63,469 bases of DNA from Kiritimatiellia bacterium (lineage in GTDB: Bacteria; Verrucomicrobiota; Kiritimatiellia; RFP12; JAAYLN01): positions 1 to 63,469 of the forward strand of contig JAFWPM010000057.1 of assembly GCA_017509565.1 (NCBI GenBank), read 5' to 3'. Made by a program: the position numbers and the translations under genes. The notes beneath the pieces are model-generated. The model saw nothing but the letters and a program-made list of their open reading frames with translations. It had not been told where the DNA came from and searched no databases. Below are positions 1 to 63,469 of this stretch, piece after piece; the stretch's first letter is position 1; each line of letters begins with the position of its first letter.

Positions 1-3000
1 CGCAGCTACGACCACACGCTCGTCTTCCCGGTGGACGTCGATATCGGCCGTCCCGACTCGCCCGTGACCGCGTCGATCCCGCTCGTCAGCGGCGGTGCGA
101 CCGTGGACTACGGAATGGCGGACGTCCGCACCGACGCGAACGGTGTCGTCCGCTTCTGGCTGCCCGAGGGCAACAGCCTCGCGGAGATCGACGGACGCTA
201 CTACCAGATTTCGATCGGGAGCGAACGTTCCTGGGCCCGGCCGTGGAACTCGGGCCTCGCCGTGAACGGCGTCAACATCTCCGAATTTTCTGGCGAGGGC
301 TGGACCTTCGACCTCGCGACGATGTCCGTCCACCTCATGGGCGCCGGGCCGTTCGAGCTCTCCGGCGAGGAGTCCGGCGCCAGCGTCTCCGTCGAGAGCG
401 ACTGCGACGTCGTCCTCAGGGACGTCACGCTCGCGACCGGCGAGAACGGCCTCACGGCCCTGCATTTCGGCGACGGCGTCACGGCGACGCTCGAGCTCGT
501 CGGCACCAACTCCCTCGCGAGCGGCCAGTATCACCCCGGCCTCGGCATCGCGGAAACCGCCTCGCTCGCCATCCGCGGCGAAGGCTCGCTCGCGGCGACC
601 GGCGGCGAAAACGGCGCCGGCATCGGCAGCGCCTGGACCGACTCCGCCGGCAACCTCACAATCGAGGGCGGCACCATCGTCGCGCAGGGCGGCTGGCTCG
701 GCTCCGGCATCGGCGGCGGCTTCGCGAACACCAGCGGCGGCGGCTGCGGGACGATCGTGATCTCCGGCGGCGACGTGACCGCCACGGGCGGCAGCAGCGC
801 CCCGGGCATCGGACAGATCCAATCCACCGCCGGCCATGACGGTTCGATCCTCGTTGGCGGCGGCGTCGTGACGGCGACCGGCGGGAACGGCGGCGCCGGC
901 ATCGGCGGAAAGGGCTCCTCCTCCCACTACGTGGCGACGCCCGTGATGATCTCCGGCGGCGTCGTGAGGGCGACGGGCGGAGAAGGTGGCGCCGGCATCG
1001 GTGGCTGCAGCTCCAGCATGGCCGACGTGACGATCTCCGGCGGCGTCGTGACGGCGACCGGCGGCTACCACGGCGCCGGCATCGGCGGCGGCGAAGGCGA
1101 TAGTGTGCTCGGCTTGGGCGCCGGAAACGTTCGCATCTCCGGCGGCATCGTCACGGCGGCCGGCGGCGAAGGCGCCCACGGCGTCGGCGGCGGCTACGTC
1201 TCCAACGGCGGCACCGTCGAAATCACCGGCGGCACCGTGGCTGCCACCGGCGGAGCCGGCGGCATGGACGTCGGCTTCATCGGCCCCAGCGGCGTGGCCG
1301 GCAGCGTCGTCTTCGACGGCGGCTCCATCCTCGCCGACATGGGCGACGTGAAGCCGGCCGCGAAGAACACGGCCGGCGCGGCGGTGTGGCGCGTGGACGT
1401 GGCCGTCGACAACCCCGACCCCGCGCGCGCCGTCGCCGTCACCGGGCTCGACGGCTACGGCGTCGCCGACATCTACCCCGACGAGAACGGCGACATCCAC
1501 CTCTGGCTCCCCGACGGCACCTACGACTTCGAGGTCGACGGCACCCCCGTCCACGAAGTGGTGGACGGCTCGTCCGTCTTCATCCCGCTCGGCGTCGCCG
1601 TGGACGGCGTGGACGTCGGCCACGGCTCGGGGCCGAACTGGGTTCTGGACGACCAGAAGCGCATCGTCCTCTCCGGTGCCTGCGTCGTCTCCGGCACGAA
1701 CACGCTCGACGGCCTCTCGATCCGGTTCGAGACCTCAGACGAGATCGTCTTCTCGAACGCCTGCATCCGGTCCCAGCAGGGATTCGCGGTCGCGACGAAC
1801 GTGAGTGCCGTCGTCCGCGGCATCGGCCGCAACGTCGTCGCGCCCACCTACTGGCCGCGGCTCCTCGAAGAGGGCGCGAGTTTCACCGTCGCGGGCGGAA
1901 CGTTCATGTTCCGGAGCGAGGAAACGTTTACCATCCTCGGCGGCTCCGTGACAGGGATCCAAACCTATTACGCCCGGCCCCAAAACGTAGACGGCGCCGC
2001 CCTCTGGTGCGCGGACATCCCCGGCTTCGCGCCCGGCGAGGCGGTCGGCCCGTTCCAGGGCCTGCCGGAATACTACGACACGACCGAGCTCTTCGCGGAC
2101 GACGGCGGCGCGCTCCACCTCTGGCTCCCGGAAGGCCTCTACGTCGCCACGAACGCCGTCGACGGCGCGAAATGGACGATCCGCATCGGGCCGGACGGCG
2201 AGGCGACCGTCGTCGCGTGGAACGACGACTTCACCGTGAACGGCGTCAACATCGCACAGCTCTCCGGCGAGGGCTGGGACTTCGCGACGAACGTCCTCAC
2301 CCTCGCCGGCACCGGGCGCTACACCGTCCGCGGAACGAACGAGCTTGGCGGCGTGCGCATCGTCGTCGCCTCGGATGCGATCGTCGAGCTCGCCGGCGTC
2401 TCGCTGCGCGCGGAGGCGCCCTTCGCCCTCGGAAACGGCGTCGCGGCGACCGTCCTGCTCAACGGCCCCGGCAACCGGCTCGTCGCGACGCGCTACTCCG
2501 CCGCCGGTCTCTTCGTCCCGGAGACCGCGTCCCTGACGATCACCAACGCGACCGTAGACGCGAAGCTCGTCGCCATCGGCGGCGGCGCCGCCGCCGGCAT
2601 CGGCGGCAACCACGGCGACAATCTTCGGGTCGGCTCCATCACCCTCGCCGGCGGAACCGTCGAGGCGCACAGCAGCGCGACCGACGACCTGGGCGAGGCC
2701 GCCGCCATCGGCGCCGGGCGCGGCGGGAAGGCCGGCCCGATCCGCATCACCGGCGGCAGGGTCTATGCCTACGCCGGCTCGAAATACGGCTACGCCTCCG
2801 CGGCCATCGGCGGATCCCTCCGGATGGCGGAGGCCTACACCGGCGGCCTCGTCGAAATCTCCGGCGGCACCGTCTACGCCTGCGGCGGGCGCCAGGACGC
2901 CGACGTCTTCGCCTCCGACATCGGCGACGGCCTGACCTACTCCCAATCCTACGACAACAACGTCCCCGTCGTCATCACGGGTGGCAACGTCGTCCTCGCC

Positions 3001-4434
3001 CACTTCGACTCGGAGAAGGAGCGCTTTACGCAGAGCCAGTGCGCCGTGACGAACCTGGCGCACGCCGCCGCCGGCCGCGTCCTCCACGCCGTCGTCGTCC
3101 CCCTCGGCACGCCCGACGCCGCGGTCGCGCTTCTGGTGCGCCGACCCTCCGATTCATCGGAGGAATCATCGGAGGTCTCCTACGGCACGCGCGACCTCTA
3201 CGCCGACGCCAGCGGTGACCTCTATCTCTGGCTGCCGGACGGCGACTACACATTCGCCATCGGCGAGACGCACTGGGCCGCCTCGGTCGCCGGAGCCGAT
3301 ACGGTGGCGCAGCTCGTGTCGCCCGCAGATCCGCTCGGCGTCTTTGTGAACGGTGTCGAAGTCGCGCACGGAACAGGCGACGGCTGGAGATACAGCGCCG
3401 TCTCCTCGCGGCTCACGCTCACGGGCGACGGACCGCTCGTCCTCTCCGGCACGAACACCCAGGGCAAGGTGCGCGTCAGGGTCGAGACCGAAGCCACAGT
3501 CACGCTTTCCAACCTCTGTCTCAAGGCAACGGCCAACCGCAACACTCCGTTCGCGATTGTCTCTAATCTCGCGGCGCGCGTCTGGTTCACCGGCACGAAT
3601 ACGCTCGAAGCCGGCCGTTACTGCGCCGCGCTCGAAGTGCCTGGCGTCTCGGATCTCGAGATCGGCGGCGACGGCTGGCTTTTCGCCAATGGCGGCGCGA
3701 CAAGCGACTACTGGGGATGCCCGGCAATCGGCATCAGCGACGGCATGTATTATGAATTCCAGCACCAGTCCGTCACAATCACTGGCGGCAACATCGTCGC
3801 GCTCAGCGGCGCGGTTGGAACTGTGAGCGGAATCGACGATCCGGTTATCTCCGGCGGAAACATCTTCATTGGCCGACATCCGAACTATGACCACTACGTG
3901 CTTGCGAATTCCGGCGCGAAGACACCGCAGGGCGACGACGCCGCATGCGTCGAAGTGCCGGGGCTGGAGCCGAACGCGCCCGTCGAGTTCAAGGGTCTGC
4001 CCGAGTATTACAACGCCTCGGACATCTATGCCAATGCCGAGGGCAAGGTCTATCTCTACCTCAAGGCCGTGTATGACGAGGCCGACGGCATAACCTTTAC
4101 CGCCAACGGGGCGCGCTACAGCGCGGTGGTTTGGAACAAAGGCGAAGCGAACACGGCCGCAATAGTCGAAAGCACAGCCCCCGACAGCATTCGCATCGAA
4201 GCCATCGAAATCGACGGCGACGTGGTTAGGCTGACAGTTTCGGCGGAGCCTGAGGGCTGGATGGAGACCGGCGCCGAGACTCTGAAAGTGCGGGCCGCGC
4301 CGGCCCTGCCGCTACCGGACGGCGACGACGCGCTGCTTGCGCCGGAAGCCACCCTCAACGCCGACGGCACCGCGACGCTGGCCATCCCGCATGGCGGCGC
4401 CCCCGCCATGTTCTACAGGGTGGAGGTGCAGTAG
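1..4434 (+). CDS. Giant secreted/surface repeat protein, 5'-partial (parallel beta-helix-like GGxGAGIGG repeats)
   Basis: Frame 1 is open from base 1, so the GTG at 31 is probably internal. There are dozens of ISGGxVxAxGGxxGAGIGGG repeats. VNGVN..SGEGW and DxYADxxGxLxLWLPxGxY motifs recur 4-5 times. Strong GC3 bias. Stop TAG at 4432-4434. Confidence 0.75.
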   Translation, partial: RSYDHTLVFPVDVDIGRPDSPVTASIPLVSGGATVDYGMADVRTDANGVVRFWLPEGNSLAEIDGRYYQISIGSERSWARPWNSGLAVNGVNISEFSGEGWTFDLATMSVHLMGAGPFELSGEESGASVSVESDCDVVLRDVTLATGENGLTALHFGDGVTATLELVGTNSLASGQYHPGLGIAETASLAIRGEGSLAATGGENGAGIGSAWTDSAGNLTIEGGTIVAQGGWLGSGIGGGFANTSGGGCGTIVISGGDVTATGGSSAPGIGQIQSTAGHDGSILVGGGVVTATGGNGGAGIGGKGSSSHYVATPVMISGGVVRATGGEGGAGIGGCSSSMADVTISGGVVTATGGYHGAGIGGGEGDSVLGLGAGNVRISGGIVTAAGGEGAHGVGGGYVSNGGTVEITGGTVAATGGAGGMDVGFIGPSGVAGSVVFDGGSILADMGDVKPAAKNTAGAAVWRVDVAVDNPDPARAVAVTGLDGYGVADIYPDENGDIHLWLPDGTYDFEVDGTPVHEVVDGSSVFIPLGVAVDGVDVGHGSGPNWVLDDQKRIVLSGACVVSGTNTLDGLSIRFETSDEIVFSNACIRSQQGFAVATNVSAVVRGIGRNVVAPTYWPRLLEEGASFTVAGGTFMFRSEETFTILGGSVTGIQTYYARPQNVDGAALWCADIPGFAPGEAVGPFQGLPEYYDTTELFADDGGALHLWLPEGLYVATNAVDGAKWTIRIGPDGEATVVAWNDDFTVNGVNIAQLSGEGWDFATNVLTLAGTGRYTVRGTNELGGVRIVVASDAIVELAGVSLRAEAPFALGNGVAATVLLNGPGNRLVATRYSAAGLFVPETASLTITNATVDAKLVAIGGGAAAGIGGNHGDNLRVGSITLAGGTVEAHSSATDDLGEAAAIGAGRGGKAGPIRITGGRVYAYAGSKYGYASAAIGGSLRMAEAYTGGLVEISGGTVYACGGRQDADVFASDIGDGLTYSQSYDNNVPVVITGGNVVLAHFDSEKERFTQSQCAVTNLAHAAAGRVLHAVVVPLGTPDAAVALLVRRPSDSSEESSEVSYGTRDLYADASGDLYLWLPDGDYTFAIGETHWAASVAGADTVAQLVSPADPLGVFVNGVEVAHGTGDGWRYSAVSSRLTLTGDGPLVLSGTNTQGKVRVRVETEATVTLSNLCLKATANRNTPFAIVSNLAARVWFTGTNTLEAGRYCAALEVPGVSDLEIGGDGWLFANGGATSDYWGCPAIGISDGMYYEFQHQSVTITGGNIVALSGAVGTVSGIDDPVISGGNIFIGRHPNYDHYVLANSGAKTPQGDDAACVEVPGLEPNAPVEFKGLPEYYNASDIYANAEGKVYLYLKAVYDEADGITFTANGARYSAVVWNKGEANTAAIVESTAPDSIRIEAIEIDGDVVRLTVSAEPEGWMETGAETLKVRAAPALPLPDGDDALLAPEATLNADGTATLAIPHGGAPAMFYRVEVQ

Positions 4435-4436
4435 AG

Positions 4437-4547
4437 GAAGTGCGGCGAGGAAGTGCGGCCTGAAGGGCCGCACTTATCAAGTTGAAAACATGCAAAGCGA
4501 AATTGCCAACCAAACCAACATGAGCAGGGCGGCCCTTCAGGCCGCCC
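4437..4547. repeat. REP-like hairpin pair A: GGAAGTGCGGCCTGAAGGGCCGCACTT (4449-4475) and its inverted copy GGGCGGCCCTTCAGGCCGCCC (4527-4547)
   Basis: Perfect GC-rich palindromic hairpins. The same composite unit recurs at 5557-5635 and a single unit at 7412-7430. All three downstream units are preceded by CAACATGAG. Confidence 0.75.
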
Positions 4548-5662
4548 GGGGCAGTGGCGGATCGAAGATCCGCCACTGCCGGCGCTTCCACGGCTACGAC
4601 TACAGCCGCGGCGCATCGCTTTTCGTGACCTTCGCCGTCAAGGGGCGGCGCCCGGCGTTTGGGCGGGTCGAGGGCGATAAAGTCTCCCTCTCGGCCGCCG
4701 GGCAGGCCGCAGTCGCCACCATCCACGCCGAAAACCAGCGCCAAGGCGCTGCCGTGCATGCCGTCGCCAGCGTCGTCATGCCCGACCACATCCACCTCCG
4801 CCTAGTGCTTGCCCCAACGGCCGAGCCCGAACCCCTGCGCCTCGTGGGGCAGTTCGTGGCCAACGTGAAGCGCTGGACGCGGGTCCGCGCCGCCGAGGCC
4901 GACTGCGCCATCGAGTGGGAGGATGGCTACCACGACCATATCTGCGTGTCGCGCTTCATCAACGAAAAGGTCGATGCCTACATCGGCTACAATCCGCTGA
5001 AATACACGCTCATGCACGGCGCGGACGCCCCGCTCAAGGTGCATGAGCCGCTGATTTCCCCGCGCCTCCCAGATGAAGAATGGTGGACTGCGGTGGGCAA
5101 TGTGGAACTGCTCGCCCCGGAGCGCAGGATTGCGGCGGTAAGCATCTCGCGCACGCTGCGCCCCGAAGACATGCCGGCCGTGACGGGGCGCCTGCTGGCG
5201 GCGGCGCGCTCGGGCTGGGTTGTGGCCAGCACCTTCATATCGCCAGGGGAACTCGCCGTATGGCGCGCCCTGGAGGCGGAGAGGCTGCCATGCATCAAGG
5301 CGGTGTCCGATCCGCTGAAGATGGTGTATCGCCCGAGGGTGGAGGAAACCGCCGCCTTTGCAGAAGGCCGGCTCGCGGTGGTATCGCGCGAATGCCCGCC
5401 CGTAATCTCGCGCTACGACGCCTGGCATGGCATGGGCGCGGCGCTGGCGCAGGCCGCAGCGGCGAGCGGCGGCGGCACAGGCGCCTACATCCACCGCAAA
5501 GGCGGACTCGCCTCGCCGCGTTGGGAGTTTCGCGGCCAGGCCGCTGGCGCGGCGAGGAAGTGTGGCCTGAAGGGCCACACTTATCAAGTTGAGACATCTC
5601 AACATGAGCAGGGCGGCCCTTCAGGCCGCACTTCCCCGGGAAAAACACGACCCCTGGCGTAA
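4520..5662 (+). CDS. IS200/IS605-type Y1 (HUH) transposase-domain protein, RayT-like, with a ~230-aa C-terminal extension of unknown function
   Basis: N-terminus reads RRFHGYDYSRGASLFVTFAVKGRRPAFG. HUH motif is MPDHIHLRLVL. A Tyr-region motif WEDGYHDHICV is present. The track ORF start at 4337 overlaps the previous gene, so ATG 4490 or 4520 is more plausible. The 3' end reads through REP pair B, so both ends are uncertain. Confidence 0.65.
   Translation: MSRAALQAARGSGGSKIRHCRRFHGYDYSRGASLFVTFAVKGRRPAFGRVEGDKVSLSAAGQAAVATIHAENQRQGAAVHAVASVVMPDHIHLRLVLAPTAEPEPLRLVGQFVANVKRWTRVRAAEADCAIEWEDGYHDHICVSRFINEKVDAYIGYNPLKYTLMHGADAPLKVHEPLISPRLPDEEWWTAVGNVELLAPERRIAAVSISRTLRPEDMPAVTGRLLAAARSGWVVASTFISPGELAVWRALEAERLPCIKAVSDPLKMVYRPRVEETAAFAEGRLAVVSRECPPVISRYDAWHGMGAALAQAAAASGGGTGAYIHRKGGLASPRWEFRGQAAGAARKCGLKGHTYQVETSQHEQGGPSGRTSPGKTRPLA
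5557..5635. repeat. REP-like hairpin pair B: GGAAGTGTGGCCTGAAGGGCCACACTT (5557-5582) and GGGCGGCCCTTCAGGCCGCACTTCC (5611-5635)
   Basis: Near-identical to pair A. The two hairpins are reverse complements of one another. Confidence 0.75.
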
Positions 5663-5718
5663 CCTGTGCGCCTTTCGCGTGTATACGACATGACAAGCAA
5701 TAGATAAGGAACAATACA

Positions 5719-7350
5719 ATGCCTCTCAACGTCACACCCAATGTCAACATTGACACGCTCCGCAATCTGGATGCAAACAAGACCTATTTCCTCTCCTCCA
5801 CGACCGGCAGGGTCAAGGAGGCGAGCATCTGGATGCGTTTCAAGTGCGCCATTGGCGTACAGAGCGCCCGCCAGAAGGTCAGCAATCTCGCGGATGCCGT
5901 CCGCGCGACGCTGCTCGACGCCGTTGGCCAGAGGAGCGACACTGGCCTCGAAGCCGACATCAGGACGATGGACATCGGGCACATGCTGAAGGGCAGCGCG
6001 ATCAAGAACATCGTGAACCGCTTTTCCGTTGCGAACGCCGGGACCATGGCGAAGGCGGACGCCACGGCCATCGCCAAGGCCATATCCGGACCCTTCGCCG
6101 CGAAGCTGGCCGCGCGCCACATCGGCATCGGCGACAGCCAGGCCATCGCCAGCATCTTCATGCATGCGTTCAAGCCAGTGCTCGACGGCGAGCTGCCGAT
6201 GAAGAAAGGCCCGGACGGCCACCAGGTCCTCGACAAGGCGGAAGTCGAAATGAAACTCAGCGAGGTGGCCAGGTCGGTCGAAAGCCTGCTCCACGACGTC
6301 GCGATGAGCGACAACCTCCGCGGGCTCCACATCGACAGCCACTACGCGCGGCACATCATCATGGTCCTCTTCCGCGAGGACGGCACCCGCAGCGAAGACG
6401 GAATGTCCGACCTGATGCCGCCCGACGAGGCCTTTGCCGCCAGCCTCTACAACCTCGACAAGCACAACGCGACGCAGAACAGCTTCGTCCACGACGAGCT
6501 TGTCAGCCATGGACGCGACCCAATCGCCTACGCGAAGAACATCCGCGAAATGTGCGGCGGGGACAAGGAGCTTGAAGCCATTGTCGAGCTCGGGCTGCGC
6601 TCCATCTGCGGGACCGGCGCCAACGAGCTGCGTCCCGACGACGTGGTAGCCAAGAAGATCGCCGACCTCAGGGACAACCTCGCCGAGGCGCGCGAAGTCG
6701 AGAAGCGGTTCCCCGGCTTCATGCCGGAGTTCATGGAGGCGATGTACGACCTTGCCGGCACCGCGATGCCAAAGGGCTCCATTGCGCGAATGGCCGAAGG
6801 CGTCGCCCGCGCCGACGTCTCCAAAATCTCCAAGCTAAACAGCTTCTCCGGCCCCGGCGCCATCCTGGAAGCCATCGACCAGCTTCGGACGGTAACGAAC
6901 GAACTGGGCAATCCCTATCAGGTGTTCGCCGACAAGCAGGACGACATCATTGCGGGAGGAGCCATGTACGGCGCCCCGCGCCGGATCGTGCAGGCGCTCG
7001 CGCTGGCGAAGGCCGGCCCATCGGCCCGCGCCCGCATTGCCAACGCGATGCACGGCACGGCCAGCCGCGAAGCGCTCTTCATCCTGGAGCGGCGCCAGTT
7101 CGAGGCTAAGTCCCCCAACCTGTACCACGGCCGCGAAAAGGACCTTCGCAAGAACCTCTTCGAAAACGAGATCGAAACGCTCAACGAGTTCTACCACCTC
7201 TTCCAGTCCCACGAGAACGCTCCAGAGGACATCGACTCCAAAGGCATCACCTGGGAGCAGGCGATTGAGGACAACGACTTCGACTTCGACCCCATGTTCG
7301 ACGCCCATGTTGCCAAGGCCCTTGAGGCCGAGCAGGCCGCAGGGCACTAA
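5719..7350 (+). CDS. Hypothetical protein, 543 aa, no recognisable domain or signal peptide
   Basis: Long ORF with coherent codon bias and an ATG start. Bracketed by REP units at 5557-5635 and 7401-7430. The antisense and alternate-frame ORFs are Arg/Pro-rich artefacts. Confidence 0.6.
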   Translation: MPLNVTPNVNIDTLRNLDANKTYFLSSTTGRVKEASIWMRFKCAIGVQSARQKVSNLADAVRATLLDAVGQRSDTGLEADIRTMDIGHMLKGSAIKNIVNRFSVANAGTMAKADATAIAKAISGPFAAKLAARHIGIGDSQAIASIFMHAFKPVLDGELPMKKGPDGHQVLDKAEVEMKLSEVARSVESLLHDVAMSDNLRGLHIDSHYARHIIMVLFREDGTRSEDGMSDLMPPDEAFAASLYNLDKHNATQNSFVHDELVSHGRDPIAYAKNIREMCGGDKELEAIVELGLRSICGTGANELRPDDVVAKKIADLRDNLAEAREVEKRFPGFMPEFMEAMYDLAGTAMPKGSIARMAEGVARADVSKISKLNSFSGPGAILEAIDQLRTVTNELGNPYQVFADKQDDIIAGGAMYGAPRRIVQALALAKAGPSARARIANAMHGTASREALFILERRQFEAKSPNLYHGREKDLRKNLFENEIETLNEFYHLFQSHENAPEDIDSKGITWEQAIEDNDFDFDPMFDAHVAKALEAEQAAGH

Positions 7351-7400
7351 CCCCAACAATATCCGGGCGGCCATCCGGCCCCAACCCGGCAACCCAACCC

Positions 7401-7430
7401 CAACATGAGAAGGGCGGCCCCAGGCCGCCC
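7401..7430. repeat. Third REP-like unit: CAACATGAGAAGGGCGGCCCCAGGCCGCCC
   Basis: Shares the CAACATGAG + GGGCGGCCC..GGCCGCC hairpin with 4517-4547 and 5600-5629. It lies between the hypothetical gene and the STAS gene. Confidence 0.6.
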
Positions 7431-7442
7431 GGAAACGGAAAA

Positions 7443-7739
7443 ATGAACATCGACAAGAAACTCGAAAACGGCCAGCTCTCCATCGCCCTCTCCGGCCGCC
7501 TGGACACGAACACCTCGCCAGACCTCGAAAGCGAGCTCAAGCTTGACGGCGTGAGCGAAATCGCCTTCGATTTCGCCAGCCTCGAATACATCTCATCGGC
7601 CGGGCTCCGCGTCCTGATGACGGCGCAGAAGGCGATGATGGCCTGCGGCGGCAAGATGACCATCGCGCATCCAAACGACATGGTCAAGGGCGTGTTCGAC
7701 ATGACAGGGCTCAGTTCCGTCTTCACACTCATCCCATGA
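7443..7739 (+). CDS. STAS-domain anti-sigma-factor antagonist (SpoIIAA/RsbV-like)
   Basis: 98 aa. Contains LSGRLDTNTSPDLE and the phosphorylatable-serine region FASLEYISSAGLRVLM. Its stop overlaps the next gene's start (ATGA, 7736-7739). Confidence 0.85.
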   Translation: MNIDKKLENGQLSIALSGRLDTNTSPDLESELKLDGVSEIAFDFASLEYISSAGLRVLMTAQKAMMACGGKMTIAHPNDMVKGVFDMTGLSSVFTLIP

Positions 7740-9838
7740 ACGAACGTTGGAAAACATTCGCGTGGGCCGCGGCCCTCTTCTACGCGATACTTGTGCTCTT
7801 CTCCTGGAGCGCGCTGACCCACCGCGCCATGCTCCAGACGGAGTCGATGCTCGACTACGCGATGCTCGACCTCGACGCGACGCTCAACGGCTCGATCGAC
7901 ACGATGCTCATGCACGCCGCCGATTCGATCACGGAGCAGCTGGGGCGGCCGCAGTCGCTTTCCCCGGAGGCGATCGCGCTCATCGCGAAGCAGCGCGACC
8001 TCGACGAAGTGAACGTCGTCGCGCGCGACGGCACCTTCCTGTCTTCCACCGACGCGCGCCTCGTCGGCCTCTGCATGGCCGACCGGCCGAAGTCCGCGGA
8101 GTTCTTGGTCCTCACAAACGGCGTCCGGCACGCGCTTTCGCACCACTTCCGCCCCGGCGCGCACAACCCCGACGTTCGCCGCAAGTACGTCGGCGTCGCC
8201 TTCCCGGGCGGCGACGGGCTGGTGCAGGTCGGCATCGACGAAGCTCGCGTCACGGGAATGTTCCCGTCGATAATGGGCTTCATCTTCGACGCCTGGCTCC
8301 TTGGCGAGAAGGGCTTCTTCCTCTGCGCCGACCTGGCCGACGGGCACCTCATCTCCAACCCGGCGCGCCATCGCGACGAGGCGAAGTTCCTTGCCGAAAC
8401 CGGCTACGACCCGGAGGCGCCTGGCGTCGTCGAAGACGGCCGCACAACCTTCAATGCGACGCTTTTCGGCGCGCCCCACGACTGCCGCGCGGTTGTATTC
8501 TGCGGGCACCGCGTGGTGGCGGCGCTCCCGCCTGGGGAATACTACTCGACGCGCACCTTCTATGTCGCGCTGATAGCGACCGTCCTAGGTCTCGTGACGC
8601 TGGCATTCGTGCTGCTCGTGCGGCGCATCGACATTGCGTCCGGGCGCCTGCAGGCCTTCTACGCCGCGGAGGACGAGCGTCGCGCCAAGGAGTTCGCCAT
8701 CGCCTCGACAATCCAGAACTCCGCGCTTCCGGGACCCATTCCGCCCGACGCCGCCTTTGCGCTCGCGGCGGCAATGCACCCGGCGCGCGAAGTCGGAGGC
8801 GACTTCTTCGACTACTTCCGGCTCGACGCCACGCACCTGGCCTTCCTTGTCGCCGACGTCTCCGGGAAGGGCGTCACCGCCGCGCTCTACATGATGACCT
8901 CCAAGACGCTCATAAAGGACAAGCTCGCGGCAGTCCGCGACCCGGCCGAGGCCCTCACGAAAGCCAATGCCGAACTCTGCGCGAACAATCCCGCCAACAT
9001 GTTCCTCACGGCGTGGGTCGGCGTGCTTGACCTGGAAACCGGTGTCGTGACCTACGCCAACGCGGGCCACAACCCGCCGGTGACGGTCGAAGGCCGGGAG
9101 GTCGATTTCGTGACGCCGAAGTCCGGACCAGTTCTCGCGTTCATGGACGGCGTGGTCTACAAGCCGTTCACACTGCGCCTTGCGCCCGGGGAGACGCTTT
9201 TCCTCTACACGGACGGCGTGACCGAGGCGCTCGACGCCTCCGGCGCGCTCTTTGGCGAGGACCGGCTGCATGAGGCCCTTGTGGCGGCGTCCGGCGCGGA
9301 ACCAGCCTCGATGTGCAGGATTGTGCGGGCCGCCGTGGCCGCCTTTGCGGAGGGAACGCCGCAGGCCGACGACATCACGGTGCTTGCGGTGCGCTACTCC
9401 GGCGCCGGGGAAGGCGGCGGCGAACGGCGCAGCTTCCCCGCGACGCAGGCGGGAGTGGCGGCGGCGAGCGATTTCCTGGACGAAGCCATTGCCGAAGCCG
9501 AAGCCAGGTCCCCTGGATTGGGGATACTTTCGCCGCCGCTCCACATAATCATCGACGAGATAGCGTCGAACATCGTCAAGCATTCCGGCGCGAAGGACTT
9601 CGGTTTGCGGATTGAGTGCCTGTCGGAACCGGCCGGCGCCAGACTGACCTTTTTCGATGCCGGCAAGCCGTTTGACCCGCTGGCCCATGCGGACCCCGAC
9701 CCGACGCTGCCAGTCACGGAGCGCCCGATTGGCGGACTGGGCATAATGATGGTCCGCAAGATGGCCGATTCCGTGGAATACAAGCGGGTCGACGACCGGA
9801 ACTGCCTCACCGTGACAAAACTTTGTCCGGAAATATAG
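7736..9838 (+). CDS. Membrane sensor fused to a PP2C/SpoIIE phosphatase and an RsbW-like HATPase serine kinase
   Basis: Two hydrophobic segments flank a ~250-aa extracytoplasmic region. PP2C motifs are EVGGDFFDY, VADVSGKGVTAAL, LYTDGVTEA and DDITVLAV. The C-terminus carries an N-box DEIASNIVKHS, DAGKPFDP and GGLGIMMVRK. Confidence 0.8.
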   Translation: MNERWKTFAWAAALFYAILVLFSWSALTHRAMLQTESMLDYAMLDLDATLNGSIDTMLMHAADSITEQLGRPQSLSPEAIALIAKQRDLDEVNVVARDGTFLSSTDARLVGLCMADRPKSAEFLVLTNGVRHALSHHFRPGAHNPDVRRKYVGVAFPGGDGLVQVGIDEARVTGMFPSIMGFIFDAWLLGEKGFFLCADLADGHLISNPARHRDEAKFLAETGYDPEAPGVVEDGRTTFNATLFGAPHDCRAVVFCGHRVVAALPPGEYYSTRTFYVALIATVLGLVTLAFVLLVRRIDIASGRLQAFYAAEDERRAKEFAIASTIQNSALPGPIPPDAAFALAAAMHPAREVGGDFFDYFRLDATHLAFLVADVSGKGVTAALYMMTSKTLIKDKLAAVRDPAEALTKANAELCANNPANMFLTAWVGVLDLETGVVTYANAGHNPPVTVEGREVDFVTPKSGPVLAFMDGVVYKPFTLRLAPGETLFLYTDGVTEALDASGALFGEDRLHEALVAASGAEPASMCRIVRAAVAAFAEGTPQADDITVLAVRYSGAGEGGGERRSFPATQAGVAAASDFLDEAIAEAEARSPGLGILSPPLHIIIDEIASNIVKHSGAKDFGLRIECLSEPAGARLTFFDAGKPFDPLAHADPDPTLPVTERPIGGLGIMMVRKMADSVEYKRVDDRNCLTVTKLCPEI

Positions 9839-9881
9839 CCGTGGCAAGGCCCTGTGAGGTTCAGCCCGGATGCCGCCAGCG

Positions 9882-11321
9882 CTAGGCGTTCCAGAGCCTG
9901 TGCTGGCGGCGTCCTTGCGCAATGAGCATTGACATGCCGTTCTCCACGCGGCATCCTGCGGAGGATGCGCGGCGGAGCAGGGGAGTCCGGGCCGGCTTGT
10001 AGATGAGGTCGTACACGAGTTCGTGGCCGGAGAAGCGGTATTCTGGAATGGGGTCGTCTGCGGGGTTTGACGAACCATTGCCGAGCGAGGTGCACTGGAC
10101 GATGAGGTCGAATGGCCCATTCCCGGCGATGGCGCCGATTGGAAGCGCCCTGAATCCGGAAAGGGCGGAGAGTTCGGCCGCGGCGGCGGCATTGCGGGCG
10201 TAGATGGCGCCGTCGGCCCCAAGGCGTGCGAGGGCGTAGGCCACGGCGCGCGCGGCGCCGCCGGAGCCAATGACCGCGGTTCGCGTTCCGGCAAGACTTT
10301 GGCGGCCGGCGAAGGCGGAGATGGCGTCGGAGAAGCCGTCGATGTCTGTGTTGTGGCCGACCCGGCGTCCATTTTCCCAGACGACGGTGTTGGCGGCGCC
10401 CACAGCCGCGGCCTCGGGGGAAATGTCGTCAAGCAGCGCCAGCAGTGACTGCTTGTGGGGCACAGTCACCGCCAGCCCGCGGAAGCCAAGCTCCTCGCAG
10501 AGCCCGATGGCCGGGCCTATTTCGCGGGACGGGATGGGGACCATGACGGCGTCGGTGCCGTCGCCATCGCAGTAGGCGCGGTGGATTTCGGGGCTTGAGG
10601 TAACGGCGAGCGGCCATCCCGTGACGGCGCGGAGCGAAGTGGCGGGGCCGGTTTTGCGCACCTGGTGGATGCGCGAGAGGCTCACGATGTCGATATGGCC
10701 TATGGCCCCCATGGAGGCGGTCGATTCGGGCGGCGAGGCGAAGGTCAGCATTGAGCCGAATGCGGCGGGAAGGATGCGCGTGACGGCGCCGGCCGGCCCC
10801 ATTGCGCAGAAAATCCGGTCGCGCGGTGGAAGGGCCGAGACGGCGCGGTGGAAGGCCGCGATGTCTGCGGGCGAATTTGCCTTGAAGGCAAGCTTGGGAA
10901 TTTCGTCTTCGGAGCGCAGAATGGAATCGATTGAGGCGGCGAGGGCGCCGTCGTAGCCCCGGAAGTCGTGGACGCTGCGGATGATGCGCGTCCCTGAGCG
11001 GCGGGCGAGGGCCTCAAGTCCGGGGACGGCGAAGTCGGATTCGAAATCGACGAAATCGAAGGCGGGCAGGGCCGCGGCGAACAATGGCTCCCGGCTGGCG
11101 TCTTCGCCGTCGAAGGCACCTCCGTCGCGGGTGCGGCGGAATGTCAGAATGGCCGGAATGCCGGCCTGGGCGGGAAAGTCGGCGATGGCGCCGGGATCCG
11201 GCGCAGCGAGTCGGTCCGCGCGCAGTTCAAGGAAGTCGGCTAGGGCGCCGTATTTGCGGGCAAGCGCCAGGTCCTCTGCGAGCGATGGCGCGGCAAGGGT
11301 CAGGCAGATGCGCTGTTTCAT
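9882..11321 (-). CDS. aroDE: Bifunctional type I 3-dehydroquinate dehydratase / shikimate 5-dehydrogenase
   Basis: N-terminal half has DHQase I motifs (LELRADRL, SVHDF, KLAFKA). C-terminal half is shikimate dehydrogenase-like (VTVPHKQ, GHNTDIDGF, VIGSGGAARAV). Start ATG 11321 forms an ATGA overlap with the upstream stop. The track ORF extension to 11561 was rejected. Confidence 0.85.
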   Translation of the reverse strand: MKQRICLTLAAPSLAEDLALARKYGALADFLELRADRLAAPDPGAIADFPAQAGIPAILTFRRTRDGGAFDGEDASREPLFAAALPAFDFVDFESDFAVPGLEALARRSGTRIIRSVHDFRGYDGALAASIDSILRSEDEIPKLAFKANSPADIAAFHRAVSALPPRDRIFCAMGPAGAVTRILPAAFGSMLTFASPPESTASMGAIGHIDIVSLSRIHQVRKTGPATSLRAVTGWPLAVTSSPEIHRAYCDGDGTDAVMVPIPSREIGPAIGLCEELGFRGLAVTVPHKQSLLALLDDISPEAAAVGAANTVVWENGRRVGHNTDIDGFSDAISAFAGRQSLAGTRTAVIGSGGAARAVAYALARLGADGAIYARNAAAAAELSALSGFRALPIGAIAGNGPFDLIVQCTSLGNGSSNPADDPIPEYRFSGHELVYDLIYKPARTPLLRRASSAGCRVENGMSMLIAQGRRQHRLWNA

Positions 11322-12712
11322 GCGATCTCCCCGATGTCGAGGGTCACGATGCGGACGTCGCCGAAGCCGCATGGCAGGGCGAAGGATATGCGGGATCCGG
11401 CGCGCTTTTTGTCGCGGCCCATAATCGGGACAAGCGATTCCAGGGGGAACTGCGGGGCGGAGACGGGAAGTCCGGCCTCGCGGAAGCGCCCGGCGAGGGC
11501 ATCTGGCCAGTTGGCGCGGGCGAGGCCAAGGCGGACGGCGAGCCTTGCCTCCTCGACGCACCCGATTGCCACGGCCTCGCCGTGCGAAAGTTGGTAGCCG
11601 CTTGCGGCCTCGACCGCGTGCCCGATGGTGTGGCCGCAGTTGAGGAGCATCCTGAGCCCCTTCTCCTCCCTGGGATCCTGGCGGACGATGCCGACCTTGA
11701 CTGAAAGGTTTTCGGCTATTTCGGCCGGTGTGGGGATGCCGGAGACGGAGTGGCGCAGCGAGCCGGAGATGGTCTCATGCTTTATCATCTCTGCCTGGCC
11801 CGAGGCGAGTTCGCGCGCGGGGAGCGTGGCGAGGTAGGAGGTGTCGATGATGACGAGGGAAGGGGAGTGGAAGGCGCCGACGAGGTTCTTCCCCTCCGGG
11901 AGGTCGAAGCCGGTCTTGCCGCCGGTGGAGGCGTCAACCATGGAAAGGAGTGTCGTGGGGATGTTGACCCAGCGGATGCCGCGCATCCAGGTCGCGGCGG
12001 CGAAGCCGGCCATGTCCCCGGTCACCCCGCCGCCGAAGGCGAGAATGGAGTCCTTGCGCCCGATTTGCGCCTCGCGGAAGGCCCCCCATATGGAGCTGAC
12101 GGTGTCGAGGCGCTTGAACTGCTCCCCGTTTGGGATGCCGAAGTGCGGGATGTCGGCAAGGGCGGCGTGGTGGATGCGCGCGACATTCGAGTCCGCGACC
12201 GCGAATTTGGCCATGCCGGCGGCGCCGCCGAGATTGCGGCCGACAACCACTAGGGAGTCCGGAAGGTCGAACGACATGGCGATGGAGGACTGGAACGAGC
12301 CGTAATGGGCGCGGCGTTCCTCGTACTTGTCGCCGAGGGGGCGGGAGGCGGGGTCGATGGCGATTCGCCGCGCCAGCTCCGCGGGTGGTGGCGGTTCCAG
12401 GAGCCATACTCGGCCATTGTCCCCGGCGAATGCGCGGTTGGACGCATCGAGAAGCGTCCCGCCGCCAAGCGAGATTACGGCCTGGGCGCCACCGAGGCCC
12501 TCTACGACGGCCCGGAGCGTTTCGGACTCCAGCCTGCGGAAGGCTGGTTCGCCGTCGGTCCTGAAAATCTCCGGAATCGGGCGGCCTGCGCGGCGGGCGA
12601 TTTCGGCGTCGAGGTCGATTGCCGGGAGGCGCAGCGCGGCGGCGAGGCGTGCGCCGAGGGTCGTCTTGCCGCATGCCGGCGGCCCGTAGAGGAAAATCGA
12701 AGAGTTGCTCAT
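11318..12712 (-). CDS. aroKB: Bifunctional shikimate kinase / 3-dehydroquinate synthase
   Basis: N-terminal P-loop FLYGPPACGKTTLG. C-terminal AroB motifs include GGGVTGDMAGFAAATWMRGI and NCGHTIGHA. ATG 12712 forms an ATGA overlap with the tyrA stop. An alternative ATG lies at 12727. Confidence 0.85.
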   Translation of the reverse strand: MSNSSIFLYGPPACGKTTLGARLAAALRLPAIDLDAEIARRAGRPIPEIFRTDGEPAFRRLESETLRAVVEGLGGAQAVISLGGGTLLDASNRAFAGDNGRVWLLEPPPPAELARRIAIDPASRPLGDKYEERRAHYGSFQSSIAMSFDLPDSLVVVGRNLGGAAGMAKFAVADSNVARIHHAALADIPHFGIPNGEQFKRLDTVSSIWGAFREAQIGRKDSILAFGGGVTGDMAGFAAATWMRGIRWVNIPTTLLSMVDASTGGKTGFDLPEGKNLVGAFHSPSLVIIDTSYLATLPARELASGQAEMIKHETISGSLRHSVSGIPTPAEIAENLSVKVGIVRQDPREEKGLRMLLNCGHTIGHAVEAASGYQLSHGEAVAIGCVEEARLAVRLGLARANWPDALAGRFREAGLPVSAPQFPLESLVPIMGRDKKRAGSRISFALPCGFGDVRIVTLDIGEIA

Positions 12713-13599
12713 TTCGGTACGGTCCATTCGTCGATGAAGTTCTCGGGCTTCCGCCTGGTATTCTCAATCTTCCGCCATTCGCGCGTCCCGCGCATTGGGC
12801 GTGAGTAGACCGCGACGGGGCCGGCGTTGACCTTGTCCTTGATCTTGCGGCCTTCGGCTAGCTGGCCCGCGACGGCGGCGGTGTCGTCGGCCGCGATTGC
12901 GTCGCGCATCGCCGACATCCTGGCGATGAAGCGGTCGATCACCGGGACTAGCGCCTGCCGGTTTTCGCTGAAAAGTTCCGACCATAGAGCGGGATCGGGG
13001 GCGCCTACGCGAATCATGTCGCGGAAGCTGCCTGCGGAGAATCCGTCGTAGCCAAGTGCGAGTTCGTCGCGCAGGTACGCTGAGGAGACAATGTGGCAGA
13101 GCTGGCTGGTGTAGGCGATTTTCGAGTCGTGCTCGGCGGCGTCGGCGATGACGATCTTCTTGAATCCCGCTTCGAGGAAGAGGTTGTTGAGGATGTCCAT
13201 CGTCTGGGATGGGACGCCCGTGCCGGGGACGAGGATCATCGAGGCGTTGCGGAAGAGGCCTGGGTCGGAGTTCCTGAAGCCCGCGACCTCCTTGCCGGCC
13301 ATCGGGTGGCCGCCGACGAAGAACCACTTCGCGCCGGTGGCCACCGGCGCGATGCGGTCCATCACGTATCCCTTCACGCCGCAGGTATCGACGACTGCCG
13401 CGCCCTCCTTGAACTCGCCGGCGTGCGCCTCAACCCATTCCACGGCGGTGGTGGGGTGGAGCGCCACAATGACAACGTCGGCACCGGAGACGTCAACGGG
13501 GTCGCCAATGTCGAAGCCGGAGACCTTGTGCCCCCTTTCCGAAAACACCTTAAAGAAGGAGCCGCCTATCAGCCCCAGACCTGCTATGGCAATCTTCAC
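12709..13599 (-). CDS. tyrA: Prephenate dehydrogenase
   Basis: Rossmann N-terminus VKIAIAGLGLIGGSF and PDH-type core. GTG 13599 is preceded by GGAG about 10 nt upstream and sits just after the pheA stop. The track start at 13626 is a TTG that overlaps pheA. Confidence 0.75.
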   Translation of the reverse strand: MKIAIAGLGLIGGSFFKVFSERGHKVSGFDIGDPVDVSGADVVIVALHPTTAVEWVEAHAGEFKEGAAVVDTCGVKGYVMDRIAPVATGAKWFFVGGHPMAGKEVAGFRNSDPGLFRNASMILVPGTGVPSQTMDILNNLFLEAGFKKIVIADAAEHDSKIAYTSQLCHIVSSAYLRDELALGYDGFSAGSFRDMIRVGAPDPALWSELFSENRQALVPVIDRFIARMSAMRDAIAADDTAAVAGQLAEGRKIKDKVNAGPVAVYSRPMRGTREWRKIENTRRKPENFIDEWTVPK

Positions 13600-13603
13600 A
13601 GTG

Positions 13604-14770
13604 TCAAATCTCCGCGTATGCGCCAAGGAAAGTAAAGTGCTCTATTTCCGGATCGAGAGCCAGTTCCGAAATCAGGCGCCTGACCTTCGGGTTGCCAGGA
13701 GTGGCCTCGAATTCGAAATTGAAGCGGAATTCGAAATCGCGTCCGGGAACGGGGCGGGATTCGAGTTTTGTGAGGTTTACGCCGATTGCCGAGAACTTCG
13801 CGAGAATGGCGCCGAGCGAACCGGGGCGGTGCGGCAGGCTCATCATGATTGAAATCTTGCGCGAGTCGGGGTATATCTCAAGGTTCTTGGATATGCAGAT
13901 GAAGCGCGTGAAGTTCGCGGGGGTGTTTGATATGTCCTCCGCGAGGATGTCGAGGCCGTAGACCTCGGCGCATTCGCGCGAGGCGATTGCGGCGAAGTCG
14001 TCGCGGCCGCTTTCGGCCACCATTCGCGCGGCCACGGCGGTGTTGATGGCCGGGGTCTGGCGGACGTCCTTCAGCGATTGCAGGCAGGCCGAGCATTGCT
14101 GGAGCGCCTGCGGGTGGCTGGTCACTTCCCGGATAGACTTGAGCGAGGCCCCCTTGCGCGCCAGCAGGACATGGGAGACTGGTATGCGCGTGGCGCGGAC
14201 GATGCTGAAGTTGTGGCGCGCCATCTGGTCGTAGACGGAAGTCACGGAACCGGCCGTCGAGTTCTCGATTGGAAGGACACCGTAGCGGCACATTCCCTTT
14301 TCAACGGCGTTGAACACATCCTCGAAGCCGTTGAAGAAGAGAATGACGGGGAACTTGAAAATCCGCGAGGCGGCTATCTGCGAGTAGGCGCCCTCGGTGC
14401 CCTGGCAGGCTACTGTCTCGCCGGATGGGAATATGGAGCCGGTGTCGGCGGCGGCCTTGTCCATCGCCATGGTGACGTCGCTCTCCCCGATTAGCAGCTC
14501 GCGCTGGAGCGCCTTTGACAGCCCGAAAAGGGTCGTGAAGAGAAGGGCGGCGCCGTCCTCGCGGTCCGGGCCCACCTTTTTGGCGATGCGGGCGAGTATC
14601 TCCCGTTCGCGGGCCGGATTTGAAATGGGGGAGCCGTCGGCCCTCTTCGCGTCGGCCACGTCGCGCGCGAGGTCGAGCCGCCTGTTGTAGAGTTCGGCAA
14701 TCTGGTCGTCGATGGCGTCCAGTTCGCGCCTTGTTTCTTCGATGTTTCTCATGGCTATGCAGTGTCTCAT
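13604..14770 (-). CDS. pheA: Chorismate mutase / prephenate dehydratase (P-protein)
   Basis: Chorismate mutase helix region ELDAIDDQIAELYNRRLDLA. PDT region VACQGTEGAYSQ. ACT region SLPHRPGSLGAILAKFSAIGVNLTKLESRP. An alternative start is ATG 14752. Confidence 0.85.
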   Translation of the reverse strand: MRHCIAMRNIEETRRELDAIDDQIAELYNRRLDLARDVADAKRADGSPISNPAREREILARIAKKVGPDREDGAALLFTTLFGLSKALQRELLIGESDVTMAMDKAAADTGSIFPSGETVACQGTEGAYSQIAASRIFKFPVILFFNGFEDVFNAVEKGMCRYGVLPIENSTAGSVTSVYDQMARHNFSIVRATRIPVSHVLLARKGASLKSIREVTSHPQALQQCSACLQSLKDVRQTPAINTAVAARMVAESGRDDFAAIASRECAEVYGLDILAEDISNTPANFTRFICISKNLEIYPDSRKISIMMSLPHRPGSLGAILAKFSAIGVNLTKLESRPVPGRDFEFRFNFEFEATPGNPKVRRLISELALDPEIEHFTFLGAYAEI

Positions 14771-14785
14771 GCGATGGTTGAGTGA

Positions 14786-15793
14786 CTAGCGGATTGCAAG
14801 CGGGCGCAGCTTGCGGACGAGTTCCATGGTCTCCGCGAACATCTCCGGCGTTTGGGACTGCGCGCCGTCGCACTTCGCGTGGGGCGGGTCGTTGTGCACT
14901 TCGATTATCAGGGCGTCGGCGCCAATGGCGGTGGCGGCGGCGGCGACTGGGTGCACGAGCTTGGCGACGCCCGTGGCGTGGGAGGGGTCCACGACGACCG
15001 GAAGGTGGGTCAGCCTGTGGAGGATTGGCACGACCGTGAGGTCGATTGTGTTGCGAGTCGCCGTCTCGAACGTCCGTATGCCGCGTTCGCAGAGCATCAC
15101 GTTGGGGTTGCCGGAGGCCATGATGTACTCCGCGCTCATCAGCAGTTCCTGAAGTGTGCCGCTGAGGCCGCGCTTGAGAAGGATCGGCTTCCGCGTGTGG
15201 TGGCCGACCTCCTTTAGCAGGTCGAAGTTCTGCATGTTGCGGGCGCCGATTTGGATGACGTCTACGTCGTTGAAAAGGTCGAGGTGGGCGGAGTTCATCA
15301 GCTCGGTGACGATCGGGAGCCCGGTCTCCCTCTTCGCGGCGATGAGCATCTTCAGGCCCTCGGCGCCGAGTCCCTGGAATGAGTATGGCGATGTCCTGGG
15401 CTTGAAGGCGCCGCCACGCAGGAGGGTCGCGCCGGCGGCCTTGACGGCCTTGGCGATGCCGATGACCTGTTCCTCGGACTCTACGCTGCACGGCCCGGCG
15501 ATGACCAGGAAGTGCCCGCCGCCGATTGTCGGGCCGGAGCAGTCCACTATGGTGTCTTCTGGATGGAACTTGCGGTTGGCGGCCTTGAAGGGGTCCTGTA
15601 TCCGCTGGACGGATTCGACGACGTCCAGCGCCGACACCAGGTCGATGTCCAGGTGCGACACATCGCCCACGCAGCCGATCAGCGTCTCCTGGGCGCCGAC
15701 TGAGACGTGCGGGTCGATCTTGTGGGCCTTGAGCCATGCGAGCAGGTTGTCCACCTGCCGTTTCTCGGCGTTCTTCTTGACCAGAATAATCAT
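14786..15793 (-). CDS. aroF: 3-deoxy-7-phosphoheptulonate (DAHP) synthase, KDO8PS-like class I-beta with an N-terminal regulatory domain
   Basis: Contains VIAGPCSVES, LRGGAFKPRTSPYSFQG and LLKRG. AAGGAAG Shine-Dalgarno 7 nt upstream of ATG 15793. Confidence 0.8.
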   Translation of the reverse strand: MIILVKKNAEKRQVDNLLAWLKAHKIDPHVSVGAQETLIGCVGDVSHLDIDLVSALDVVESVQRIQDPFKAANRKFHPEDTIVDCSGPTIGGGHFLVIAGPCSVESEEQVIGIAKAVKAAGATLLRGGAFKPRTSPYSFQGLGAEGLKMLIAAKRETGLPIVTELMNSAHLDLFNDVDVIQIGARNMQNFDLLKEVGHHTRKPILLKRGLSGTLQELLMSAEYIMASGNPNVMLCERGIRTFETATRNTIDLTVVPILHRLTHLPVVVDPSHATGVAKLVHPVAAAATAIGADALIIEVHNDPPHAKCDGAQSQTPEMFAETMELVRKLRPLAIR

Positions 15794-15831
15794 TGTGTTC
15801 TTCCTTGGTTGCTGTGGCCCTGCCGATACGG

Positions 15832-15856
15832 AAAACCCCGCCTCGGCCGGGCGGGG
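15832..15856 (-). terminator. Intrinsic terminator / attenuator hairpin in the aroF leader
   Basis: Minus strand reads AAACCCCGCC-CGGCCGA-GGCGGGG-UUUUCC: a 7-bp all-GC/CG stem, 7-nt loop and U4 tract. It lies about 38 nt upstream of the aroF ATG and upstream of its RBS. Confidence 0.7.
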
Positions 15857-15895
15857 TTTCGGTTTGCCAGTTGTTCGTCCTCAATTGTGAACACG

Positions 15896-15964
15896 CTACG
15901 GCAACCTTGCCCGGCCCATAAGCCCGGTAAAGTAAAAGTAAAAGCCGTAGAAGTAGCGGTTCAT
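15896..15964 (-). CDS. 22-aa aromatic-rich leader peptide MNRYFYGFYFYFTGLMGRARLP
   Basis: Hand-translated from the minus strand. ATG at 15964, GGAAAG 9 nt upstream, TAG at 15898-15896. Residues 4-12 contain 4 Tyr and 4 Phe. Located upstream of the terminator and the Phe/Tyr biosynthesis operon. Too short to appear in the ORF track. Confidence 0.65.
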   Translation of the reverse strand: MNRYFYGFYFYFTGLMGRARLP

Positions 15965-15994
15965 GACTGTGGACTTTCCAAAATTACGGCAAAT

Positions 15995-16023
15995 ATTCTA
16001 CCACAATGCGCAATTCAGGACAA
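15995..16023 (-). promoter_or_regulatory. Sigma70-like promoter candidate TTGTCC-17 nt-TAGAAT for the aro operon leader
   Basis: Minus-strand -35 at 16023-16018 and -10 at 16000-15995, about 30 nt upstream of the leader ATG. Sequence match only. Confidence 0.4.
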
Positions 16024-16037
16024 ATGTTTTTTTGCGC

Positions 16038-16940
16038 CTAGTCGGCCCGCCGCGCCGGTTTGACGCCCCGGACGGCGTCGGCGGCGCATTTGCGGATAAG
16101 CGCCGCGTTTTCAGGGTGGCGCATCGTCGGCGACGGCGCCCAGTCCATTGACTCCACGTCCGCGCCGAGCAGCTTTGCCGCCCAGACGCACGCCTGGAGG
16201 TATTTGCCGTCGTTGTTCAGGTGGATTGAGTCGCCGGAGAGTTCGCCGTTGACGGGCTTCATGCTTCCGACCACGTCGTCATCGATGCCGGAAACGGGAA
16301 GCCGTTCCCTGAAGAGCTGGATTGCCGTGCCGGTCGGGATGATGTCGAAGCCGTATTTTGCGCCGAGGTCGGCGTAGTTGGCGGCGAGCCTGTCGAACAT
16401 CCCGCGCTGGTCAAAGCCCCATTCGCCGGGGCCGCCCGCGGCCTGGTCGCAAATGCGCTTGTCGCCGTTGCAGTAGCTCCACGTCTCCTGGATTGCAATC
16501 TTCGCCTGCGGCGCGAGTTCGCGGATTGTGGAAATCAGCTCGTCGGCGTAGGGGTGGTATGAGCCGGGGTCCCAGCTCTTGGGGCTGGCCTGCTGGATGG
16601 TCACGATGTCCCACTTCTCGGCGGCGAGCATCTGCGGGATGTTGCCGTACATCTTCGACCCCTTGTCGGTTTCCCTGACTGTGACGGCGGACTTCAGCGC
16701 GGGCTCCTCGCCTTCGCCAAGCGACGCGAAGTTCCAGTTGACCTCGTATGGGGCGAAGCCCTCCTCGCCGGCGCGCCTGATGTTCTCGCAGTGCCTCGCA
16801 AGGGAGCAGCCGCCGATGTAAAGCGAGCAGATGTCCACCCCTGCGCCGCACTGGCGGGCGACCTCCGGGGTGTATTGGAGGACGCAGATCGAGAAACTGT
16901 TCCCGATCATGAGGACCTTAAGTGGAATCAGTGGTGACAT
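16038..16940 (-). CDS. DUF4886-like SGNH/GDSL-fold hydrolase
   Basis: N-terminal KVLMIGNSFS block and C-terminal GDSIHLNNDG block. Confidence 0.6.
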   Translation of the reverse strand: MSPLIPLKVLMIGNSFSICVLQYTPEVARQCGAGVDICSLYIGGCSLARHCENIRRAGEEGFAPYEVNWNFASLGEGEEPALKSAVTVRETDKGSKMYGNIPQMLAAEKWDIVTIQQASPKSWDPGSYHPYADELISTIRELAPQAKIAIQETWSYCNGDKRICDQAAGGPGEWGFDQRGMFDRLAANYADLGAKYGFDIIPTGTAIQLFRERLPVSGIDDDVVGSMKPVNGELSGDSIHLNNDGKYLQACVWAAKLLGADVESMDWAPSPTMRHPENAALIRKCAADAVRGVKPARRAD

Positions 16941-16961
16941 GTTGCGGTTCCTTTCTAGGTT

Positions 16962-17855
16962 TTAAGTTTGGCAAAGCAGTTTCCCTGCCGCGTCGCGGCC
17001 AGCCATAATCGCGTCGTCGACGCGCGTGAAGTCCATTGTCGGAATGTCGCCGACGGCCGGTTCGAGAATCCATTCGGGCCTCTCGCGCTCCATTTCCCAT
17101 TGGGCGATCCTGTCCTCGCAGATGCGCGTCGTGCGAGAGAGCATGTCGAAGAAGCCCTGGCCGCGTTCGTCGGCGATGCCGAGTTCGCGCCTGAGGGCGT
17201 CGTGCAGCTTCTCCCTTATTCCGATGGCCTGGTTCACGAACTTGGGGAGCCGGTGCGTGGAGTATGGGCAGCGGCCCTGGTTGTCCACATTCACGGCCAG
17301 GACCCTCCTCGCGCCGAGGAATCGCGCCGCTGCGACGGGCACGGGGCTTGAAACGCCGCCGTCGACGAGCAGCGCGGAGCCGCGCCTTACCGGGGTGAAT
17401 ACGCCTGGTATTGAAATCGACGCCCTGATTGCCGGAAGCAGGCGCCCGCGTGAAATCCGGATGGCCGCGCCTGTGGCGATGTCGGTCGCCATTACGGCGA
17501 AGGGCAGCCCAATGGAGTCGAAGGTGGTGTCGGGGACGACTGTCGCTATGAAGTCCATGACGCGGCGTCCCTTGACGAGGCCGGATTTCATGAAGCCGAA
17601 GTCGAAGAACAGGGATGCGGCCTCGGCCATGTCCATTGCCTTGAGCGTATCGACAAGGCGCCCGAAGTTCCCGGAGGCGTATGCGGCGCCGACGATGGCC
17701 CCCATGCTGGTCCCGGCCACGAACTCCGGCGCGATGCCGTTTTCAAGGAGCGTCTGGAGGACGCCGACATGAGCCAGCCCGCGCGCCCCTCCACTGCCCA
17801 GCGCGATGCCGAGGCCGTCGCCGGTGACGCGTGAAGGTTTTCCGGATTCTCCCAT
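16962..17855 (-). CDS. Patatin-like phospholipase
   Basis: Contains GIALGSGGARGLAHVGVL (oxyanion hole), GTSMGA (GxSxG) and a VDGG Asp motif. Confidence 0.85.
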   Translation of the reverse strand: MGESGKPSRVTGDGLGIALGSGGARGLAHVGVLQTLLENGIAPEFVAGTSMGAIVGAAYASGNFGRLVDTLKAMDMAEAASLFFDFGFMKSGLVKGRRVMDFIATVVPDTTFDSIGLPFAVMATDIATGAAIRISRGRLLPAIRASISIPGVFTPVRRGSALLVDGGVSSPVPVAAARFLGARRVLAVNVDNQGRCPYSTHRLPKFVNQAIGIREKLHDALRRELGIADERGQGFFDMLSRTTRICEDRIAQWEMERERPEWILEPAVGDIPTMDFTRVDDAIMAGRDAAGKLLCQT

Positions 17856-17864
17856 AGCCCGCGG

Positions 17865-18842
17865 CTACTCCCCGTCTGTGATGATGACGGCCTCGGCTTC
17901 GGCGATGGCTGGCGCGCCGCCGCCTGCCGAAAGGATGGAATTGACTTGGGAGAGGAGGCGCTTGACGGAGTTCTCGCGGCTCTTTGCCGCCGCGAGGGCG
18001 TCGGCCAGCTCCTTTGCGCCGCGCAGCTTGGTTTCGAGTTCCTTCTTCTCGGCGAGATGCGCGACCTCGGCCTCCTTCAGCTTGCGGCGGGCGTCGGCCG
18101 CCTGCCGGTCGAGTTCGCCGCGGACGGTCTTGAGTTCGGCCGCGGTCTCCATGACCTGCTTTTCAAGTTCGGCGATGCGCGCGATGTCGGACTCCCGCGA
18201 ACGGGTGCGCGACCCGGCCTCCGCGACCTGGGCGGCGAGCACTTCGGCGCGCTTGTCGGCCTTGGCTATTTCCGCCAAGAGCTTTGACTTTTCCGCGGCG
18301 AGCGCCTGCCGCTCGGCGTCCATGCGGCTCCTTTCGGCGGCGAATGCCTGGCGTTCGGCCTCGAAGTCGAGGTCGCGCGTCGATAGTTCGCCGGCGGCGA
18401 GCCGCCGCTCCGCGACGGCCGCCTCCACTTCGGATTCCAGCTTCGCCGAGCGTTCGGCGAAGTCCGCGCGGAGCGCGTCGATCTTGGCGCGCAGTTCGGC
18501 ATTCTCGGCGAGAAGCGCGGACGGCGCCTCGTCCATAGATTTCACGCGCACGAATTTCGCCATGTCCTCGGAAACGTCGCCGCTCCTGATGAACTCGCCC
18601 ATGGCGTCGCGGTGGACGGGGCCGAAGAACTTGCCGGGGGCGAGTTCGGCGGCCCAGTCCATGCCCAGTTCCGGGAACGAATCGACGGGGCGCCATGTCT
18701 TGTCGTCGTCGGAGATTGACTGGTCGGCGGCCAGCCGCCCGTCGCGCGCCCATTTCCTGAGCGTCTCCATAGTCGCGGGGCCGAAGAAGTTGCCTTCGGC
18801 ATCCCTGATTTTCCACTTCTTTGACTTAAGGTCGTCCGCCAT
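17865..18842 (-). CDS. GYF_2 (DUF4339)-type domain protein with a long coiled coil
   Basis: Two W..R...G..FGP-type segments (WKIRDAEGNFFGPATMETLRKW and KFFGPVHRDAMGEFI), followed by an A/E/R/K-rich heptad-like region. Confidence 0.55.
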   Translation of the reverse strand: MADDLKSKKWKIRDAEGNFFGPATMETLRKWARDGRLAADQSISDDDKTWRPVDSFPELGMDWAAELAPGKFFGPVHRDAMGEFIRSGDVSEDMAKFVRVKSMDEAPSALLAENAELRAKIDALRADFAERSAKLESEVEAAVAERRLAAGELSTRDLDFEAERQAFAAERSRMDAERQALAAEKSKLLAEIAKADKRAEVLAAQVAEAGSRTRSRESDIARIAELEKQVMETAAELKTVRGELDRQAADARRKLKEAEVAHLAEKKELETKLRGAKELADALAAAKSRENSVKRLLSQVNSILSAGGGAPAIAEAEAVIITDGE

Positions 18843-18894
18843 TTTGATTCGCTTCCTGATGCTTGTTGCCGCCGGGCCTCCGCGCGGCGCTTGA

Positions 18895-19788
18895 CTAGAC
18901 TAGCGGGACCACGCGGGCCTCGACGTCGGCCTCGTCGCGGCAGGGGGCGAAGTTCGCGAATATCTTCCACTCCTCGTCCTGGGTCACGCAGGCCCCGGGG
19001 GCCAATGTGGTCATGGGCCCGATCGATTCGAGTTCCGTGAAGTTCTCGTTGGTGAAGGTCTCGCAGTTGCAGCCGAAGTCGGGGTATTCCGCGCCGTCGG
19101 CATACGGGAACTTCATGATGAACAGCGCGTTGCCGCGCTCGTAGGCCAGCCATCCGAACTTGTTGCACAGCCCGATCTTCTGGTTCGTGTGGTTGTCCGG
19201 ATCCTGGCGGAGGAAGATGTAGCGGGAGCCAAAGGTCCAGCGCGGGTCGGCGAAGTCGGAGTAGGACCACAGGGCGAAGCGCTGGTTGGGGAGGAGCGTC
19301 GTCGGGCTGTGGGGGGCCTTGGGCGGCAGGGGGATGATCTCGCGGCCCCTGCCCATGACGTTGACGGTCCAGAGGGCGATTGTCGTAGGCGCGGCGCCGC
19401 AGTTTGTCAGAGTATGCCTGATGCGGACGAAGCCTGTCGCCGGATCCATGGTGATGTCCATTTCCTTGCGGATTCCGGTCTGCGGGCCGGGGGCCTGGCG
19501 GACGCGGACGCCGTTGGGGATGTCCACGGCCTCGGCGTAGGGCTCGTTGTCGAGCTCGTAGCTGCGCTCCGGGGCTTCCGGTGCGATCCAGAGGCGGTGG
19601 CCGCCGCGGTTCATCCACTCGCCCTCGCCCGAGCCGCCCTGGTGGCCGGGGATTTCGCAGAAGAGGTTGTCGCCGCCGACGAAGCCGTAGCGTATGATGC
19701 GCGGGCCGACGCTGCGCGTCACAATCGCCTCGACGGTCCCGTTGGTTAGCCGGATGCAGTCCCAGCCGTTGAATTTGACAGTTTCCAT
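18895..19788 (-). CDS. Hypothetical protein, possibly galactose-mutarotase-like fold (DUF4380-like)
   Basis: Coherent ORF of 297 aa. The resemblance is weak and from memory only. Confidence 0.4.
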   Translation of the reverse strand: METVKFNGWDCIRLTNGTVEAIVTRSVGPRIIRYGFVGGDNLFCEIPGHQGGSGEGEWMNRGGHRLWIAPEAPERSYELDNEPYAEAVDIPNGVRVRQAPGPQTGIRKEMDITMDPATGFVRIRHTLTNCGAAPTTIALWTVNVMGRGREIIPLPPKAPHSPTTLLPNQRFALWSYSDFADPRWTFGSRYIFLRQDPDNHTNQKIGLCNKFGWLAYERGNALFIMKFPYADGAEYPDFGCNCETFTNENFTELESIGPMTTLAPGACVTQDEEWKIFANFAPCRDEADVEARVVPLV

Positions 19789-19883
19789 GATGAACTATGC
19801 TCGCTTGAAAGGGTTGGAGAAGAGTTGAAGGAAGGTAATGGGGAAATGGGGAAGGGGTGGTGCCAGTTGAAGTCGGCGCCGGG

Positions 19884-20393
19884 TCACTTTATGAAAAGGC
19901 GCCTTGCGAAGCTGTCCTCGGCGATGAAGCCCGAATCCAGCGCAATGCATATTAGCGTGACGGCCGCCGCGGCGGCGAGGACGCCAAGCGCGTTGGCGAT
20001 CCAGAACCTCCTGCGGTCGAGGTGCAGCAGCCATGACGCGGCGGCGCCGGCGTATGCGCCGGTGCCGGGCAGGGGTATGCCTATGAATACCGAAACGCCC
20101 CAGATGCCATATTTTTCGACTTGGGCGCGCAGCGATTCGCGGCGCCGCACGAGGATTGGCCAGACGTGGCGGCGGAACCAGCCGATGCGCAGCATCAGGC
20201 CTTCGGCCACGGCCATCGCCTCGTAGGCCAGCATGCCCAGCGCGACATTCGTCGCGAGGCACACGGCCACGACCACCGGCAATCCAAGCGCCCCGCGGAT
20301 CCCATCGCTGAAGAACCCGAGGGGGATGGAAGCCCGGAGCTCAAGCCCCGGGATCAGCGTCGTGGCCACCAGAATGGCTATCGCCCGGAGCAT
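19884..20393 (-). CDS. Small multidrug-export-like membrane protein (COG2426 / Sm_multidrug_ex family)
   Basis: Contains LELRASIPLG and IGIPLPGTGAYAG. ATG 20393 lies 2 nt after the rubredoxin stop. The track start at 20429 would overlap rubredoxin. Confidence 0.7.
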   Translation of the reverse strand: MLRAIAILVATTLIPGLELRASIPLGFFSDGIRGALGLPVVVAVCLATNVALGMLAYEAMAVAEGLMLRIGWFRRHVWPILVRRRESLRAQVEKYGIWGVSVFIGIPLPGTGAYAGAAASWLLHLDRRRFWIANALGVLAAAAAVTLICIALDSGFIAEDSFARRLFIK

Positions 20394-20394
20394 C

Positions 20395-20538
20395 TTACTC
20401 CTTGACTTCCTGGAAGTCGTCCTTGCCAACGCCGCAGATGGGGCATACCCAGTCGGCGGGAAGGTCCTCGAAGGCTACGCCATCGTTCTCGGCAGGGTCA
20501 TAGACATGGCCACAGACGTTGCAGACATATTTCTTCAT
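20395..20538 (-). CDS. Rubredoxin
   Basis: Hand translation gives [47 protein letters not shown] (47 aa) with CxxCG and CPxCG motifs. Absent from the ORF track because it is shorter than 60 aa. Confidence 0.9.
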
Positions 20539-20785
20539 TGTGCGTGTTCCTTGTTTTGGGTTTTTGGGTTTATCCTAGGGCGTCCGCACGGGCGGCGCGG
20601 CGAATTCCCGCCTGACCGACGGACGCTTCAATTCTAGCAAACGCCACCGTCTTCCGCAAGTTGGAAAAAAACTTGCCAATCCCGCCGCGAAAGGGTATCA
20701 TTAAATTATGCTAAAAACGTGCCGCCTTCCCGGTGAGTGGCGGCTGTCAATTTGGAAACCAATCCCCTAAGGAGTAACCTGTACA

Positions 20786-22480
20786 ATGAAAATCGCCTTT
20801 GGATGCGACCACGGCGGATTCCCGCTGAAGGAAGCGGTGTTTGCCGCACTCAAGAACCACTCCGACATCGAGATCGACGATCTTGGAACATTCGACCGCG
20901 AGCCTGTCGACTATTCGGACTATGCGATCGACGTCGCCGAAAAGCTCTCGGAGGGCGCCGTGGAGCGCGGCATCCTCATCTGCACGACCGGCATAGGCAT
21001 GGCCATAGCGGCGAACCGCTTCTACGGCGTCAGGGCCGCGCTTTGCGAGGATGTGAACGACGCGACGAAGAGCCGCGCCCACAACGACTCGAACGTCCTC
21101 GTCCTCCCCTGCTGCCACGTCAAGCCGGAGGGCGTCCAGCCGATCATCGACGCCTGGCTGGCCACAGAATACACCGGGCGCACGGTAGATGGCATGCGCC
21201 ATGCGCGCCGTCTCGCCAAGCTTGACACCGCCAAGCGCCTCTCCGAGCTCGCCTGCCTCGCCGGAACGGACCCCGAGGTCCACGCCGCCATCCGCCGCCA
21301 CACGGTCCAGGAGGATACGACGATCAACCTCATCGCCTCCGAGAACTACGCCTCCCGCGCCGTCAGGGAGGCCACGGGCTCCATCCTCACCAACAAGTAC
21401 GCCGAGGGCTATCCTGGCCGCCGCTGGTATGGCGGATGCTCCGCGATCGACGAGGTCGAGCGCCTCGCGATCGAGCGCGCGAAGCAGCTCTTCGGCGCCG
21501 AGCACGCCAACGTCCAGCCCCATTGCGGCGCCTCCGCGAACCTCGCCGTCTACTCCGCGGCGCTCAACCCCGGCGACACAATCCTTTCAATGAGCCTCGA
21601 CCAGGGCGGCCACCTCTCGCATGGCAGCAAGTTCAACGTCTCCGGCAAGCTCTACAACATCGAGTCCTACACCGTCTCGCCCGACACCGAGACGCTTGAC
21701 TACAACGCCATCGCCGAAAAGGCGGCGCAGGTCAAGCCGAAGCTTATCCTCGCCGGCGCGAGCTCCTACCCCAGGGCGATCGACTTCGCGAAGTTCCGCG
21801 AAATAGCCGATTCCGTCGGCGCCCTGCTGATGGTGGACATGGCCCACATAGCCGGCCTTGTCGCCGGCGGCGCCCATGCGAACCCCGTGCCCTACGCGGA
21901 CTTCGTGACCTCCACGACCCACAAGACCCTGCGCGGCCCGCGCGGCGGACTGATCCTCTGCCGCGAACAGTATGCCAAGGCAATCGACCGCGCGGTCTTC
22001 CCCGGCCTCCAGGGCGGCCCGCTTGAGAATGTCATCGCCGCCAAGGCGGTCTGCTTCCGCGAGGCCCTCCAGCCCGAGTTCGCCGATTACGCGGCGCAGG
22101 TCGTCGCCAACGCGAAGCGCCTGGGCGCGCACCTCCTCACCAAGGGCTTCAAGCTCGTCTCCGGCGGCACCGACAACCACATAGTGCTTGTCAACGTCGG
22201 CGCGTCCGGGCTCGACGGCAAGACCGCGCAGGAGGCGCTCGACGACGCCGGCATCATCTGCAACAAGAACGCCATCCCCTACGACAAGCTCCCGACATCG
22301 ACGACCTCCGGCATACGCCTCGGCTCCGCCGCCGTCACCACGCGCGGGCTCAAGGAGGCCGACATGCTCAAGATCGCCGGGTGGATCGCCAACATTCTCT
22401 CGAACATCGGCGACTCCAACCTGCGCAAACGCGTCCGCGGCGACGTCATTGACTTCATGGCCGCCTACCAGACGCCTTGA
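20786..22480 (+). CDS. glyA: RpiB/LacAB-type sugar-phosphate isomerase fused to serine hydroxymethyltransferase
   Basis: Residues 1-145 are RpiB-like ([34 protein letters not shown]). The rest is SHMT ([35 protein letters not shown]). AAGGAG RBS upstream. A TTGCCA-17-TATCAT promoter-like pair sits around 20673-20701. Confidence 0.85.
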
Positions 22481-23538
22481 GCCAGCCCTGCGACATACGC
22501 CTGTCCCCAATGGCGGGCTATACCAACGCGCCGACACGCACCATGGCACTGCGCTTCGGCGCGTCGGTCGTTTATACCGAGATGGCCGGGGTCGAGGGGC
22601 TCGTCCACGAACACTCCGACCTCACATGGCAGCTGCTGGAGACGCTCCCCGAAGAGCGGGGGCGCGCGATCGCCCATCTCTACGGGCGCGATCCCGGGCA
22701 CTTCGCCCGCGCCGCCGAAAGAATCGCCGCCACGGGGCGGTTCACCGGAATCGACATCAATGCCGGCTGCCCCGTCCCGAAGGTCACGGCCTGCGGCGCC
22801 GGCTCGGCGCTCATGCGGGAGCCCGCGCTTGTCCGTGAAATCGTGGCCGCCGCCTCGGCGGCGTCGGGCCTGCCCGTGAGCGTCAAGACCCGCCTCGGCT
22901 TCCACCCCGGCAATGTGACGGCCTTCGACATTCTCCATGCCGCGGAGGACGGCGGCGCGGCGGCCCTTTCCATCCATGGGCGCTACAAGTCCCAGGGCCA
23001 CGCCGGACCAGTTGACCTCGCGCTCGTGGCGCGCGTCAGGGCCGCCGCGTCCATCCCGGTTTTCGGCAACGGCGGCGTCAACGACGCCGCGACCGCCTCC
23101 CGCTACGCCGCCGAAACCGGCGTAGCCGCGCTCCTGGTCGGCCAGGCCTCGATCGGCCACCCCTGGGTCTTCCGCGAAATCAGGGAGGGACGCTCGTTCG
23201 GCCCCGGCGATTCGCACTCGTCATACCTCGCGCTTGACGAAATCCGCCGCGCGTGGATCGCGCATCTCGACGCCGAACTCGCCTTCGCAGAACTGATCGC
23301 CTCCAAATACCCGTCGTCCGCGCCAAAGCCGCCGCCGGAGGAAATCGCCGCGATCCGGTTCCGCGTCCACCTCTTCCGATACGGCGCCGGACTTCGCGGA
23401 ACCAGCTACATGCGCGGGAGGATGTCGTCGCTCCATACGCGCGCCGACTGCGTAAGGGCGCTCGACGGATGCCTCGAATGCGAACGCAGGTTCCGCGCGC
23501 GGCGCGGCCCGCCACAGCCTGGTGGTTTGGCGAGCTGA
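22477..23538 (+). CDS. dus: tRNA-dihydrouridine synthase
   Basis: Contains [25 protein letters not shown] and the HGR motif. The TTG start overlaps the glyA stop (TTGA). An alternative ATG lies at 22510. Confidence 0.8.
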
Positions 23539-23640
23539 CAATTGGACAAATTGAGAATGCCAGCAAATCTCAAATCTTCATTGTTCACCAACCGGCAATG
23601 TCAATTGGCATTGGTTCCAATGCCGATTCGCGGACAATTG
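23535..23640. repeat. AT-rich interspersed repeat, copy A (~105 bp)
   Basis: Its reverse complement aligns over about 105 bp, mostly identical by eye, with 53404-53508. It is AT-rich in a GC-rich genome, contains CCAAT..ATTGG and ATTTGAG..CTCAA hairpins, and starts at the dus stop codon. Confidence 0.75.
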
Positions 23641-23681
23641 CGCTAGCCCCGAACTGCCAACCAAACTGGAAACGCTTGACC

Positions 23682-24779
23682 ATGAACGAAAAGCCCCTGC
23701 TTGCCTGCCCCCCGTCCGTGTTCGCCGTCGAAGGCGACTACCAGATCTGCGCGCTCGTGTCCGCCGAGTGCACCATGTGGGTCGAAGTCGGCGGCGCGGA
23801 ATACTTCGACCACTCCAACGGCGTTCTGCGTTCCGGCCGCTTCGTCCATATCGCGCGGGTGCCGGTGAGGAACTTGGACAAGGCGCGGGGCTACACCGTA
23901 TGCCTCCGCCGGATTGTCGAACGCAAGCCCTATTTCACCGAGTGCGGCGAAATCGAGCGGTATGAGTTCGTGTTCCGCCCGGTCCGCGACAAGGACGTCA
24001 TACGCGTCGTCAACCTGGCGGACGCCCACAACTGCGTCGCCGCGCCAATCGCCAGCGGCTCTTTCTTCGGCGACAAGCTCGACCTCCTCGTCCTGAACGG
24101 CGACATCCCGAACCACAGCGGGGACGTCGCCTTCTTCAAGGCGATCTACCAGATTGCCGGCGGGATCACGGGCGGCCGCGTCCCATGCGTCTTTTCGCGC
24201 GGCAACCACGACATGCGCGGCATCTGCGCCGAACAGCTCGTGGACTATACGCCAAACGACCGCGGCCGCTCCTACTTCACCTTCCGCCTTGGCCCCGTCT
24301 GGGGAATCGTCCTCGACGCCGGCGAGGACAAGGTGGACGAATGCCCGGAATACGGGCATACGGTCTGCTGCGCCGCCTTCCGCCGCGAGGAGGAGGCTTT
24401 CCTCGACAGGGTCATCCGCGAACGCCCGTGGGAGGGGGCGCGCATCCGCCTCATCGTGAGCCATCACCCATTCGCCTACCAGATCAAGCCGCCATTCGAC
24501 ATTGAAAAGGAGCTCTACGCGCGGTGGTGCCGGAAACTCAGGGGAATAAAGGCCACGGCGTGGCTTTCGGGCCACCTCCACGAATGCTTCGTCGAACTTC
24601 CCGGCGAGGCCCACGACACATACGGGTACCCTTGCCCGATGATATGCTCTTCCCTTGTCAGGGCGACCGAAAAGGCCGGCGAGGAGGAGCGGCATACATC
24701 CGGGGCCATCCAGTTCCGGCGCGACGGATCTTTCAGCGTTGACTTCCCCGGGGCCGCGAGGCCCCACCTCGAAATGTAG
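23682..24779 (+). CDS. Calcineurin-like metallophosphoesterase
   Basis: Contains NLADAH, LNGDIPNH, RGNHD, SHHPF and LSGHLHE. ATG 23682 was chosen because the track ORF start at 23253 overlaps dus. Confidence 0.75.
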   Translation: MNEKPLLACPPSVFAVEGDYQICALVSAECTMWVEVGGAEYFDHSNGVLRSGRFVHIARVPVRNLDKARGYTVCLRRIVERKPYFTECGEIERYEFVFRPVRDKDVIRVVNLADAHNCVAAPIASGSFFGDKLDLLVLNGDIPNHSGDVAFFKAIYQIAGGITGGRVPCVFSRGNHDMRGICAEQLVDYTPNDRGRSYFTFRLGPVWGIVLDAGEDKVDECPEYGHTVCCAAFRREEEAFLDRVIRERPWEGARIRLIVSHHPFAYQIKPPFDIEKELYARWCRKLRGIKATAWLSGHLHECFVELPGEAHDTYGYPCPMICSSLVRATEKAGEEERHTSGAIQFRRDGSFSVDFPGAARPHLEM

Positions 24780-24799
24780 CCGCACGGAACCGCCAGACC

Positions 24800-27700
24800 A
24801 TGAACAGGGCCAGATATTGTCTTGATCCGGGGAAAAAACTGGTGGACGCCGTGGCGGACTGGCTGTCATGCCGCGCAAGGGCCGACCCCGCTTCGGGCGC
24901 GGCGTCGCTCGCCCACGTCCTCGTCGTGGTGCCGACGGCGCAAAGCGGCCGCGCCCTGCGCCTTGCGCTGGCCAGGCGCTTTGCCGACAGGGGGCTGGTG
25001 CCGCCATCCACTGTCCAGCCAATGCGCCTTGTGCTTGGCGACGAGCCGGGCGATGTCGCGACAAGGCCGCAGGCCTGCGCGGCCTTCCTCGCATTTCTCG
25101 CTGCCGGCCCGGAAAAGCCGCATTCCCGCTGGCCGCACCTCTTCCACGGGGATTCGGCCGACGACCACGAGGCCCTGCTGTCATTCTTCGACCAGCTGGA
25201 CGATCTCTGGCGGGTCCTCGGCTCCGGCGGGCTTATGATGCGCGATGTCGCCGCGGACCCCGGCGCGGCCGAATTGCTTGAATCGGCCATCGGCGACGAA
25301 ATGGCAAGGTGGCGCGAGCTTTCTTCGCTTGAGGATGGCTTTTTCGATTTTCTCCATTCGCACGGCCTGCGCCACGAATCGGAACGAATCCGCGATTCCA
25401 GAAAGGCATCGCCTGCGCTGGACGCCGAAATCGAGGAAATTGTCCTTCCGGCCCTGGCGGACCCCGTGCCGGTGCTTTACGACGTTCTGGAGCGGACCGA
25501 CAGGAATGTCTCCGTCCTCCTGCATTCAGGCGAGCCCGACGCCTGCAAGTTCGACGAATGGGGGCGGCCGCTGCCCGGCGCCTGGACAGGCGCCGCCCGG
25601 CCTGTGCTTCCACTGCGCGACTGCGACATTGTGCGGGCCGCCGCGGATTCGGCCCTCGCCGGCGAAATCGCGAAGTATTTCCCCAACGGCGCCAATGGCG
25701 CCTCCGCGCCTGAACTCGGGCTTTGCGACAACGCCCTTTTCGGCAACCTGGCCGCGGCCCTTGGCGCCAACGGCTTTGACTTGCACGACCCAGTGAAGTT
25801 CAAGCTTTCATCATCGTCGCTCGGCCGCATCGCGGCAAGGCTCGTCTCAATCTTCGCAAGCGGCGGAGAGTCATGCAGGTGGGATGAGTTCGCCGCGCTG
25901 ATGCGCGAGGATGACGTCCTCGCCCGCGTCCTGCGCGAACTCTCCCAGGGCGCCAGTCCGCCGTCCCGACGCAGCGTCCTGGTGGGAATGGCCGCCTTCC
26001 GCAATGCGTATTTCCCAAGGGTGGCCTCCCGGGGCATGGCCTTCGACATCGAGGCGGTCAGACATGGGGACCGCGGTGCGGTCAGGGACTTCGCGCGCGC
26101 GGCGAATGCGCTCTTCGACATCGTAGGCGGCGGGCGGGCCGAAGTCGCATCCGCCGCGCCATTCGTCCGCTCCGCCCTGGCGGCCATTTTCTCCGGGCGC
26201 AAGCCTGGCCGGGACCTGTCCGGCGAACGAGAGCTGTCCGCGGCCGCGGACGCCTTGCGCGATGTCCTGGATCAGTTCTCAGACGACGCGTTCAAGGGCT
26301 TCGCCCCAGGCCGCTCCCTTTCGGCGGCGCTCCTGAGGAAGGGAATATCCGACGCGACCTATTCGCTGGAGCCCGATTCCCCCTCCGCCCTCAGGGCTGT
26401 CGGCTGGCTCGATCTGTCGTGGAGCGGCGCAGACAGGATACTGCTCGCCGGTTTCAACGAGGGCGATGTCCCGGACTCCATTGCAGGACATCCATTTCTT
26501 CCGGAATCCCTGCGCGCCAAACTTGGCCTCCAGTCCAACGACGCACGCCTGGCGCGCGACACGTTCCTACTGAAGGAGATGCTGGATGCGCGCGCGGAGG
26601 GGGCCGTCCGCGCCTGCTTCGCCAGGACTAGCGACTCCGGCGACATCCACCGTCCGAGCAGGCTGCTCTTCCTTGTCCGCGACGCCGATCTCGCCGCGCG
26701 TGTAAAGTGCCTTTTCGGGGAACTCCCGTCCGGCGGCGGCCGCGCGCCACGCGCCATTGCCGACGGGTGGCGGCCGCGTCTGCCTTCCGCCCTGGCCCTC
26801 CCGCATTCCGGCGACGGGGCCACACCTGGCGGGCGTCTTTCAGCCTCGCATATCGACTCGTGGCTCCGCTGCCCCTTTTCATGCCTGCTCTCATACGGGA
26901 TGGGCATGGAGCGGACCGAGGAAAAGGACGAGTTCGGCGCCGACGACTTCGGCAATTTTGTCCACGCCGCGCTCGAGGAATACGCGAAGAGCCAGATCGA
27001 GAGGGATTCCAACGGCCTTCCGCAGCTGCGGGAGGAGGCCGACATCCGCGCGGCCCTGGCGGACATTTTCGGGAAAATACGCGCCCGCCATGGCGAGCCG
27101 CTGCCGGCAAAGCTTGAGCTGCAGCTCGACTCGGTCCAGTCGCGCCTGGAGAACTTCGCCGCCATCCAGGCCAGGTGGGCGTCAAATGGCTGGAAGATTG
27201 TGGCCCGGCCGGAATTCGGGTTCACCGCGCGCCCATTCCGGGACGAGGACGGGCCCGATGTCTGGATTCGCGGATTTGTCGATAGGATCGATTTCAAGGA
27301 AGGCACCGGCTATCGGCTGATTGACTACAAGACGTGGGACTCCAGGTCCGCAATCGTTCGCAAAATCGTTTCCTCGGGCGCGGCGGAGGCCGCCCACGCA
27401 ATGTCGCTTGGGCTCCCGCTGCTCCAGGCGGCGCGCTGCAATGCCGCGGGACGCCGGATCCTTTCCGTGCAGCTCCCCCTGTATGCCCGCTGCCTTGAAA
27501 CCATGCCTGCCAGCGAATGCGGCCACCTGCCTACGGATGGCTTCGCCGGCCACATCGCCGATTGCTGCTACCTTGTCCTCGGCAAGAATCCCGAGAACAC
27601 GTGCGTCTTCGGCAGCTCAGAGGACCAGGGCGATTTTGAGTCGCAGAAGAGAGGCAAGCTCGTCCTGTCGGAGGAGTGCTTTTCGAATGCTGCGCTGGAC

Positions 27701-27937
27701 ACCGCCCGCATCGCGATACGCGCCATCAGGCGCGGCCTGTACTGGCCGCCCGGCCCCGGCAACGAACTCAAGTACGGCCTTGGCGACATCCTGCTCAATT
27801 CGGCGGAAAGCGACATGAAGGGGACTCCATGGCTCGCCGAACAGGAGGCGCGAATGACTCTGTTCGCGGCGGAGATGGCGGCGAACGCAACTGGCGGCGC
27901 CACCGCGCCGGAACGGGAAATGGAGGCGGAACAATGA
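24800..27937 (+). CDS. addB: AddB-like PD-(D/E)XK nuclease subunit with a degenerate (Walker-A-less) helicase-like N-terminus
   Basis: No GxxGxGKT motif at the N-terminus (VVVPTAQSGRALRLAL). C-terminal nuclease block is SHIDSWLRCPF...GNFVHAALEEY...GFVDRIDF...LIDYKT. ATGA overlap with addA. Confidence 0.7.
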   Translation: MNRARYCLDPGKKLVDAVADWLSCRARADPASGAASLAHVLVVVPTAQSGRALRLALARRFADRGLVPPSTVQPMRLVLGDEPGDVATRPQACAAFLAFLAAGPEKPHSRWPHLFHGDSADDHEALLSFFDQLDDLWRVLGSGGLMMRDVAADPGAAELLESAIGDEMARWRELSSLEDGFFDFLHSHGLRHESERIRDSRKASPALDAEIEEIVLPALADPVPVLYDVLERTDRNVSVLLHSGEPDACKFDEWGRPLPGAWTGAARPVLPLRDCDIVRAAADSALAGEIAKYFPNGANGASAPELGLCDNALFGNLAAALGANGFDLHDPVKFKLSSSSLGRIAARLVSIFASGGESCRWDEFAALMREDDVLARVLRELSQGASPPSRRSVLVGMAAFRNAYFPRVASRGMAFDIEAVRHGDRGAVRDFARAANALFDIVGGGRAEVASAAPFVRSALAAIFSGRKPGRDLSGERELSAAADALRDVLDQFSDDAFKGFAPGRSLSAALLRKGISDATYSLEPDSPSALRAVGWLDLSWSGADRILLAGFNEGDVPDSIAGHPFLPESLRAKLGLQSNDARLARDTFLLKEMLDARAEGAVRACFARTSDSGDIHRPSRLLFLVRDADLAARVKCLFGELPSGGGRAPRAIADGWRPRLPSALALPHSGDGATPGGRLSASHIDSWLRCPFSCLLSYGMGMERTEEKDEFGADDFGNFVHAALEEYAKSQIERDSNGLPQLREEADIRAALADIFGKIRARHGEPLPAKLELQLDSVQSRLENFAAIQARWASNGWKIVARPEFGFTARPFRDEDGPDVWIRGFVDRIDFKEGTGYRLIDYKTWDSRSAIVRKIVSSGAAEAAHAMSLGLPLLQAARCNAAGRRILSVQLPLYARCLETMPASECGHLPTDGFAGHIADCCYLVLGKNPENTCVFGSSEDQGDFESQKRGKLVLSEECFSNAALDTARIAIRAIRRGLYWPPGPGNELKYGLGDILLNSAESDMKGTPWLAEQEARMTLFAAEMAANATGGATAPEREMEAEQ

Positions 27938-30900
27938 ATGGCAACCTTGTCCTGAAGGCATCGGCCGGAACCGGCAAGACCTTTGCCATCGCCACACGCT
28001 ACATCCGGCTGCTTGTGCTCGGCAACGCCCGCCCAGAGGCCATCCTCGCGCTGACCTTCTCCCGCGCGGCGGCACAGGAAATCTACACCAAGATCCTCGA
28101 GCGCCTCTGCGAGGCCGCTGCCTCCGAGCGGGGCGCGGAGGCCGAGCGCGGCTTCCTCCTCGGATGGCAGAGCGAACTCGCCGTTGAAAACCCCTCCGGG
28201 GCCAGCGCCGCAGAACTTGCCGGACTGCGCGAAGCGGAGGCGCGGCACCTCTCTTCCTGGACGAGCGCGAGGTTCGCGCAGCTCCTGCGGCGCGTCGTGG
28301 ATGCCCAGCACCACGACACCATCGCCACCCTTGACAGTTTCATCCTGCGCATCGTCCATGCCTTCCCGCTGGAAATGGGTTTCCAGCGCGAGGTGTCCGT
28401 CCTTGACGAATATGGCGAGGCGCAGGCGTCGCGGGACGCCCTTGAGGAGGCGCTGTCAGCGCGGTGGGGGGATGGCGGCGCCGAAGTCAGGGCGCTCTTC
28501 CGCGACTTGCAGGACGGGGCGGCATCGCGCACCGTGCTGCCCTGCCTTGACAAGGCGGCTGGCAAATGGCGAGGTTTCATCCACGGCCACCCTGAGTCCA
28601 GGAATTGGACGGCTGAGACCATGCTGGCCGCGCTTGGGCTTGTGGACGATGTGGCCAGCCCGCCGGACTTGTCCGCGCTTCCCGCTACGGGGAAGAAGGC
28701 CGACCCATTTGGGACAATCGTCGGCCGCGTCAGCGACTGCGCCGACGGGAGGCTGGACGACAAGAAGATTTTCAGCGACAAGCCCGGCGAGCTGATGCTT
28801 CACCTTATGATGGACCCGGCCGCGACGTCATACTCATACGATACGAAAACGGGGAAAGCCAAGACTATCGACTGCGGCAGCGCGGAAGTGGCTGACCTTG
28901 TGCGCGCCGCGGCCCGCTACATGGTCGGCAAGGCCATCGCGCGCCGCCTCGCCGTCGTCGCGGCCAATCTCCGCCTTGCCGAAAATGTCGAGTCCGCCTA
29001 CGAGGCGGGAACCCGCCGGCGCGGCCTTCTGACTTTTGAGGACTTTACCGACAGGCAGGCGAAATTCGCAAGTTCCGGCAGGGCCTTCGAGCTTCAGAAC
29101 CTGCAGTTCCGCCTCGATTCCCGCTTCGACCACTGGGCCCTTGACGAATTCCAGGACACGAGCATGCCGCAGTGGGAAAGCCTCAGCGTCCTTGTTGACC
29201 AGGCGGCCGGCGATGCCGTCGACGGCTCCGCCGGAGGCGGCCGCAGCGTCATGGCCGTTGGCGACTTCAAGCAGTCGATTTACGCATGGCGCGGCGGCAA
29301 TGACGTGCCGTTCAAGACGCTGATCGAAACCGTCCGGGACGGCGGGGGGCTCGTCGCCGCGCTGCCAGTCTCGCACCGCTACCGCCAGAACACGGCGGAT
29401 TTCCTCAATGCGGTTTTCTCGCCCGAAAACATCCGACCGCTTGTGGGGGCGACATGCCCTGTCGCCATGGACCTGTGGGAGTCCGAGTGCTGGCCCGCCG
29501 GCGGGCACAGGGCCGAGCCAGGCCCGGATGGCCTCCCGAAGCGCGACGACTACGTCGAAGTCGTCGCGGCCGATCCCCTCGACCCCGACGATGCGCTGTC
29601 CGCCTTGGCGGGTGCCGACGACGATTCCGACGACTTGCGCCCAAGCGTCGCGCTTCGCGCGCTCGCCCCGTCGATCTGCAAGTGCGTCCGCGAAATGGTC
29701 CAGGCCAAGCTGGATGCCGGCAGCACGGACTCAATCGGCATCCTCGTCAGGAAAAACGGAGACGGCATCTACCTCGCCGAAACGCTCCGCAAGCATCTTT
29801 TGGCGAACGGCAGGGCCCTGCCCGTCGTATGGGAGGGCGAGGGCGGCGTCCTTGACGCACCGGTCGTCCGCGCAATCCTCGAACTGCTGAAGCTGGCCGA
29901 ACACCCTGACGACGCCTTCGCCTGGGCCGCGGTGAATTCGATCTTCCCGCTCCGCGGGACGGTCCTCCCCGACGGCGCTCTCCGCGAATCCGGCTTCGTC
30001 CCGCCCGGGGGCGATGTCACGCCGGATGCCGTTTCGTCCGCCGTCGCGTCGATGCTTTCAAAGCGCGGGCTCGCGAGAACCCTCCGCGAGTTCGCGGGCG
30101 CGCTCAAGTCTTCTAGCCCAAAACTTGACAGGCGTTCCATCGCGCGACTCGACGATCTCGTCCGCGAAGGTGTCAAGTTCGAGGGCCGTCCGGAATCCGA
30201 AGGCGGTGTCGCGGCCTTCCGCCGCTACCTGGGGAAAGTCACCGACAGGGATGTCGCCTCATCCCCGGACTGCGTCCGCATCATGACCATCCATAGTTCG
30301 AAGGGCCTTACCCTTGACCGCGTAATCGTCCCCGTGACTGAAAGCTCGCACTCCGCACGCAACTTGTTCAGAAGCGCCGGCGACTGGATTGTCGGCGACG
30401 GCTGGGTTCTCGACTCGCTGGACAGGAACCTGGCGGAAGTCTGCGCCCCAGTCCGCGACGCCATCGCGGCCGCGGCCAACGACCACTGCATCGCCGACTT
30501 GCGGACATGGTATGTCGCGCTGACCCGCGCCAGGATGTCCACCCGCGTCTTTCTCCTGGACGGCGATTTGCAGGGAACGCAGTTCCGGGACGTCCTCCTC
30601 CGCCCATTCGCCGGCGAAGGGCGCCGCGAATGCGCCTACGGGACAATTCTCCACTCCGCCGGAGGGGAGCCGCCATATTCGCGCAAGGCCACGCCATCCG
30701 TCCGGAACCCCGCCGAATGGAACGGCCGGGGCGGTGAAGGGCAGGTGCGCCATGCGACCCCCTCCACCGCCGACTCGTCCGCCGGAGCTTCGGCGCCGGC
30801 GGCGCATCCGCTCTCCAACCCGTTTGCCGAAACGTTCCGCGCCGGGGCGCGGCGCGGGGTCGAGGAGCACGCGGCCTTCGCCAGGATTGGCTGGATTGAC

Positions 30901-31305
30901 CCGGCATCCCCGGCGGACGGGCGGGAGGGCGCCATCCTCGCCTCGCCATGGCGCGAAGCCTTCGTTGAGACCCCGACGTCCGAACTGTGGCGCGAGCGCC
31001 AATACGAGGTCTTCCGCAGCCATTCCAATGTCTGGGAGACCGGCCAGTTCGACCGCGTAGTCTTCACCGGCGCGGGCGATGGCCGCTCGGCCACCATCTA
31101 CGACTTCAAGACAAATGCGATGCTCCGCGGCGAGTCAGTCGCCGATTTCGAAGGGCGGATGGCCTCGGCCTACGGCAGGCAGATGTCGGCCTACCGGCGG
31201 TCCCTTTCATCGCTGTGCGGGATTCCGGAGCAGAATATCCGCACCGTCCTCCTGCTTGCGGAGTCCATGACCGCGAAGGAGGTCGCGGAAGGGGACAGCC
31301 CCTGA
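27934..31305 (+). CDS. addA: AddA-like UvrD/Rep-family helicase with a C-terminal PD-(D/E)XK nuclease
   Basis: Contains KASAGTGKTF, LDEFQDTS, VGDFKQSIYAWRGG, TIHSSKGL and C-terminal FDRVVF...IYDFKTN. Start ATG 27934. The track start at 27676 lies inside addB. Confidence 0.8.
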   Translation: MNGNLVLKASAGTGKTFAIATRYIRLLVLGNARPEAILALTFSRAAAQEIYTKILERLCEAAASERGAEAERGFLLGWQSELAVENPSGASAAELAGLREAEARHLSSWTSARFAQLLRRVVDAQHHDTIATLDSFILRIVHAFPLEMGFQREVSVLDEYGEAQASRDALEEALSARWGDGGAEVRALFRDLQDGAASRTVLPCLDKAAGKWRGFIHGHPESRNWTAETMLAALGLVDDVASPPDLSALPATGKKADPFGTIVGRVSDCADGRLDDKKIFSDKPGELMLHLMMDPAATSYSYDTKTGKAKTIDCGSAEVADLVRAAARYMVGKAIARRLAVVAANLRLAENVESAYEAGTRRRGLLTFEDFTDRQAKFASSGRAFELQNLQFRLDSRFDHWALDEFQDTSMPQWESLSVLVDQAAGDAVDGSAGGGRSVMAVGDFKQSIYAWRGGNDVPFKTLIETVRDGGGLVAALPVSHRYRQNTADFLNAVFSPENIRPLVGATCPVAMDLWESECWPAGGHRAEPGPDGLPKRDDYVEVVAADPLDPDDALSALAGADDDSDDLRPSVALRALAPSICKCVREMVQAKLDAGSTDSIGILVRKNGDGIYLAETLRKHLLANGRALPVVWEGEGGVLDAPVVRAILELLKLAEHPDDAFAWAAVNSIFPLRGTVLPDGALRESGFVPPGGDVTPDAVSSAVASMLSKRGLARTLREFAGALKSSSPKLDRRSIARLDDLVREGVKFEGRPESEGGVAAFRRYLGKVTDRDVASSPDCVRIMTIHSSKGLTLDRVIVPVTESSHSARNLFRSAGDWIVGDGWVLDSLDRNLAEVCAPVRDAIAAAANDHCIADLRTWYVALTRARMSTRVFLLDGDLQGTQFRDVLLRPFAGEGRRECAYGTILHSAGGEPPYSRKATPSVRNPAEWNGRGGEGQVRHATPSTADSSAGASAPAAHPLSNPFAETFRAGARRGVEEHAAFARIGWIDPASPADGREGAILASPWREAFVETPTSELWRERQYEVFRSHSNVWETGQFDRVVFTGAGDGRSATIYDFKTNAMLRGESVADFEGRMASAYGRQMSAYRRSLSSLCGIPEQNIRTVLLLAESMTAKEVAEGDSP

Positions 31306-31349
31306 ATGGAGCGCGCTGGCGGGCCGCTGGATTGTGGCCCGCCGCCGCG

Positions 31350-32603
31350 CTAGCCATTGAATACCGTGCGGTCGAACCTGAACCCCGCCGCGTTCTCGAA
31401 GACTTCGGGGCGGCCCCTTGTCCGGCATGAGGTGCCGTGCCGCTCCCAGTCGTCGAATTCAGGGGATGGGCTTTTCGTGAATTCGCAGTCCTCGAATGTG
31501 AAGTTCCTGAATGGCGTCCCGGGGCGGCCCTGGACGAATGGCCAGAGCCGCGCCGTCGTCTTGACGCGCCTGAACGTTATGTCGCGCACCGCGTCGATGC
31601 GCGTCTCCGCGCTCCTGGACATCCTCGCCTCAATCGGGTATCCCCGGATGCCGTCCATCTCGATGTCTTCGAACAGCAGGTTCTCGGTAAGGGACGCCTC
31701 TCGCCCGAAGTCTGGATGGAGCGGCTTGTCCGGCATTACGAATTCGATGCCGTAGGAAGTGTCGCGCATGGCGATGCGCCTGAACGAGCAGTCGCGTATC
31801 TTGCCGTCGTTCATCCAGCCAATCCTGATTCCGCCGGCCCACGCCCTGATGCGGCAGTCGCGGATTTCCACGCGCTCGCACGGGCGGTCCTCCCTGAGGG
31901 AGCGGCTGTTCGCGCGCACTATCAGGGCGTCGTCGCCGCACTCAATGTCGCAGTCCGACACCGAGACGTCCCGCGAGCAGTTGATGTGGATCCCGTCGTT
32001 GTTCGGGTAGCGGACATCGCATCGGATCTCCAGGCCGCGCATTTCCACTTTGTCGCAGTCGTGAATCCAGTAGGCCCAGCCGGCCGGGCCGTTCACGAGC
32101 CGCACCCCGTCAATCCTGACGTCCCGGCATCCGGCCAGGAATACGACGCGCGGCAGGGACTTCTCCATCGGCCAGCGCCTGTGGAACTCCCATCCCGTCC
32201 AGTCGGCCTCCTCCTTCCTGATGACGTGCGCGTCGCCGTTGCAGTCAATCGTCCCCGGCCCGGTTATGGCCATGTGCTCGCATTCGTCCGCGAAAATGAA
32301 ACTGGCGCTTCTTGAACGCGGGAGGTTCTCGGTCGCCACATGGCGCGGGGCTGGCCAGTCGCGGAAGTCGTCGATGTCTGGCGAGGCCAGGAGCCTTGCC
32401 CCATCGGCGATGTGGAGCTCGACTCCGGAGCGGAGCTGGATCGGGCCTGAAAGGTATGTCCCGCCGGCAAGCTCCACCTGCGAAAGCCCGCCGCCGGGGG
32501 TGAAGCGCGATGCGGCCGCGTCAATCGCCGCCTGTATCGCGGCCGTGTCCTTTGTCCGGCCGTCGGCCCTGGCCCCGAAATCACGCGGATTGATGCTGCC
32601 CAT
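31350..32603 (-). CDS. Glycoside hydrolase family 28 (polygalacturonase-like) protein, no obvious signal peptide
   Basis: Contains INPRDFGARADGRTKDTAAIQAAID, NNDGIHI, CGDDALIV and GGIRIG. ATG 32603. The track start at 32792 runs into argS. Confidence 0.75.
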   Translation of the reverse strand: MGSINPRDFGARADGRTKDTAAIQAAIDAAASRFTPGGGLSQVELAGGTYLSGPIQLRSGVELHIADGARLLASPDIDDFRDWPAPRHVATENLPRSRSASFIFADECEHMAITGPGTIDCNGDAHVIRKEEADWTGWEFHRRWPMEKSLPRVVFLAGCRDVRIDGVRLVNGPAGWAYWIHDCDKVEMRGLEIRCDVRYPNNDGIHINCSRDVSVSDCDIECGDDALIVRANSRSLREDRPCERVEIRDCRIRAWAGGIRIGWMNDGKIRDCSFRRIAMRDTSYGIEFVMPDKPLHPDFGREASLTENLLFEDIEMDGIRGYPIEARMSRSAETRIDAVRDITFRRVKTTARLWPFVQGRPGTPFRNFTFEDCEFTKSPSPEFDDWERHGTSCRTRGRPEVFENAAGFRFDRTVFNG

Positions 32604-32610
32604 CGCCGCA

Positions 32611-34356
32611 CTATATCCTTTCCGGCGCCTCGATGCCGAGCAGGTCGAGTCCGGCGCGGAGCGTCCGCGCCGTGAGTTCGCAGAGGTGCGCCCGGCTGTC
32701 CCTGACCGCCGGGTCCGCCTTGAGGATCGGATACCGCTGGTAGAAGCTGCTGTAGCTCTGCGAGAGGGCGTAGAGGTAGTCGGCAAGGACATTTGGCCGG
32801 CAGCTTTCCGCGGCGCGCACGACCGCGCCGGGGAATTTCAGTATCTGGAGGGCCAGTATGCGCTCAGCTGGCTCGTCGAGCATTAGCCTGGCCGCCGTCG
32901 GGGCCGCCCCTGGAACCGCCGCCCGGTATTTGTCAAGCAGGCTGCAAATCCTGGCGTGCGCGTACTGCAGGTATGGCCCGGAGTTGCCTTCCAGGGCAAG
33001 GGCCTTGTCCCACGTGAATACGATCATCGTCTGGGGGTCGTGGCTTAGGTCGGCGTATTTGATGGCCCCAACGCCTATTTGAGCCGCCAGTTTGGCCTTC
33101 GCCGCGTCGTCAAGGTCCTTGTCGGACGCGTCTATGATGGCGCGGGCGCGCTTCTCGGCTTCGTCGAGAAGCGTCTCCAGCTTTATCAAGTTGCCCTGGC
33201 GCGTTGAGATGACGCCCTCGGGAAGGCGCATGAGGCCGAACCAGACGTGCCGCAGCTTGCAGTTCCCGGGAACCAGCCCGAGCTTGTCGCAAATGCGGAA
33301 GAACTGCTTGAAATGCAGCTGCTGGCGCTCGTCCGTGACGTAGATGACCTCGTCGGGATTGTAGTCGCGGATGCGCGTGGCGACCGTCGCGATGTCGGTC
33401 GTCGTGTAGTTGAAGCCGCCGTCGCGCTTGCGGACTATCGCGACGTCAAGCCCGTCGTCCGTGAGGTCCACTATCGTCGCGCCGTCGCTCTCCTTGGCCA
33501 TGCCGGCCCTTTCGAGCGATTCCACGACTCCGGCGAGCTGCTCCTGGTAGTAGCTCTCGCCGCGGACAGTGTCGAACTTGACGCCGAGGCGGGCGTAGAT
33601 CTTGTCGAACTCGCCGAGGGACAGGCGTATGAACTCCCTCCACAGCGCGCGGTTGTCCGGGTCGCCCTGCTGGAGCTTGACCGTCTCGGTGCGGCAGGCG
33701 TCAAGCCATTCCTGCGCCGCGGCCTTCTGTTCGGGCGTGGCGTCGTCGCCGGCCTTCGTGCGCCCGTAGCTCTCCACGTATATGCGCTGTAGCTCCTCGA
33801 TCGGGTCGCGTTCAAGGGCCTCGCGGTCGAGAAATTCGCGGTAGCCCTTTATGATTATGCCAAACTGCGTGCCCCAGTCGCCGATGTGGTTGTCGGCGAC
33901 GACATTGTAGCCCAGGGCCTTGAATATCCTGTGAAGGGCGTTGCCGATCACTGTCGAGCGTATGTGCCCGATGTGCATGGGCTTGGCGACATTCGGGCTT
34001 GAGTAGTCGATCACGAGCGTCTTCCCGGCGCCGATCGCGGGCAGCGTCGTCGCGTCGGCGAGTTCCGCCGCCAGCCACGATGCGTCAACCCTGATGTTGA
34101 TGAAGCCCGGCCCAGCGATTTCGGCGGTAGCCGGCGCCCCGTCGCGGTCGAGGGCGCCCACAATCGCTTCGGCTATCGCGCGTGGCGGCTTGCGGAGCTT
34201 CCTCGCCAGCCCCATGGCGTCGTTGCATTGGAAGTCGCCAAAGGCCGGGTCCGTCGCCGGCTGTATCCGCAGCGCGGTTCCGGCCGCCGCATCTCCAAAC
34301 GCCTTTTCAAGCGCGGCCTGTAGCCATTGTTCAAGTTGTTCGGTTCCTGAATTCAT
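32611..34356 (-). CDS. argS: Arginine--tRNA ligase
   Basis: Contains SPNVAKPMHIGHIRS (HIGH), the anticodon-binding domain and a C-terminal ...GIEAPERI. ATG 34356 is preferred over the track start at 34395. Confidence 0.9.
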   Translation of the reverse strand: MNSGTEQLEQWLQAALEKAFGDAAAGTALRIQPATDPAFGDFQCNDAMGLARKLRKPPRAIAEAIVGALDRDGAPATAEIAGPGFINIRVDASWLAAELADATTLPAIGAGKTLVIDYSSPNVAKPMHIGHIRSTVIGNALHRIFKALGYNVVADNHIGDWGTQFGIIIKGYREFLDREALERDPIEELQRIYVESYGRTKAGDDATPEQKAAAQEWLDACRTETVKLQQGDPDNRALWREFIRLSLGEFDKIYARLGVKFDTVRGESYYQEQLAGVVESLERAGMAKESDGATIVDLTDDGLDVAIVRKRDGGFNYTTTDIATVATRIRDYNPDEVIYVTDERQQLHFKQFFRICDKLGLVPGNCKLRHVWFGLMRLPEGVISTRQGNLIKLETLLDEAEKRARAIIDASDKDLDDAAKAKLAAQIGVGAIKYADLSHDPQTMIVFTWDKALALEGNSGPYLQYAHARICSLLDKYRAAVPGAAPTAARLMLDEPAERILALQILKFPGAVVRAAESCRPNVLADYLYALSQSYSSFYQRYPILKADPAVRDSRAHLCELTARTLRAGLDLLGIEAPERI

Positions 34357-34428
34357 CGTTATGCCAGTTGTGTTGGTCAGGCCTTCGGCGGCCAAACGTT
34401 TTTTTTTTAATGGAGTCGCGGCGCTATG

Positions 34429-36069
34429 CTATGCCAGGCCGACCTGCTGCGCCACAAGCGCGTCCCCGCAGTAGGTCTTGCGGAGCTTGGGCTTCTCGAT
34501 CTTGCCCGTCGGGTTCCGCGGCACCGGCGCGAATATGTAGCGGCGCGAGCGCTTGTAGCGCGGCATGGCCTTGCAGAATTCCTCAAGCGCCTTTTCGTCC
34601 AGAGACGCGCCTTCCTTGACTTCGACGACCGCGGCGGCGATCTCGCCAAGCCTGGGGTCGGGGAGCCCGATGACCGCGACGTCCTTGATCGCGGGGTGGG
34701 CCCTCATGAAATCCTCGATCTGCACAGGGTAGATGTTCTCGCCGCCGGTTATGATTACATCCTTCTTCCGGTCAACGAGGTAGATGAAGCCCTCCCTGCT
34801 TGTCGCCATGTCGCCGGTGTAGAGCCAGCCGTCGGAGTCGAGGACGGCGTCGGTCGCGGCCTTGTCCTTGTAGTATTCGCGCATGACGCCGGGGCCGCGC
34901 ACGGCAAGCTCGCCCACCTCCCCGGCCGCCACTTCCTTCCTGTCAGGCCCGACGATCTTCGTCTCCCAGCGGTAGCCCGGAATGCCGATTGCGCCGACAT
35001 GCGCGACATTCCCCACGCCAAGATGGACGCACCCCGGCCCCGTCGATTCCGACAGCCCGTAGTTCGTGTCGTAGTCGTGGTGGGGGAATACCCTGAGCCA
35101 GCGCTGGATCAGGGATGGCGGCACAGGCTGCGCCCCGATGTGCATCAGGCGCCATTGGGCGAGCTCGTAGTCGCCAAGCTTCACTGCGCCGGAGTCGATC
35201 GCGTCGAGGATGTCCTGCGCCCACGGGACTAGCAGCCAGACGATCGTGCACTTCTCCTGGCTCACCGCGCGAAGTATCCATTCCGGCTTTACGCCGCGGA
35301 GGAGAACCGCCTTGCCGCCGGCGATGAAGCTCCCGAACCAGTGCATTTTGGCGCCGGTGTGGTAGAGCGGGGGAATGCAGAGGAACACGTCCTCGTGGGT
35401 CTGCCCATGGTGGCGCTGCTCCATTTCCGCCGATTGCGCGAGGCAGCGCTGCGTCAGGACAATCGCCTTGGGAAAGCCCGTCGTCCCGGACGAGAAGTAG
35501 ATGGCGGCATCGTCGTCGAGCGAAATGTCAATGGCGGGGCACCGGCTGGAGCAATATGAAACCAGGGCGTTGTAGGATTCGGCGAACGAAGGGCAGTCCT
35601 CGCCGACGTAGAGCCTGAGCCCGACTTTCGGGATGTTGTCGGAAATCCCCTCGACCCGCCCGGTGAATTCAGGGCCGAACACCAGGACCGACGCGTCGGC
35701 GAGGTCGAGGCAGTAGCGTATTTCCTCGGCCGTGTAGCGGTAGTTCAGCGGAACGGCCATGGCGCCGGTGCGGAGGACGCCGAAGTAAATGGGCAGCCAC
35801 TCCAGGCAGTTCATCAGGAGAATCGCGACCTTGTCGCCGCGCTTCACGTTGCGGGTGAGCAGGAAGTTGGCGAACCTGTTGGCCTTTTCCTCGAATTCCG
35901 CCCATGTCATTTCGCTCCGAAAAGCTTCAATTGGGCTGGATTCTATGAGGGAATACTCCTTCCACGTCGTGTGGCGCGCTTCCAGCTCCTGTGGGTTGAT
36001 TTCAACAAGCGCGACCTCGCTGCCGTATTTCGCCGCGTTGTTTTCAAGAATTTTGGTAATTGGTTCCAT
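34429..36069 (-). CDS. AMP-dependent acyl-CoA synthetase/ligase
   Basis: Contains YFSSGTTGFPKA, YGLSE, TGDMA, GGENIYP and PRNPTGKIEK. Confidence 0.8.
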   Translation of the reverse strand: MEPITKILENNAAKYGSEVALVEINPQELEARHTTWKEYSLIESSPIEAFRSEMTWAEFEEKANRFANFLLTRNVKRGDKVAILLMNCLEWLPIYFGVLRTGAMAVPLNYRYTAEEIRYCLDLADASVLVFGPEFTGRVEGISDNIPKVGLRLYVGEDCPSFAESYNALVSYCSSRCPAIDISLDDDAAIYFSSGTTGFPKAIVLTQRCLAQSAEMEQRHHGQTHEDVFLCIPPLYHTGAKMHWFGSFIAGGKAVLLRGVKPEWILRAVSQEKCTIVWLLVPWAQDILDAIDSGAVKLGDYELAQWRLMHIGAQPVPPSLIQRWLRVFPHHDYDTNYGLSESTGPGCVHLGVGNVAHVGAIGIPGYRWETKIVGPDRKEVAAGEVGELAVRGPGVMREYYKDKAATDAVLDSDGWLYTGDMATSREGFIYLVDRKKDVIITGGENIYPVQIEDFMRAHPAIKDVAVIGLPDPRLGEIAAAVVEVKEGASLDEKALEEFCKAMPRYKRSRRYIFAPVPRNPTGKIEKPKLRKTYCGDALVAQQVGLA

Positions 36070-36196
36070 GGCATTCCATTCTACAAAACCCCTCCCGCCC
36101 TGTCAATTCTTGCCACGGTGAATCCATCCACTTCATGCCGGCGACATCCTCTGCGGCGAACACTGCGAAGTGCAGGCGCTTCAGCCATGATCACGG

Positions 36197-37405
36197 CTAC
36201 ATGTCCTGGGCTTCGCGGTTTTTGCGGCGCCAGTGCAGCATGGTCGTGCCGGTGGCCCTCTTGAATATCTGCGACAGGTGGCTGTCGCTGGAGAACCCGG
36301 TGCGTTCCACTATTTCCCCGATTGTGAGGTTGTCCCCCGCAAGAAGCGACTTGACGCACTCGATGCGCTCGCTCATGAGTTCGTCGCGGATGGAGCGCCC
36401 GATGCGCTTCTGGAAGCGCAGCTCGAGGTAGCGGCGCGAGCAGCCTGCGGCGTGGACGATGTCCGCCACCGAGATGCCGCCGGTTTCGGCGTTGGCGCGT
36501 ATGAAGCGTATGGCTTTCGCGACGAACAGGTCGCTCATCGCGTCATAGCCCGTGGAGCCGCGCGTCACGACGGAAATCGGAGGCAGCGCAACGGCGCGCC
36601 TTTTGGGCTTGCGCCCGTGCATCAGGTCATCGAGCATCTCCGCCGCTATCCGCCCGCGCCGGTAGCCGCCCGTGTGGATGCTGGACAGGGGCGGAACGGT
36701 GGATTTGCACAGGAGAAGGTCGTTGTCCACGCCCAGCACGGCGATCTCCTCCGGCACCTTGACCCCGCCCATGAGGCAGGCCTCCAGCACGAGCCGCGCC
36801 CGCCCGTCCATCGGCGCGAAGAGGGCGGTGGGCTTCGACAGCCCGCGCAGGAAGCGGAGCAGGCTCCGGCGCTCGACCGCCCAGCTGCGCCTTTCTTCAT
36901 CGGTGAACGAGTCATGCACCGCGCAGTTGAAGCCGAATTTGGAAAGCGTCTCTGCGAAGCCGCGCCGCCGCTCCGCGTTCCAGAATTGTCCGAGCGGCTC
37001 GCCGACGAAGGCGAACGACCGGTAGCCGCGCTCGAGGTAGTAGCGGGCGGCCATCTCCCCGATGGCGAAGGAGTCGCGTCCGACCCACGGCACGTCCTGC
37101 ATCGGGAAGTCCGGCGCCAGCATGTCCGGGTTCGGCTCCACGAAGACGACCGGGGCGTGGAACGCGGCGATGTCGCGGACGCCTGGCCGCGTGAGGCCCG
37201 TGACGATCACACCGTCCGCGCCTCCGTCCTTCGCCAGGTCGAGCAGCTGTTCGCCGGGCCGGCCCTCCATGAACATGCAGAACCACGGCCCGTGCGCAGC
37301 GGCGTAGTCGAAGATGCCGCGCAACGTCGAGCGCGCGCCCTTGAGCGCCGTAGAGATGAAAATCGCTATTTTCGGTGTTTCCATCATGACTTTCAATTCT
37401 GGCAC
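36197..37405 (-). CDS. XylR-like transcription regulator (periplasmic-binding-protein-like sensor + AraC HTH)
   Basis: N-terminal sugar-binding-like fold. C-terminal AraC HTH includes YLELRFQKRIGRSIRDEL and GFSSDSHLSQIFKRATG. Divergent from the secreted-protein gene cluster. Confidence 0.8.
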   Translation of the reverse strand: MPELKVMMETPKIAIFISTALKGARSTLRGIFDYAAAHGPWFCMFMEGRPGEQLLDLAKDGGADGVIVTGLTRPGVRDIAAFHAPVVFVEPNPDMLAPDFPMQDVPWVGRDSFAIGEMAARYYLERGYRSFAFVGEPLGQFWNAERRRGFAETLSKFGFNCAVHDSFTDEERRSWAVERRSLLRFLRGLSKPTALFAPMDGRARLVLEACLMGGVKVPEEIAVLGVDNDLLLCKSTVPPLSSIHTGGYRRGRIAAEMLDDLMHGRKPKRRAVALPPISVVTRGSTGYDAMSDLFVAKAIRFIRANAETGGISVADIVHAAGCSRRYLELRFQKRIGRSIRDELMSERIECVKSLLAGDNLTIGEIVERTGFSSDSHLSQIFKRATGTTMLHWRRKNREAQDM

Positions 37406-37522
37406 AACCCGCGCTGGAAGTCAATCCTCATGCGCAAATTTGATGAAAATGATGCGCTAATCGCTATATTTTCCCTAGGGCCGGAATCGTATAATGAATG
37501 CTGAAAACTAGGAGAAAACACT

Positions 37523-40303
37523 ATGGCAAACTCGTCGCGATTCACGTCAACACCCTCCGCAGCCGCCACCCGCGTGGCCGCAACGGCAAAAACACTGCTT
37601 CGACCTACCCTCGCCCTTGCGTTTGCGGCGCTGGGGACCGCCAGCGCCGCCGTCCCGTACGCGAACGACTTCGCGACCCGCTCCTCGGGCCCTGCGCCGT
37701 CCGACCGCTGGATGGAGGCGGCGTATGTCCCCGGCGCGCTCGCCCGCCGGCTGGCGAGCGACACTGTGAACGCCGTCTCGCCCTACGCAGGCGACTGCCA
37801 GGACGGCTGGGCCGCGAAAAAGGGATGGTCGAACGGCGCCGTCGCGTACACCGTCGCCGCCGACAACGGCAACCAGGGGCTTCTCGCCAATGGCACCGGC
37901 AACTCATACGCGAACTCGTCTTCCGTCATTGTGCAGCCTTTCGGCAACGAGTTCGCGACGGGGACGCTCAAGCTCTCGGTCGATGTCCGCACCCCGGCGC
38001 AGACGGCCTGCCTCAATCCCACTGGCAACGCCTTCGCGATGCTCGCCCCCGTGTTCAAGTCGGCGCTCGACATCACCTCGACGTCATTTCAGCATCCGAT
38101 GCGCTTCGGCCCGGGAAGCATGTCAAACGGGAGCGAATGGCTGCTGAAGGCCTTGTCGCGCGGCAAGACCTCGGCATCGGCCGGCGACTCCAACTTCGGC
38201 CAATACGACACGCGCAACGCCATTGGGGCGGGGACATGGATCCGCTACGAGGCAATCCTCAACCTTGACGCCGGCACATACACCGCGACATTCGCCAACC
38301 TCGGCACGATGCACCCAACGGCGGCCGCCGCAGCAGGGACGACCTACGACTTCCGCACATACGAGCCTGGCGGTGGCGGCTCCGCCGCCCCGACGACTCT
38401 CTACTTCGACACCGCGATGTCCGACATGACGGGCGGCGTAGCCGGACTGGCCTTCTGGACGCAGGGCCTCAAGCTGGCGGCGGACGCCGCCGACGCGCCG
38501 ATGTTCGACAACGTCCGCGTCTGGCACGACGGCGACCTCGTCTACGAGAACGACTTCGCGACGCGCCGCTACCGCCAGGTCGAACCCGCCGCCACAACCG
38601 CCGGCGCCTACGCGCTTTCGCCGACCACGAACTCCGTCTCCTCCGTCAGCTATGACCATGGCACGTGGGAGAACAACTACGGCGTTGGCGAGTCCAGCTG
38701 TGGGGAATTCCTGCCCGCCACCGGCTCAAACGGCGCCGAGTGCTTTGGCGTGGACGGCTGGCACCGTCGCGCGGGCGGCGCGGGCTTCTCGCTGCTCGAC
38801 CCTAACAAGAACGGCGGCTACGGCTGGAACAACGGCGCTATGCTGCGCGTCACGAAGAAGAGCACGCTCGGCGTCGCCGCGGTCCCGCTCGGAACGACCG
38901 TCACGAATGGCAAGGTCCGCCTCTACTTCGACCTCTTCCCCGGCCGCAAGACGGTGATGGGAAGCTACACCGAGGCCTTCGCCATGTGCTTCCTCTCAGG
39001 TGGTGGCATGGGGACGGCCACCTACACCGGCTCCACCTCCCGCGATACGATATGGAAGGGCAAGGCCGTCTGCGGCGCGGGATACTATGCGAACGGGTCG
39101 GCGAACAATGAATACAACCCCGGCAACATCTGCTATGGCGCGGGAACGCTCAAGGCGAACTACTCGCCATCCACCGCAGCCTCGATGTGCAACTGGCACC
39201 GCTATGTCGTCACCGCCGACCTTGGCGCCAAGACCTACAAGATGTCCGTCTATATGCTAGGCAGAACCGGTCAATCCATGGACTATGACATTTCTGGGCT
39301 TTCGCCCGTCGCGGAAGGCACGACCGGCTTCATGACCGACGCGCCTGCTAGCGTTGACTCCCTCTTCATCGCCTCGCAGGGCCACGGCGACTACAACGCC
39401 TACGGTTCGCAAACCATCAACGGCGTCGATTACAATTTTGGCAAATTTCCCTGCTTCGACAACCTCCGCGTCTGCCTGGTGAACGACGACGGCTCCGACG
39501 GTCTCGACCTCTTCCGCTGCGACTTCAGCGACAGCGTCCGCGCCGCAGTCCACGCCGCCGCGCCGCTGAAGACAGGCATCGGCCTTGAAGGCGCGGACCG
39601 CTGGACGGCGCGCGGCACGGCACACGGGGCCATCTCCGTCATGAATGACGGAACGGAGAACAATGCCGCCGTTCTCGCCGGTTCCTCCGGCGGCGCGGGC
39701 TTTGCCGTGCAGCCATTCGGCTTCATGTCAAAGGGCGCTGCATCGGCCACGTTCGCGGCTGACATCCGTCCCCCGAAATACTGGTCGCTTCCCGGGGGCC
39801 AGGCCTTCGTCGAAGTCGGCGGCGACGCCTACTACCAGGGCGTCTCCACCCCGGCCGGCGACTGGCGCGCCACCGCGCCGCACCTCTCCTTCGGATTTAC
39901 CTGCGACACGACAACGAAGTCTTTCGGCCGCTACGAGTCGCTTAAGTTCGCAGCCGGGACGCAGGCCGGACTCTGCGCGCCAACGGAAACGTCGGAGGTC
40001 GATTCCATGCACTGGTACCGCTTCCGCGTCAAGGCGGAACCGTCCGCCGGCAGTTTCTCCGTCCGCGTCTATGACCAGGGGACCGCTCGTCCCGCCCCAG
40101 ACTCCGCCGACGGCACGCCAGTCGCGACTTTCTCCAATGTCGCGCTTCCGGCCTTCGGACCCGGGGGCATGACCACTTTCGGACTCGGTGGAAGCGGCAT
40201 CCCCGCCACGTATGGCGGTGGCCTCGACGATCCGACTGTCGCGCTGGTGGACAACCTCTCGGCCGATGTCAAATCCGCCGGCACCTTCTATTTCTTGCGG
40301 TAG
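37523..40303 (+). CDS. Secreted hypothetical protein, 926 aa, three divergent ~300-aa modules
   Basis: AGGAG RBS upstream. N-terminal hydrophobic signal-like region LALAFAALGTASAA. Recurrent Y(A/E)NDFATR and CDFSD module starts. Ends in GTFYFLR. Confidence 0.65.
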   Translation: MANSSRFTSTPSAAATRVAATAKTLLRPTLALAFAALGTASAAVPYANDFATRSSGPAPSDRWMEAAYVPGALARRLASDTVNAVSPYAGDCQDGWAAKKGWSNGAVAYTVAADNGNQGLLANGTGNSYANSSSVIVQPFGNEFATGTLKLSVDVRTPAQTACLNPTGNAFAMLAPVFKSALDITSTSFQHPMRFGPGSMSNGSEWLLKALSRGKTSASAGDSNFGQYDTRNAIGAGTWIRYEAILNLDAGTYTATFANLGTMHPTAAAAAGTTYDFRTYEPGGGGSAAPTTLYFDTAMSDMTGGVAGLAFWTQGLKLAADAADAPMFDNVRVWHDGDLVYENDFATRRYRQVEPAATTAGAYALSPTTNSVSSVSYDHGTWENNYGVGESSCGEFLPATGSNGAECFGVDGWHRRAGGAGFSLLDPNKNGGYGWNNGAMLRVTKKSTLGVAAVPLGTTVTNGKVRLYFDLFPGRKTVMGSYTEAFAMCFLSGGGMGTATYTGSTSRDTIWKGKAVCGAGYYANGSANNEYNPGNICYGAGTLKANYSPSTAASMCNWHRYVVTADLGAKTYKMSVYMLGRTGQSMDYDISGLSPVAEGTTGFMTDAPASVDSLFIASQGHGDYNAYGSQTINGVDYNFGKFPCFDNLRVCLVNDDGSDGLDLFRCDFSDSVRAAVHAAAPLKTGIGLEGADRWTARGTAHGAISVMNDGTENNAAVLAGSSGGAGFAVQPFGFMSKGAASATFAADIRPPKYWSLPGGQAFVEVGGDAYYQGVSTPAGDWRATAPHLSFGFTCDTTTKSFGRYESLKFAAGTQAGLCAPTETSEVDSMHWYRFRVKAEPSAGSFSVRVYDQGTARPAPDSADGTPVATFSNVALPAFGPGGMTTFGLGGSGIPATYGGGLDDPTVALVDNLSADVKSAGTFYFLR

Positions 40304-40366
40304 CGCCCTGCCGCCGAGCAACTCCCCAACTCACAACTCATAACTCACAACTAGCACCCACCCCCC

Positions 40367-42952
40367 ATGAAAACAATCGTCTCCCGTCTCATGTCTATCG
40401 TTCCTGCAGCGCTCGTGGCGCTGCACGCAACCAGCGCCGCCGCCCGCACCGTCTCCGTTGCCTCCGTAGGCGAAACCGGCGCGGCGCTCCTCTTCGGCGA
40501 CGCCGACGGCAAGGCATACCAGCTCGCCGTCTGCTACGGCGACGAGGACGGCGGCGCCACCACAGCCGGCTGGGACACCTGCGAAATCCTCGGCGCCATC
40601 GGCGCGGCCGAAACCTCTCGCACCGTCGCCCTACCCGCAGGCTGGGGCTCGACCGTCACGCATCTGCGCTACTTCCTGCTAACCCGCCCCTACGCGGCCG
40701 ACCTTGAGTTTATCGGAACCAGCAACAAAAACACCCCCGCAGGCGTGTATTTCGACTCCGGCGTAAAGGCCAGGGACGGTACGAGGATGGTCGCCGAACT
40801 GATGGTCTATTCCGACTCCGGCAACAAGGAGTTCTGCGGTACCCAAAAGGGCAGCGACTACTTCCGCCTCTACGGCGTAAACGGAACGGGGCAGCGTCTA
40901 GGCTACTGCGGCAGCGGGGCGTCAATCAACGGGTCATCGTATCCAATCGACAAGACAAGCCTGTTCAAGATCACCACGACCCTCGCCGCCGGAAGCCAGT
41001 CGATCTCGTGTCAGAAGTCGACGAACGGCGGCTCAAGCTGGAGCAGCTACGGCAGCCGGACCGACACCCAGGCCGGCCCCGTGGACTGGAACCTCAATCT
41101 CTTCATCCTTGCAATCAACCACGACGGCGTTGCGGAGTACGAGGCCGCGATGAAGCTCTACGCCCTCGCGCTCTACTCCGACGGCAACTACACGACCCCG
41201 GTCCGCGACTTCGTGCCGGTTCTTGACGAAAACGGCGTCGCTTGCCTCTACGACAAGATGACAGGCGGCTTCTTCTACAATCAGGGCACCAGCAATCCAA
41301 CGCAGGGAACCGCGACGGCCAAGGCCTACGATGTCGTCGCGGCTTCGAGCGCGACGGTCACTTCGGCACCGCGCTCCGTGACAGTCCTCTCAACTTCAGG
41401 GGGATCGGCCACCCTCGCATTCGGTGCTGCGGACGGCAAGGCATACCAGCTCGCCGTCTGCTACGGTGACGAAGACGGCGGCGCGGACACGAACGCATGG
41501 GACTCGTTCGAGATCCTCGGCGCCGTCGGCGCGGCCGAGACCTCGCGCGCCGTCGCCCTCCCCGCAGGCTGGGGAGGCGCCGTCAAATATGTCCGCTACT
41601 TCCTGCTATCCCGCACCTACGCGGCCGGCCTGGAGTTCATCGGGACTGACAGCAAAAACACACCCGCACACGTGTTTTTCGACTCCGGCGTAAAGGCGAA
41701 GGACGGCACGAAGATGGTCGCCGAACTGATGGTTTATTCCGACTCCGGCAACAAGGAGTTCTGCGGCGCCCAAAACGGAAGCGACGTATTTCGCCTCTAC
41801 GGCGTAAACGGAAAGACCCAGCGTCTAGGCTACTGCGGAAGCGGCGCCACAATCAACGCGTCTTCGTATCCTATCGACAAGACGAGCCGTTTCAAGATCA
41901 CCACGACCCTAGATGCCGGAAGCCAGTCGATCTCATGCCAGAAATCGACTAACGGCGGCTCGACCTGGAGCAGCTACGGCAGCCGCACCGACACCCAGGC
42001 GGGGCCAGTGGACTGGGACCTCAACCTCTACATTCTTGCAGCCAACTCCAATGGCGCGGCGATAGCCGAGGCCGCGATGAAACTCTACACCCTCGCGCTC
42101 TACTCCGACGGAGACTACACGACCCCGGTCCGCGACTTCGTGCCGGTTCTTGACGAAAACGGTGTCGCCTGCCTCTACGACAAGGTGACCGGCGGCTTCT
42201 TCTACAATCAGGGCGCCAGCAATCCAACGCATGGAACAGCGACGACCAAGGCGCTTTCAGTTGCCTCGTCGAGCGAAACAGCCGACTGCAACGTTCCGGT
42301 TGCGCGGCTCGCCTACGTTCAGTCCGACGGCGCGGATGACTTCCTGAATCTCGGCGTAATAGCCAGGGACGGCACGAAAATGGTCGCCGAAATGGAATGG
42401 CTCTCCACGTCCGGCGCCCCGGTCTTCTGCGGGGCGGCGACGAACACCTCAAACGGCCTCTTCTGGCTCTACGGCCGCAATTCGACGACCCAGCGCATGG
42501 GCTATCTCGGCGACGCCGCCACAATCAACGGCTCTTCCTATCCCGTTGCGTCGGACGAGAAATACCGCATCACGACGACCCTCGACGCCGGAGCGCAGAC
42601 TGTGGCGTGCGAGCGCCAGATTGATGGCGCATGGGCCACATACGGCAGCCGCTCAACCGATACCTCCGGCCCGCTTGACACCGGTCTTCCGCTCTATCTC
42701 TTCGCCGACAACGTGAACGGCACGGCGGAGGCCTTTTCAAAGGCCCGCCTCTATTCGCTCAAGCTCTGGCAGAAGGACGGCAACGGCGACTACCAGCTCG
42801 TGCGCTATCTCGTCCCGGCGAAGACCCCGGACGGCGAGGCTGCGCTCTGGGACCGCGTGGGCGAGATATGGTTCCGCAACGGCGGAACTGGCGCCCTCTC
42901 CGCCGGCGCCGAATCGCCCTGGAGCAGCGGCCTCGTGATAGGGTTCTGGTGA
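40367..42952 (+). CDS. Secreted repeat protein, 861 aa (2.5 copies of a ~309-aa module)
   Basis: Signal peptide MKTIVSRLMSIVPAALVALHATSAAA. Modules end in KLYxLxLYSDG..TPVRDFVPVLDENGVACLYDK.TGGFFYNQG. Ends in GLVIGFW. Confidence 0.75.
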   Translation: MKTIVSRLMSIVPAALVALHATSAAARTVSVASVGETGAALLFGDADGKAYQLAVCYGDEDGGATTAGWDTCEILGAIGAAETSRTVALPAGWGSTVTHLRYFLLTRPYAADLEFIGTSNKNTPAGVYFDSGVKARDGTRMVAELMVYSDSGNKEFCGTQKGSDYFRLYGVNGTGQRLGYCGSGASINGSSYPIDKTSLFKITTTLAAGSQSISCQKSTNGGSSWSSYGSRTDTQAGPVDWNLNLFILAINHDGVAEYEAAMKLYALALYSDGNYTTPVRDFVPVLDENGVACLYDKMTGGFFYNQGTSNPTQGTATAKAYDVVAASSATVTSAPRSVTVLSTSGGSATLAFGAADGKAYQLAVCYGDEDGGADTNAWDSFEILGAVGAAETSRAVALPAGWGGAVKYVRYFLLSRTYAAGLEFIGTDSKNTPAHVFFDSGVKAKDGTKMVAELMVYSDSGNKEFCGAQNGSDVFRLYGVNGKTQRLGYCGSGATINASSYPIDKTSRFKITTTLDAGSQSISCQKSTNGGSTWSSYGSRTDTQAGPVDWDLNLYILAANSNGAAIAEAAMKLYTLALYSDGDYTTPVRDFVPVLDENGVACLYDKVTGGFFYNQGASNPTHGTATTKALSVASSSETADCNVPVARLAYVQSDGADDFLNLGVIARDGTKMVAEMEWLSTSGAPVFCGAATNTSNGLFWLYGRNSTTQRMGYLGDAATINGSSYPVASDEKYRITTTLDAGAQTVACERQIDGAWATYGSRSTDTSGPLDTGLPLYLFADNVNGTAEAFSKARLYSLKLWQKDGNGDYQLVRYLVPAKTPDGEAALWDRVGEIWFRNGGTGALSAGAESPWSSGLVIGFW
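40445..42298 (+). repeat. In-frame 927-bp tandem duplication (two copies) inside the 861-aa gene
   Basis: GGCAAGGCATACCAGCTCGCC occurs at 40508 and 41435, an offset of 927 bp or 309 codons. The copies stay collinear and are mostly identical by eye across the whole unit. Confidence 0.85.
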
Positions 42953-42963
42953 GAACGCAATTC

Positions 42964-45900
42964 ATGAAAACCATCGCGGCCATTGCGGCAGCTCTGTTCG
43001 TGTCCTTGGCCACCTCCGCCTCGATCCCCGACCTCCGGTGGTCGCTGGAGAGGGGCGCGGAAATCTCCGGCTCGACGCTCGTCGTGGATCTGCTGGACGG
43101 CTCGACAAACCGCGCGTTCGGGATGACAAGCGTCGATGTCTCGGATTGCCTTGGCGAAGACTCCGGCGCGCGGTTTGACTTCCGCGTCCGCGCACAGGAC
43201 GTCTCGGAGCCGGCGGCCGATCACAACGGCGTCAAGGTGATGCTCATCTACACGACGGACACCGGCTCCACCCTGTATCCGCAGTGCTACCTGCCGCGCG
43301 GCACCTTTGGCTGGACAAACTGCTCCCTCCACGTGAACTGGCTGCGGGGCGTCCCGGCGGATGGCCGCCTCACCATCGCCCTTGGGCTTCAGGGCAGCAC
43401 CGGCCGCGCCGAGTTCGACCTCTCCGCCCTCTCCCTCTCCGCCGAGCCGCTCGGCCTCGAACGCACCAACCAGAACTATGTAGTGCGATATCCGTCCGCC
43501 GAAGGGGGCACTGGGGAGGCATTCCAACGCCCCTTGCGCGGCTTCAACACCGCCAACCGCATCCTCACCGAGGCGGATATGCGCGACATGCGGGCCCTCG
43601 GCGCAACGCTGCTGCGTTTCCAGATGACCCGCAGCGGCAAGAACGACGACCTCGACGAATACGCCGCATGGGTTGATTCGCGTCTCGACAACCTCGTCGA
43701 CGTCCTCGGCTGGGCCGGCGAACTCGGCATGAAGGTGTGCGTGGATTTACACGTCGTCCCAGGCGGCCAAGACAACATGGCCGAGCAGAACCTCTTCCAC
43801 GACCAGACGTGGCTGGACGCCTACATCGCCACCTGGGAGCGCATAGCGCGGCGCTGCGTGGCCGCGCAAACGTCGGGCCTTTACGGCTACGACCTCATCA
43901 ACGAGCCCTACCAGATAAGCCCCGCCGCCGTCGCCTCCTACTGGGAGGTCCAGCGCCGCGCCGCCGAGGCCATCCGCGCCATCGACCCCTACACGCCCAT
44001 CATCGTGGAGAGCAACGGCAAGGACGGCGCGTCGGCCTTCTCCTATCTCTCGCCGCTTGCAATGGACAACGTAATCTACCAGGTCCACGTATATGCGCCG
44101 TCGGCCTACACGCACCAGGGCAGTAACGGTCGCGCCGCCCTGCCAGACGTCCGCTGGCCAGACGCCTCGCGCGGCTGGGACGCCGACTACCTCCGCCAAG
44201 TCCTGGAACCCGTGCGGGAATTCCAGGCAAGGCACAAGTGCCGCATATTCGTTGGCGAATTCTCGGCCGTCGCCTGGGCGAATGGCGCCGAAAACTGGCT
44301 CAGGGACAGCATCGACCTCTTCGAGGAATACGGCTGGGACTGGGCCTACCACGCCTTCCGCGAATGGCGTGGGTGGGACTTGGATTACGCCGGAACCACC
44401 CCGGACGCCGCAACCCTCCGATACGCGCCCGACAATCCGCGCAAGCGCGTCGTTGCCGATTCCATGCTCCTTGCCCCCGACACGCCGTGGTTCTCAGCCG
44501 CGTTCTCCAATGGCGTCGCCTCCGCTGTGGGGGGCGTCTGGAGCGAGTTCGCGGGCGGCGACGGCGAGTTCGCCGCCCTGCGCGGCAGGGAGGGTGTGGT
44601 GCGCCTCGCGACTGTGGTTGAGCCGCAATGCGGCGTCCTGCCTTCCAAGCTCACCGGGCTCCTGGCCTCCGCCGTCGCGCGCGGCCAGCTCGCCTCCACG
44701 GCTTTCGTCGAGGAGGACGACGGCTCGCTATCCCTGCGCTGCCTCGTGGCGGAGGATGGACAGGCCAAATGGCTGCCGCTGGAAGGGTTTTCGCTACACG
44801 CCGCCGAGGCGTATCAGGACGGTCCCACCGTCCTTGTCGTAGCCGAAGTCGCCTGCACCGGCGGAGTCGCCCGCGTGAGGTATGCGGCAACCAAAACCGG
44901 GGCTTCGGGCGCTACCTCCGCGCTTTGCCGCCTCCGCTCCGCCACCGGCGAAACCTGGTTCGATTCCCCGTGCGGCCAAGGAGGCAGCCCTGGGCTGGTT
45001 GCGGGCCGCGTGGCCGTCTCGGAGCCGCGCGCCCTCTCCTCGCTCACGGGGATTGCTTCCGGCGGCACCGACAACTCGCCCGCGCTTGCCTTCGGCGCCA
45101 TCGGCGAAGGCACAGCCCCCGACGGCTCCGGCGGCACTGTCTGCGTGGAGGTGCTTGATGCCGCGCCGGGGATTCCATCCAGCGCAAGGCTGCGCCTTAC
45201 ACTGTCCGAAGCCGACTCCGGGACGGGCCAGACATTGGCCTTCATCGACCAACCATTCACCGGCGACGGCACCTACCGTTTCGACACCGCCGGCGTCCTC
45301 GACGCCGCAGCCCTCGCCGGCGGCACCTACTACCCCTACGAAATATCGCTCGTAGATGCAGCAGGGGCCAAGATTCAGGAAGCGCCATCACACGGCGGAA
45401 CACTGCGCATCGCCGCCGACGTCCCGTGGTTCTCCGCCGACGCCGCAACCGGCGCCGTGAAGGGCGGCGCGTGGGTCTCCGGGGGCGCGGGCGGCCCGCC
45501 GGCGGTTGCCTCCGGCGCGTGGCAAATTACGCCAGATCGCGACGCCACATTCCAGGCCCGTTCCCCACGCGGCGGCTGCCCGCGCGTGGAAATGGCCCTC
45601 TCCCCCTGCGGCGGCCATCTGCCATCGAAACTATCCAATCTTCTCGCCGTCTCCGTGGCTCGCGGCGACCGCGCCGCCCTCGTGACCGTCGAGGAGTATG
45701 ACGGCTCGCTCTCCCTGCGCGGTCTCGCGCTCGTCGATGGCGAACCAGCGTGGGTGGCCCTGGGTGGTGGGGCGAGTTCTCCGAACGAGCCGCTTCGCTT
45801 CGCCGTCGAATTCGACCTCTCCGGCACGACACCGATGGTTAGCTACCTGGCCTCCTCCGGGAGTTCGCAAGGTGGGGTGAGCTCTCCGAGCGAGCCGCTC

Positions 45901-46098
45901 GTCCGCCTCCGTTCCCCATCCGGCGAAACCTGTCTGCCGGCTCCTGGATTCGCGGCGCGCCCGGAGGTCGCGCCCTACCGGCTTGCCGGCGGCGTCCGTA
46001 TTTCCGGCTGTGCGGGTGTCTCCTCCCTTATAGGCACGACATCCGTCCCCGCCGCCGGGATTCCCCCCGATCCTGTCACGCTTTTCATCATCCATTAG
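42964..46098 (+). CDS. Secreted glycoside hydrolase family 5 enzyme with an N-terminal CBM-like domain and a ~550-aa C-terminal extension
   Basis: Signal peptide MKTIAAIAAALFVSLATSAS. GH5 motifs are YDLINEP (acid/base) and FVGEFSAVAW (nucleophile). ATG 42964. The track start at 42868 overlaps the previous gene. Confidence 0.8.
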   Translation: MKTIAAIAAALFVSLATSASIPDLRWSLERGAEISGSTLVVDLLDGSTNRAFGMTSVDVSDCLGEDSGARFDFRVRAQDVSEPAADHNGVKVMLIYTTDTGSTLYPQCYLPRGTFGWTNCSLHVNWLRGVPADGRLTIALGLQGSTGRAEFDLSALSLSAEPLGLERTNQNYVVRYPSAEGGTGEAFQRPLRGFNTANRILTEADMRDMRALGATLLRFQMTRSGKNDDLDEYAAWVDSRLDNLVDVLGWAGELGMKVCVDLHVVPGGQDNMAEQNLFHDQTWLDAYIATWERIARRCVAAQTSGLYGYDLINEPYQISPAAVASYWEVQRRAAEAIRAIDPYTPIIVESNGKDGASAFSYLSPLAMDNVIYQVHVYAPSAYTHQGSNGRAALPDVRWPDASRGWDADYLRQVLEPVREFQARHKCRIFVGEFSAVAWANGAENWLRDSIDLFEEYGWDWAYHAFREWRGWDLDYAGTTPDAATLRYAPDNPRKRVVADSMLLAPDTPWFSAAFSNGVASAVGGVWSEFAGGDGEFAALRGREGVVRLATVVEPQCGVLPSKLTGLLASAVARGQLASTAFVEEDDGSLSLRCLVAEDGQAKWLPLEGFSLHAAEAYQDGPTVLVVAEVACTGGVARVRYAATKTGASGATSALCRLRSATGETWFDSPCGQGGSPGLVAGRVAVSEPRALSSLTGIASGGTDNSPALAFGAIGEGTAPDGSGGTVCVEVLDAAPGIPSSARLRLTLSEADSGTGQTLAFIDQPFTGDGTYRFDTAGVLDAAALAGGTYYPYEISLVDAAGAKIQEAPSHGGTLRIAADVPWFSADAATGAVKGGAWVSGGAGGPPAVASGAWQITPDRDATFQARSPRGGCPRVEMALSPCGGHLPSKLSNLLAVSVARGDRAALVTVEEYDGSLSLRGLALVDGEPAWVALGGGASSPNEPLRFAVEFDLSGTTPMVSYLASSGSSQGGVSSPSEPLVRLRSPSGETCLPAPGFAARPEVAPYRLAGGVRISGCAGVSSLIGTTSVPAAGIPPDPVTLFIIH

Positions 46099-46111
46099 GG
46101 AACGTCGCGCG

Positions 46112-48979
46112 ATGAACCAGGCATTCCGCTGGACAATTTCAGTAGCGATATCGGCGTTCGCCATCGGCGCCTCTGCCGGCTGGCCCCTCATCGCCATACG
46201 CCACACGAGCGCCATTAACGACGCGCCGGAGGTTTTCGCCAGACTGATGGAGTGCCACAAAAGGCACCCTGGCGCGTGCGACGAGTTCTGGTTCTCCGGC
46301 GGGCTTCGCATGACGCCCGAAGGCGCGGCGGCCGCCGCGGAAAAAATCGCGGCGTTCCGCCCGCTGTGCGACGAGACCGGCATCCGCCTTTCCTACCAGC
46401 AGGGGCTGACCCTCGGCCACGGCGTCTCGCACCACGGCACCCCCAAGCCTGGGGAACAGGAGTTCCCCGATGACGCCTGGCGCATCGACGTCGACGGCAA
46501 GCGCCTCGGCCTCCTCTGTCCGCGCTCGCCGTTCGTCCTCGACTACGAGTGCGACTTCGCAAAGGCGATAATTGGCACCGCAAAGCCCGATTCCTACTGG
46601 CTGGACGACGATCTCCGGCTTGGCGCATGGAAGCCGCAGGGCTGTTTCTGCGACCGCTGCATCGCGGCCTTCAACGCGAAGACGGGTGGGATGTGGACGC
46701 GCGGCGAACTGGCGAAGCGGCTTTTCTCCGATGCGGCTCGCCGGGACGGCTCGCCCCACCTTGACCCCCTGCGCGCCGCGTGGGGGGAGTTCAACGCCGA
46801 ATCGCTGGCCCTCTACGCCGCCGCCGTCCGCAAAGCGGCGGACGAGCTGGGCAGTCCCTGCCGCCTTGGCTACCAGGCGATCTGGGCCGACTCCACCTAC
46901 AACGGGCCTGATTTCCGTCCGCTTCTCGAGGCGCTGTCGGGACCGGCGCACCGGCCCGTCGGCATTCGCCCCGGCGCGGGCTTCTACACCGAGGCCGAAC
47001 CGCGCGGCATGGTCGAGAAATGCCTCTCCGTCGCCCGCGAAGCCGAAAGAGTCCGCGAGTGCGGCGCTTTGCGCTCGCCCTCGCCGCAAGACGCCGCATC
47101 TCTTGTCGCCAGCGTCTGCTACGAGCAGGAGACCTATCCCCGCCACGTGCTGCACAAGTCGCCGGGGGCCATCATGACCGAATGCGCGCTCGCCCTCGCC
47201 TCCGGCTGCAATTCGCTCTCCCTCTACTGGTATGACCACGCCGCGCCAGAACCGGTCGGGGAATACGACCGGTTCGTGCGGACGCTCGCCGAGGCGCGCC
47301 CCTATTTCGAACGACTGGCCGCCTCGACGCGGCGGACGCGCCTCGGCGGCGTGGCGCGGTTCGTCGGCTCCGCCGCATTGGAAGCGCCCGGCTTCGACCT
47401 GCGCGACCGCAAGGACTTCGACCTGGCTTGCGCGGGGATTCCGGTGACCGTGGCCGGACCAGGCGCATCCGCCTACTACCTCACCGACAAGTCGCGCCGC
47501 GAAATGACCGAGGCGGATGTGGCAACTTGCCGCGACCCCATTGCGGGGTCGCGGATCGTCGATGTCTCCGACATCGAGAAATACCCCCTCGCATCCCGCC
47601 GTGCCAAGCTGCTCGACGACCTCGACGCCGTAACCGGCGGCACCTTCCCCGTGCGCATCGACGCATGCCGCCCGCTGCGCATCCTGCCACGAGTCCGAGA
47701 GGACGGACGGCTCGACAGCGTGACGATCCTCAACCTCTCCATCGGCGGCACCGACGAACTGAAGGTGCGCGTGCGGCGGCCCGTTTCGCGAAACGTCCTG
47801 CTGCAAAACTCGAAGATGGCCGTTCCTGTCCCGCTTTCCTGCACCTCGGCCGCGACGCCGGACGAGGTCGTCGTCACGCTCTCCGACATCCCCGGCTGGC
47901 AGATTGTGACCCTCTTCTTTGGCGAGACGAACGATGTCGCAGCCGCGAAGCAAGACCTGGCGTGGCGCTGGTATGACGGAACGGATCTTCCGTTGGAGGG
48001 GCGCGGCTTCGCCACAGCGAGCCTCCCGTCGCCCTACTGTCGGCTTCCGTCGGACATGCTTCCCCGCGTCACCAAGGAGGTCCGCGAGCTGCAGGCCGAC
48101 ACCGCCGGCCTCTGCTTCCGCTTCCGCACCGACTCGCGGCGACTCCGCATCTTCTGGAAGACGACCGCCCCAGTTCGCCAAAGCTGGAACATCGCTTCAT
48201 CAGGCGCCGACGGCGTGGACGTGTATCAGGAGACCCCGCAAGGGTGGCGGTTCGTGCAACCGCCTTTCCAGCCAAAGTCAAAGGACGAGGGTGCGGAATA
48301 CGTCTGGGATGTCCAGCCTGGGCTGACGACGATTGTGTATCTGCCGACCTATAACGGCATCGCGGCGTTCCGGATTGGCGTGGAAAAAGGATGTTCCATC
48401 GGGGCCGCGCCGCCGCGCAGGAGCGGAATCGCAAAGCCGGTCGTCTTCTACGGCACCTCCATCACGCAGGGGGCGAGCGCGTCGCATCCCGGCGGAAGCT
48501 GGGTGGCCCGGGCCGCGCGTCTGGCCGACGTCGAGGCGGTCAACCTCGGCTTCTCCGGCGCGGGCAAGATGGAGGACGCCATGCTCGACTGCCTTGCAAA
48601 AATCGACGCATCGCTCTACGTCCTCGACACCGTTTCCAACATGTCGCCGAAGCTGACGGCGGAGCGGTCGGAGAATTTCGTCAGGAGACTAGTCGCGCGG
48701 CGCCCCGGCGTCCCAATCCTGCTTACGGCGAACGCCTGGGTCCTGGGGCCGGAGGCCCGCCGGCGCGACGCCGCCGTGCGAGACCTCGTGGCGAAGCTCA
48801 AGGCCGAGGACCCCGCCCGGTGGTCGTCGCTCCACTTCGCAGGCGACGACACATCCGCACTTGCCCCAGACGCCGATGGAACGGTGGACGGCATCCACCT
48901 CAACGACCTTGGCATGCAGCGCGCCGGAGACTTCTTCGGAGGCGTCATCCGCGACATACTGGAAGGGGGCCGCCCTTGA
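46112..48979 (+). CDS. Chimeric protein: N-terminal GH-like region with a Cys cluster plus C-terminal GxDLY/SGNH esterase
   Basis: N-terminus has a signal-like segment and PQGCFCDRCIAAFN. C-terminus has VVFYGTSITQGASASHPG and VDGIHLNDLG (SGNH Ser and D..H). Confidence 0.7.
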   Translation: MNQAFRWTISVAISAFAIGASAGWPLIAIRHTSAINDAPEVFARLMECHKRHPGACDEFWFSGGLRMTPEGAAAAAEKIAAFRPLCDETGIRLSYQQGLTLGHGVSHHGTPKPGEQEFPDDAWRIDVDGKRLGLLCPRSPFVLDYECDFAKAIIGTAKPDSYWLDDDLRLGAWKPQGCFCDRCIAAFNAKTGGMWTRGELAKRLFSDAARRDGSPHLDPLRAAWGEFNAESLALYAAAVRKAADELGSPCRLGYQAIWADSTYNGPDFRPLLEALSGPAHRPVGIRPGAGFYTEAEPRGMVEKCLSVAREAERVRECGALRSPSPQDAASLVASVCYEQETYPRHVLHKSPGAIMTECALALASGCNSLSLYWYDHAAPEPVGEYDRFVRTLAEARPYFERLAASTRRTRLGGVARFVGSAALEAPGFDLRDRKDFDLACAGIPVTVAGPGASAYYLTDKSRREMTEADVATCRDPIAGSRIVDVSDIEKYPLASRRAKLLDDLDAVTGGTFPVRIDACRPLRILPRVREDGRLDSVTILNLSIGGTDELKVRVRRPVSRNVLLQNSKMAVPVPLSCTSAATPDEVVVTLSDIPGWQIVTLFFGETNDVAAAKQDLAWRWYDGTDLPLEGRGFATASLPSPYCRLPSDMLPRVTKEVRELQADTAGLCFRFRTDSRRLRIFWKTTAPVRQSWNIASSGADGVDVYQETPQGWRFVQPPFQPKSKDEGAEYVWDVQPGLTTIVYLPTYNGIAAFRIGVEKGCSIGAAPPRRSGIAKPVVFYGTSITQGASASHPGGSWVARAARLADVEAVNLGFSGAGKMEDAMLDCLAKIDASLYVLDTVSNMSPKLTAERSENFVRRLVARRPGVPILLTANAWVLGPEARRRDAAVRDLVAKLKAEDPARWSSLHFAGDDTSALAPDADGTVDGIHLNDLGMQRAGDFFGGVIRDILEGGRP

Positions 48980-50556
48980 TTCTCGCCAACCGAAACGCCT
49001 TGCGAATCATCGCCCCCTTGCTCCTTGCGTCCCTTGCGCCGGATGCGCTCGCCGTGGTTTCCTTCCCCCATTCGGCGTGGTCGCTCCCCAGCGGGGCACG
49101 GATCGATGGCGACACGCTAGTCGTAGATATCCCCCACGGCGCAGCTGACAGGCGCGACGCGCGCGCCAGCGCAAAAATCGACTGCGCCGGGGCAATCGCC
49201 GACTTTCGGTCCGTCGTCGCCTCGGTGCGCGTTCGCGCCGAGGACGTCTCGGAGCCAGACCATCCGTGGAACGGCGTCAAGGTGCAGCTGCGTTACACCG
49301 ACCTGGACGGCAAGGCGCAGTATCCCGCCTTTGAACTGCCCCGCGGTTCGTTTGACTGGACGAACGCGACTGTGCGCCTCTCCGCGCTCGCGAACCCGCT
49401 CGGAATCGGCGGTGACGGCCGCGCCACGCTCCTTCTCGGCCTTGAAGGCTGCACCGGCCACGCCGAGTTCGACCTCGCCTCCCTCCGCATTGACTACGAG
49501 GACACCGGCATCCCGCGCGAAGACGAAGTGCGGAAGGCGCGCTGTCCGTCCCGCCGCGAGGGCGAACGCGAAGCGCCGCACTCACGGATTCTCCGCGGAT
49601 GCATGCTGCCAGCCCGCGCCACCACCGAAGGTGATATCGCGGAGCTTGCGTCATGGGGCGCCACTCTCGTTCGCTTCCAGATCACCCGCGACTTCGGGAA
49701 AATCAACGCCAATCTCGACCTCGACGAATACGCCGCATGGGTTGATTCGCGCCTTGACAACCTCGAGGAGGTTCTTGGCTGGGCCGAGGTGCGCGGCATG
49801 AAGGTCTGCGTTGATCTGCACGCCACCCCCGGCGGCGTCCGCGTCGGCGACCGCGCAACGGCCATGCTCTACGACGAGCGCCTGGCCCAAGCATACGTCG
49901 AAACGTGGCGGCGCATCGCCGCGCGCTGTGCGCCCATCGTGCAAACTAAGGGGCCTGTCATCTACGGCTACGACCTCGTCAACGAACCCAAGCAAATTGC
50001 CTTTGCGCCCATCAGCTACTGGGAAATCCAGCGCCGCGCCGCCAAGGCGATCCGCGCCATAGACCCCGTGACGCCCATCGTCGTCGAAAGCAACATCAGC
50101 GCCTCGCCGACGGCATTTGCCTACCTCCAGCCGCTCGCGATGGACAACGTCATCTACCAACTGCACATGTATGCGCCCGGCGACTACACGCACCAGGGCG
50201 TTGGACGGGCGCTCACGAAGGACGGACGGCCGCTCGTCTGGCCCGACCCCTCGCGCGGCTGGGACGCCGACTGGCTGCGCCGCGTCCTGGAGCCGGTCCG
50301 GTCCTTCCAGGAAAAGCACCAATGCCGCATCTACGTCGGCGAGTTCAGCGCCGTCGCCTGGGCGCCCGGGGCCGAAAACTACCTCCGCGACTGCATCGTC
50401 CTCTTTGAGGAATACGGCTGGGACTGGACCTACCACGCCTTCCGCGAATGGAGCGCATGGAGCGTCGAGCACGAAGTCCCCGGCCCCGGCAAGCCGCCAA
50501 CGCGGTCGGCCGACAACCCGCGGAAGCGCGCGCTACTGGACTGGCTACGACGGTAG
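48976..50556 (+). CDS. Secreted glycoside hydrolase family 5 paralogue
   Basis: Collinear with 42964..~44500 (YDLVNEP, YVGEFSAVAW). The only signal-peptide-compatible start is TTG 48976, giving (M)ILANRNALRIIAPLLLASLAPDALA. It overlaps the upstream stop (TTGA). The next in-frame ATG is far downstream. Confidence 0.7.
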   Translation: MILANRNALRIIAPLLLASLAPDALAVVSFPHSAWSLPSGARIDGDTLVVDIPHGAADRRDARASAKIDCAGAIADFRSVVASVRVRAEDVSEPDHPWNGVKVQLRYTDLDGKAQYPAFELPRGSFDWTNATVRLSALANPLGIGGDGRATLLLGLEGCTGHAEFDLASLRIDYEDTGIPREDEVRKARCPSRREGEREAPHSRILRGCMLPARATTEGDIAELASWGATLVRFQITRDFGKINANLDLDEYAAWVDSRLDNLEEVLGWAEVRGMKVCVDLHATPGGVRVGDRATAMLYDERLAQAYVETWRRIAARCAPIVQTKGPVIYGYDLVNEPKQIAFAPISYWEIQRRAAKAIRAIDPVTPIVVESNISASPTAFAYLQPLAMDNVIYQLHMYAPGDYTHQGVGRALTKDGRPLVWPDPSRGWDADWLRRVLEPVRSFQEKHQCRIYVGEFSAVAWAPGAENYLRDCIVLFEEYGWDWTYHAFREWSAWSVEHEVPGPGKPPTRSADNPRKRALLDWLRR

Positions 50557-50931
50557 CGTCAATGGTTAGGCTCATCCCCCATTTTCAGACGTCGTGTGCA
50601 ATGGTGCGCGTGAGATGACACCGGGTCCGCCGTGTTTATCCTAAAAAACTTCTCTCTTCCGCGAGATCGGGGAATCCGGCGGCCCCATCCGCCGATGGCG
50701 GACACTTGCGGGGATGGGGGTGCCGCATCGTCCGATATCGGCCCGGAGAGCAAGGTTTTAGGGTAAGGCAGGCCTAGAGAGACGGACCCACGCCAAGCCA
50801 GGAAGCCCCGACCGCCTGCAAAGTCTCGGTCTCGCCTTCTTTGTGCCAGGGCTTTTCCTGACCGCCTTTCATGCGGGTGTGCCGACACTCTTCTTCGGCA
50901 TGAATATATAAATGGGGATAAGCCTGAATGC

Positions 50932-50960
50932 TTGCGGATCTTCATGGTAAGGGCTATAAT
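50932..50960 (+). promoter_or_regulatory. Sigma70-like promoter candidate TTGCGG-17 nt-TATAAT in a long non-coding gap
   Basis: Sequence match only. No ORF follows for about 330 nt. Confidence 0.3.
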
Positions 50961-51052
50961 TGCTTTGTTAGCCCAATTGGCGCGCTGAAGGAAGGATTGA
51001 AACAATGCGACTCGGCAAAATCAGGCAATTGACATTTTGGGCGGTAGTGGCA

Positions 51053-51208
51053 TTTTGCCTCGGACACCATGCGCCCGAAGCCCAGAAGCTCGGGGCACAC
51101 CGTGTCGCGCCGGAGCGAGTCTATGCCGGAATGGCGCACCACGCCGTTGAGTACCGGCACTAGAAGCGTCCCCATCACATCGGCCACGTCCGGCGCGTTT
51201 CGTCGGAA
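51053..51208 (-). pseudogene. Possible gene remnant (GC3-rich coding-like frame without a recognisable family)
   Basis: The minus-strand frame FRRNAPDVADVMGTLLVPVLNGVVRHSGIDSLRRDTVCPELLGFGRMVSEAK has the strong GC3 bias of real genes here. It runs into AT-rich repeat-like sequence and has no plausible full-length ORF. Confidence 0.2.
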
Positions 51209-51293
51209 AATGGTAGAATGGTTAATCGTGAAAGCGCGGTGCGGCCAACAGTCCGGAGGCCGCGGCGCTGGTGAATCTGAAGTGATAATTGGA

Positions 51294-51647
51294 ATGAAAA
51301 CACTCGCAGTCCTTTGCATGATGGTATGCGGAAACGTGTTCATGACGACCGCCTGGTACTGGCACCTGCGGCGCGGCGCCACTGACGGCAAACCGCTGCC
51401 GCTGATTGTCCTTATGAGCTGGGGCATCGCCTTGCTGGAGTATTCGATCATGGTGCCGGCAAACCGCCTTGGCGCCTCGGCCGGGCTTTCCGTCGCGCAG
51501 CTCAAGGTCGCGCAGGAGGTGGTGACGCTGCTTGTGTTCGCGCCTTTTGCCGTGTTCGTCCTGGGGGAGCGGCTCCGCCTTGACTACCTTTGGGCCTTCC
51601 TGTGCCTTGTCGGGGCGGTCTATTTCGTTAACAGGCAAAATTTCTAG
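51294..51647 (+). CDS. DUF486-like small membrane protein (DMT superfamily)
   Basis: 117 aa with four hydrophobic segments, including AWYWHL and VAQLKVAQEV. Extended -10-like TGgTAGAAT at 51211-51219. The track start at 51069 was rejected. Confidence 0.7.
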   Translation: MKTLAVLCMMVCGNVFMTTAWYWHLRRGATDGKPLPLIVLMSWGIALLEYSIMVPANRLGASAGLSVAQLKVAQEVVTLLVFAPFAVFVLGERLRLDYLWAFLCLVGAVYFVNRQNF

Positions 51648-51682
51648 GGCCTGGGCGCCCTGGGTGGAGATGTGGTCCAGAG

Positions 51683-52453
51683 ATGATACAGATCAGGAAT
51701 CTTGCATACACGGCCAAGACCGATGAAGGCGAGAGGGAGATACTCCGGGGAATCGACCTTGACATCCCCGACGGCCGACTCATAGTGGTGACCGGGCCGA
51801 ACGGCGGCGGGAAGTCTACGCTGGCGCGGCTTGTCGCCGGGATTGCGAAGCCAAGCGGCGGCAGCATAGTGTTCGACGGCCGCGACATCACCGGCGCCTC
51901 AATCACGGAGAGGGCCAGGCTCGGAATCGGCTTCGCCTTCCAGCAGCCGGTCCGCTTCAAGGGCCTCAAGGTGATGGACCTCCTCGCCATCGCGGCAGGG
52001 CGCACCCTTGCGAAGAGCGAGGCATGCGACTATCTGGTGTCGGTCGGCCTTTGCGCCAACGACTACCTCCAGCGCGAGGTGAATTCCTCGCTGTCAGGCG
52101 GCGAACTCAAGCGCATCGAAATCGCGACGGTGATTGCAAAGGCGTCGAAGGTCTCGATTTTCGACGAGCCGGAGGCCGGAATAGACCTATGGAGCTTCCA
52201 GAGCCTGATCGACACTTTCCGCAACATGCGGCGCACGATCGCGAACTCGTCGATCGTAATCATATCCCACCAGGAGCGGATACTTGCGATAGCCGACGAA
52301 ATCGTCGTAATCAAGGACGGCCTGATAGCGCGGCACGGGCCCAAGGCCGCGATACTTCCATCCCTGATTGGGACGTCGATGGCCGCGCCGGGGTGCCCGA
52401 AGTTCGGCCGCGGCGACGTCCCTGTGATAACGGAGGGGAAAATCCATGCTTAG
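51683..52453 (+). CDS. sufC: SufC-type Fe-S cluster assembly ABC ATPase
   Basis: Contains GPNGGGKSTL, LSGGELKR and IFDEPEAGIDL. Overlaps the next gene by 8 nt. Confidence 0.8.
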   Translation: MIQIRNLAYTAKTDEGEREILRGIDLDIPDGRLIVVTGPNGGGKSTLARLVAGIAKPSGGSIVFDGRDITGASITERARLGIGFAFQQPVRFKGLKVMDLLAIAAGRTLAKSEACDYLVSVGLCANDYLQREVNSSLSGGELKRIEIATVIAKASKVSIFDEPEAGIDLWSFQSLIDTFRNMRRTIANSSIVIISHQERILAIADEIVVIKDGLIARHGPKAAILPSLIGTSMAAPGCPKFGRGDVPVITEGKIHA

Positions 52454-53366
52454 CGAAATCCAGAAAAAGATGCTCAGGGAACTGACCGGCAGGAGCGAAT
52501 TCGGGGACGGCGCCTTCAACATCCGCGCGAACGGGTGCTCGGCGGGGCGCCACTCGACGAAGGGCATCCGCATAGAGCCGAAGCCGAACGGCGCAGGCCT
52601 CGATGTCTACATCGAACCCGGCCTGCGCGACGACAACGTCAGCATCCCGGTCGTGATGACGGAAAGCGGCCTCAAGGAGGAGGTGTACAACGACTTCCAC
52701 GTCGGCGAGGGGGCGGTCGTCACGATCACGGCCGGCTGCGGGATCCACAACTGCGGCCGCGAGGACTCCCAGCACGACGGTATCCACAGGTTCTTCATAG
52801 GCCGCGGCTCCCGCGTGAAATACGTGGAGAAGCACATTGGGGAAGGGGACGGCGCCGGGCGGCGCATCCTGAATCCGGTCACCGAGGTGTACCAGGAGGA
52901 GGATTCCGTCCTTGAGATGGAGATGACGCAGATCCGCGGCGTTGACGAGACGGAGCGCACTACGAAGGCGGCGCTCAAGGCAGGGGCCAGGCTGGCCGTC
53001 AGGGAGAGGCTTATGACGGGCGCCAGGGAGCGCGCGGTGAGCCACTACGCGGTGACGCTGGACGGCGCCGGCGCCGTGGCCGACATCGTTTCGCGCGGGG
53101 TGGCGCGCGGCGACTCCGTCCAGACGCTTGATTTGAAAATCGTCGGCAACGCCCCATGCCGCGGCCACACCGAGTGCGACTCGATCATCATGGACCGCGG
53201 CCACATCGTGGCGGTGCCGACGCTTGAGGCGGCCGACATCGACGCGCAGCTCGTCCACGAGGCCGCTATCGGCAAGATTGCCGGGGACCAGCTCGACAAG
53301 CTGATGTCGCTTGGGCTGACGGCCGCCGAGGCCGAGGCAAGGATAATCGAGGGGTTCCTGAGCTAG
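52446..53366 (+). CDS. Short SufB/SufD-family (UPF0051) Fe-S scaffold protein
   Basis: 306 aa. C-terminus reads TECDSIIMD...LVHEAAIGKIAGDQLDKLMSLGLTAAEAEARIIEGFL, typical of the SufB/D beta-helix and C-terminal helices. Confidence 0.75.
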   Translation: MLSEIQKKMLRELTGRSEFGDGAFNIRANGCSAGRHSTKGIRIEPKPNGAGLDVYIEPGLRDDNVSIPVVMTESGLKEEVYNDFHVGEGAVVTITAGCGIHNCGREDSQHDGIHRFFIGRGSRVKYVEKHIGEGDGAGRRILNPVTEVYQEEDSVLEMEMTQIRGVDETERTTKAALKAGARLAVRERLMTGARERAVSHYAVTLDGAGAVADIVSRGVARGDSVQTLDLKIVGNAPCRGHTECDSIIMDRGHIVAVPTLEAADIDAQLVHEAAIGKIAGDQLDKLMSLGLTAAEAEARIIEGFLS

Positions 53367-53515
53367 TGATTTGGCACATTGACATTTTGGATTTCACAAT
53401 GCCCATTGTCCACAAATCGGCACTGACACCAATGTCAATTGGTATTGACGATTGATGAACAATGAAGATTTGAGGTTTGTGAACATTCTCAAATTGTCCA
53501 ATTGTCAGTTTGCCA
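53367..53515. repeat. AT-rich interspersed repeat, copy B (core 53404-53508, plus a left extension)
   Basis: Inverted relative to copy A (23535-23640). The left extension, cATTGACATTTTGG at 53377-53390, also matches 51027-51040. It abuts the stop of the convergent methyltransferase gene. Confidence 0.75.
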
Positions 53516-53520
53516 GCACG

Positions 53521-54291
53521 CTAGCGCTTCTCGGCCCGGACGATTACTGGGGAGCCGCAGAGGGCGGTCATGCCCGTTGCGCGGAGAATCCCTTCGAGCA
53601 TCGCCGAGACGGCCGCGCACTTCAGGGCGCGGTGGAGGGCCATCGGCAGCGCGAACTGCCCGCGGCGCGCGGCGATGCGCGCCCCGGCGGCCTCGAACGC
53701 GGACGCGACCTCGCGGTGGCGGAAGAGGCGCCAGTGGCGCGTGTTGCGTTCGAGTTTCTTCTTTGCCGCAAAGAACACCGGGGCAATCGCGTTGACGCTT
53801 TGGCTTGTCGGGTAGTCCACGATGACGGGGCCGCGCGAAACGCGGCACAGTTCGCCGACGAGCGTCTCCCACGCGCCGCAGTGCGTCAGCAGCCGGAAGC
53901 AGATGACGGCGTCGAAGCTCTTGTCGGGGAATGGGAGTTTTGTGACGTCGCCGACGACGAATTTGGCGCGCCCGGCGGATGTCAGGTCCCTGATCCTGTG
54001 CTCGCAGCTTTTCGCGCTGGACAGGACGGTCACGTCCCAGCCGTCGTCCGCCAGCGGGTGCGCGAGCTGGCCGTGGCCCCCGCCGACGTCCAGGAGCGTC
54101 CCTTTCGGGATGCCGGCGAGCAGGCGGCGCGTGATGCGCGTCTGGACGTCCAGCATCCATGCCCCCGTTTTGCCGCGGAAGCGGGTCGCGTAGTCGTCGT
54201 TGGAGGTTTCGATGTCGGCGGTTTCGGGGAATGGGGACCAGGTGTCGCCGGTGTCCCTGGAGTGGTCGGGATTGGTCTGCTTGTCGTTCAT
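53521..54291 (-). CDS. Class I SAM-dependent methyltransferase
   Basis: Contains LLDVGGGHGQLAHPLADDGWDVTVL (motif I). ATG 54291 lies 1 nt after the upstream stop. Confidence 0.75.
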   Translation of the reverse strand: MNDKQTNPDHSRDTGDTWSPFPETADIETSNDDYATRFRGKTGAWMLDVQTRITRRLLAGIPKGTLLDVGGGHGQLAHPLADDGWDVTVLSSAKSCEHRIRDLTSAGRAKFVVGDVTKLPFPDKSFDAVICFRLLTHCGAWETLVGELCRVSRGPVIVDYPTSQSVNAIAPVFFAAKKKLERNTRHWRLFRHREVASAFEAAGARIAARRGQFALPMALHRALKCAAVSAMLEGILRATGMTALCGSPVIVRAEKR

Positions 54292-54292
54292 G

Positions 54293-55744
54293 TCAGTGAA
54301 AGTCCTTGAGATGGCCGAATAGCGAAAGGATGCCGCGCATGTAGAAGCGGGCGTCTTCAAGCGGGTGGCGCGTGTGGAGCAGGCGGTTCCAAAGCGCGAG
54401 GGGGTGCATGAAGCTCCCGTAGATGCGGCGTATGGCCCTGCGGATGTCTTCCTCGGGGACCTCGGTCTTCATGATTTGGCGGCGCATGTCGTAGTCGTCC
54501 CAGTTCTCGGTGAGCAGCAGGCCCTTTTCGCGGCATTCGCGGAAGAGCGGCGTCCCGGGGTAGGGGATGATCATCGTCGCCTGGAGGGTGTAGGCCCAAC
54601 CGCGCTTCATGAGGTCGCGCGCGAGTGCGACAGTGCGGTCGATTTCGACGGCGTTTTCCCACGGGTAACCTAGCATGACCGTGACATGGACGTCGAGGCC
54701 GGCCTCTGAGGCGAGTCGCGCGCCTTCGCGGATGTCTTCAACGCGCAGATTCTTGTTCACGAGATCGAGCGTCGCCTGGTTCGCCGATTCAAGGCCGAAC
54801 AGGACGAACCGGAACCCCGCCTTCTTCATCAGCGCGTAGTCCTCGCGGGAGAGGGCGCCGAAGCGCATGTTGCAGTCGAAGTAGATTCTTTTCGCATAGC
54901 CGCGCCCGATCATCAGGTTGCAGAAGCGGCGGAGCCAGTCTCCGGCCGGGAAGCAACCGGTGTCGTCCATCACCTCGCGGACGCCGTAGCGCTCTATCAG
55001 CTCCCCGATTTCGTCGACGACCGATTCCGGGGTCCGGGTCCTGTAGCTGGGGTACAGGGTCGTCCAGGAGCAGAAGGTGCAGCGGCCGTGCCAGCAGTCG
55101 CGGCCGGCCATGACGTATGTGCCCGGGGTGCGGCGGTAGTTGCCGTTGCGGACGCTGTAGAGGCGCCACTGCGTGAGGTCGCGGTCGATGCGCGGCAGCG
55201 AATTCAGGTCGTGGTTGAGTTCGAATATCCCCGTCGTGAGGATTTCGCCGTTCGGGCCGCGGTGCCAGATTCCGGGTTCGAGGGGTATGGCGTTGTCCTC
55301 GATGTGCGCTGCGAGGTTGACGAGCAGGAAGTCGTAGTCGCCGCCGGTGAGGATGTAGTCCGCCCTTGAGTTCTCCATTGATTCGCGCGGCAGGGCCGTG
55401 GGGTGGTCCCCGCAGAGGGCGATTCTCACGGAGGGCATTGAGCGCTTGATTGTTTCGATCCAGTCCCACGTGGCGTGGACGACGGGTGTCTTGGTTTCAA
55501 GCAGGATCAGATCAGGCGCCGAGTCTGCGAGTTTTGCAAGGAAGTCCCCGTCCTTCATGCCGGAGGCGATTCCGTCCAGCCAGAATACATTGTGTCCGGC
55601 GTCGCGCGCCATGGTGGCGGCGTAGGCGGGGACGACGGGGTAGATGAACGTCGGGCGCGCGAACCACTGGAACTGGCGGTTTTGCGAGAGCAGGGGGACG
55701 CCCTTGGGGGAGATGATTGGCGGATATGCGATTGCGATTTTCAT
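54293..55744 (-). CDS. B12-binding-domain radical SAM protein
   Basis: N-terminal Rossmann-like B12-binding region (LILLETKTPV...IALCGDHPT). Cluster motif GRDCWHGRCTFCS. Radical SAM core includes RFVLFGLESA. Confidence 0.8.
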   Translation of the reverse strand: MKIAIAYPPIISPKGVPLLSQNRQFQWFARPTFIYPVVPAYAATMARDAGHNVFWLDGIASGMKDGDFLAKLADSAPDLILLETKTPVVHATWDWIETIKRSMPSVRIALCGDHPTALPRESMENSRADYILTGGDYDFLLVNLAAHIEDNAIPLEPGIWHRGPNGEILTTGIFELNHDLNSLPRIDRDLTQWRLYSVRNGNYRRTPGTYVMAGRDCWHGRCTFCSWTTLYPSYRTRTPESVVDEIGELIERYGVREVMDDTGCFPAGDWLRRFCNLMIGRGYAKRIYFDCNMRFGALSREDYALMKKAGFRFVLFGLESANQATLDLVNKNLRVEDIREGARLASEAGLDVHVTVMLGYPWENAVEIDRTVALARDLMKRGWAYTLQATMIIPYPGTPLFRECREKGLLLTENWDDYDMRRQIMKTEVPEEDIRRAIRRIYGSFMHPLALWNRLLHTRHPLEDARFYMRGILSLFGHLKDFH

Positions 55745-55768
55745 GGGGCGTGGTTGCGGCGTGTATGA

Positions 55769-56533
55769 TCACAGGGACAGGTCCGATATCGCGAAGACGG
55801 GGCCTTCGCGGCAGACGCGGGCGGGCCCGGAGCGGGTTTGGATGGTGCACCCCATGCAGGCGCCGAATCCGCAGCCCATGCGAGCCTCCAGGCTCAGCTG
55901 CCCGTCGGCTATCCCGGGCAAGGCCGCCAGGGCCTTCAGCATGGGCATTGGCCCGCACGCGAAGATGTAGGCCGGCTGTGCGCCGGAGGCGCCGCCAGCG
56001 CCAATCGCCCCGATGGCGTCGGTCACGAAACCGCGAATCCCGGCCGACCCGTCCTCCGTGGCGATGGCGGTATGGCCGCCCGTCGCCCTGAATTCATCCG
56101 CGAAGAAGATGTCGCCAGCGTTGCGGAAGCCCAGGGCGATGGAGAATTCGCGCCCCCCGGCGGCGAGGGACTTGGCAAGCGCGTAGAGCGGGGCTACGCC
56201 TATGCCGCCGCCGGCGAGGACGATTCTGGAGCCGGGCGGCGCTGCGGAGGCGTCGAAGCCGTTGCCAAGCGGGAGGATGACGTCCAGCCGCGTCCCCGGC
56301 GCGGCGGATTCCAGCCATGCGGTGCCGGCGCCGACGGTCCTGACAAGAATCGTCAGCGTGCCCGCGCCCCAGTCGGCAATCGAGATCGGGCGGCGCAGGA
56401 ACTTGCCCGGCACAGCGATTTCAACGAACTGCCCCGGGCGCTGGATGCCCGAGGTGTCGCCGTCAAGTTTTAGCTCGAATACGCCCGGGGCGAGGTGGCG
56501 CGTCATCGCGATTGTGAAAAATGTGTCCTTCAT
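55769..56533 (-). CDS. pyrK: PyrK-type FAD/[2Fe-2S] electron-transfer subunit (dihydroorotate dehydrogenase B family partner)
   Basis: Contains RRPISIAD, GGGIGVAPL and C-terminal ACGPMPML...GCGFGACMGCTIQT...RVCREGPVF. ATG 56533 forms an ATGA overlap with the pyrC stop. Confidence 0.7.
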   Translation of the reverse strand: MKDTFFTIAMTRHLAPGVFELKLDGDTSGIQRPGQFVEIAVPGKFLRRPISIADWGAGTLTILVRTVGAGTAWLESAAPGTRLDVILPLGNGFDASAAPPGSRIVLAGGGIGVAPLYALAKSLAAGGREFSIALGFRNAGDIFFADEFRATGGHTAIATEDGSAGIRGFVTDAIGAIGAGGASGAQPAYIFACGPMPMLKALAALPGIADGQLSLEARMGCGFGACMGCTIQTRSGPARVCREGPVFAISDLSL

Positions 56534-57840
56534 TGCTTCGTAAATGGCGACCTGACGCCTATTGATGCGAGATTGTCGAATGCCGGGCGCCCGTCGATGA
56601 GCGTCAGCGCTATGCGCGCGGCGACGGCCCATCCGGCGAAAGGCGTCGCGCGGCCCTTTGACTGGAACTTCCCGGGGTCCACAATGTCGTCCACCCCGAC
56701 TGCGACGAAAACGGCGTTCGCGCCGGAGCCGGCGGACAGCCCGGCGGACGGGAGCCCGAAGATGCCCCTTGGGCGCGTGGACATCCTGTCCGCCAGCTGG
56801 GCCCAGGAGAGGATGCCGCGCTTGACGAGGATCGTCGCGCAGAGCGGAAGCGAGGTTTCCAGGCCGACGATGCCGAAGGCGCTTCCCGCGAGGCCGCGGC
56901 CCTTCTCGTCAAGCGAATGCGGCGCATGGTCTGTCGCGATGCAGTCGATGGTGCCGTCGGCTATCCCCTCAAGCAGGGCGTCGCGGTCGGCGGCGCCGCG
57001 AACGGGCGGGTTCATCTTGAACCGCCCCTCGTCCGCCAGGTCGCCGTCGCTGAGTATCAGGTAGTGGGGGGCTGTCTCGCAAGTTACCGGCAGGCCGTCG
57101 CGCTTCGCGGCCCGGACCAGCGCCACGCTTTCCTTCGTGGACACATGGCAGACATGGTACCGGACGCCGGTGTCCCGGACGATGCCGAGGTCGCGTTCGA
57201 CCATCTTCCATTCGCTTGAGGATGGTATCCCGGTGAGCCTGTGCGCCCTGGCGAAGGCTCCGTCGTGCACGCACCCGCCGCGGGGGACAAGCGGTTCGAC
57301 CTCGCAGTGCGCGGCGAGCGGCTTGCCTGTCTCGCGGACCGCCGCGAATGCCTCGCGGGCGATGCCTTCGTCCTGGAGCCCCTTGCCGTCGTCCGAGAAG
57401 GCGACGACGTATGGCGCGAGGGCCGCCATGTCCGCGAGTTCGCGCCCGGCCTCGCCTTTGGTGATGGCGCCGTATGGGTGGACGCGGATTCGCGCGGAGG
57501 ACGCCATTGCGTCCAGCTGCGGCCGGAGGGTTTCGGGGGAATCCGGCACCGGGCGGAGATTGGGCATGGCGCAGACGTCGGTGAAGCCGCCGGCCGCCGC
57601 GGCCGCCGTGCCGGTCGCGATCGTCTCCTTGTATTCGAACCCCGGCTCGCGCAGGTGGACGTGTACATCGGCAGGGGCCGGCAGCGCCAGCACCTTGAAC
57701 GGCGAAGCGGAAAAGTCTATCTCGGCGCCGCCGACGCATGTGGCGGCAATGCGTCCATCCCGGATGCAAAGACTGCAGCGGCCCCCCATGGCGTCCAATG
57801 CGCCTGAAACTCGAATATTGCCAGAATCCATGCCAGACAT
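56530..57840 (-). CDS. pyrC: Dihydroorotase
   Basis: Contains ADVHVHLREPG, MPN, HCE, HVCHVST and ATDHAPH. The start is ambiguous (ATG at 57840, 57831 or the track's 57906). Confidence 0.8.
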   Translation of the reverse strand: MSGMDSGNIRVSGALDAMGGRCSLCIRDGRIAATCVGGAEIDFSASPFKVLALPAPADVHVHLREPGFEYKETIATGTAAAAAGGFTDVCAMPNLRPVPDSPETLRPQLDAMASSARIRVHPYGAITKGEAGRELADMAALAPYVVAFSDDGKGLQDEGIAREAFAAVRETGKPLAAHCEVEPLVPRGGCVHDGAFARAHRLTGIPSSSEWKMVERDLGIVRDTGVRYHVCHVSTKESVALVRAAKRDGLPVTCETAPHYLILSDGDLADEGRFKMNPPVRGAADRDALLEGIADGTIDCIATDHAPHSLDEKGRGLAGSAFGIVGLETSLPLCATILVKRGILSWAQLADRMSTRPRGIFGLPSAGLSAGSGANAVFVAVGVDDIVDPGKFQSKGRATPFAGWAVAARIALTLIDGRPAFDNLASIGVRSPFTKQ

Positions 57841-57921
57841 TCTACCAAAACGCCATGTTTGCGGCAATGGCGCGGTTTTGGTAGAATAGTAGCAACTTTT
57901 AGACATTATCGGGGTCTCTTA

Positions 57922-58152
57922 ATGAATATCGAACTTATCAAGCAGGGTGTCGTCCTCCTTGTCGCCGGAATGGGCATTGTCTATATCTTCCTTGCCATTC
58001 TCGTGCTTGTGACGACCATCGCGTCAAAGGTCATACCGCATTTCGCCTACCTCCTCCCCGAAGAGGCCCCAAAGAAGAAGCCGGCGCCCAGGGCGGACTC
58101 CGACGACACCGCCATAGCCCTCGCAATCGCTGTCGCCCGCGCCAGGGCGTAG
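57922..58152 (+). CDS. OadG-like sodium-pump decarboxylase gamma subunit (small membrane protein)
   Basis: 76 aa. N-terminal TM segment GVVLLVAGMGIVYIFLAILVLV, a basic/Pro linker and C-terminal AIALAIAVARARA. ATG 57922. Confidence 0.55.
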   Translation: MNIELIKQGVVLLVAGMGIVYIFLAILVLVTTIASKVIPHFAYLLPEEAPKKKPAPRADSDDTAIALAIAVARARA

Positions 58153-58227
58153 CGGCCCCCCGCTTCGGCGCCCCGCGGTCACGCCAGGCCGGACCACCCA
58201 GGCTCACGGCACCTCCACGAAGCATCC

Positions 58228-59487
58228 ATGTGGCAGGAACCCAGCATCCGGAGACCATGCATGGCGCCGCGGCAGCACACGGCATTGCTCTACCTGAATT
58301 TTATAGCCGACGAGGAAAAGCACCGGCGCAAGCTGGCAGGCATAGTCCGCTACGCCAGGGCCCGCGGCTTTGGCGTTGCGGCCGTCCCGCTGTCAAGGTG
58401 CGCCCCGCAATCCTTCCCGGCTTTGCTGGCGCGCATTAATCCCGCAGGCTGCATTGTCGAGGGGTCGGAGTTGCACATTCGCGACGTTCCGCTTTCGCTT
58501 TTCGGCAAAATCCCGTTTGTTGTCCTGGATCCGGCCATCCGGCTCTCTGACTGTCGCGCGCTCGAAGCCGTCGTGTGCGACAACGGGGCCGTCGGCTCCG
58601 CGGCTTTCCGTGAACTTTCCGCCAATGCTCCCGCCTGCTTCGCGGCGGTCCCGAGCGGCTCCCTCGCGCCGTGGAGCGCCGAGCGCCTGGAAACCTTTAA
58701 GGCCCACTGCGCCTCAATCGGAGAAAAATGCCTGGTTTTTCCTGGAAGATGCAACGAGGACCCAGGTCGCCGCGTGGCCAGGCTTGCCGATTGGCTTGGG
58801 GGGCTCCCGCGCCATTCCGCGATTTTCGCGGCCAACGACTGGACTGCCTCGCATGTCGTCTCGGCGGCCGCCGCAATTGGGCTGCACATCCCGAAGGACA
58901 TAACGCTCGTAGGGGTGGACGGCATGCCCGAAACTGCCGACGACGCCGCCCCGCTGCGGGTTTCGACAATCCAGCTCGATTTCGAACTGGCCGGGTATCT
59001 GGCCGCTAAAAGTCTTGTCGGACTTCTTGCCGCAGGCGGCGCGGGGAAGGACGCGGCCGCCGGGGCTTCCGCGCAGGCCAGGGACGGGAAGGAAAAAGTC
59101 CGGTACGCATTCGGGCCCCTCTTTGTCATGCGCAAGGAATCGACGCGCGGCTACGGGCGCAGCGAGCCGCGCATCCTCCAGGCCGTTGAGACGATACGCC
59201 GCGAAGCCTGCGACGGGTTGACTGCCGCGGCCCTCGCCGCGCGGTTCCCCGGTTCCCGAAAACATTTCGAACGGCGCTTCCGCGAGGCGATGGGGCATTC
59301 GATCCTTGATGAAATCATCCACGTGAGGCTGGAGCGCGTCAAGGAAATGCTCGCGAATACCGAAAAGTCCATTTCCGCCATTACAGACTTCTGCGGTTTT
59401 TCCACGGAGCGAGAACTCCAGAAACTTTTCAAAGGCCGCATAGGCATGTCCATGCGGCAATGGCGCACTAACCACGGCAAGTCGTAA
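58228..59487 (+). CDS. XylR-like transcription regulator (PBP-like sensor + AraC HTH), paralogue of 36197..37405
   Basis: C-terminus reads HFERRFREAMGHSILDEI...GFSTERELQKLFKGRIGMSMRQWR. An alternative ATG lies at 58261. Confidence 0.8.
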   Translation: MWQEPSIRRPCMAPRQHTALLYLNFIADEEKHRRKLAGIVRYARARGFGVAAVPLSRCAPQSFPALLARINPAGCIVEGSELHIRDVPLSLFGKIPFVVLDPAIRLSDCRALEAVVCDNGAVGSAAFRELSANAPACFAAVPSGSLAPWSAERLETFKAHCASIGEKCLVFPGRCNEDPGRRVARLADWLGGLPRHSAIFAANDWTASHVVSAAAAIGLHIPKDITLVGVDGMPETADDAAPLRVSTIQLDFELAGYLAAKSLVGLLAAGGAGKDAAAGASAQARDGKEKVRYAFGPLFVMRKESTRGYGRSEPRILQAVETIRREACDGLTAAALAARFPGSRKHFERRFREAMGHSILDEIIHVRLERVKEMLANTEKSISAITDFCGFSTERELQKLFKGRIGMSMRQWRTNHGKS

Positions 59488-59701
59488 AGGCCGAAGCGCC
59501 CCTTCGCCTATAACATACATGCACTGGCGTCCCACAAGTGTTTTAACGCACGGGCGCAGCGGCGCGGGGAATAAGAATACTGACGCCACTTCCCAATATC
59601 CTGCATGGAATGGTTGCATGACTTTTGCAAACAATGCCAGAAACCTCTGCTCCTGTGCGCCTATGCGTTGATCATTACAAGGGGTGACGACAACAACCTA
59701 A

Positions 59702-59791
59702 TATAAGAAGGGTGTCTCCCTTAACATTGTTGACAGCTGGCGGGAACCTATAAGAAGGGTGTCTCCCTTAAAATTGTTGACAACCGGCGGG
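59702..59791 (+). repeat. Two tandem 47-bp direct repeats, each with an AAGGG-TGTCT-CCCTT hairpin and a TTGACA box
   Basis: TATAAGAAGGGTGTCTCCCTTAA(C/A)ATTGTTGACA(G/A)C(T/C)GGCGGG occurs at 59702-59744 and 59749-59791. TTGACA boxes are at 59730-59735 and 59777-59782. Confidence 0.85.
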
Positions 59792-59913
59792 CCGGGAGGC
59801 TTTAGATCAAAATAGTTGCTCCAAAAGTTCGCATTGCGCATTGCCTTTTCCTGTATAATGTGCGGTGCAGTCAGAGATGTCTGCTACAAAAAAACGCAAA
59901 AGGGAGTACCCAA

Positions 59914-62900
59914 ATGAACGTAACACGCAGATTCTTCAACGGCGCCGCGGCGCTTGGCGCGGCAGTGGCGCTTGCAACCGGTACCTGTTTTGCCGGCCTG
60001 CTCTACGAACCCTCGAACTACGCCGCGCGCGACGCGCTGCTCCTCCAGCTCGACGGCATCCGCAACGTCGGCATGCTGAAGGCCCACGACAACGCGTCGG
60101 CCACGTGGGTTGATCTCGCGACGGGCAACAGCGTCAGTTTCGGGAATGCGACCGGCAACGGCGTGGTCAGCGAATGGGCCGACGACGGATACGTCTTCGG
60201 CGGCGGCGAAATCGGCCGGCTCGCCGATGCCGTCACGCTGGGCAACGCCTTCACGATCCAGCTCGTCTTCGACGTTGACAAGTCGGCGCAGACCGCGAAC
60301 TATCCCTTCTTCTTCGACTGCGGCGGCGACAACTGCGGGTTTTACACGTACAAGGGCGACAACAACCAGCTCATCTTCCGGGTCAAAGCCGTCAGCGGCG
60401 TGAGCGACGTCAGCATCAAACCCTGGACGGGCCGGCACTACTACGCGACGGCGCTCTACGACCAGGGCAAGTCCTCGGTGTTCGAAACGGAGACCGGGAC
60501 GGTGACGGCCGGCACCACGACGACCTCGGTTGGCGCGCGCTCGTTCACGGTCGGCGGCCGCTGGACGGGCACCGCTACAGACACGGCCCGCTACCTCAAC
60601 GGCACGATCAAGGCCGTGCGCATCTACGACAAGGTGCTTTCGACGTCCGAACTCTCTCAGAACCGCGAACTTGATGACGCACGCTTCTTCAATGGCATTC
60701 CCGTGACGAACGTCGTCATCGAGACCGCCGTCGAGGGGCTCGAAGGCAACGAGCCGACTGGCGTCTACGCCTACGACGAGGCCGGCTACACCTTCTCCGC
60801 GCCGAAGAAGGCGACGTTGGGCGGACAGAACTACGTCTGCACCGGCTACACCCGCGAAATCTGGGATGGCGCGAACTGGGGCGCGGCGGCGACCTTCACG
60901 GCCACTTCGTGCGTTTTGAAGGACACCTCGGACAAGGTCCGCATCACCTGGCAGTGGCGGGAGGACGACACCGTCGCCCCCGCCGGCGAAGCCTACATCG
61001 AGGGCGACGGCTCGGCATTCGTCAACACCGGCGTCGTGCCCGCCCCAGACCTGCGGGTCGAAGTCGATTACGCCCTGACCTCCATCGTCAATGACACCAA
61101 ACTCTTCGGCGCCTACACGGGTTCCGGGCAAAACGCCGAATACTACGTCAACACCTCCGGCGGCTATTCGTTCCACGTCGGGCAGGGATGGGTCGGCGGG
61201 ACCTATCTTGCGATGCCGGACCTGAACCGGCATACGGTCGTCATGGACATCCCGGAGGGGGAGGTCCGTTACGTCACCGGTGCCGAAACGGTCGCAACCG
61301 TGGCGATGAAGGCGAAGCCCGGCCTTGCCGCCGCTGGAATCGTTCCGATCGGTCTCTTCGGACGAATCTCGAACGCAAGCGGCGCCGTAAAAGAGGGCAA
61401 CAGCGCCACGCTGCGCATCTACGGCGCGAAGTTCTACAAGGGCGGCGCGCTCGTGAAAAACCTCGTCCCCTGCGTGAAGGGCGGCGTCGCCGGCTTCCGC
61501 GACACCATGAGCGGCGCATTCCACTCCGCCGAGTTCAACGTCGCCAGTCTCACGGCCGGCGGCGACGTCGAGCGCATTCCCGACGACGGTTTCATCGAAC
61601 TCGCCGGCAACGACCAGACCCTGGCGGATGGCGCGAAGGGCGGACACTTCTTCGACACGGGCTACACCCCCGGCCCGAACACCCGCATCGAATTCGACTA
61701 CGCCCTGGCGGCGAACCGCTCCGGGAGCGGCGACTGGTTCCTCCTTCAGGCGGGCAACAGCACCGAGACGGTGGCTCTTTATCAAAATGCAAACGCAATG
61801 GGCGCCTGCCTCGGCACGGCCATGTGGAAGGGCGTCGGGCTGCCGTCGCAGGCCAATGCCGCGCTCGTGCGCCGCACCGCGATCTTCGATTCGCAGAACA
61901 AGGCCGTCACGATGATGACTGCGGGCTATGCCAACTATGCCAACACGAACGACGTGTTCACGGCTTTTTCGGCGAATGCCGCGTCGTCCATCGTCCTCGG
62001 CGCGACCGCCGGCAAGGGCGGCGGCTACACCCCGCTGCGCATCTACGGCCTCCGGATCTACGAATCCGGGTCGCTCGTCCGCGACTATGTCCCGTATGTG
62101 AAGAACGGCGCTCCCGGGATGAAATACGGCGACACGTTTGTCAGGCTGTATTGGGACGCGGCCAATGGCAAGAACGGTTTCCCGGTGGCGGGCGGCGACG
62201 TCACGGTATCGTCCGACCGCGACAAGGACGCCTACGCGCTTTTCTCCGGCGCGCAGCGCGTCGACACCGGCTACGTCCCGAATGGCAAGACCAGGCTCGT
62301 CGTCGATTTTGCCTTCGCCAACGGCTACAACAAGCCGCAGCAGGAACTCTTCGACGCGGGCAGCGGACTGTTCTGCCGCCTCTACACGCAGGACAGCAGC
62401 GGCGTCAACGGAAAATACTCGATCATCTTCAACAAGGGCTGGACGGTTGCTCATTCCGGGATTCCGGTGGATCACCAGCGCCGGCTGGTCGTCTTCGACG
62501 GCCCCAATGCGACGATGACCATGACGCCCGGAGCGACGGACGGCTCCACCTACTCCAGTTCCAGCGTGTCGGCTTCCGGCGCGACGAGCGCCAATACGCT
62601 CGTCTTCGGCTCGCTTGCCGTGCCGGACGTGAACAACGGATACATGTACGCCAAGGCGCGCCTTTACCGCCTCACAATCTACGATGACGGCCAGAAGGTC
62701 CGCGACTACGTGCCGGTCGTCGTGGATGGCGTCGCGGGGCTCTACGACCTCGTCCATCCCGAGAACGAGCCGCTGACGGCGGATGGCTTGACGGTCTCCG
62801 GGCTTGGTCACGACGGCACGGAGGAATGGATCGCCACCCCGGCGGCCGAGACCACGCTCACCCGCGACGAGTCGGCGACCTTCACGGCCCGCGCCGTCGG

Positions 62901-63111
62901 GGCCAAACGCTACGCCTGGACGCGCAACGGCGAAACGCTCGTCGAAACCGGCGACACGCTCGACGTCGCATGGACTAACGGTGGCTACGACGCCGCCGAC
63001 ACCTACACAGTGACGCCCATCTACGACGTCTTCGGCGAGGAAACGCCTGGTGGCGTTTGCGCGTTCACCGTCAACCGCGTGGCCCCGGCCTTCATGATGA
63101 TTGTGCGGTAG
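59914..63111 (+). CDS. Secreted LamG/jelly-roll-type multi-module protein, 1066 aa
   Basis: AAGGGAG RBS upstream. Signal peptide MNVTRRFFNGAAALGAAVALATGTCFA. N-terminal LLLQLDGIRNVG...W.DL LamG-like signature. Three further modules end in RIYGxxxYxxGxLVRDYVPxV. Ends in AFMMIVR. The track start at 59860 was rejected. Confidence 0.75.
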   Translation: MNVTRRFFNGAAALGAAVALATGTCFAGLLYEPSNYAARDALLLQLDGIRNVGMLKAHDNASATWVDLATGNSVSFGNATGNGVVSEWADDGYVFGGGEIGRLADAVTLGNAFTIQLVFDVDKSAQTANYPFFFDCGGDNCGFYTYKGDNNQLIFRVKAVSGVSDVSIKPWTGRHYYATALYDQGKSSVFETETGTVTAGTTTTSVGARSFTVGGRWTGTATDTARYLNGTIKAVRIYDKVLSTSELSQNRELDDARFFNGIPVTNVVIETAVEGLEGNEPTGVYAYDEAGYTFSAPKKATLGGQNYVCTGYTREIWDGANWGAAATFTATSCVLKDTSDKVRITWQWREDDTVAPAGEAYIEGDGSAFVNTGVVPAPDLRVEVDYALTSIVNDTKLFGAYTGSGQNAEYYVNTSGGYSFHVGQGWVGGTYLAMPDLNRHTVVMDIPEGEVRYVTGAETVATVAMKAKPGLAAAGIVPIGLFGRISNASGAVKEGNSATLRIYGAKFYKGGALVKNLVPCVKGGVAGFRDTMSGAFHSAEFNVASLTAGGDVERIPDDGFIELAGNDQTLADGAKGGHFFDTGYTPGPNTRIEFDYALAANRSGSGDWFLLQAGNSTETVALYQNANAMGACLGTAMWKGVGLPSQANAALVRRTAIFDSQNKAVTMMTAGYANYANTNDVFTAFSANAASSIVLGATAGKGGGYTPLRIYGLRIYESGSLVRDYVPYVKNGAPGMKYGDTFVRLYWDAANGKNGFPVAGGDVTVSSDRDKDAYALFSGAQRVDTGYVPNGKTRLVVDFAFANGYNKPQQELFDAGSGLFCRLYTQDSSGVNGKYSIIFNKGWTVAHSGIPVDHQRRLVVFDGPNATMTMTPGATDGSTYSSSSVSASGATSANTLVFGSLAVPDVNNGYMYAKARLYRLTIYDDGQKVRDYVPVVVDGVAGLYDLVHPENEPLTADGLTVSGLGHDGTEEWIATPAAETTLTRDESATFTARAVGAKRYAWTRNGETLVETGDTLDVAWTNGGYDAADTYTVTPIYDVFGEETPGGVCAFTVNRVAPAFMMIVR

Positions 63112-63145
63112 CGGTAAGACCGCGAGTCTTGGTATCCGCGGGAAA

Positions 63146-63173
63146 CTCTCCGGGCGCGCCCGGAGAGTTTTTT
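63146..63173 (+). terminator. Rho-independent terminator
   Basis: CTCTCCGGGCGCGCCCGGAGAG hairpin followed by TTTTTT, 35 nt after the stop at 63111. Confidence 0.85.
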
Positions 63174-63186
63174 GCGCAAAAGTGGC

Positions 63187-63216
63187 TTGACAGAACTTGG
63201 TTTAAAAAGTTATAAT
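63187..63216 (+). promoter_or_regulatory. Near-consensus sigma70-type promoter TTGACA-18 nt-TATAAT
   Basis: -35 at 63187-63192 and -10 at 63211-63216, about 50 nt upstream of ATG 63269. Confidence 0.55.
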
Positions 63217-63268
63217 TGTTCAACTTTCATGAACGGACTTGGAGGGATGAGGAATGAGGAGGATTAGT

Positions 63269-63469
63269 ATGGAGAATTGCGCAAATGAACAAACCCGGAT
63301 AGGGGGGGGGGTATATTCCCTTCTAGCGGCGGCGGTTTTCACGGCCGGCACCAGTTTTGCCGGACTGCTCTATGAGCCGTCCAACTACGCCGCGCGCGGC
63401 AACCTGCTTCTCCAGCTTGACGGCATCCGCAACGTCGGCATGACGAAGGCCCACGACAGCAATGCGGCG
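63269..63469 (+). CDS. 3'-partial paralogue of the LamG-type secreted protein
   Basis: GGAGG lies 8 nt upstream of ATG 63269. Hand translation gives MENCANEQTRIGGGVYSLLAAAVFTAGTSFAGLLYEPSNYAARGNLLLQLDGIRNVGMTKAHDSNAA, which matches residues 27-64 of the 59914 product. Runs off the window end. Confidence 0.7.
   Translation, partial: MENCANEQTRIGGGVYSLLAAAVFTAGTSFAGLLYEPSNYAARGNLLLQLDGIRNVGMTKAHDSNAA
63302..63311 (+). repeat. Homopolymeric G10 tract inside the signal-peptide coding region
   Basis: Counted directly: a at 63301, then ten g at 63302-63311. The tract encodes the GGG of ...RIGGGVY... in the current in-frame state. Confidence 0.95.

Follow-up and report, generated by a model that had tools for sequence, protein, structure and literature searches.

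The window (the whole stretch of 63,469 nucleotides that we analysed) has a GC content of about 65%, and its closest named genomes are Kiritimatiellae MAGs, which agrees with the impression in an earlier note on this DNA of a GC-rich genome outside the Proteobacteria. Its minus strand carries an operon of five abutting or overlapping genes whose products, as identified with Pfam, are Phe/Tyr-specific and common-pathway enzymes:

15793-14786, minus strand: DAHP synthase gene, with an FXD regulatory domain
14770-13604, minus strand: chorismate mutase-prephenate dehydratase-ACT (pheA)
about 13626-12709, minus strand: prephenate dehydrogenase (tyrA)
12727-11318, minus strand: shikimate kinase-dehydroquinate synthase fusion (aroKB)
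about 11320-9882, minus strand: dehydroquinase-shikimate dehydrogenase fusion (aroDE)
9882-15793, minus strand: the whole five-gene operon, as the unit that would be controlled

The next gene beyond the operon (SpoIIE/HATPase, 7736-9838, plus strand) is convergent with it, and a scan of 7000-15800 found no promoter-like sites inside the operon. Upstream of the leader, a DUF4886 gene runs in the same direction as the operon and ends at 16038. The features between that gene and the DAHP synthase gene are:

16023-15995, minus strand: promoter-like site (TTGTCC at 16023-16018, a 17-nt spacer, and TAGAAT at 16000-15995)
15964-15896, minus strand: leader uORF of 22 codons plus stop, MNRYFYGFYFYFTGLMGRARLP (ATG at 15964, TAG at 15898-15896)
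15955-15929, minus strand: putative regulatory codons 4-12 of the uORF, UAC UUC UAC GGC UUU UAC UUU UAC UUU
15933-15904, minus strand: predicted 1:2 hairpin, or anti-antiterminator (region 1, 15933-15921, with region 2, 15916-15904)
15916-15903, minus strand: 5' strand of the candidate antiterminator (region 2), GGCCGGGC-AA-GGUU, within uORF codons 17-21
15859-15832, minus strand: predicted intrinsic terminator (5' arm AAACCCCGCC at 15859-15850, loop CGGCCGA at 15849-15843, 3' arm GGCGGGGUUU at 15842-15833, U tract at 15835-15832)
15858-15845, minus strand: 3' strand of the candidate antiterminator (region 3), within the terminator 5' arm and loop
15806-15800, minus strand: Shine-Dalgarno sequence AAGGAAG of the DAHP synthase gene, outside the terminator hairpin

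The earlier note had already described most of these elements, and their coordinates hold. The promoter-like pair is the sole sigma-70-like match in 3 kb (14500-17500), and we found in addition a TG at 16003-16002, which gives an extended -10, TGGTAGAAT (16003-15995). The predicted transcription start is about 24 nt 5' of the uORF ATG, which itself sits 30 nt past the -10 hexamer. The pattern TTG-N17-TGnTAnAAT is also found ahead of the uORF in L163, L164, L165, L169, L171, L175, L081, and L088 (L-numbers are our labels for the relative loci that were compared with the window), and the flanking genes of these loci differ. The ATG at 15793 and the ribosome binding site that the note assigned to the DAHP synthase gene (aroF) are likewise in place, and relatives have AAGGA-type sites in the equivalent position.

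Codons 4-12 of the uORF read Y F Y G F Y F Y F, as the note had reported, so that eight of nine residues are Phe or Tyr (four of each). Given the frequency of Phe plus Tyr in seven neighbouring genes (0.05), the probability of at least eight in nine is about 4 × 10−10. Among 685 ATG-started ORFs of 8-50 codons, taken from both strands of the whole window, the uORF is the single outlier: the others have at most three Phe/Tyr per nine residues, and the window holds no further credible leader-peptide candidates. Three of the four Phe codons in the run are the rare UUU (in the neighbouring genes, TTT occurs 8 times and TTC 91 times). The Shine-Dalgarno-like sequence of the uORF, GGAAAG, is weak and lies 9 nt 5' of the ATG.

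The hairpin lies 37 nt 3' of the uORF and 38 nt before the DAHP synthase ATG. Its core, CCCCGCC (15856-15850) with GGCGGGG (15842-15836), is followed by UUUU as the note had claimed, and the stem can be extended to 10 bp (−19.8 kcal/mol, z = −2.45). It is one of only two compact canonical hairpin-plus-U terminators in the whole 63-kb window. The U tract is a short one, UUUU followed by CCGUAU. The hairpin is absent from the minus-strand calls of a consensus terminator scan, presumably because a stem extended through AAA/UUU leaves one U in the tail.

One explanation of this arrangement is that the hairpin serves the DUF4886 gene as a plain terminator or insulator, that the Phe/Tyr-rich ORF is a coincidence, and that the operon is driven from elsewhere. 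The DUF4886 gene does point towards the hairpin and ends close by, and the hairpin resembles bidirectional terminators in its symmetry, being preceded by an A tract and followed by a U tract. However, the sole promoter-like site falls between the DUF4886 gene and the uORF, and the 38 nt from the hairpin to the ATG offer neither room nor a signal for a promoter. The composition of the uORF is also very improbable by chance (see above). Furthermore, the uORF and the hairpin persist in relatives despite other upstream genes. In Kiritimatiellia relatives (74-92% protein identity), promoter, uORF, and terminator are all retained next to an upstream neighbour that is different or divergent; upstream neighbours in relatives include a dUTPase, an ACT protein, LpxI, and an unannotated gene, and are often divergent. 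We consider a terminator or insulator of the DUF4886 gene highly implausible.

The earlier note had proposed looking for aromatic-rich uORFs upstream of related aroF genes. With a criterion of an ATG start and at least five Phe/Tyr in nine residues, 133 of 157 related DAHP synthase loci have such a uORF on the sense strand (reverse-complement control: 4 of 157). These loci span Kiritimatiellia, Lentisphaerae, and many Clostridia (more than 100 Clostridia loci), and 109 non-redundant loci have both a uORF and a terminator. Many of the Clostridia that carry FXD-type DAHP synthase operons with such leaders come from gut and rumen. Close relatives of the DAHP synthase that lie in other gene contexts (L003, L004, L177, and L178) have neither a long upstream spacer nor a leader; therefore the leader tracks the operon-leading position and not the enzyme as such.

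The comparison also bears on whether the uORF needs to be translated. A switch run by an RNA-binding protein or a small ligand could use the UAC/UUU repeats as a binding motif (TRAP-like or riboswitch-like), and translation would then be unneeded. A short repeat, (UUUUAC)n, could in principle form a protein-binding array, and T-box or TRAP systems are frequent at aromatic genes in the Firmicutes. The weak Shine-Dalgarno sequence in the window would also fit, as would the location of the ATG very near the -10 in several relatives. In contrast, in all 109 loci the aromatic run belongs to a reading frame that opens with an ATG and closes with a stop within 15-47 codons. Changes within the run among relatives are synonymous (TTT/TTC, TAC/TAT, GGC/GGA) or replace Phe with Tyr; the nucleotides vary freely in this way, and the conserved property is the composition of the peptide and not an RNA motif. 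The stop codon is placed so that a ribosome there could mask region 2, and scans of the window and 36 related loci gave no match to any Rfam family (T-box or any riboswitch). A protein- or ligand-operated switch thus seems very unlikely.

The leader RNA offers alternative pairings. The earlier note had pointed to a perfect 8-nt complementarity between GGCCGGGC (15916-15909) and GCCCGGCC (15852-15845), which is correct, and the pairing is longer than it noted: the candidate antiterminator has 12 bp (15916-15903 with 15858-15845), arranged as 8 bp, a 2×2 internal loop, and 4 bp, with a duplex energy of −23.8 kcal/mol (RNAduplex). Its significance in the window is P = 0.036 (1000 dinucleotide shuffles), a modest margin in GC-rich sequence. 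The fold of 15920-15845 has −32.3 kcal/mol (z = −2.95). The 1:2 pairing has −12.7 kcal/mol; its region 1 consists of the last Tyr/Phe codons and Thr-Gly-Leu and so overlaps the regulatory codons. An outer helix can form between CUACGGC (15950-15944) and GCCGUAG (15902-15896).

Two of these structures covary among relatives. In alignment A1, the terminator is 94.7% paired and 6 of 11 pairs have changes on both sides; for the 1:2 helix, 5 of 6 pairs do. Jointly, the two hairpins are 91% paired, as against 31-59% in slid controls, with changes on both sides in 11 of 17 pairs. The covariation score is 0.514 versus 0.284 in shuffles, and none of 500 shuffles scored as high.

The register of the antiterminator helix shifts by 3-5 nt between sub-clades in the MAFFT alignment, so we dropped column-wise covariation for it, and we avoided a structure-fitted alignment because it would have been circular. 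Instead, we used alignment-free tests (shuffles and cross-locus comparison) in which the stretch between the last aromatic codon and a point 15 nt beyond the stop was paired with the terminator 5' arm and loop. Across the 109 loci, the pairing averaged −14.2 kcal/mol, compared to −9.4 for shuffles and −9.85 for the terminators of other loci. With dinucleotide shuffles, 44% of these loci had P < 0.05 and 23% had P < 0.01; in L014 and L023 (both Clostridia), the complementarity was not significant with the segments as defined. The sequence of the helix varies by sub-clade while its complementarity is kept, including bases in the terminator loop (GGCCGGGC/GCCCGGCC in the window versus CUCAAGC/GCUUGAG in L169).

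These results also speak to the possibility that the uORF is translated and yet acts by another route: as a TnaC-like arrest peptide that senses free Phe or Tyr, through translation-coupled Rho-dependent termination, or by making a functional small hydrophobic peptide. Translation of the uORF is itself supported, aromatic-rich nascent chains can contact the ribosomal exit tunnel, and the short U tract could point to a need for Rho. However, the peptide is conserved in composition alone; its sequence, its length (15-47 codons), and its C-terminus vary, and Pfam and NCBIfam contain no matching small-protein family. Also, a canonical hairpin with a U tract is conserved directly after the uORF and covaries, and the antiterminator overlaps the terminator arm. 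We regard these other routes as distinctly unlikely.

How the position of a ribosome would affect the leader can be asked by folding. The earlier note had suggested folding the leader with and without masking of the uORF. This proved to be uninformative: in the full-length leader at equilibrium, the terminator has a probability of about 0.92 whatever the position of the ribosome. We therefore replaced it with nascent-RNA folding, in which only the free RNA on the 3' side of the ribosome is folded. As the terminator is favoured everywhere at equilibrium, read-through must be kinetic, as in E. coli trp. The minimum free energy structures of the nascent RNA contain the antiterminator when the A site is placed at codons 1-13; from codon 15 through the stop, they lack it. 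This agrees with the proposal in the note that the antiterminator strand would be free when ribosomes stall on the Tyr/Phe codons and masked when they reach the stop. Similarly, across the 109 loci, the terminator 5' arm and loop form a mean of 12.6-12.9 pairs with upstream RNA when the ribosome is stalled and 5.6 when it is at the stop. The antiterminator (2:3) is also in the minimum free energy structure of a truncated transcript without a ribosome; thus, thermodynamics does not predict a state in which no translation means termination.

Thus, all the computationally checkable features of a classical attenuator are present and stand in the right order and geometry (promoter, uORF, regulatory codons, 1:2 hairpin, antiterminator, terminator), and along with the conservation, the covariation, and the enriched complementarity of the antiterminator, this supports the interpretation, at the level of sequence, that the earlier note had offered. 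We conclude that the element is very probably a leader-peptide transcription attenuator of the ribosome-mediated type, with charged tRNA-Phe and tRNA-Tyr as the signals that it senses. Transcription would start about 24 nt ahead of the uORF, from the extended -10 promoter, and a ribosome would read the 22-codon leader while RNA polymerase moves on. A scarcity of Phe or Tyr would make the ribosome stall on codons 4-12, where it would cover region 1 (15933-15921) and leave region 2 (15916-15903) open. Open region 2 could then pair with the terminator 5' arm and loop (15858-15845), which would block the terminator and allow read-through into the genes for DAHP synthase, pheA, tyrA, aroKB, and aroDE. 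If Phe and Tyr are both ample, the ribosome would proceed to the UAG (15898-15896) and most of region 2 would lie under its footprint. With region 2 masked, the hairpin (15859-15833) would form and transcription would probably stop at the U tract, near 15832. Hence, the operon is most likely switched on by a shortage of Phe or Tyr. Control would operate at two levels, with the FXD allosteric domain acting on DAHP synthase and attenuation reading the charging of the Phe and Tyr tRNAs. This provides a model of aromatic amino acid control in an uncultured, Kiritimatiellia-like lineage of gut bacteria that is represented by a MAG. ENA ERZ28653799 and ERZ28653664 are examples of samples in which the lineage occurs.

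As of 2010, leader-peptide attenuation was viewed as essentially restricted to Proteobacteria and Actinobacteria (PMC2965389). Our comparison extends this design to more than 100 non-redundant loci in gut and rumen Clostridia and in PVC bacteria. The mechanism is classical, and it is not catalogued in the groups of Kiritimatiellia, Lentisphaerae, and Clostridia that carry these leaders. No model in Rfam, Pfam, or NCBIfam covers the leader elements (Rfam was searched with the window and 36 related loci), and the leader peptides have no matches in NCBIfam or Pfam. A T-box search of 15500-16300 was empty even with E values up to 10 allowed, and the 36 related loci contain no T-box that passes the gathering threshold. 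Neither the Rfam leader families (Phe, Trp, His, Leu, Thr, and Leu/Phe leaders) nor riboswitches reached the threshold; the scans gave only sub-threshold matches produced by the terminator hairpin, such as rnk_pseudo, with 27 bits versus a threshold of 55.

We would give about even chances to a broader proposal, that these leaders form a large uncatalogued cross-phylum family of dual Phe/Tyr attenuators before FXD-type DAHP synthase operons (Oscillospiraceae, Lachnospiraceae, and Christensenellales among the Clostridia; Kiritimatiellia and Lentisphaerae in the PVC group), that they serve as the main aromatic sensor instead of the T-box in these Firmicutes, and that the leader may have moved with the operon between phyla. 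Annotation would gain from a catalogue of the family, because some uORFs have been called as hypothetical genes (for example, the uORF of L176 is annotated as a 42-aa gene). A catalogue would also offer natural Phe/Tyr-responsive switches. Cultured carriers include Oscillibacter valericigenes (strain Sjm18-20), Pseudoflavonifractor (sp. AF19-9AC), and Hominicoprocola.

How does this element compare with known systems? A T-box is a structured leader of about 200 nt, lacking a uORF, to which uncharged tRNA binds directly. The Phe/Tyr T-boxes of Firmicutes resemble the element in the window in that a decision between terminator and antiterminator is made in the 5' leader by reading tRNA charging. 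Unlike a T-box, the element in the window has a uORF, and it has no T-box match.

In the pheL and trpL systems of E. coli, a short leader ORF is rich in codons for the end product and the RNA can form alternative 1:2, 2:3, and 3:4 pairings. An intrinsic terminator lies just before the first structural gene; it is more stable than the antiterminator, and the choice between them is kinetic. The window shares the leader ORF, the alternative pairings, the terminator ahead of the first gene, and probably the kinetic choice. There is no sequence relationship, and the window has no match to an Rfam leader family. Also, the window has interleaved Phe and Tyr codons and would sense two amino acids, whereas pheL has a run of Phe codons; the attenuator would control a DAHP synthase-led operon of five genes and not pheA alone; and the host belongs to the PVC superphylum and not to the Gammaproteobacteria. 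(PMC11802643 and PMC3082878 summarise the pheL/trpL mechanism.)

The closest functional precedent is aroR, upstream of the aroF operon of Corynebacterium glutamicum, where stalling on a leader peptide relieves attenuation, as was tested experimentally (Neshat et al. 2014, in PMC11802643). It too has Phe and Tyr codons before a DAHP synthase-led operon, and we describe the likeness only as a functional analogy. According to PMC11802643, aroR has a single Phe-Tyr-Phe motif and shows an effect of Phe limitation only. In contrast, the window has eight aromatic codons (four Tyr and four Phe); also, the host of aroR belongs to the Actinobacteria. Another precedent, compared by its description only, is uORFC-13-1, a motif that precedes aroF and has 24 representatives, from Acholeplasma and from environmental sequences of unassigned origin; Brewer et al. 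(2021, PMC8632094) proposed a Phe-sensing attenuator. Our Rfam 15 scans gave no sign of an entry for this motif. It shares with the window the association with aroF and the architecture of a uORF and a terminator. Its description mentions "at least one" Phe codon, and neither a Tyr component nor an antiterminator is reported (PMC8632094). The family seen with the window is much broader (Clostridia, Kiritimatiellia, and Lentisphaerae). The earlier note had regarded the element as pheL/trpL logic in a new setting. The mechanism is supported by our comparison, but its novelty was overrated, as Phe/Tyr leaders of aroF are known in C. glutamicum and predicted in Acholeplasma. Given the precedents of pheL, aroR-aroF, and uORFC-13-1, the putative attenuator in the window belongs to a known kind.

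The leader elements, all on the minus strand, occupy the gap that follows a DUF4886 gene (stop at 16038) and precedes a DAHP synthase (ATG at 15793). The promoter-like pair, leader ORF, hairpin, and ribosome-binding site were each found in the minus-strand sequence exactly as the earlier note had listed them. The operon is closely packed from 15793 to 9882, with a convergent gene at its far end. (The product of that gene, at 7736-9838 on the plus strand, is 700 aa long and combines a SpoIIE/PP2C phosphatase domain with HATPase_c_2 at its C-terminus.) The features are:

16023-15995, minus: promoter-like TTGTCC-17-TAGAAT, with TG in front that gives an extended -10, TGGTAGAAT
15964-15896, minus: leader ORF (uORF) of 22 codons, MNRYFYGFYFYFTGLMGRARLP
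15950-15944 with 15902-15896, minus: outer helix, CUACGGC with GCCGUAG, predicted by folding
15933-15921 (region 1) with 15916-15904, minus: hairpin within the uORF (1:2 hairpin), -12.7 kcal/mol
15916-15903 (region 2) with 15858-15845, minus: candidate antiterminator, GGCCGGGC-AA-GGUU with AACC-CC-GCCCGGCC, duplex -23.8 kcal/mol
15859-15833, minus: terminator hairpin, arms AAACCCCGCC and GGCGGGGUUU, loop CGGCCGA, one more U after it
15806-15800, minus: ribosome-binding site AAGGAAG, before the DAHP synthase ATG
Starts 15793, minus: DAHP synthase with an N-terminal ferredoxin-like (FXD) domain, first operon gene
Operon gene 2, minus: chorismate mutase-prephenate dehydratase-ACT
Operon gene 3, minus: prephenate dehydrogenase
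11318-12727, minus: shikimate kinase-dehydroquinate synthase fusion, gene 4
About 9882-11320, minus: dehydroquinase (type I)-shikimate dehydrogenase fusion, gene 5

The promoter-like pair is the sole sigma-70-like site within 14500-17500, and the promoter scan found none in 7000-15800. Phe and Tyr make up 5% of the residues encoded by seven neighbouring genes, so the chance of at least eight in nine residues, as at codons 4-12 of the leader, is about 4 × 10−10. Across both strands, the window has 685 ORFs of 8-50 codons that start with ATG, and apart from the leader none has more than three Phe or Tyr per nine residues. Compact canonical hairpin-plus-U terminators are also scarce (two in 63 kb with both strands counted; the window is 65% GC), and a generic scan of the window for leader-like ORFs paired with terminators found no other credible case. 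(The second such terminator, at about 63142-63175 on the plus strand, is AACTCTCCGGGCGCGCCCGGAGAGTT followed by TTTTTT.) Three of the four Phe codons in the leader (15929-15955) are the rare UUU (the seven genes, 9882-17855, use TTT 8 times versus 91 for TTC), and all four Tyr codons are UAC, the common one. The excess of UUU could sharpen stalling, or it could follow from the 1:2 helix, one strand of which is AU-rich. Two weak points are the Shine-Dalgarno sequence of the uORF, which is weak, and the U tract of the terminator, which has only four U residues.

By DAHP synthase, the closest named genomes (74-81% identity) are rumen and gut MAGs of Kiritimatiellae/Kiritimatiellia, and relatives at 60-67% identity are overwhelmingly gut or rumen Clostridia, plus one Lentisphaerae MAG. 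ENA and Logan assemblies contain relatives at 77-99% identity, several of whose loci we compared. We scored the best ATG-started uORF (8-50 codons) within 400 nt upstream at 157 related loci with sufficient upstream sequence. The aromatic-rich uORFs that the earlier note proposed to seek upstream of aroF are indeed common: 133 of the 157 loci have at least 5 Phe/Tyr in 9 residues on the sense strand, versus 4 on the reverse complement, and 122 have at least 6, versus 1. Most of these loci also have a hairpin and T-run 20-60 nt ahead of the DAHP synthase ATG. At 109 loci, the uORF typically has 24 codons, with the terminator 38 nt further on and the ATG 34 nt after that; the window fits, with 22 codons, a 37-nt gap between stop and hairpin, and 38 nt separating U tract and ATG.

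The leaders of Kiritimatiellia relatives are recognisably homologous to that of the window, judging by their sequences: MSANLYGFYFYFTGPSGRVGLS in L163, MNWNRYGYYFYFTSPSGRVSLP in L164, MNH..SYFYYFSFTK... in L165 and L169, and ...FGYWFYFYYTELSQAGGTLS in L171 and L175 (L numbers denote fetched loci encoding related DAHP synthases). Phe/Tyr-rich leaders likewise occur in L173, L001, L081, L002, and L088. Within the aromatic run, codons differ synonymously (TTT/TTC, TAC/TAT, GGC/GGA) or by an exchange of Phe and Tyr, which marks selection for the encoded residues rather than for an RNA motif. The promoter layout TTG-N17-TGnTAnAAT is retained as well. The leader is missing at L003, L004, L177, and L178, where close relatives of the DAHP synthase lie inside other operons with no spacer. 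The hairpin might instead have been the terminator of the upstream gene, but this is ruled out because that gene changes with sub-clade (DUF4886, dUTPase, an unannotated gene, an ACT protein, or LpxI) and is often divergent.

Several relatives have peculiarities of their own. L165:140-200 and L169:2270-2330 come from relatives with lower GC whose DAHP synthases are 83-84% identical; there, the uORF ATG is only 12 nt past the -10 hexamer, so the peptide may be translated from a leaderless or near-leaderless mRNA. In L164:2285-2330, L167, and L168 (90% identity), tandem copies of TGTGTTGTTTT take up the stretch from the -10 box to the uORF; the window leader has none. A Trp codon lies within the aromatic run in L171, L175, L088, L173, and L081 (GYWFYFYY, GYWYF, FYFWYRY, FAWFYYF) and not in the window leader, so the amino acids sensed may vary among lineages. 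Operon content differs too: the gene after tyrA encodes triose-phosphate isomerase in L164 and L167, and the L173 operon ends after pheA, while that of the window also has aroKB and aroDE. Finally, the 42-aa "gene" that a gene caller placed at L176:1270-1398 is the leader uORF in its long form (MKMKVLPYSQSITENYLLMKINFGYWFYFYY...), which shows how leader peptides can be mis-annotated as hypothetical proteins.

With 12 Kiritimatiellia-clade leaders aligned by MAFFT, RNAalifold finds two helices, the terminator and the hairpin inside the distal uORF, and both covary. (In the first strand of the uORF hairpin, 15933-15921, the last Tyr and Phe codons are followed by Thr-Gly-Leu.) Standard pairs fill 91% of cells, versus 31-59% when partners are slid by 1-3 columns, and 11 of 17 pairs changed on both sides, versus 1-5 (slid) or 7.0 (shuffle mean). 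The covariation score is 0.514, versus 0.284 for shuffles (0 of 500 reach 0.514) and at most 0.206 when slid. In the window, the terminator hairpin folds at -19.8 kcal/mol (z = -2.45).

The 8-bp complementarity between leader and terminator arm in the earlier note is real and grows to 12 bp flanking a 2x2 internal loop; segment 15920-15845 folds at -32.3 kcal/mol (z = -2.95). Because the region is GC-rich, the window antiterminator is only modestly significant (P = 0.036, 1000 dinucleotide shuffles). Support from the family is much stronger. For 109 non-redundant loci with both uORF and terminator, we took the stretch that starts at the last aromatic codon and ends 15 nt beyond the stop and paired it with the locus's own terminator 5' arm and loop. 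The mean was -14.2 kcal/mol, versus -9.4 for shuffled segments and -9.85 for other loci's terminators; P < 0.05 was reached in 52% of loci with mononucleotide shuffles and in 44% with dinucleotide shuffles (P < 0.01 in 23%). The helix sequences change by sub-clade with complementarity retained (CUCAAGC/GCUUGAG in L169, CCGGAGCGGG/CCCGCUCCGG in L002, GGGCGGGGU/ACCCCGCC in L001), even into terminator-loop bases that the terminator itself does not constrain. As the register shifts by a few nt between sub-clades, the support comes from shuffle and cross-locus energies and not from column-wise counts.

The earlier note proposed folding the leader with the uORF masked. In the complete leader at equilibrium, the terminator forms whichever ribosome footprint is masked, so the attenuation decision must be kinetic. 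The choice in the E. coli trp leader is likewise kinetic. A response to ribosome position does appear in nascent RNA, when only the RNA free downstream of the ribosome is folded, before the terminator 3' arm is made: the antiterminator is present in the minimum-free-energy structure with the A site at codons 1-13 and is gone once the A site is at codon 15 or later, through to the stop. At the 109 loci, upstream RNA forms on average 12.6-12.9 pairs with the terminator 5' arm and loop when the ribosome is on aromatic codons, versus 5.6 when it is at the stop. A weak point is that nascent RNA without translation is predicted to favour the antiterminator.

Architecture, conservation, covariation, and statistical complementarity are the basis for reading this leader as an attenuator, as the earlier note did, and a ribosome-mediated Phe/Tyr leader-peptide attenuator is very probably the mechanism. 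If charged tRNA-Phe or tRNA-Tyr is scarce, the ribosome would stall on codons 4-12 and block region 1; region 2 would then capture the terminator 5' arm, and polymerase would enter the operon. If both are plentiful, a ribosome at the UAG would mask most of region 2, and the terminator would form. (We infer where transcription starts and that, in vivo, the uORF is translated, ribosomes stall, and transcription terminates.)

More than 100 Clostridia loci (L005-L160; e.g., L014:2800-3000, L023:2780-3000, L034) have a Phe/Tyr-rich uORF and terminator before FXD-type DAHP synthase operons, followed by tyrA- and aroKB/aroB-like genes. Cultured carriers include Oscillibacter valericigenes Sjm18-20, Pseudoflavonifractor sp. 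AF19-9AC, and Hominicoprocola fusiformis. That Clostridia relatives carry a like leader suggests that operon and attenuator moved jointly between phyla; convergence is a possible alternative.

The leader evidently belongs to a large uncatalogued family. Rfam, T-box included, had no matches in the window or 36 related loci, and Pfam and NCBIfam models had none to the leader peptides. A 2010 survey regarded leader peptides as essentially unknown beyond Proteobacteria and Actinobacteria, bar one His leader in bacilli (PMC2965389), and our literature search, with most subscription journals outside its coverage, found no Phe/Tyr leaders in Clostridia or the PVC superphylum. Attenuation itself will not surprise specialists, but the family's breadth and cultured hosts make it a worthwhile target for annotation and experiment. 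Functionally, the mechanism is that of pheL and trpL. The closest precedents, both upstream of aroF, are the C. glutamicum aroR leader, which has a Phe-Tyr-Phe motif and responds to Phe limitation (Neshat 2014, as summarised in PMC11802643), and uORFC-13-1, a computationally defined motif from Acholeplasma and environmental sequences (PMC8632094). The window element has a dual Phe/Tyr codon run and lies in a phylum new for such leaders.
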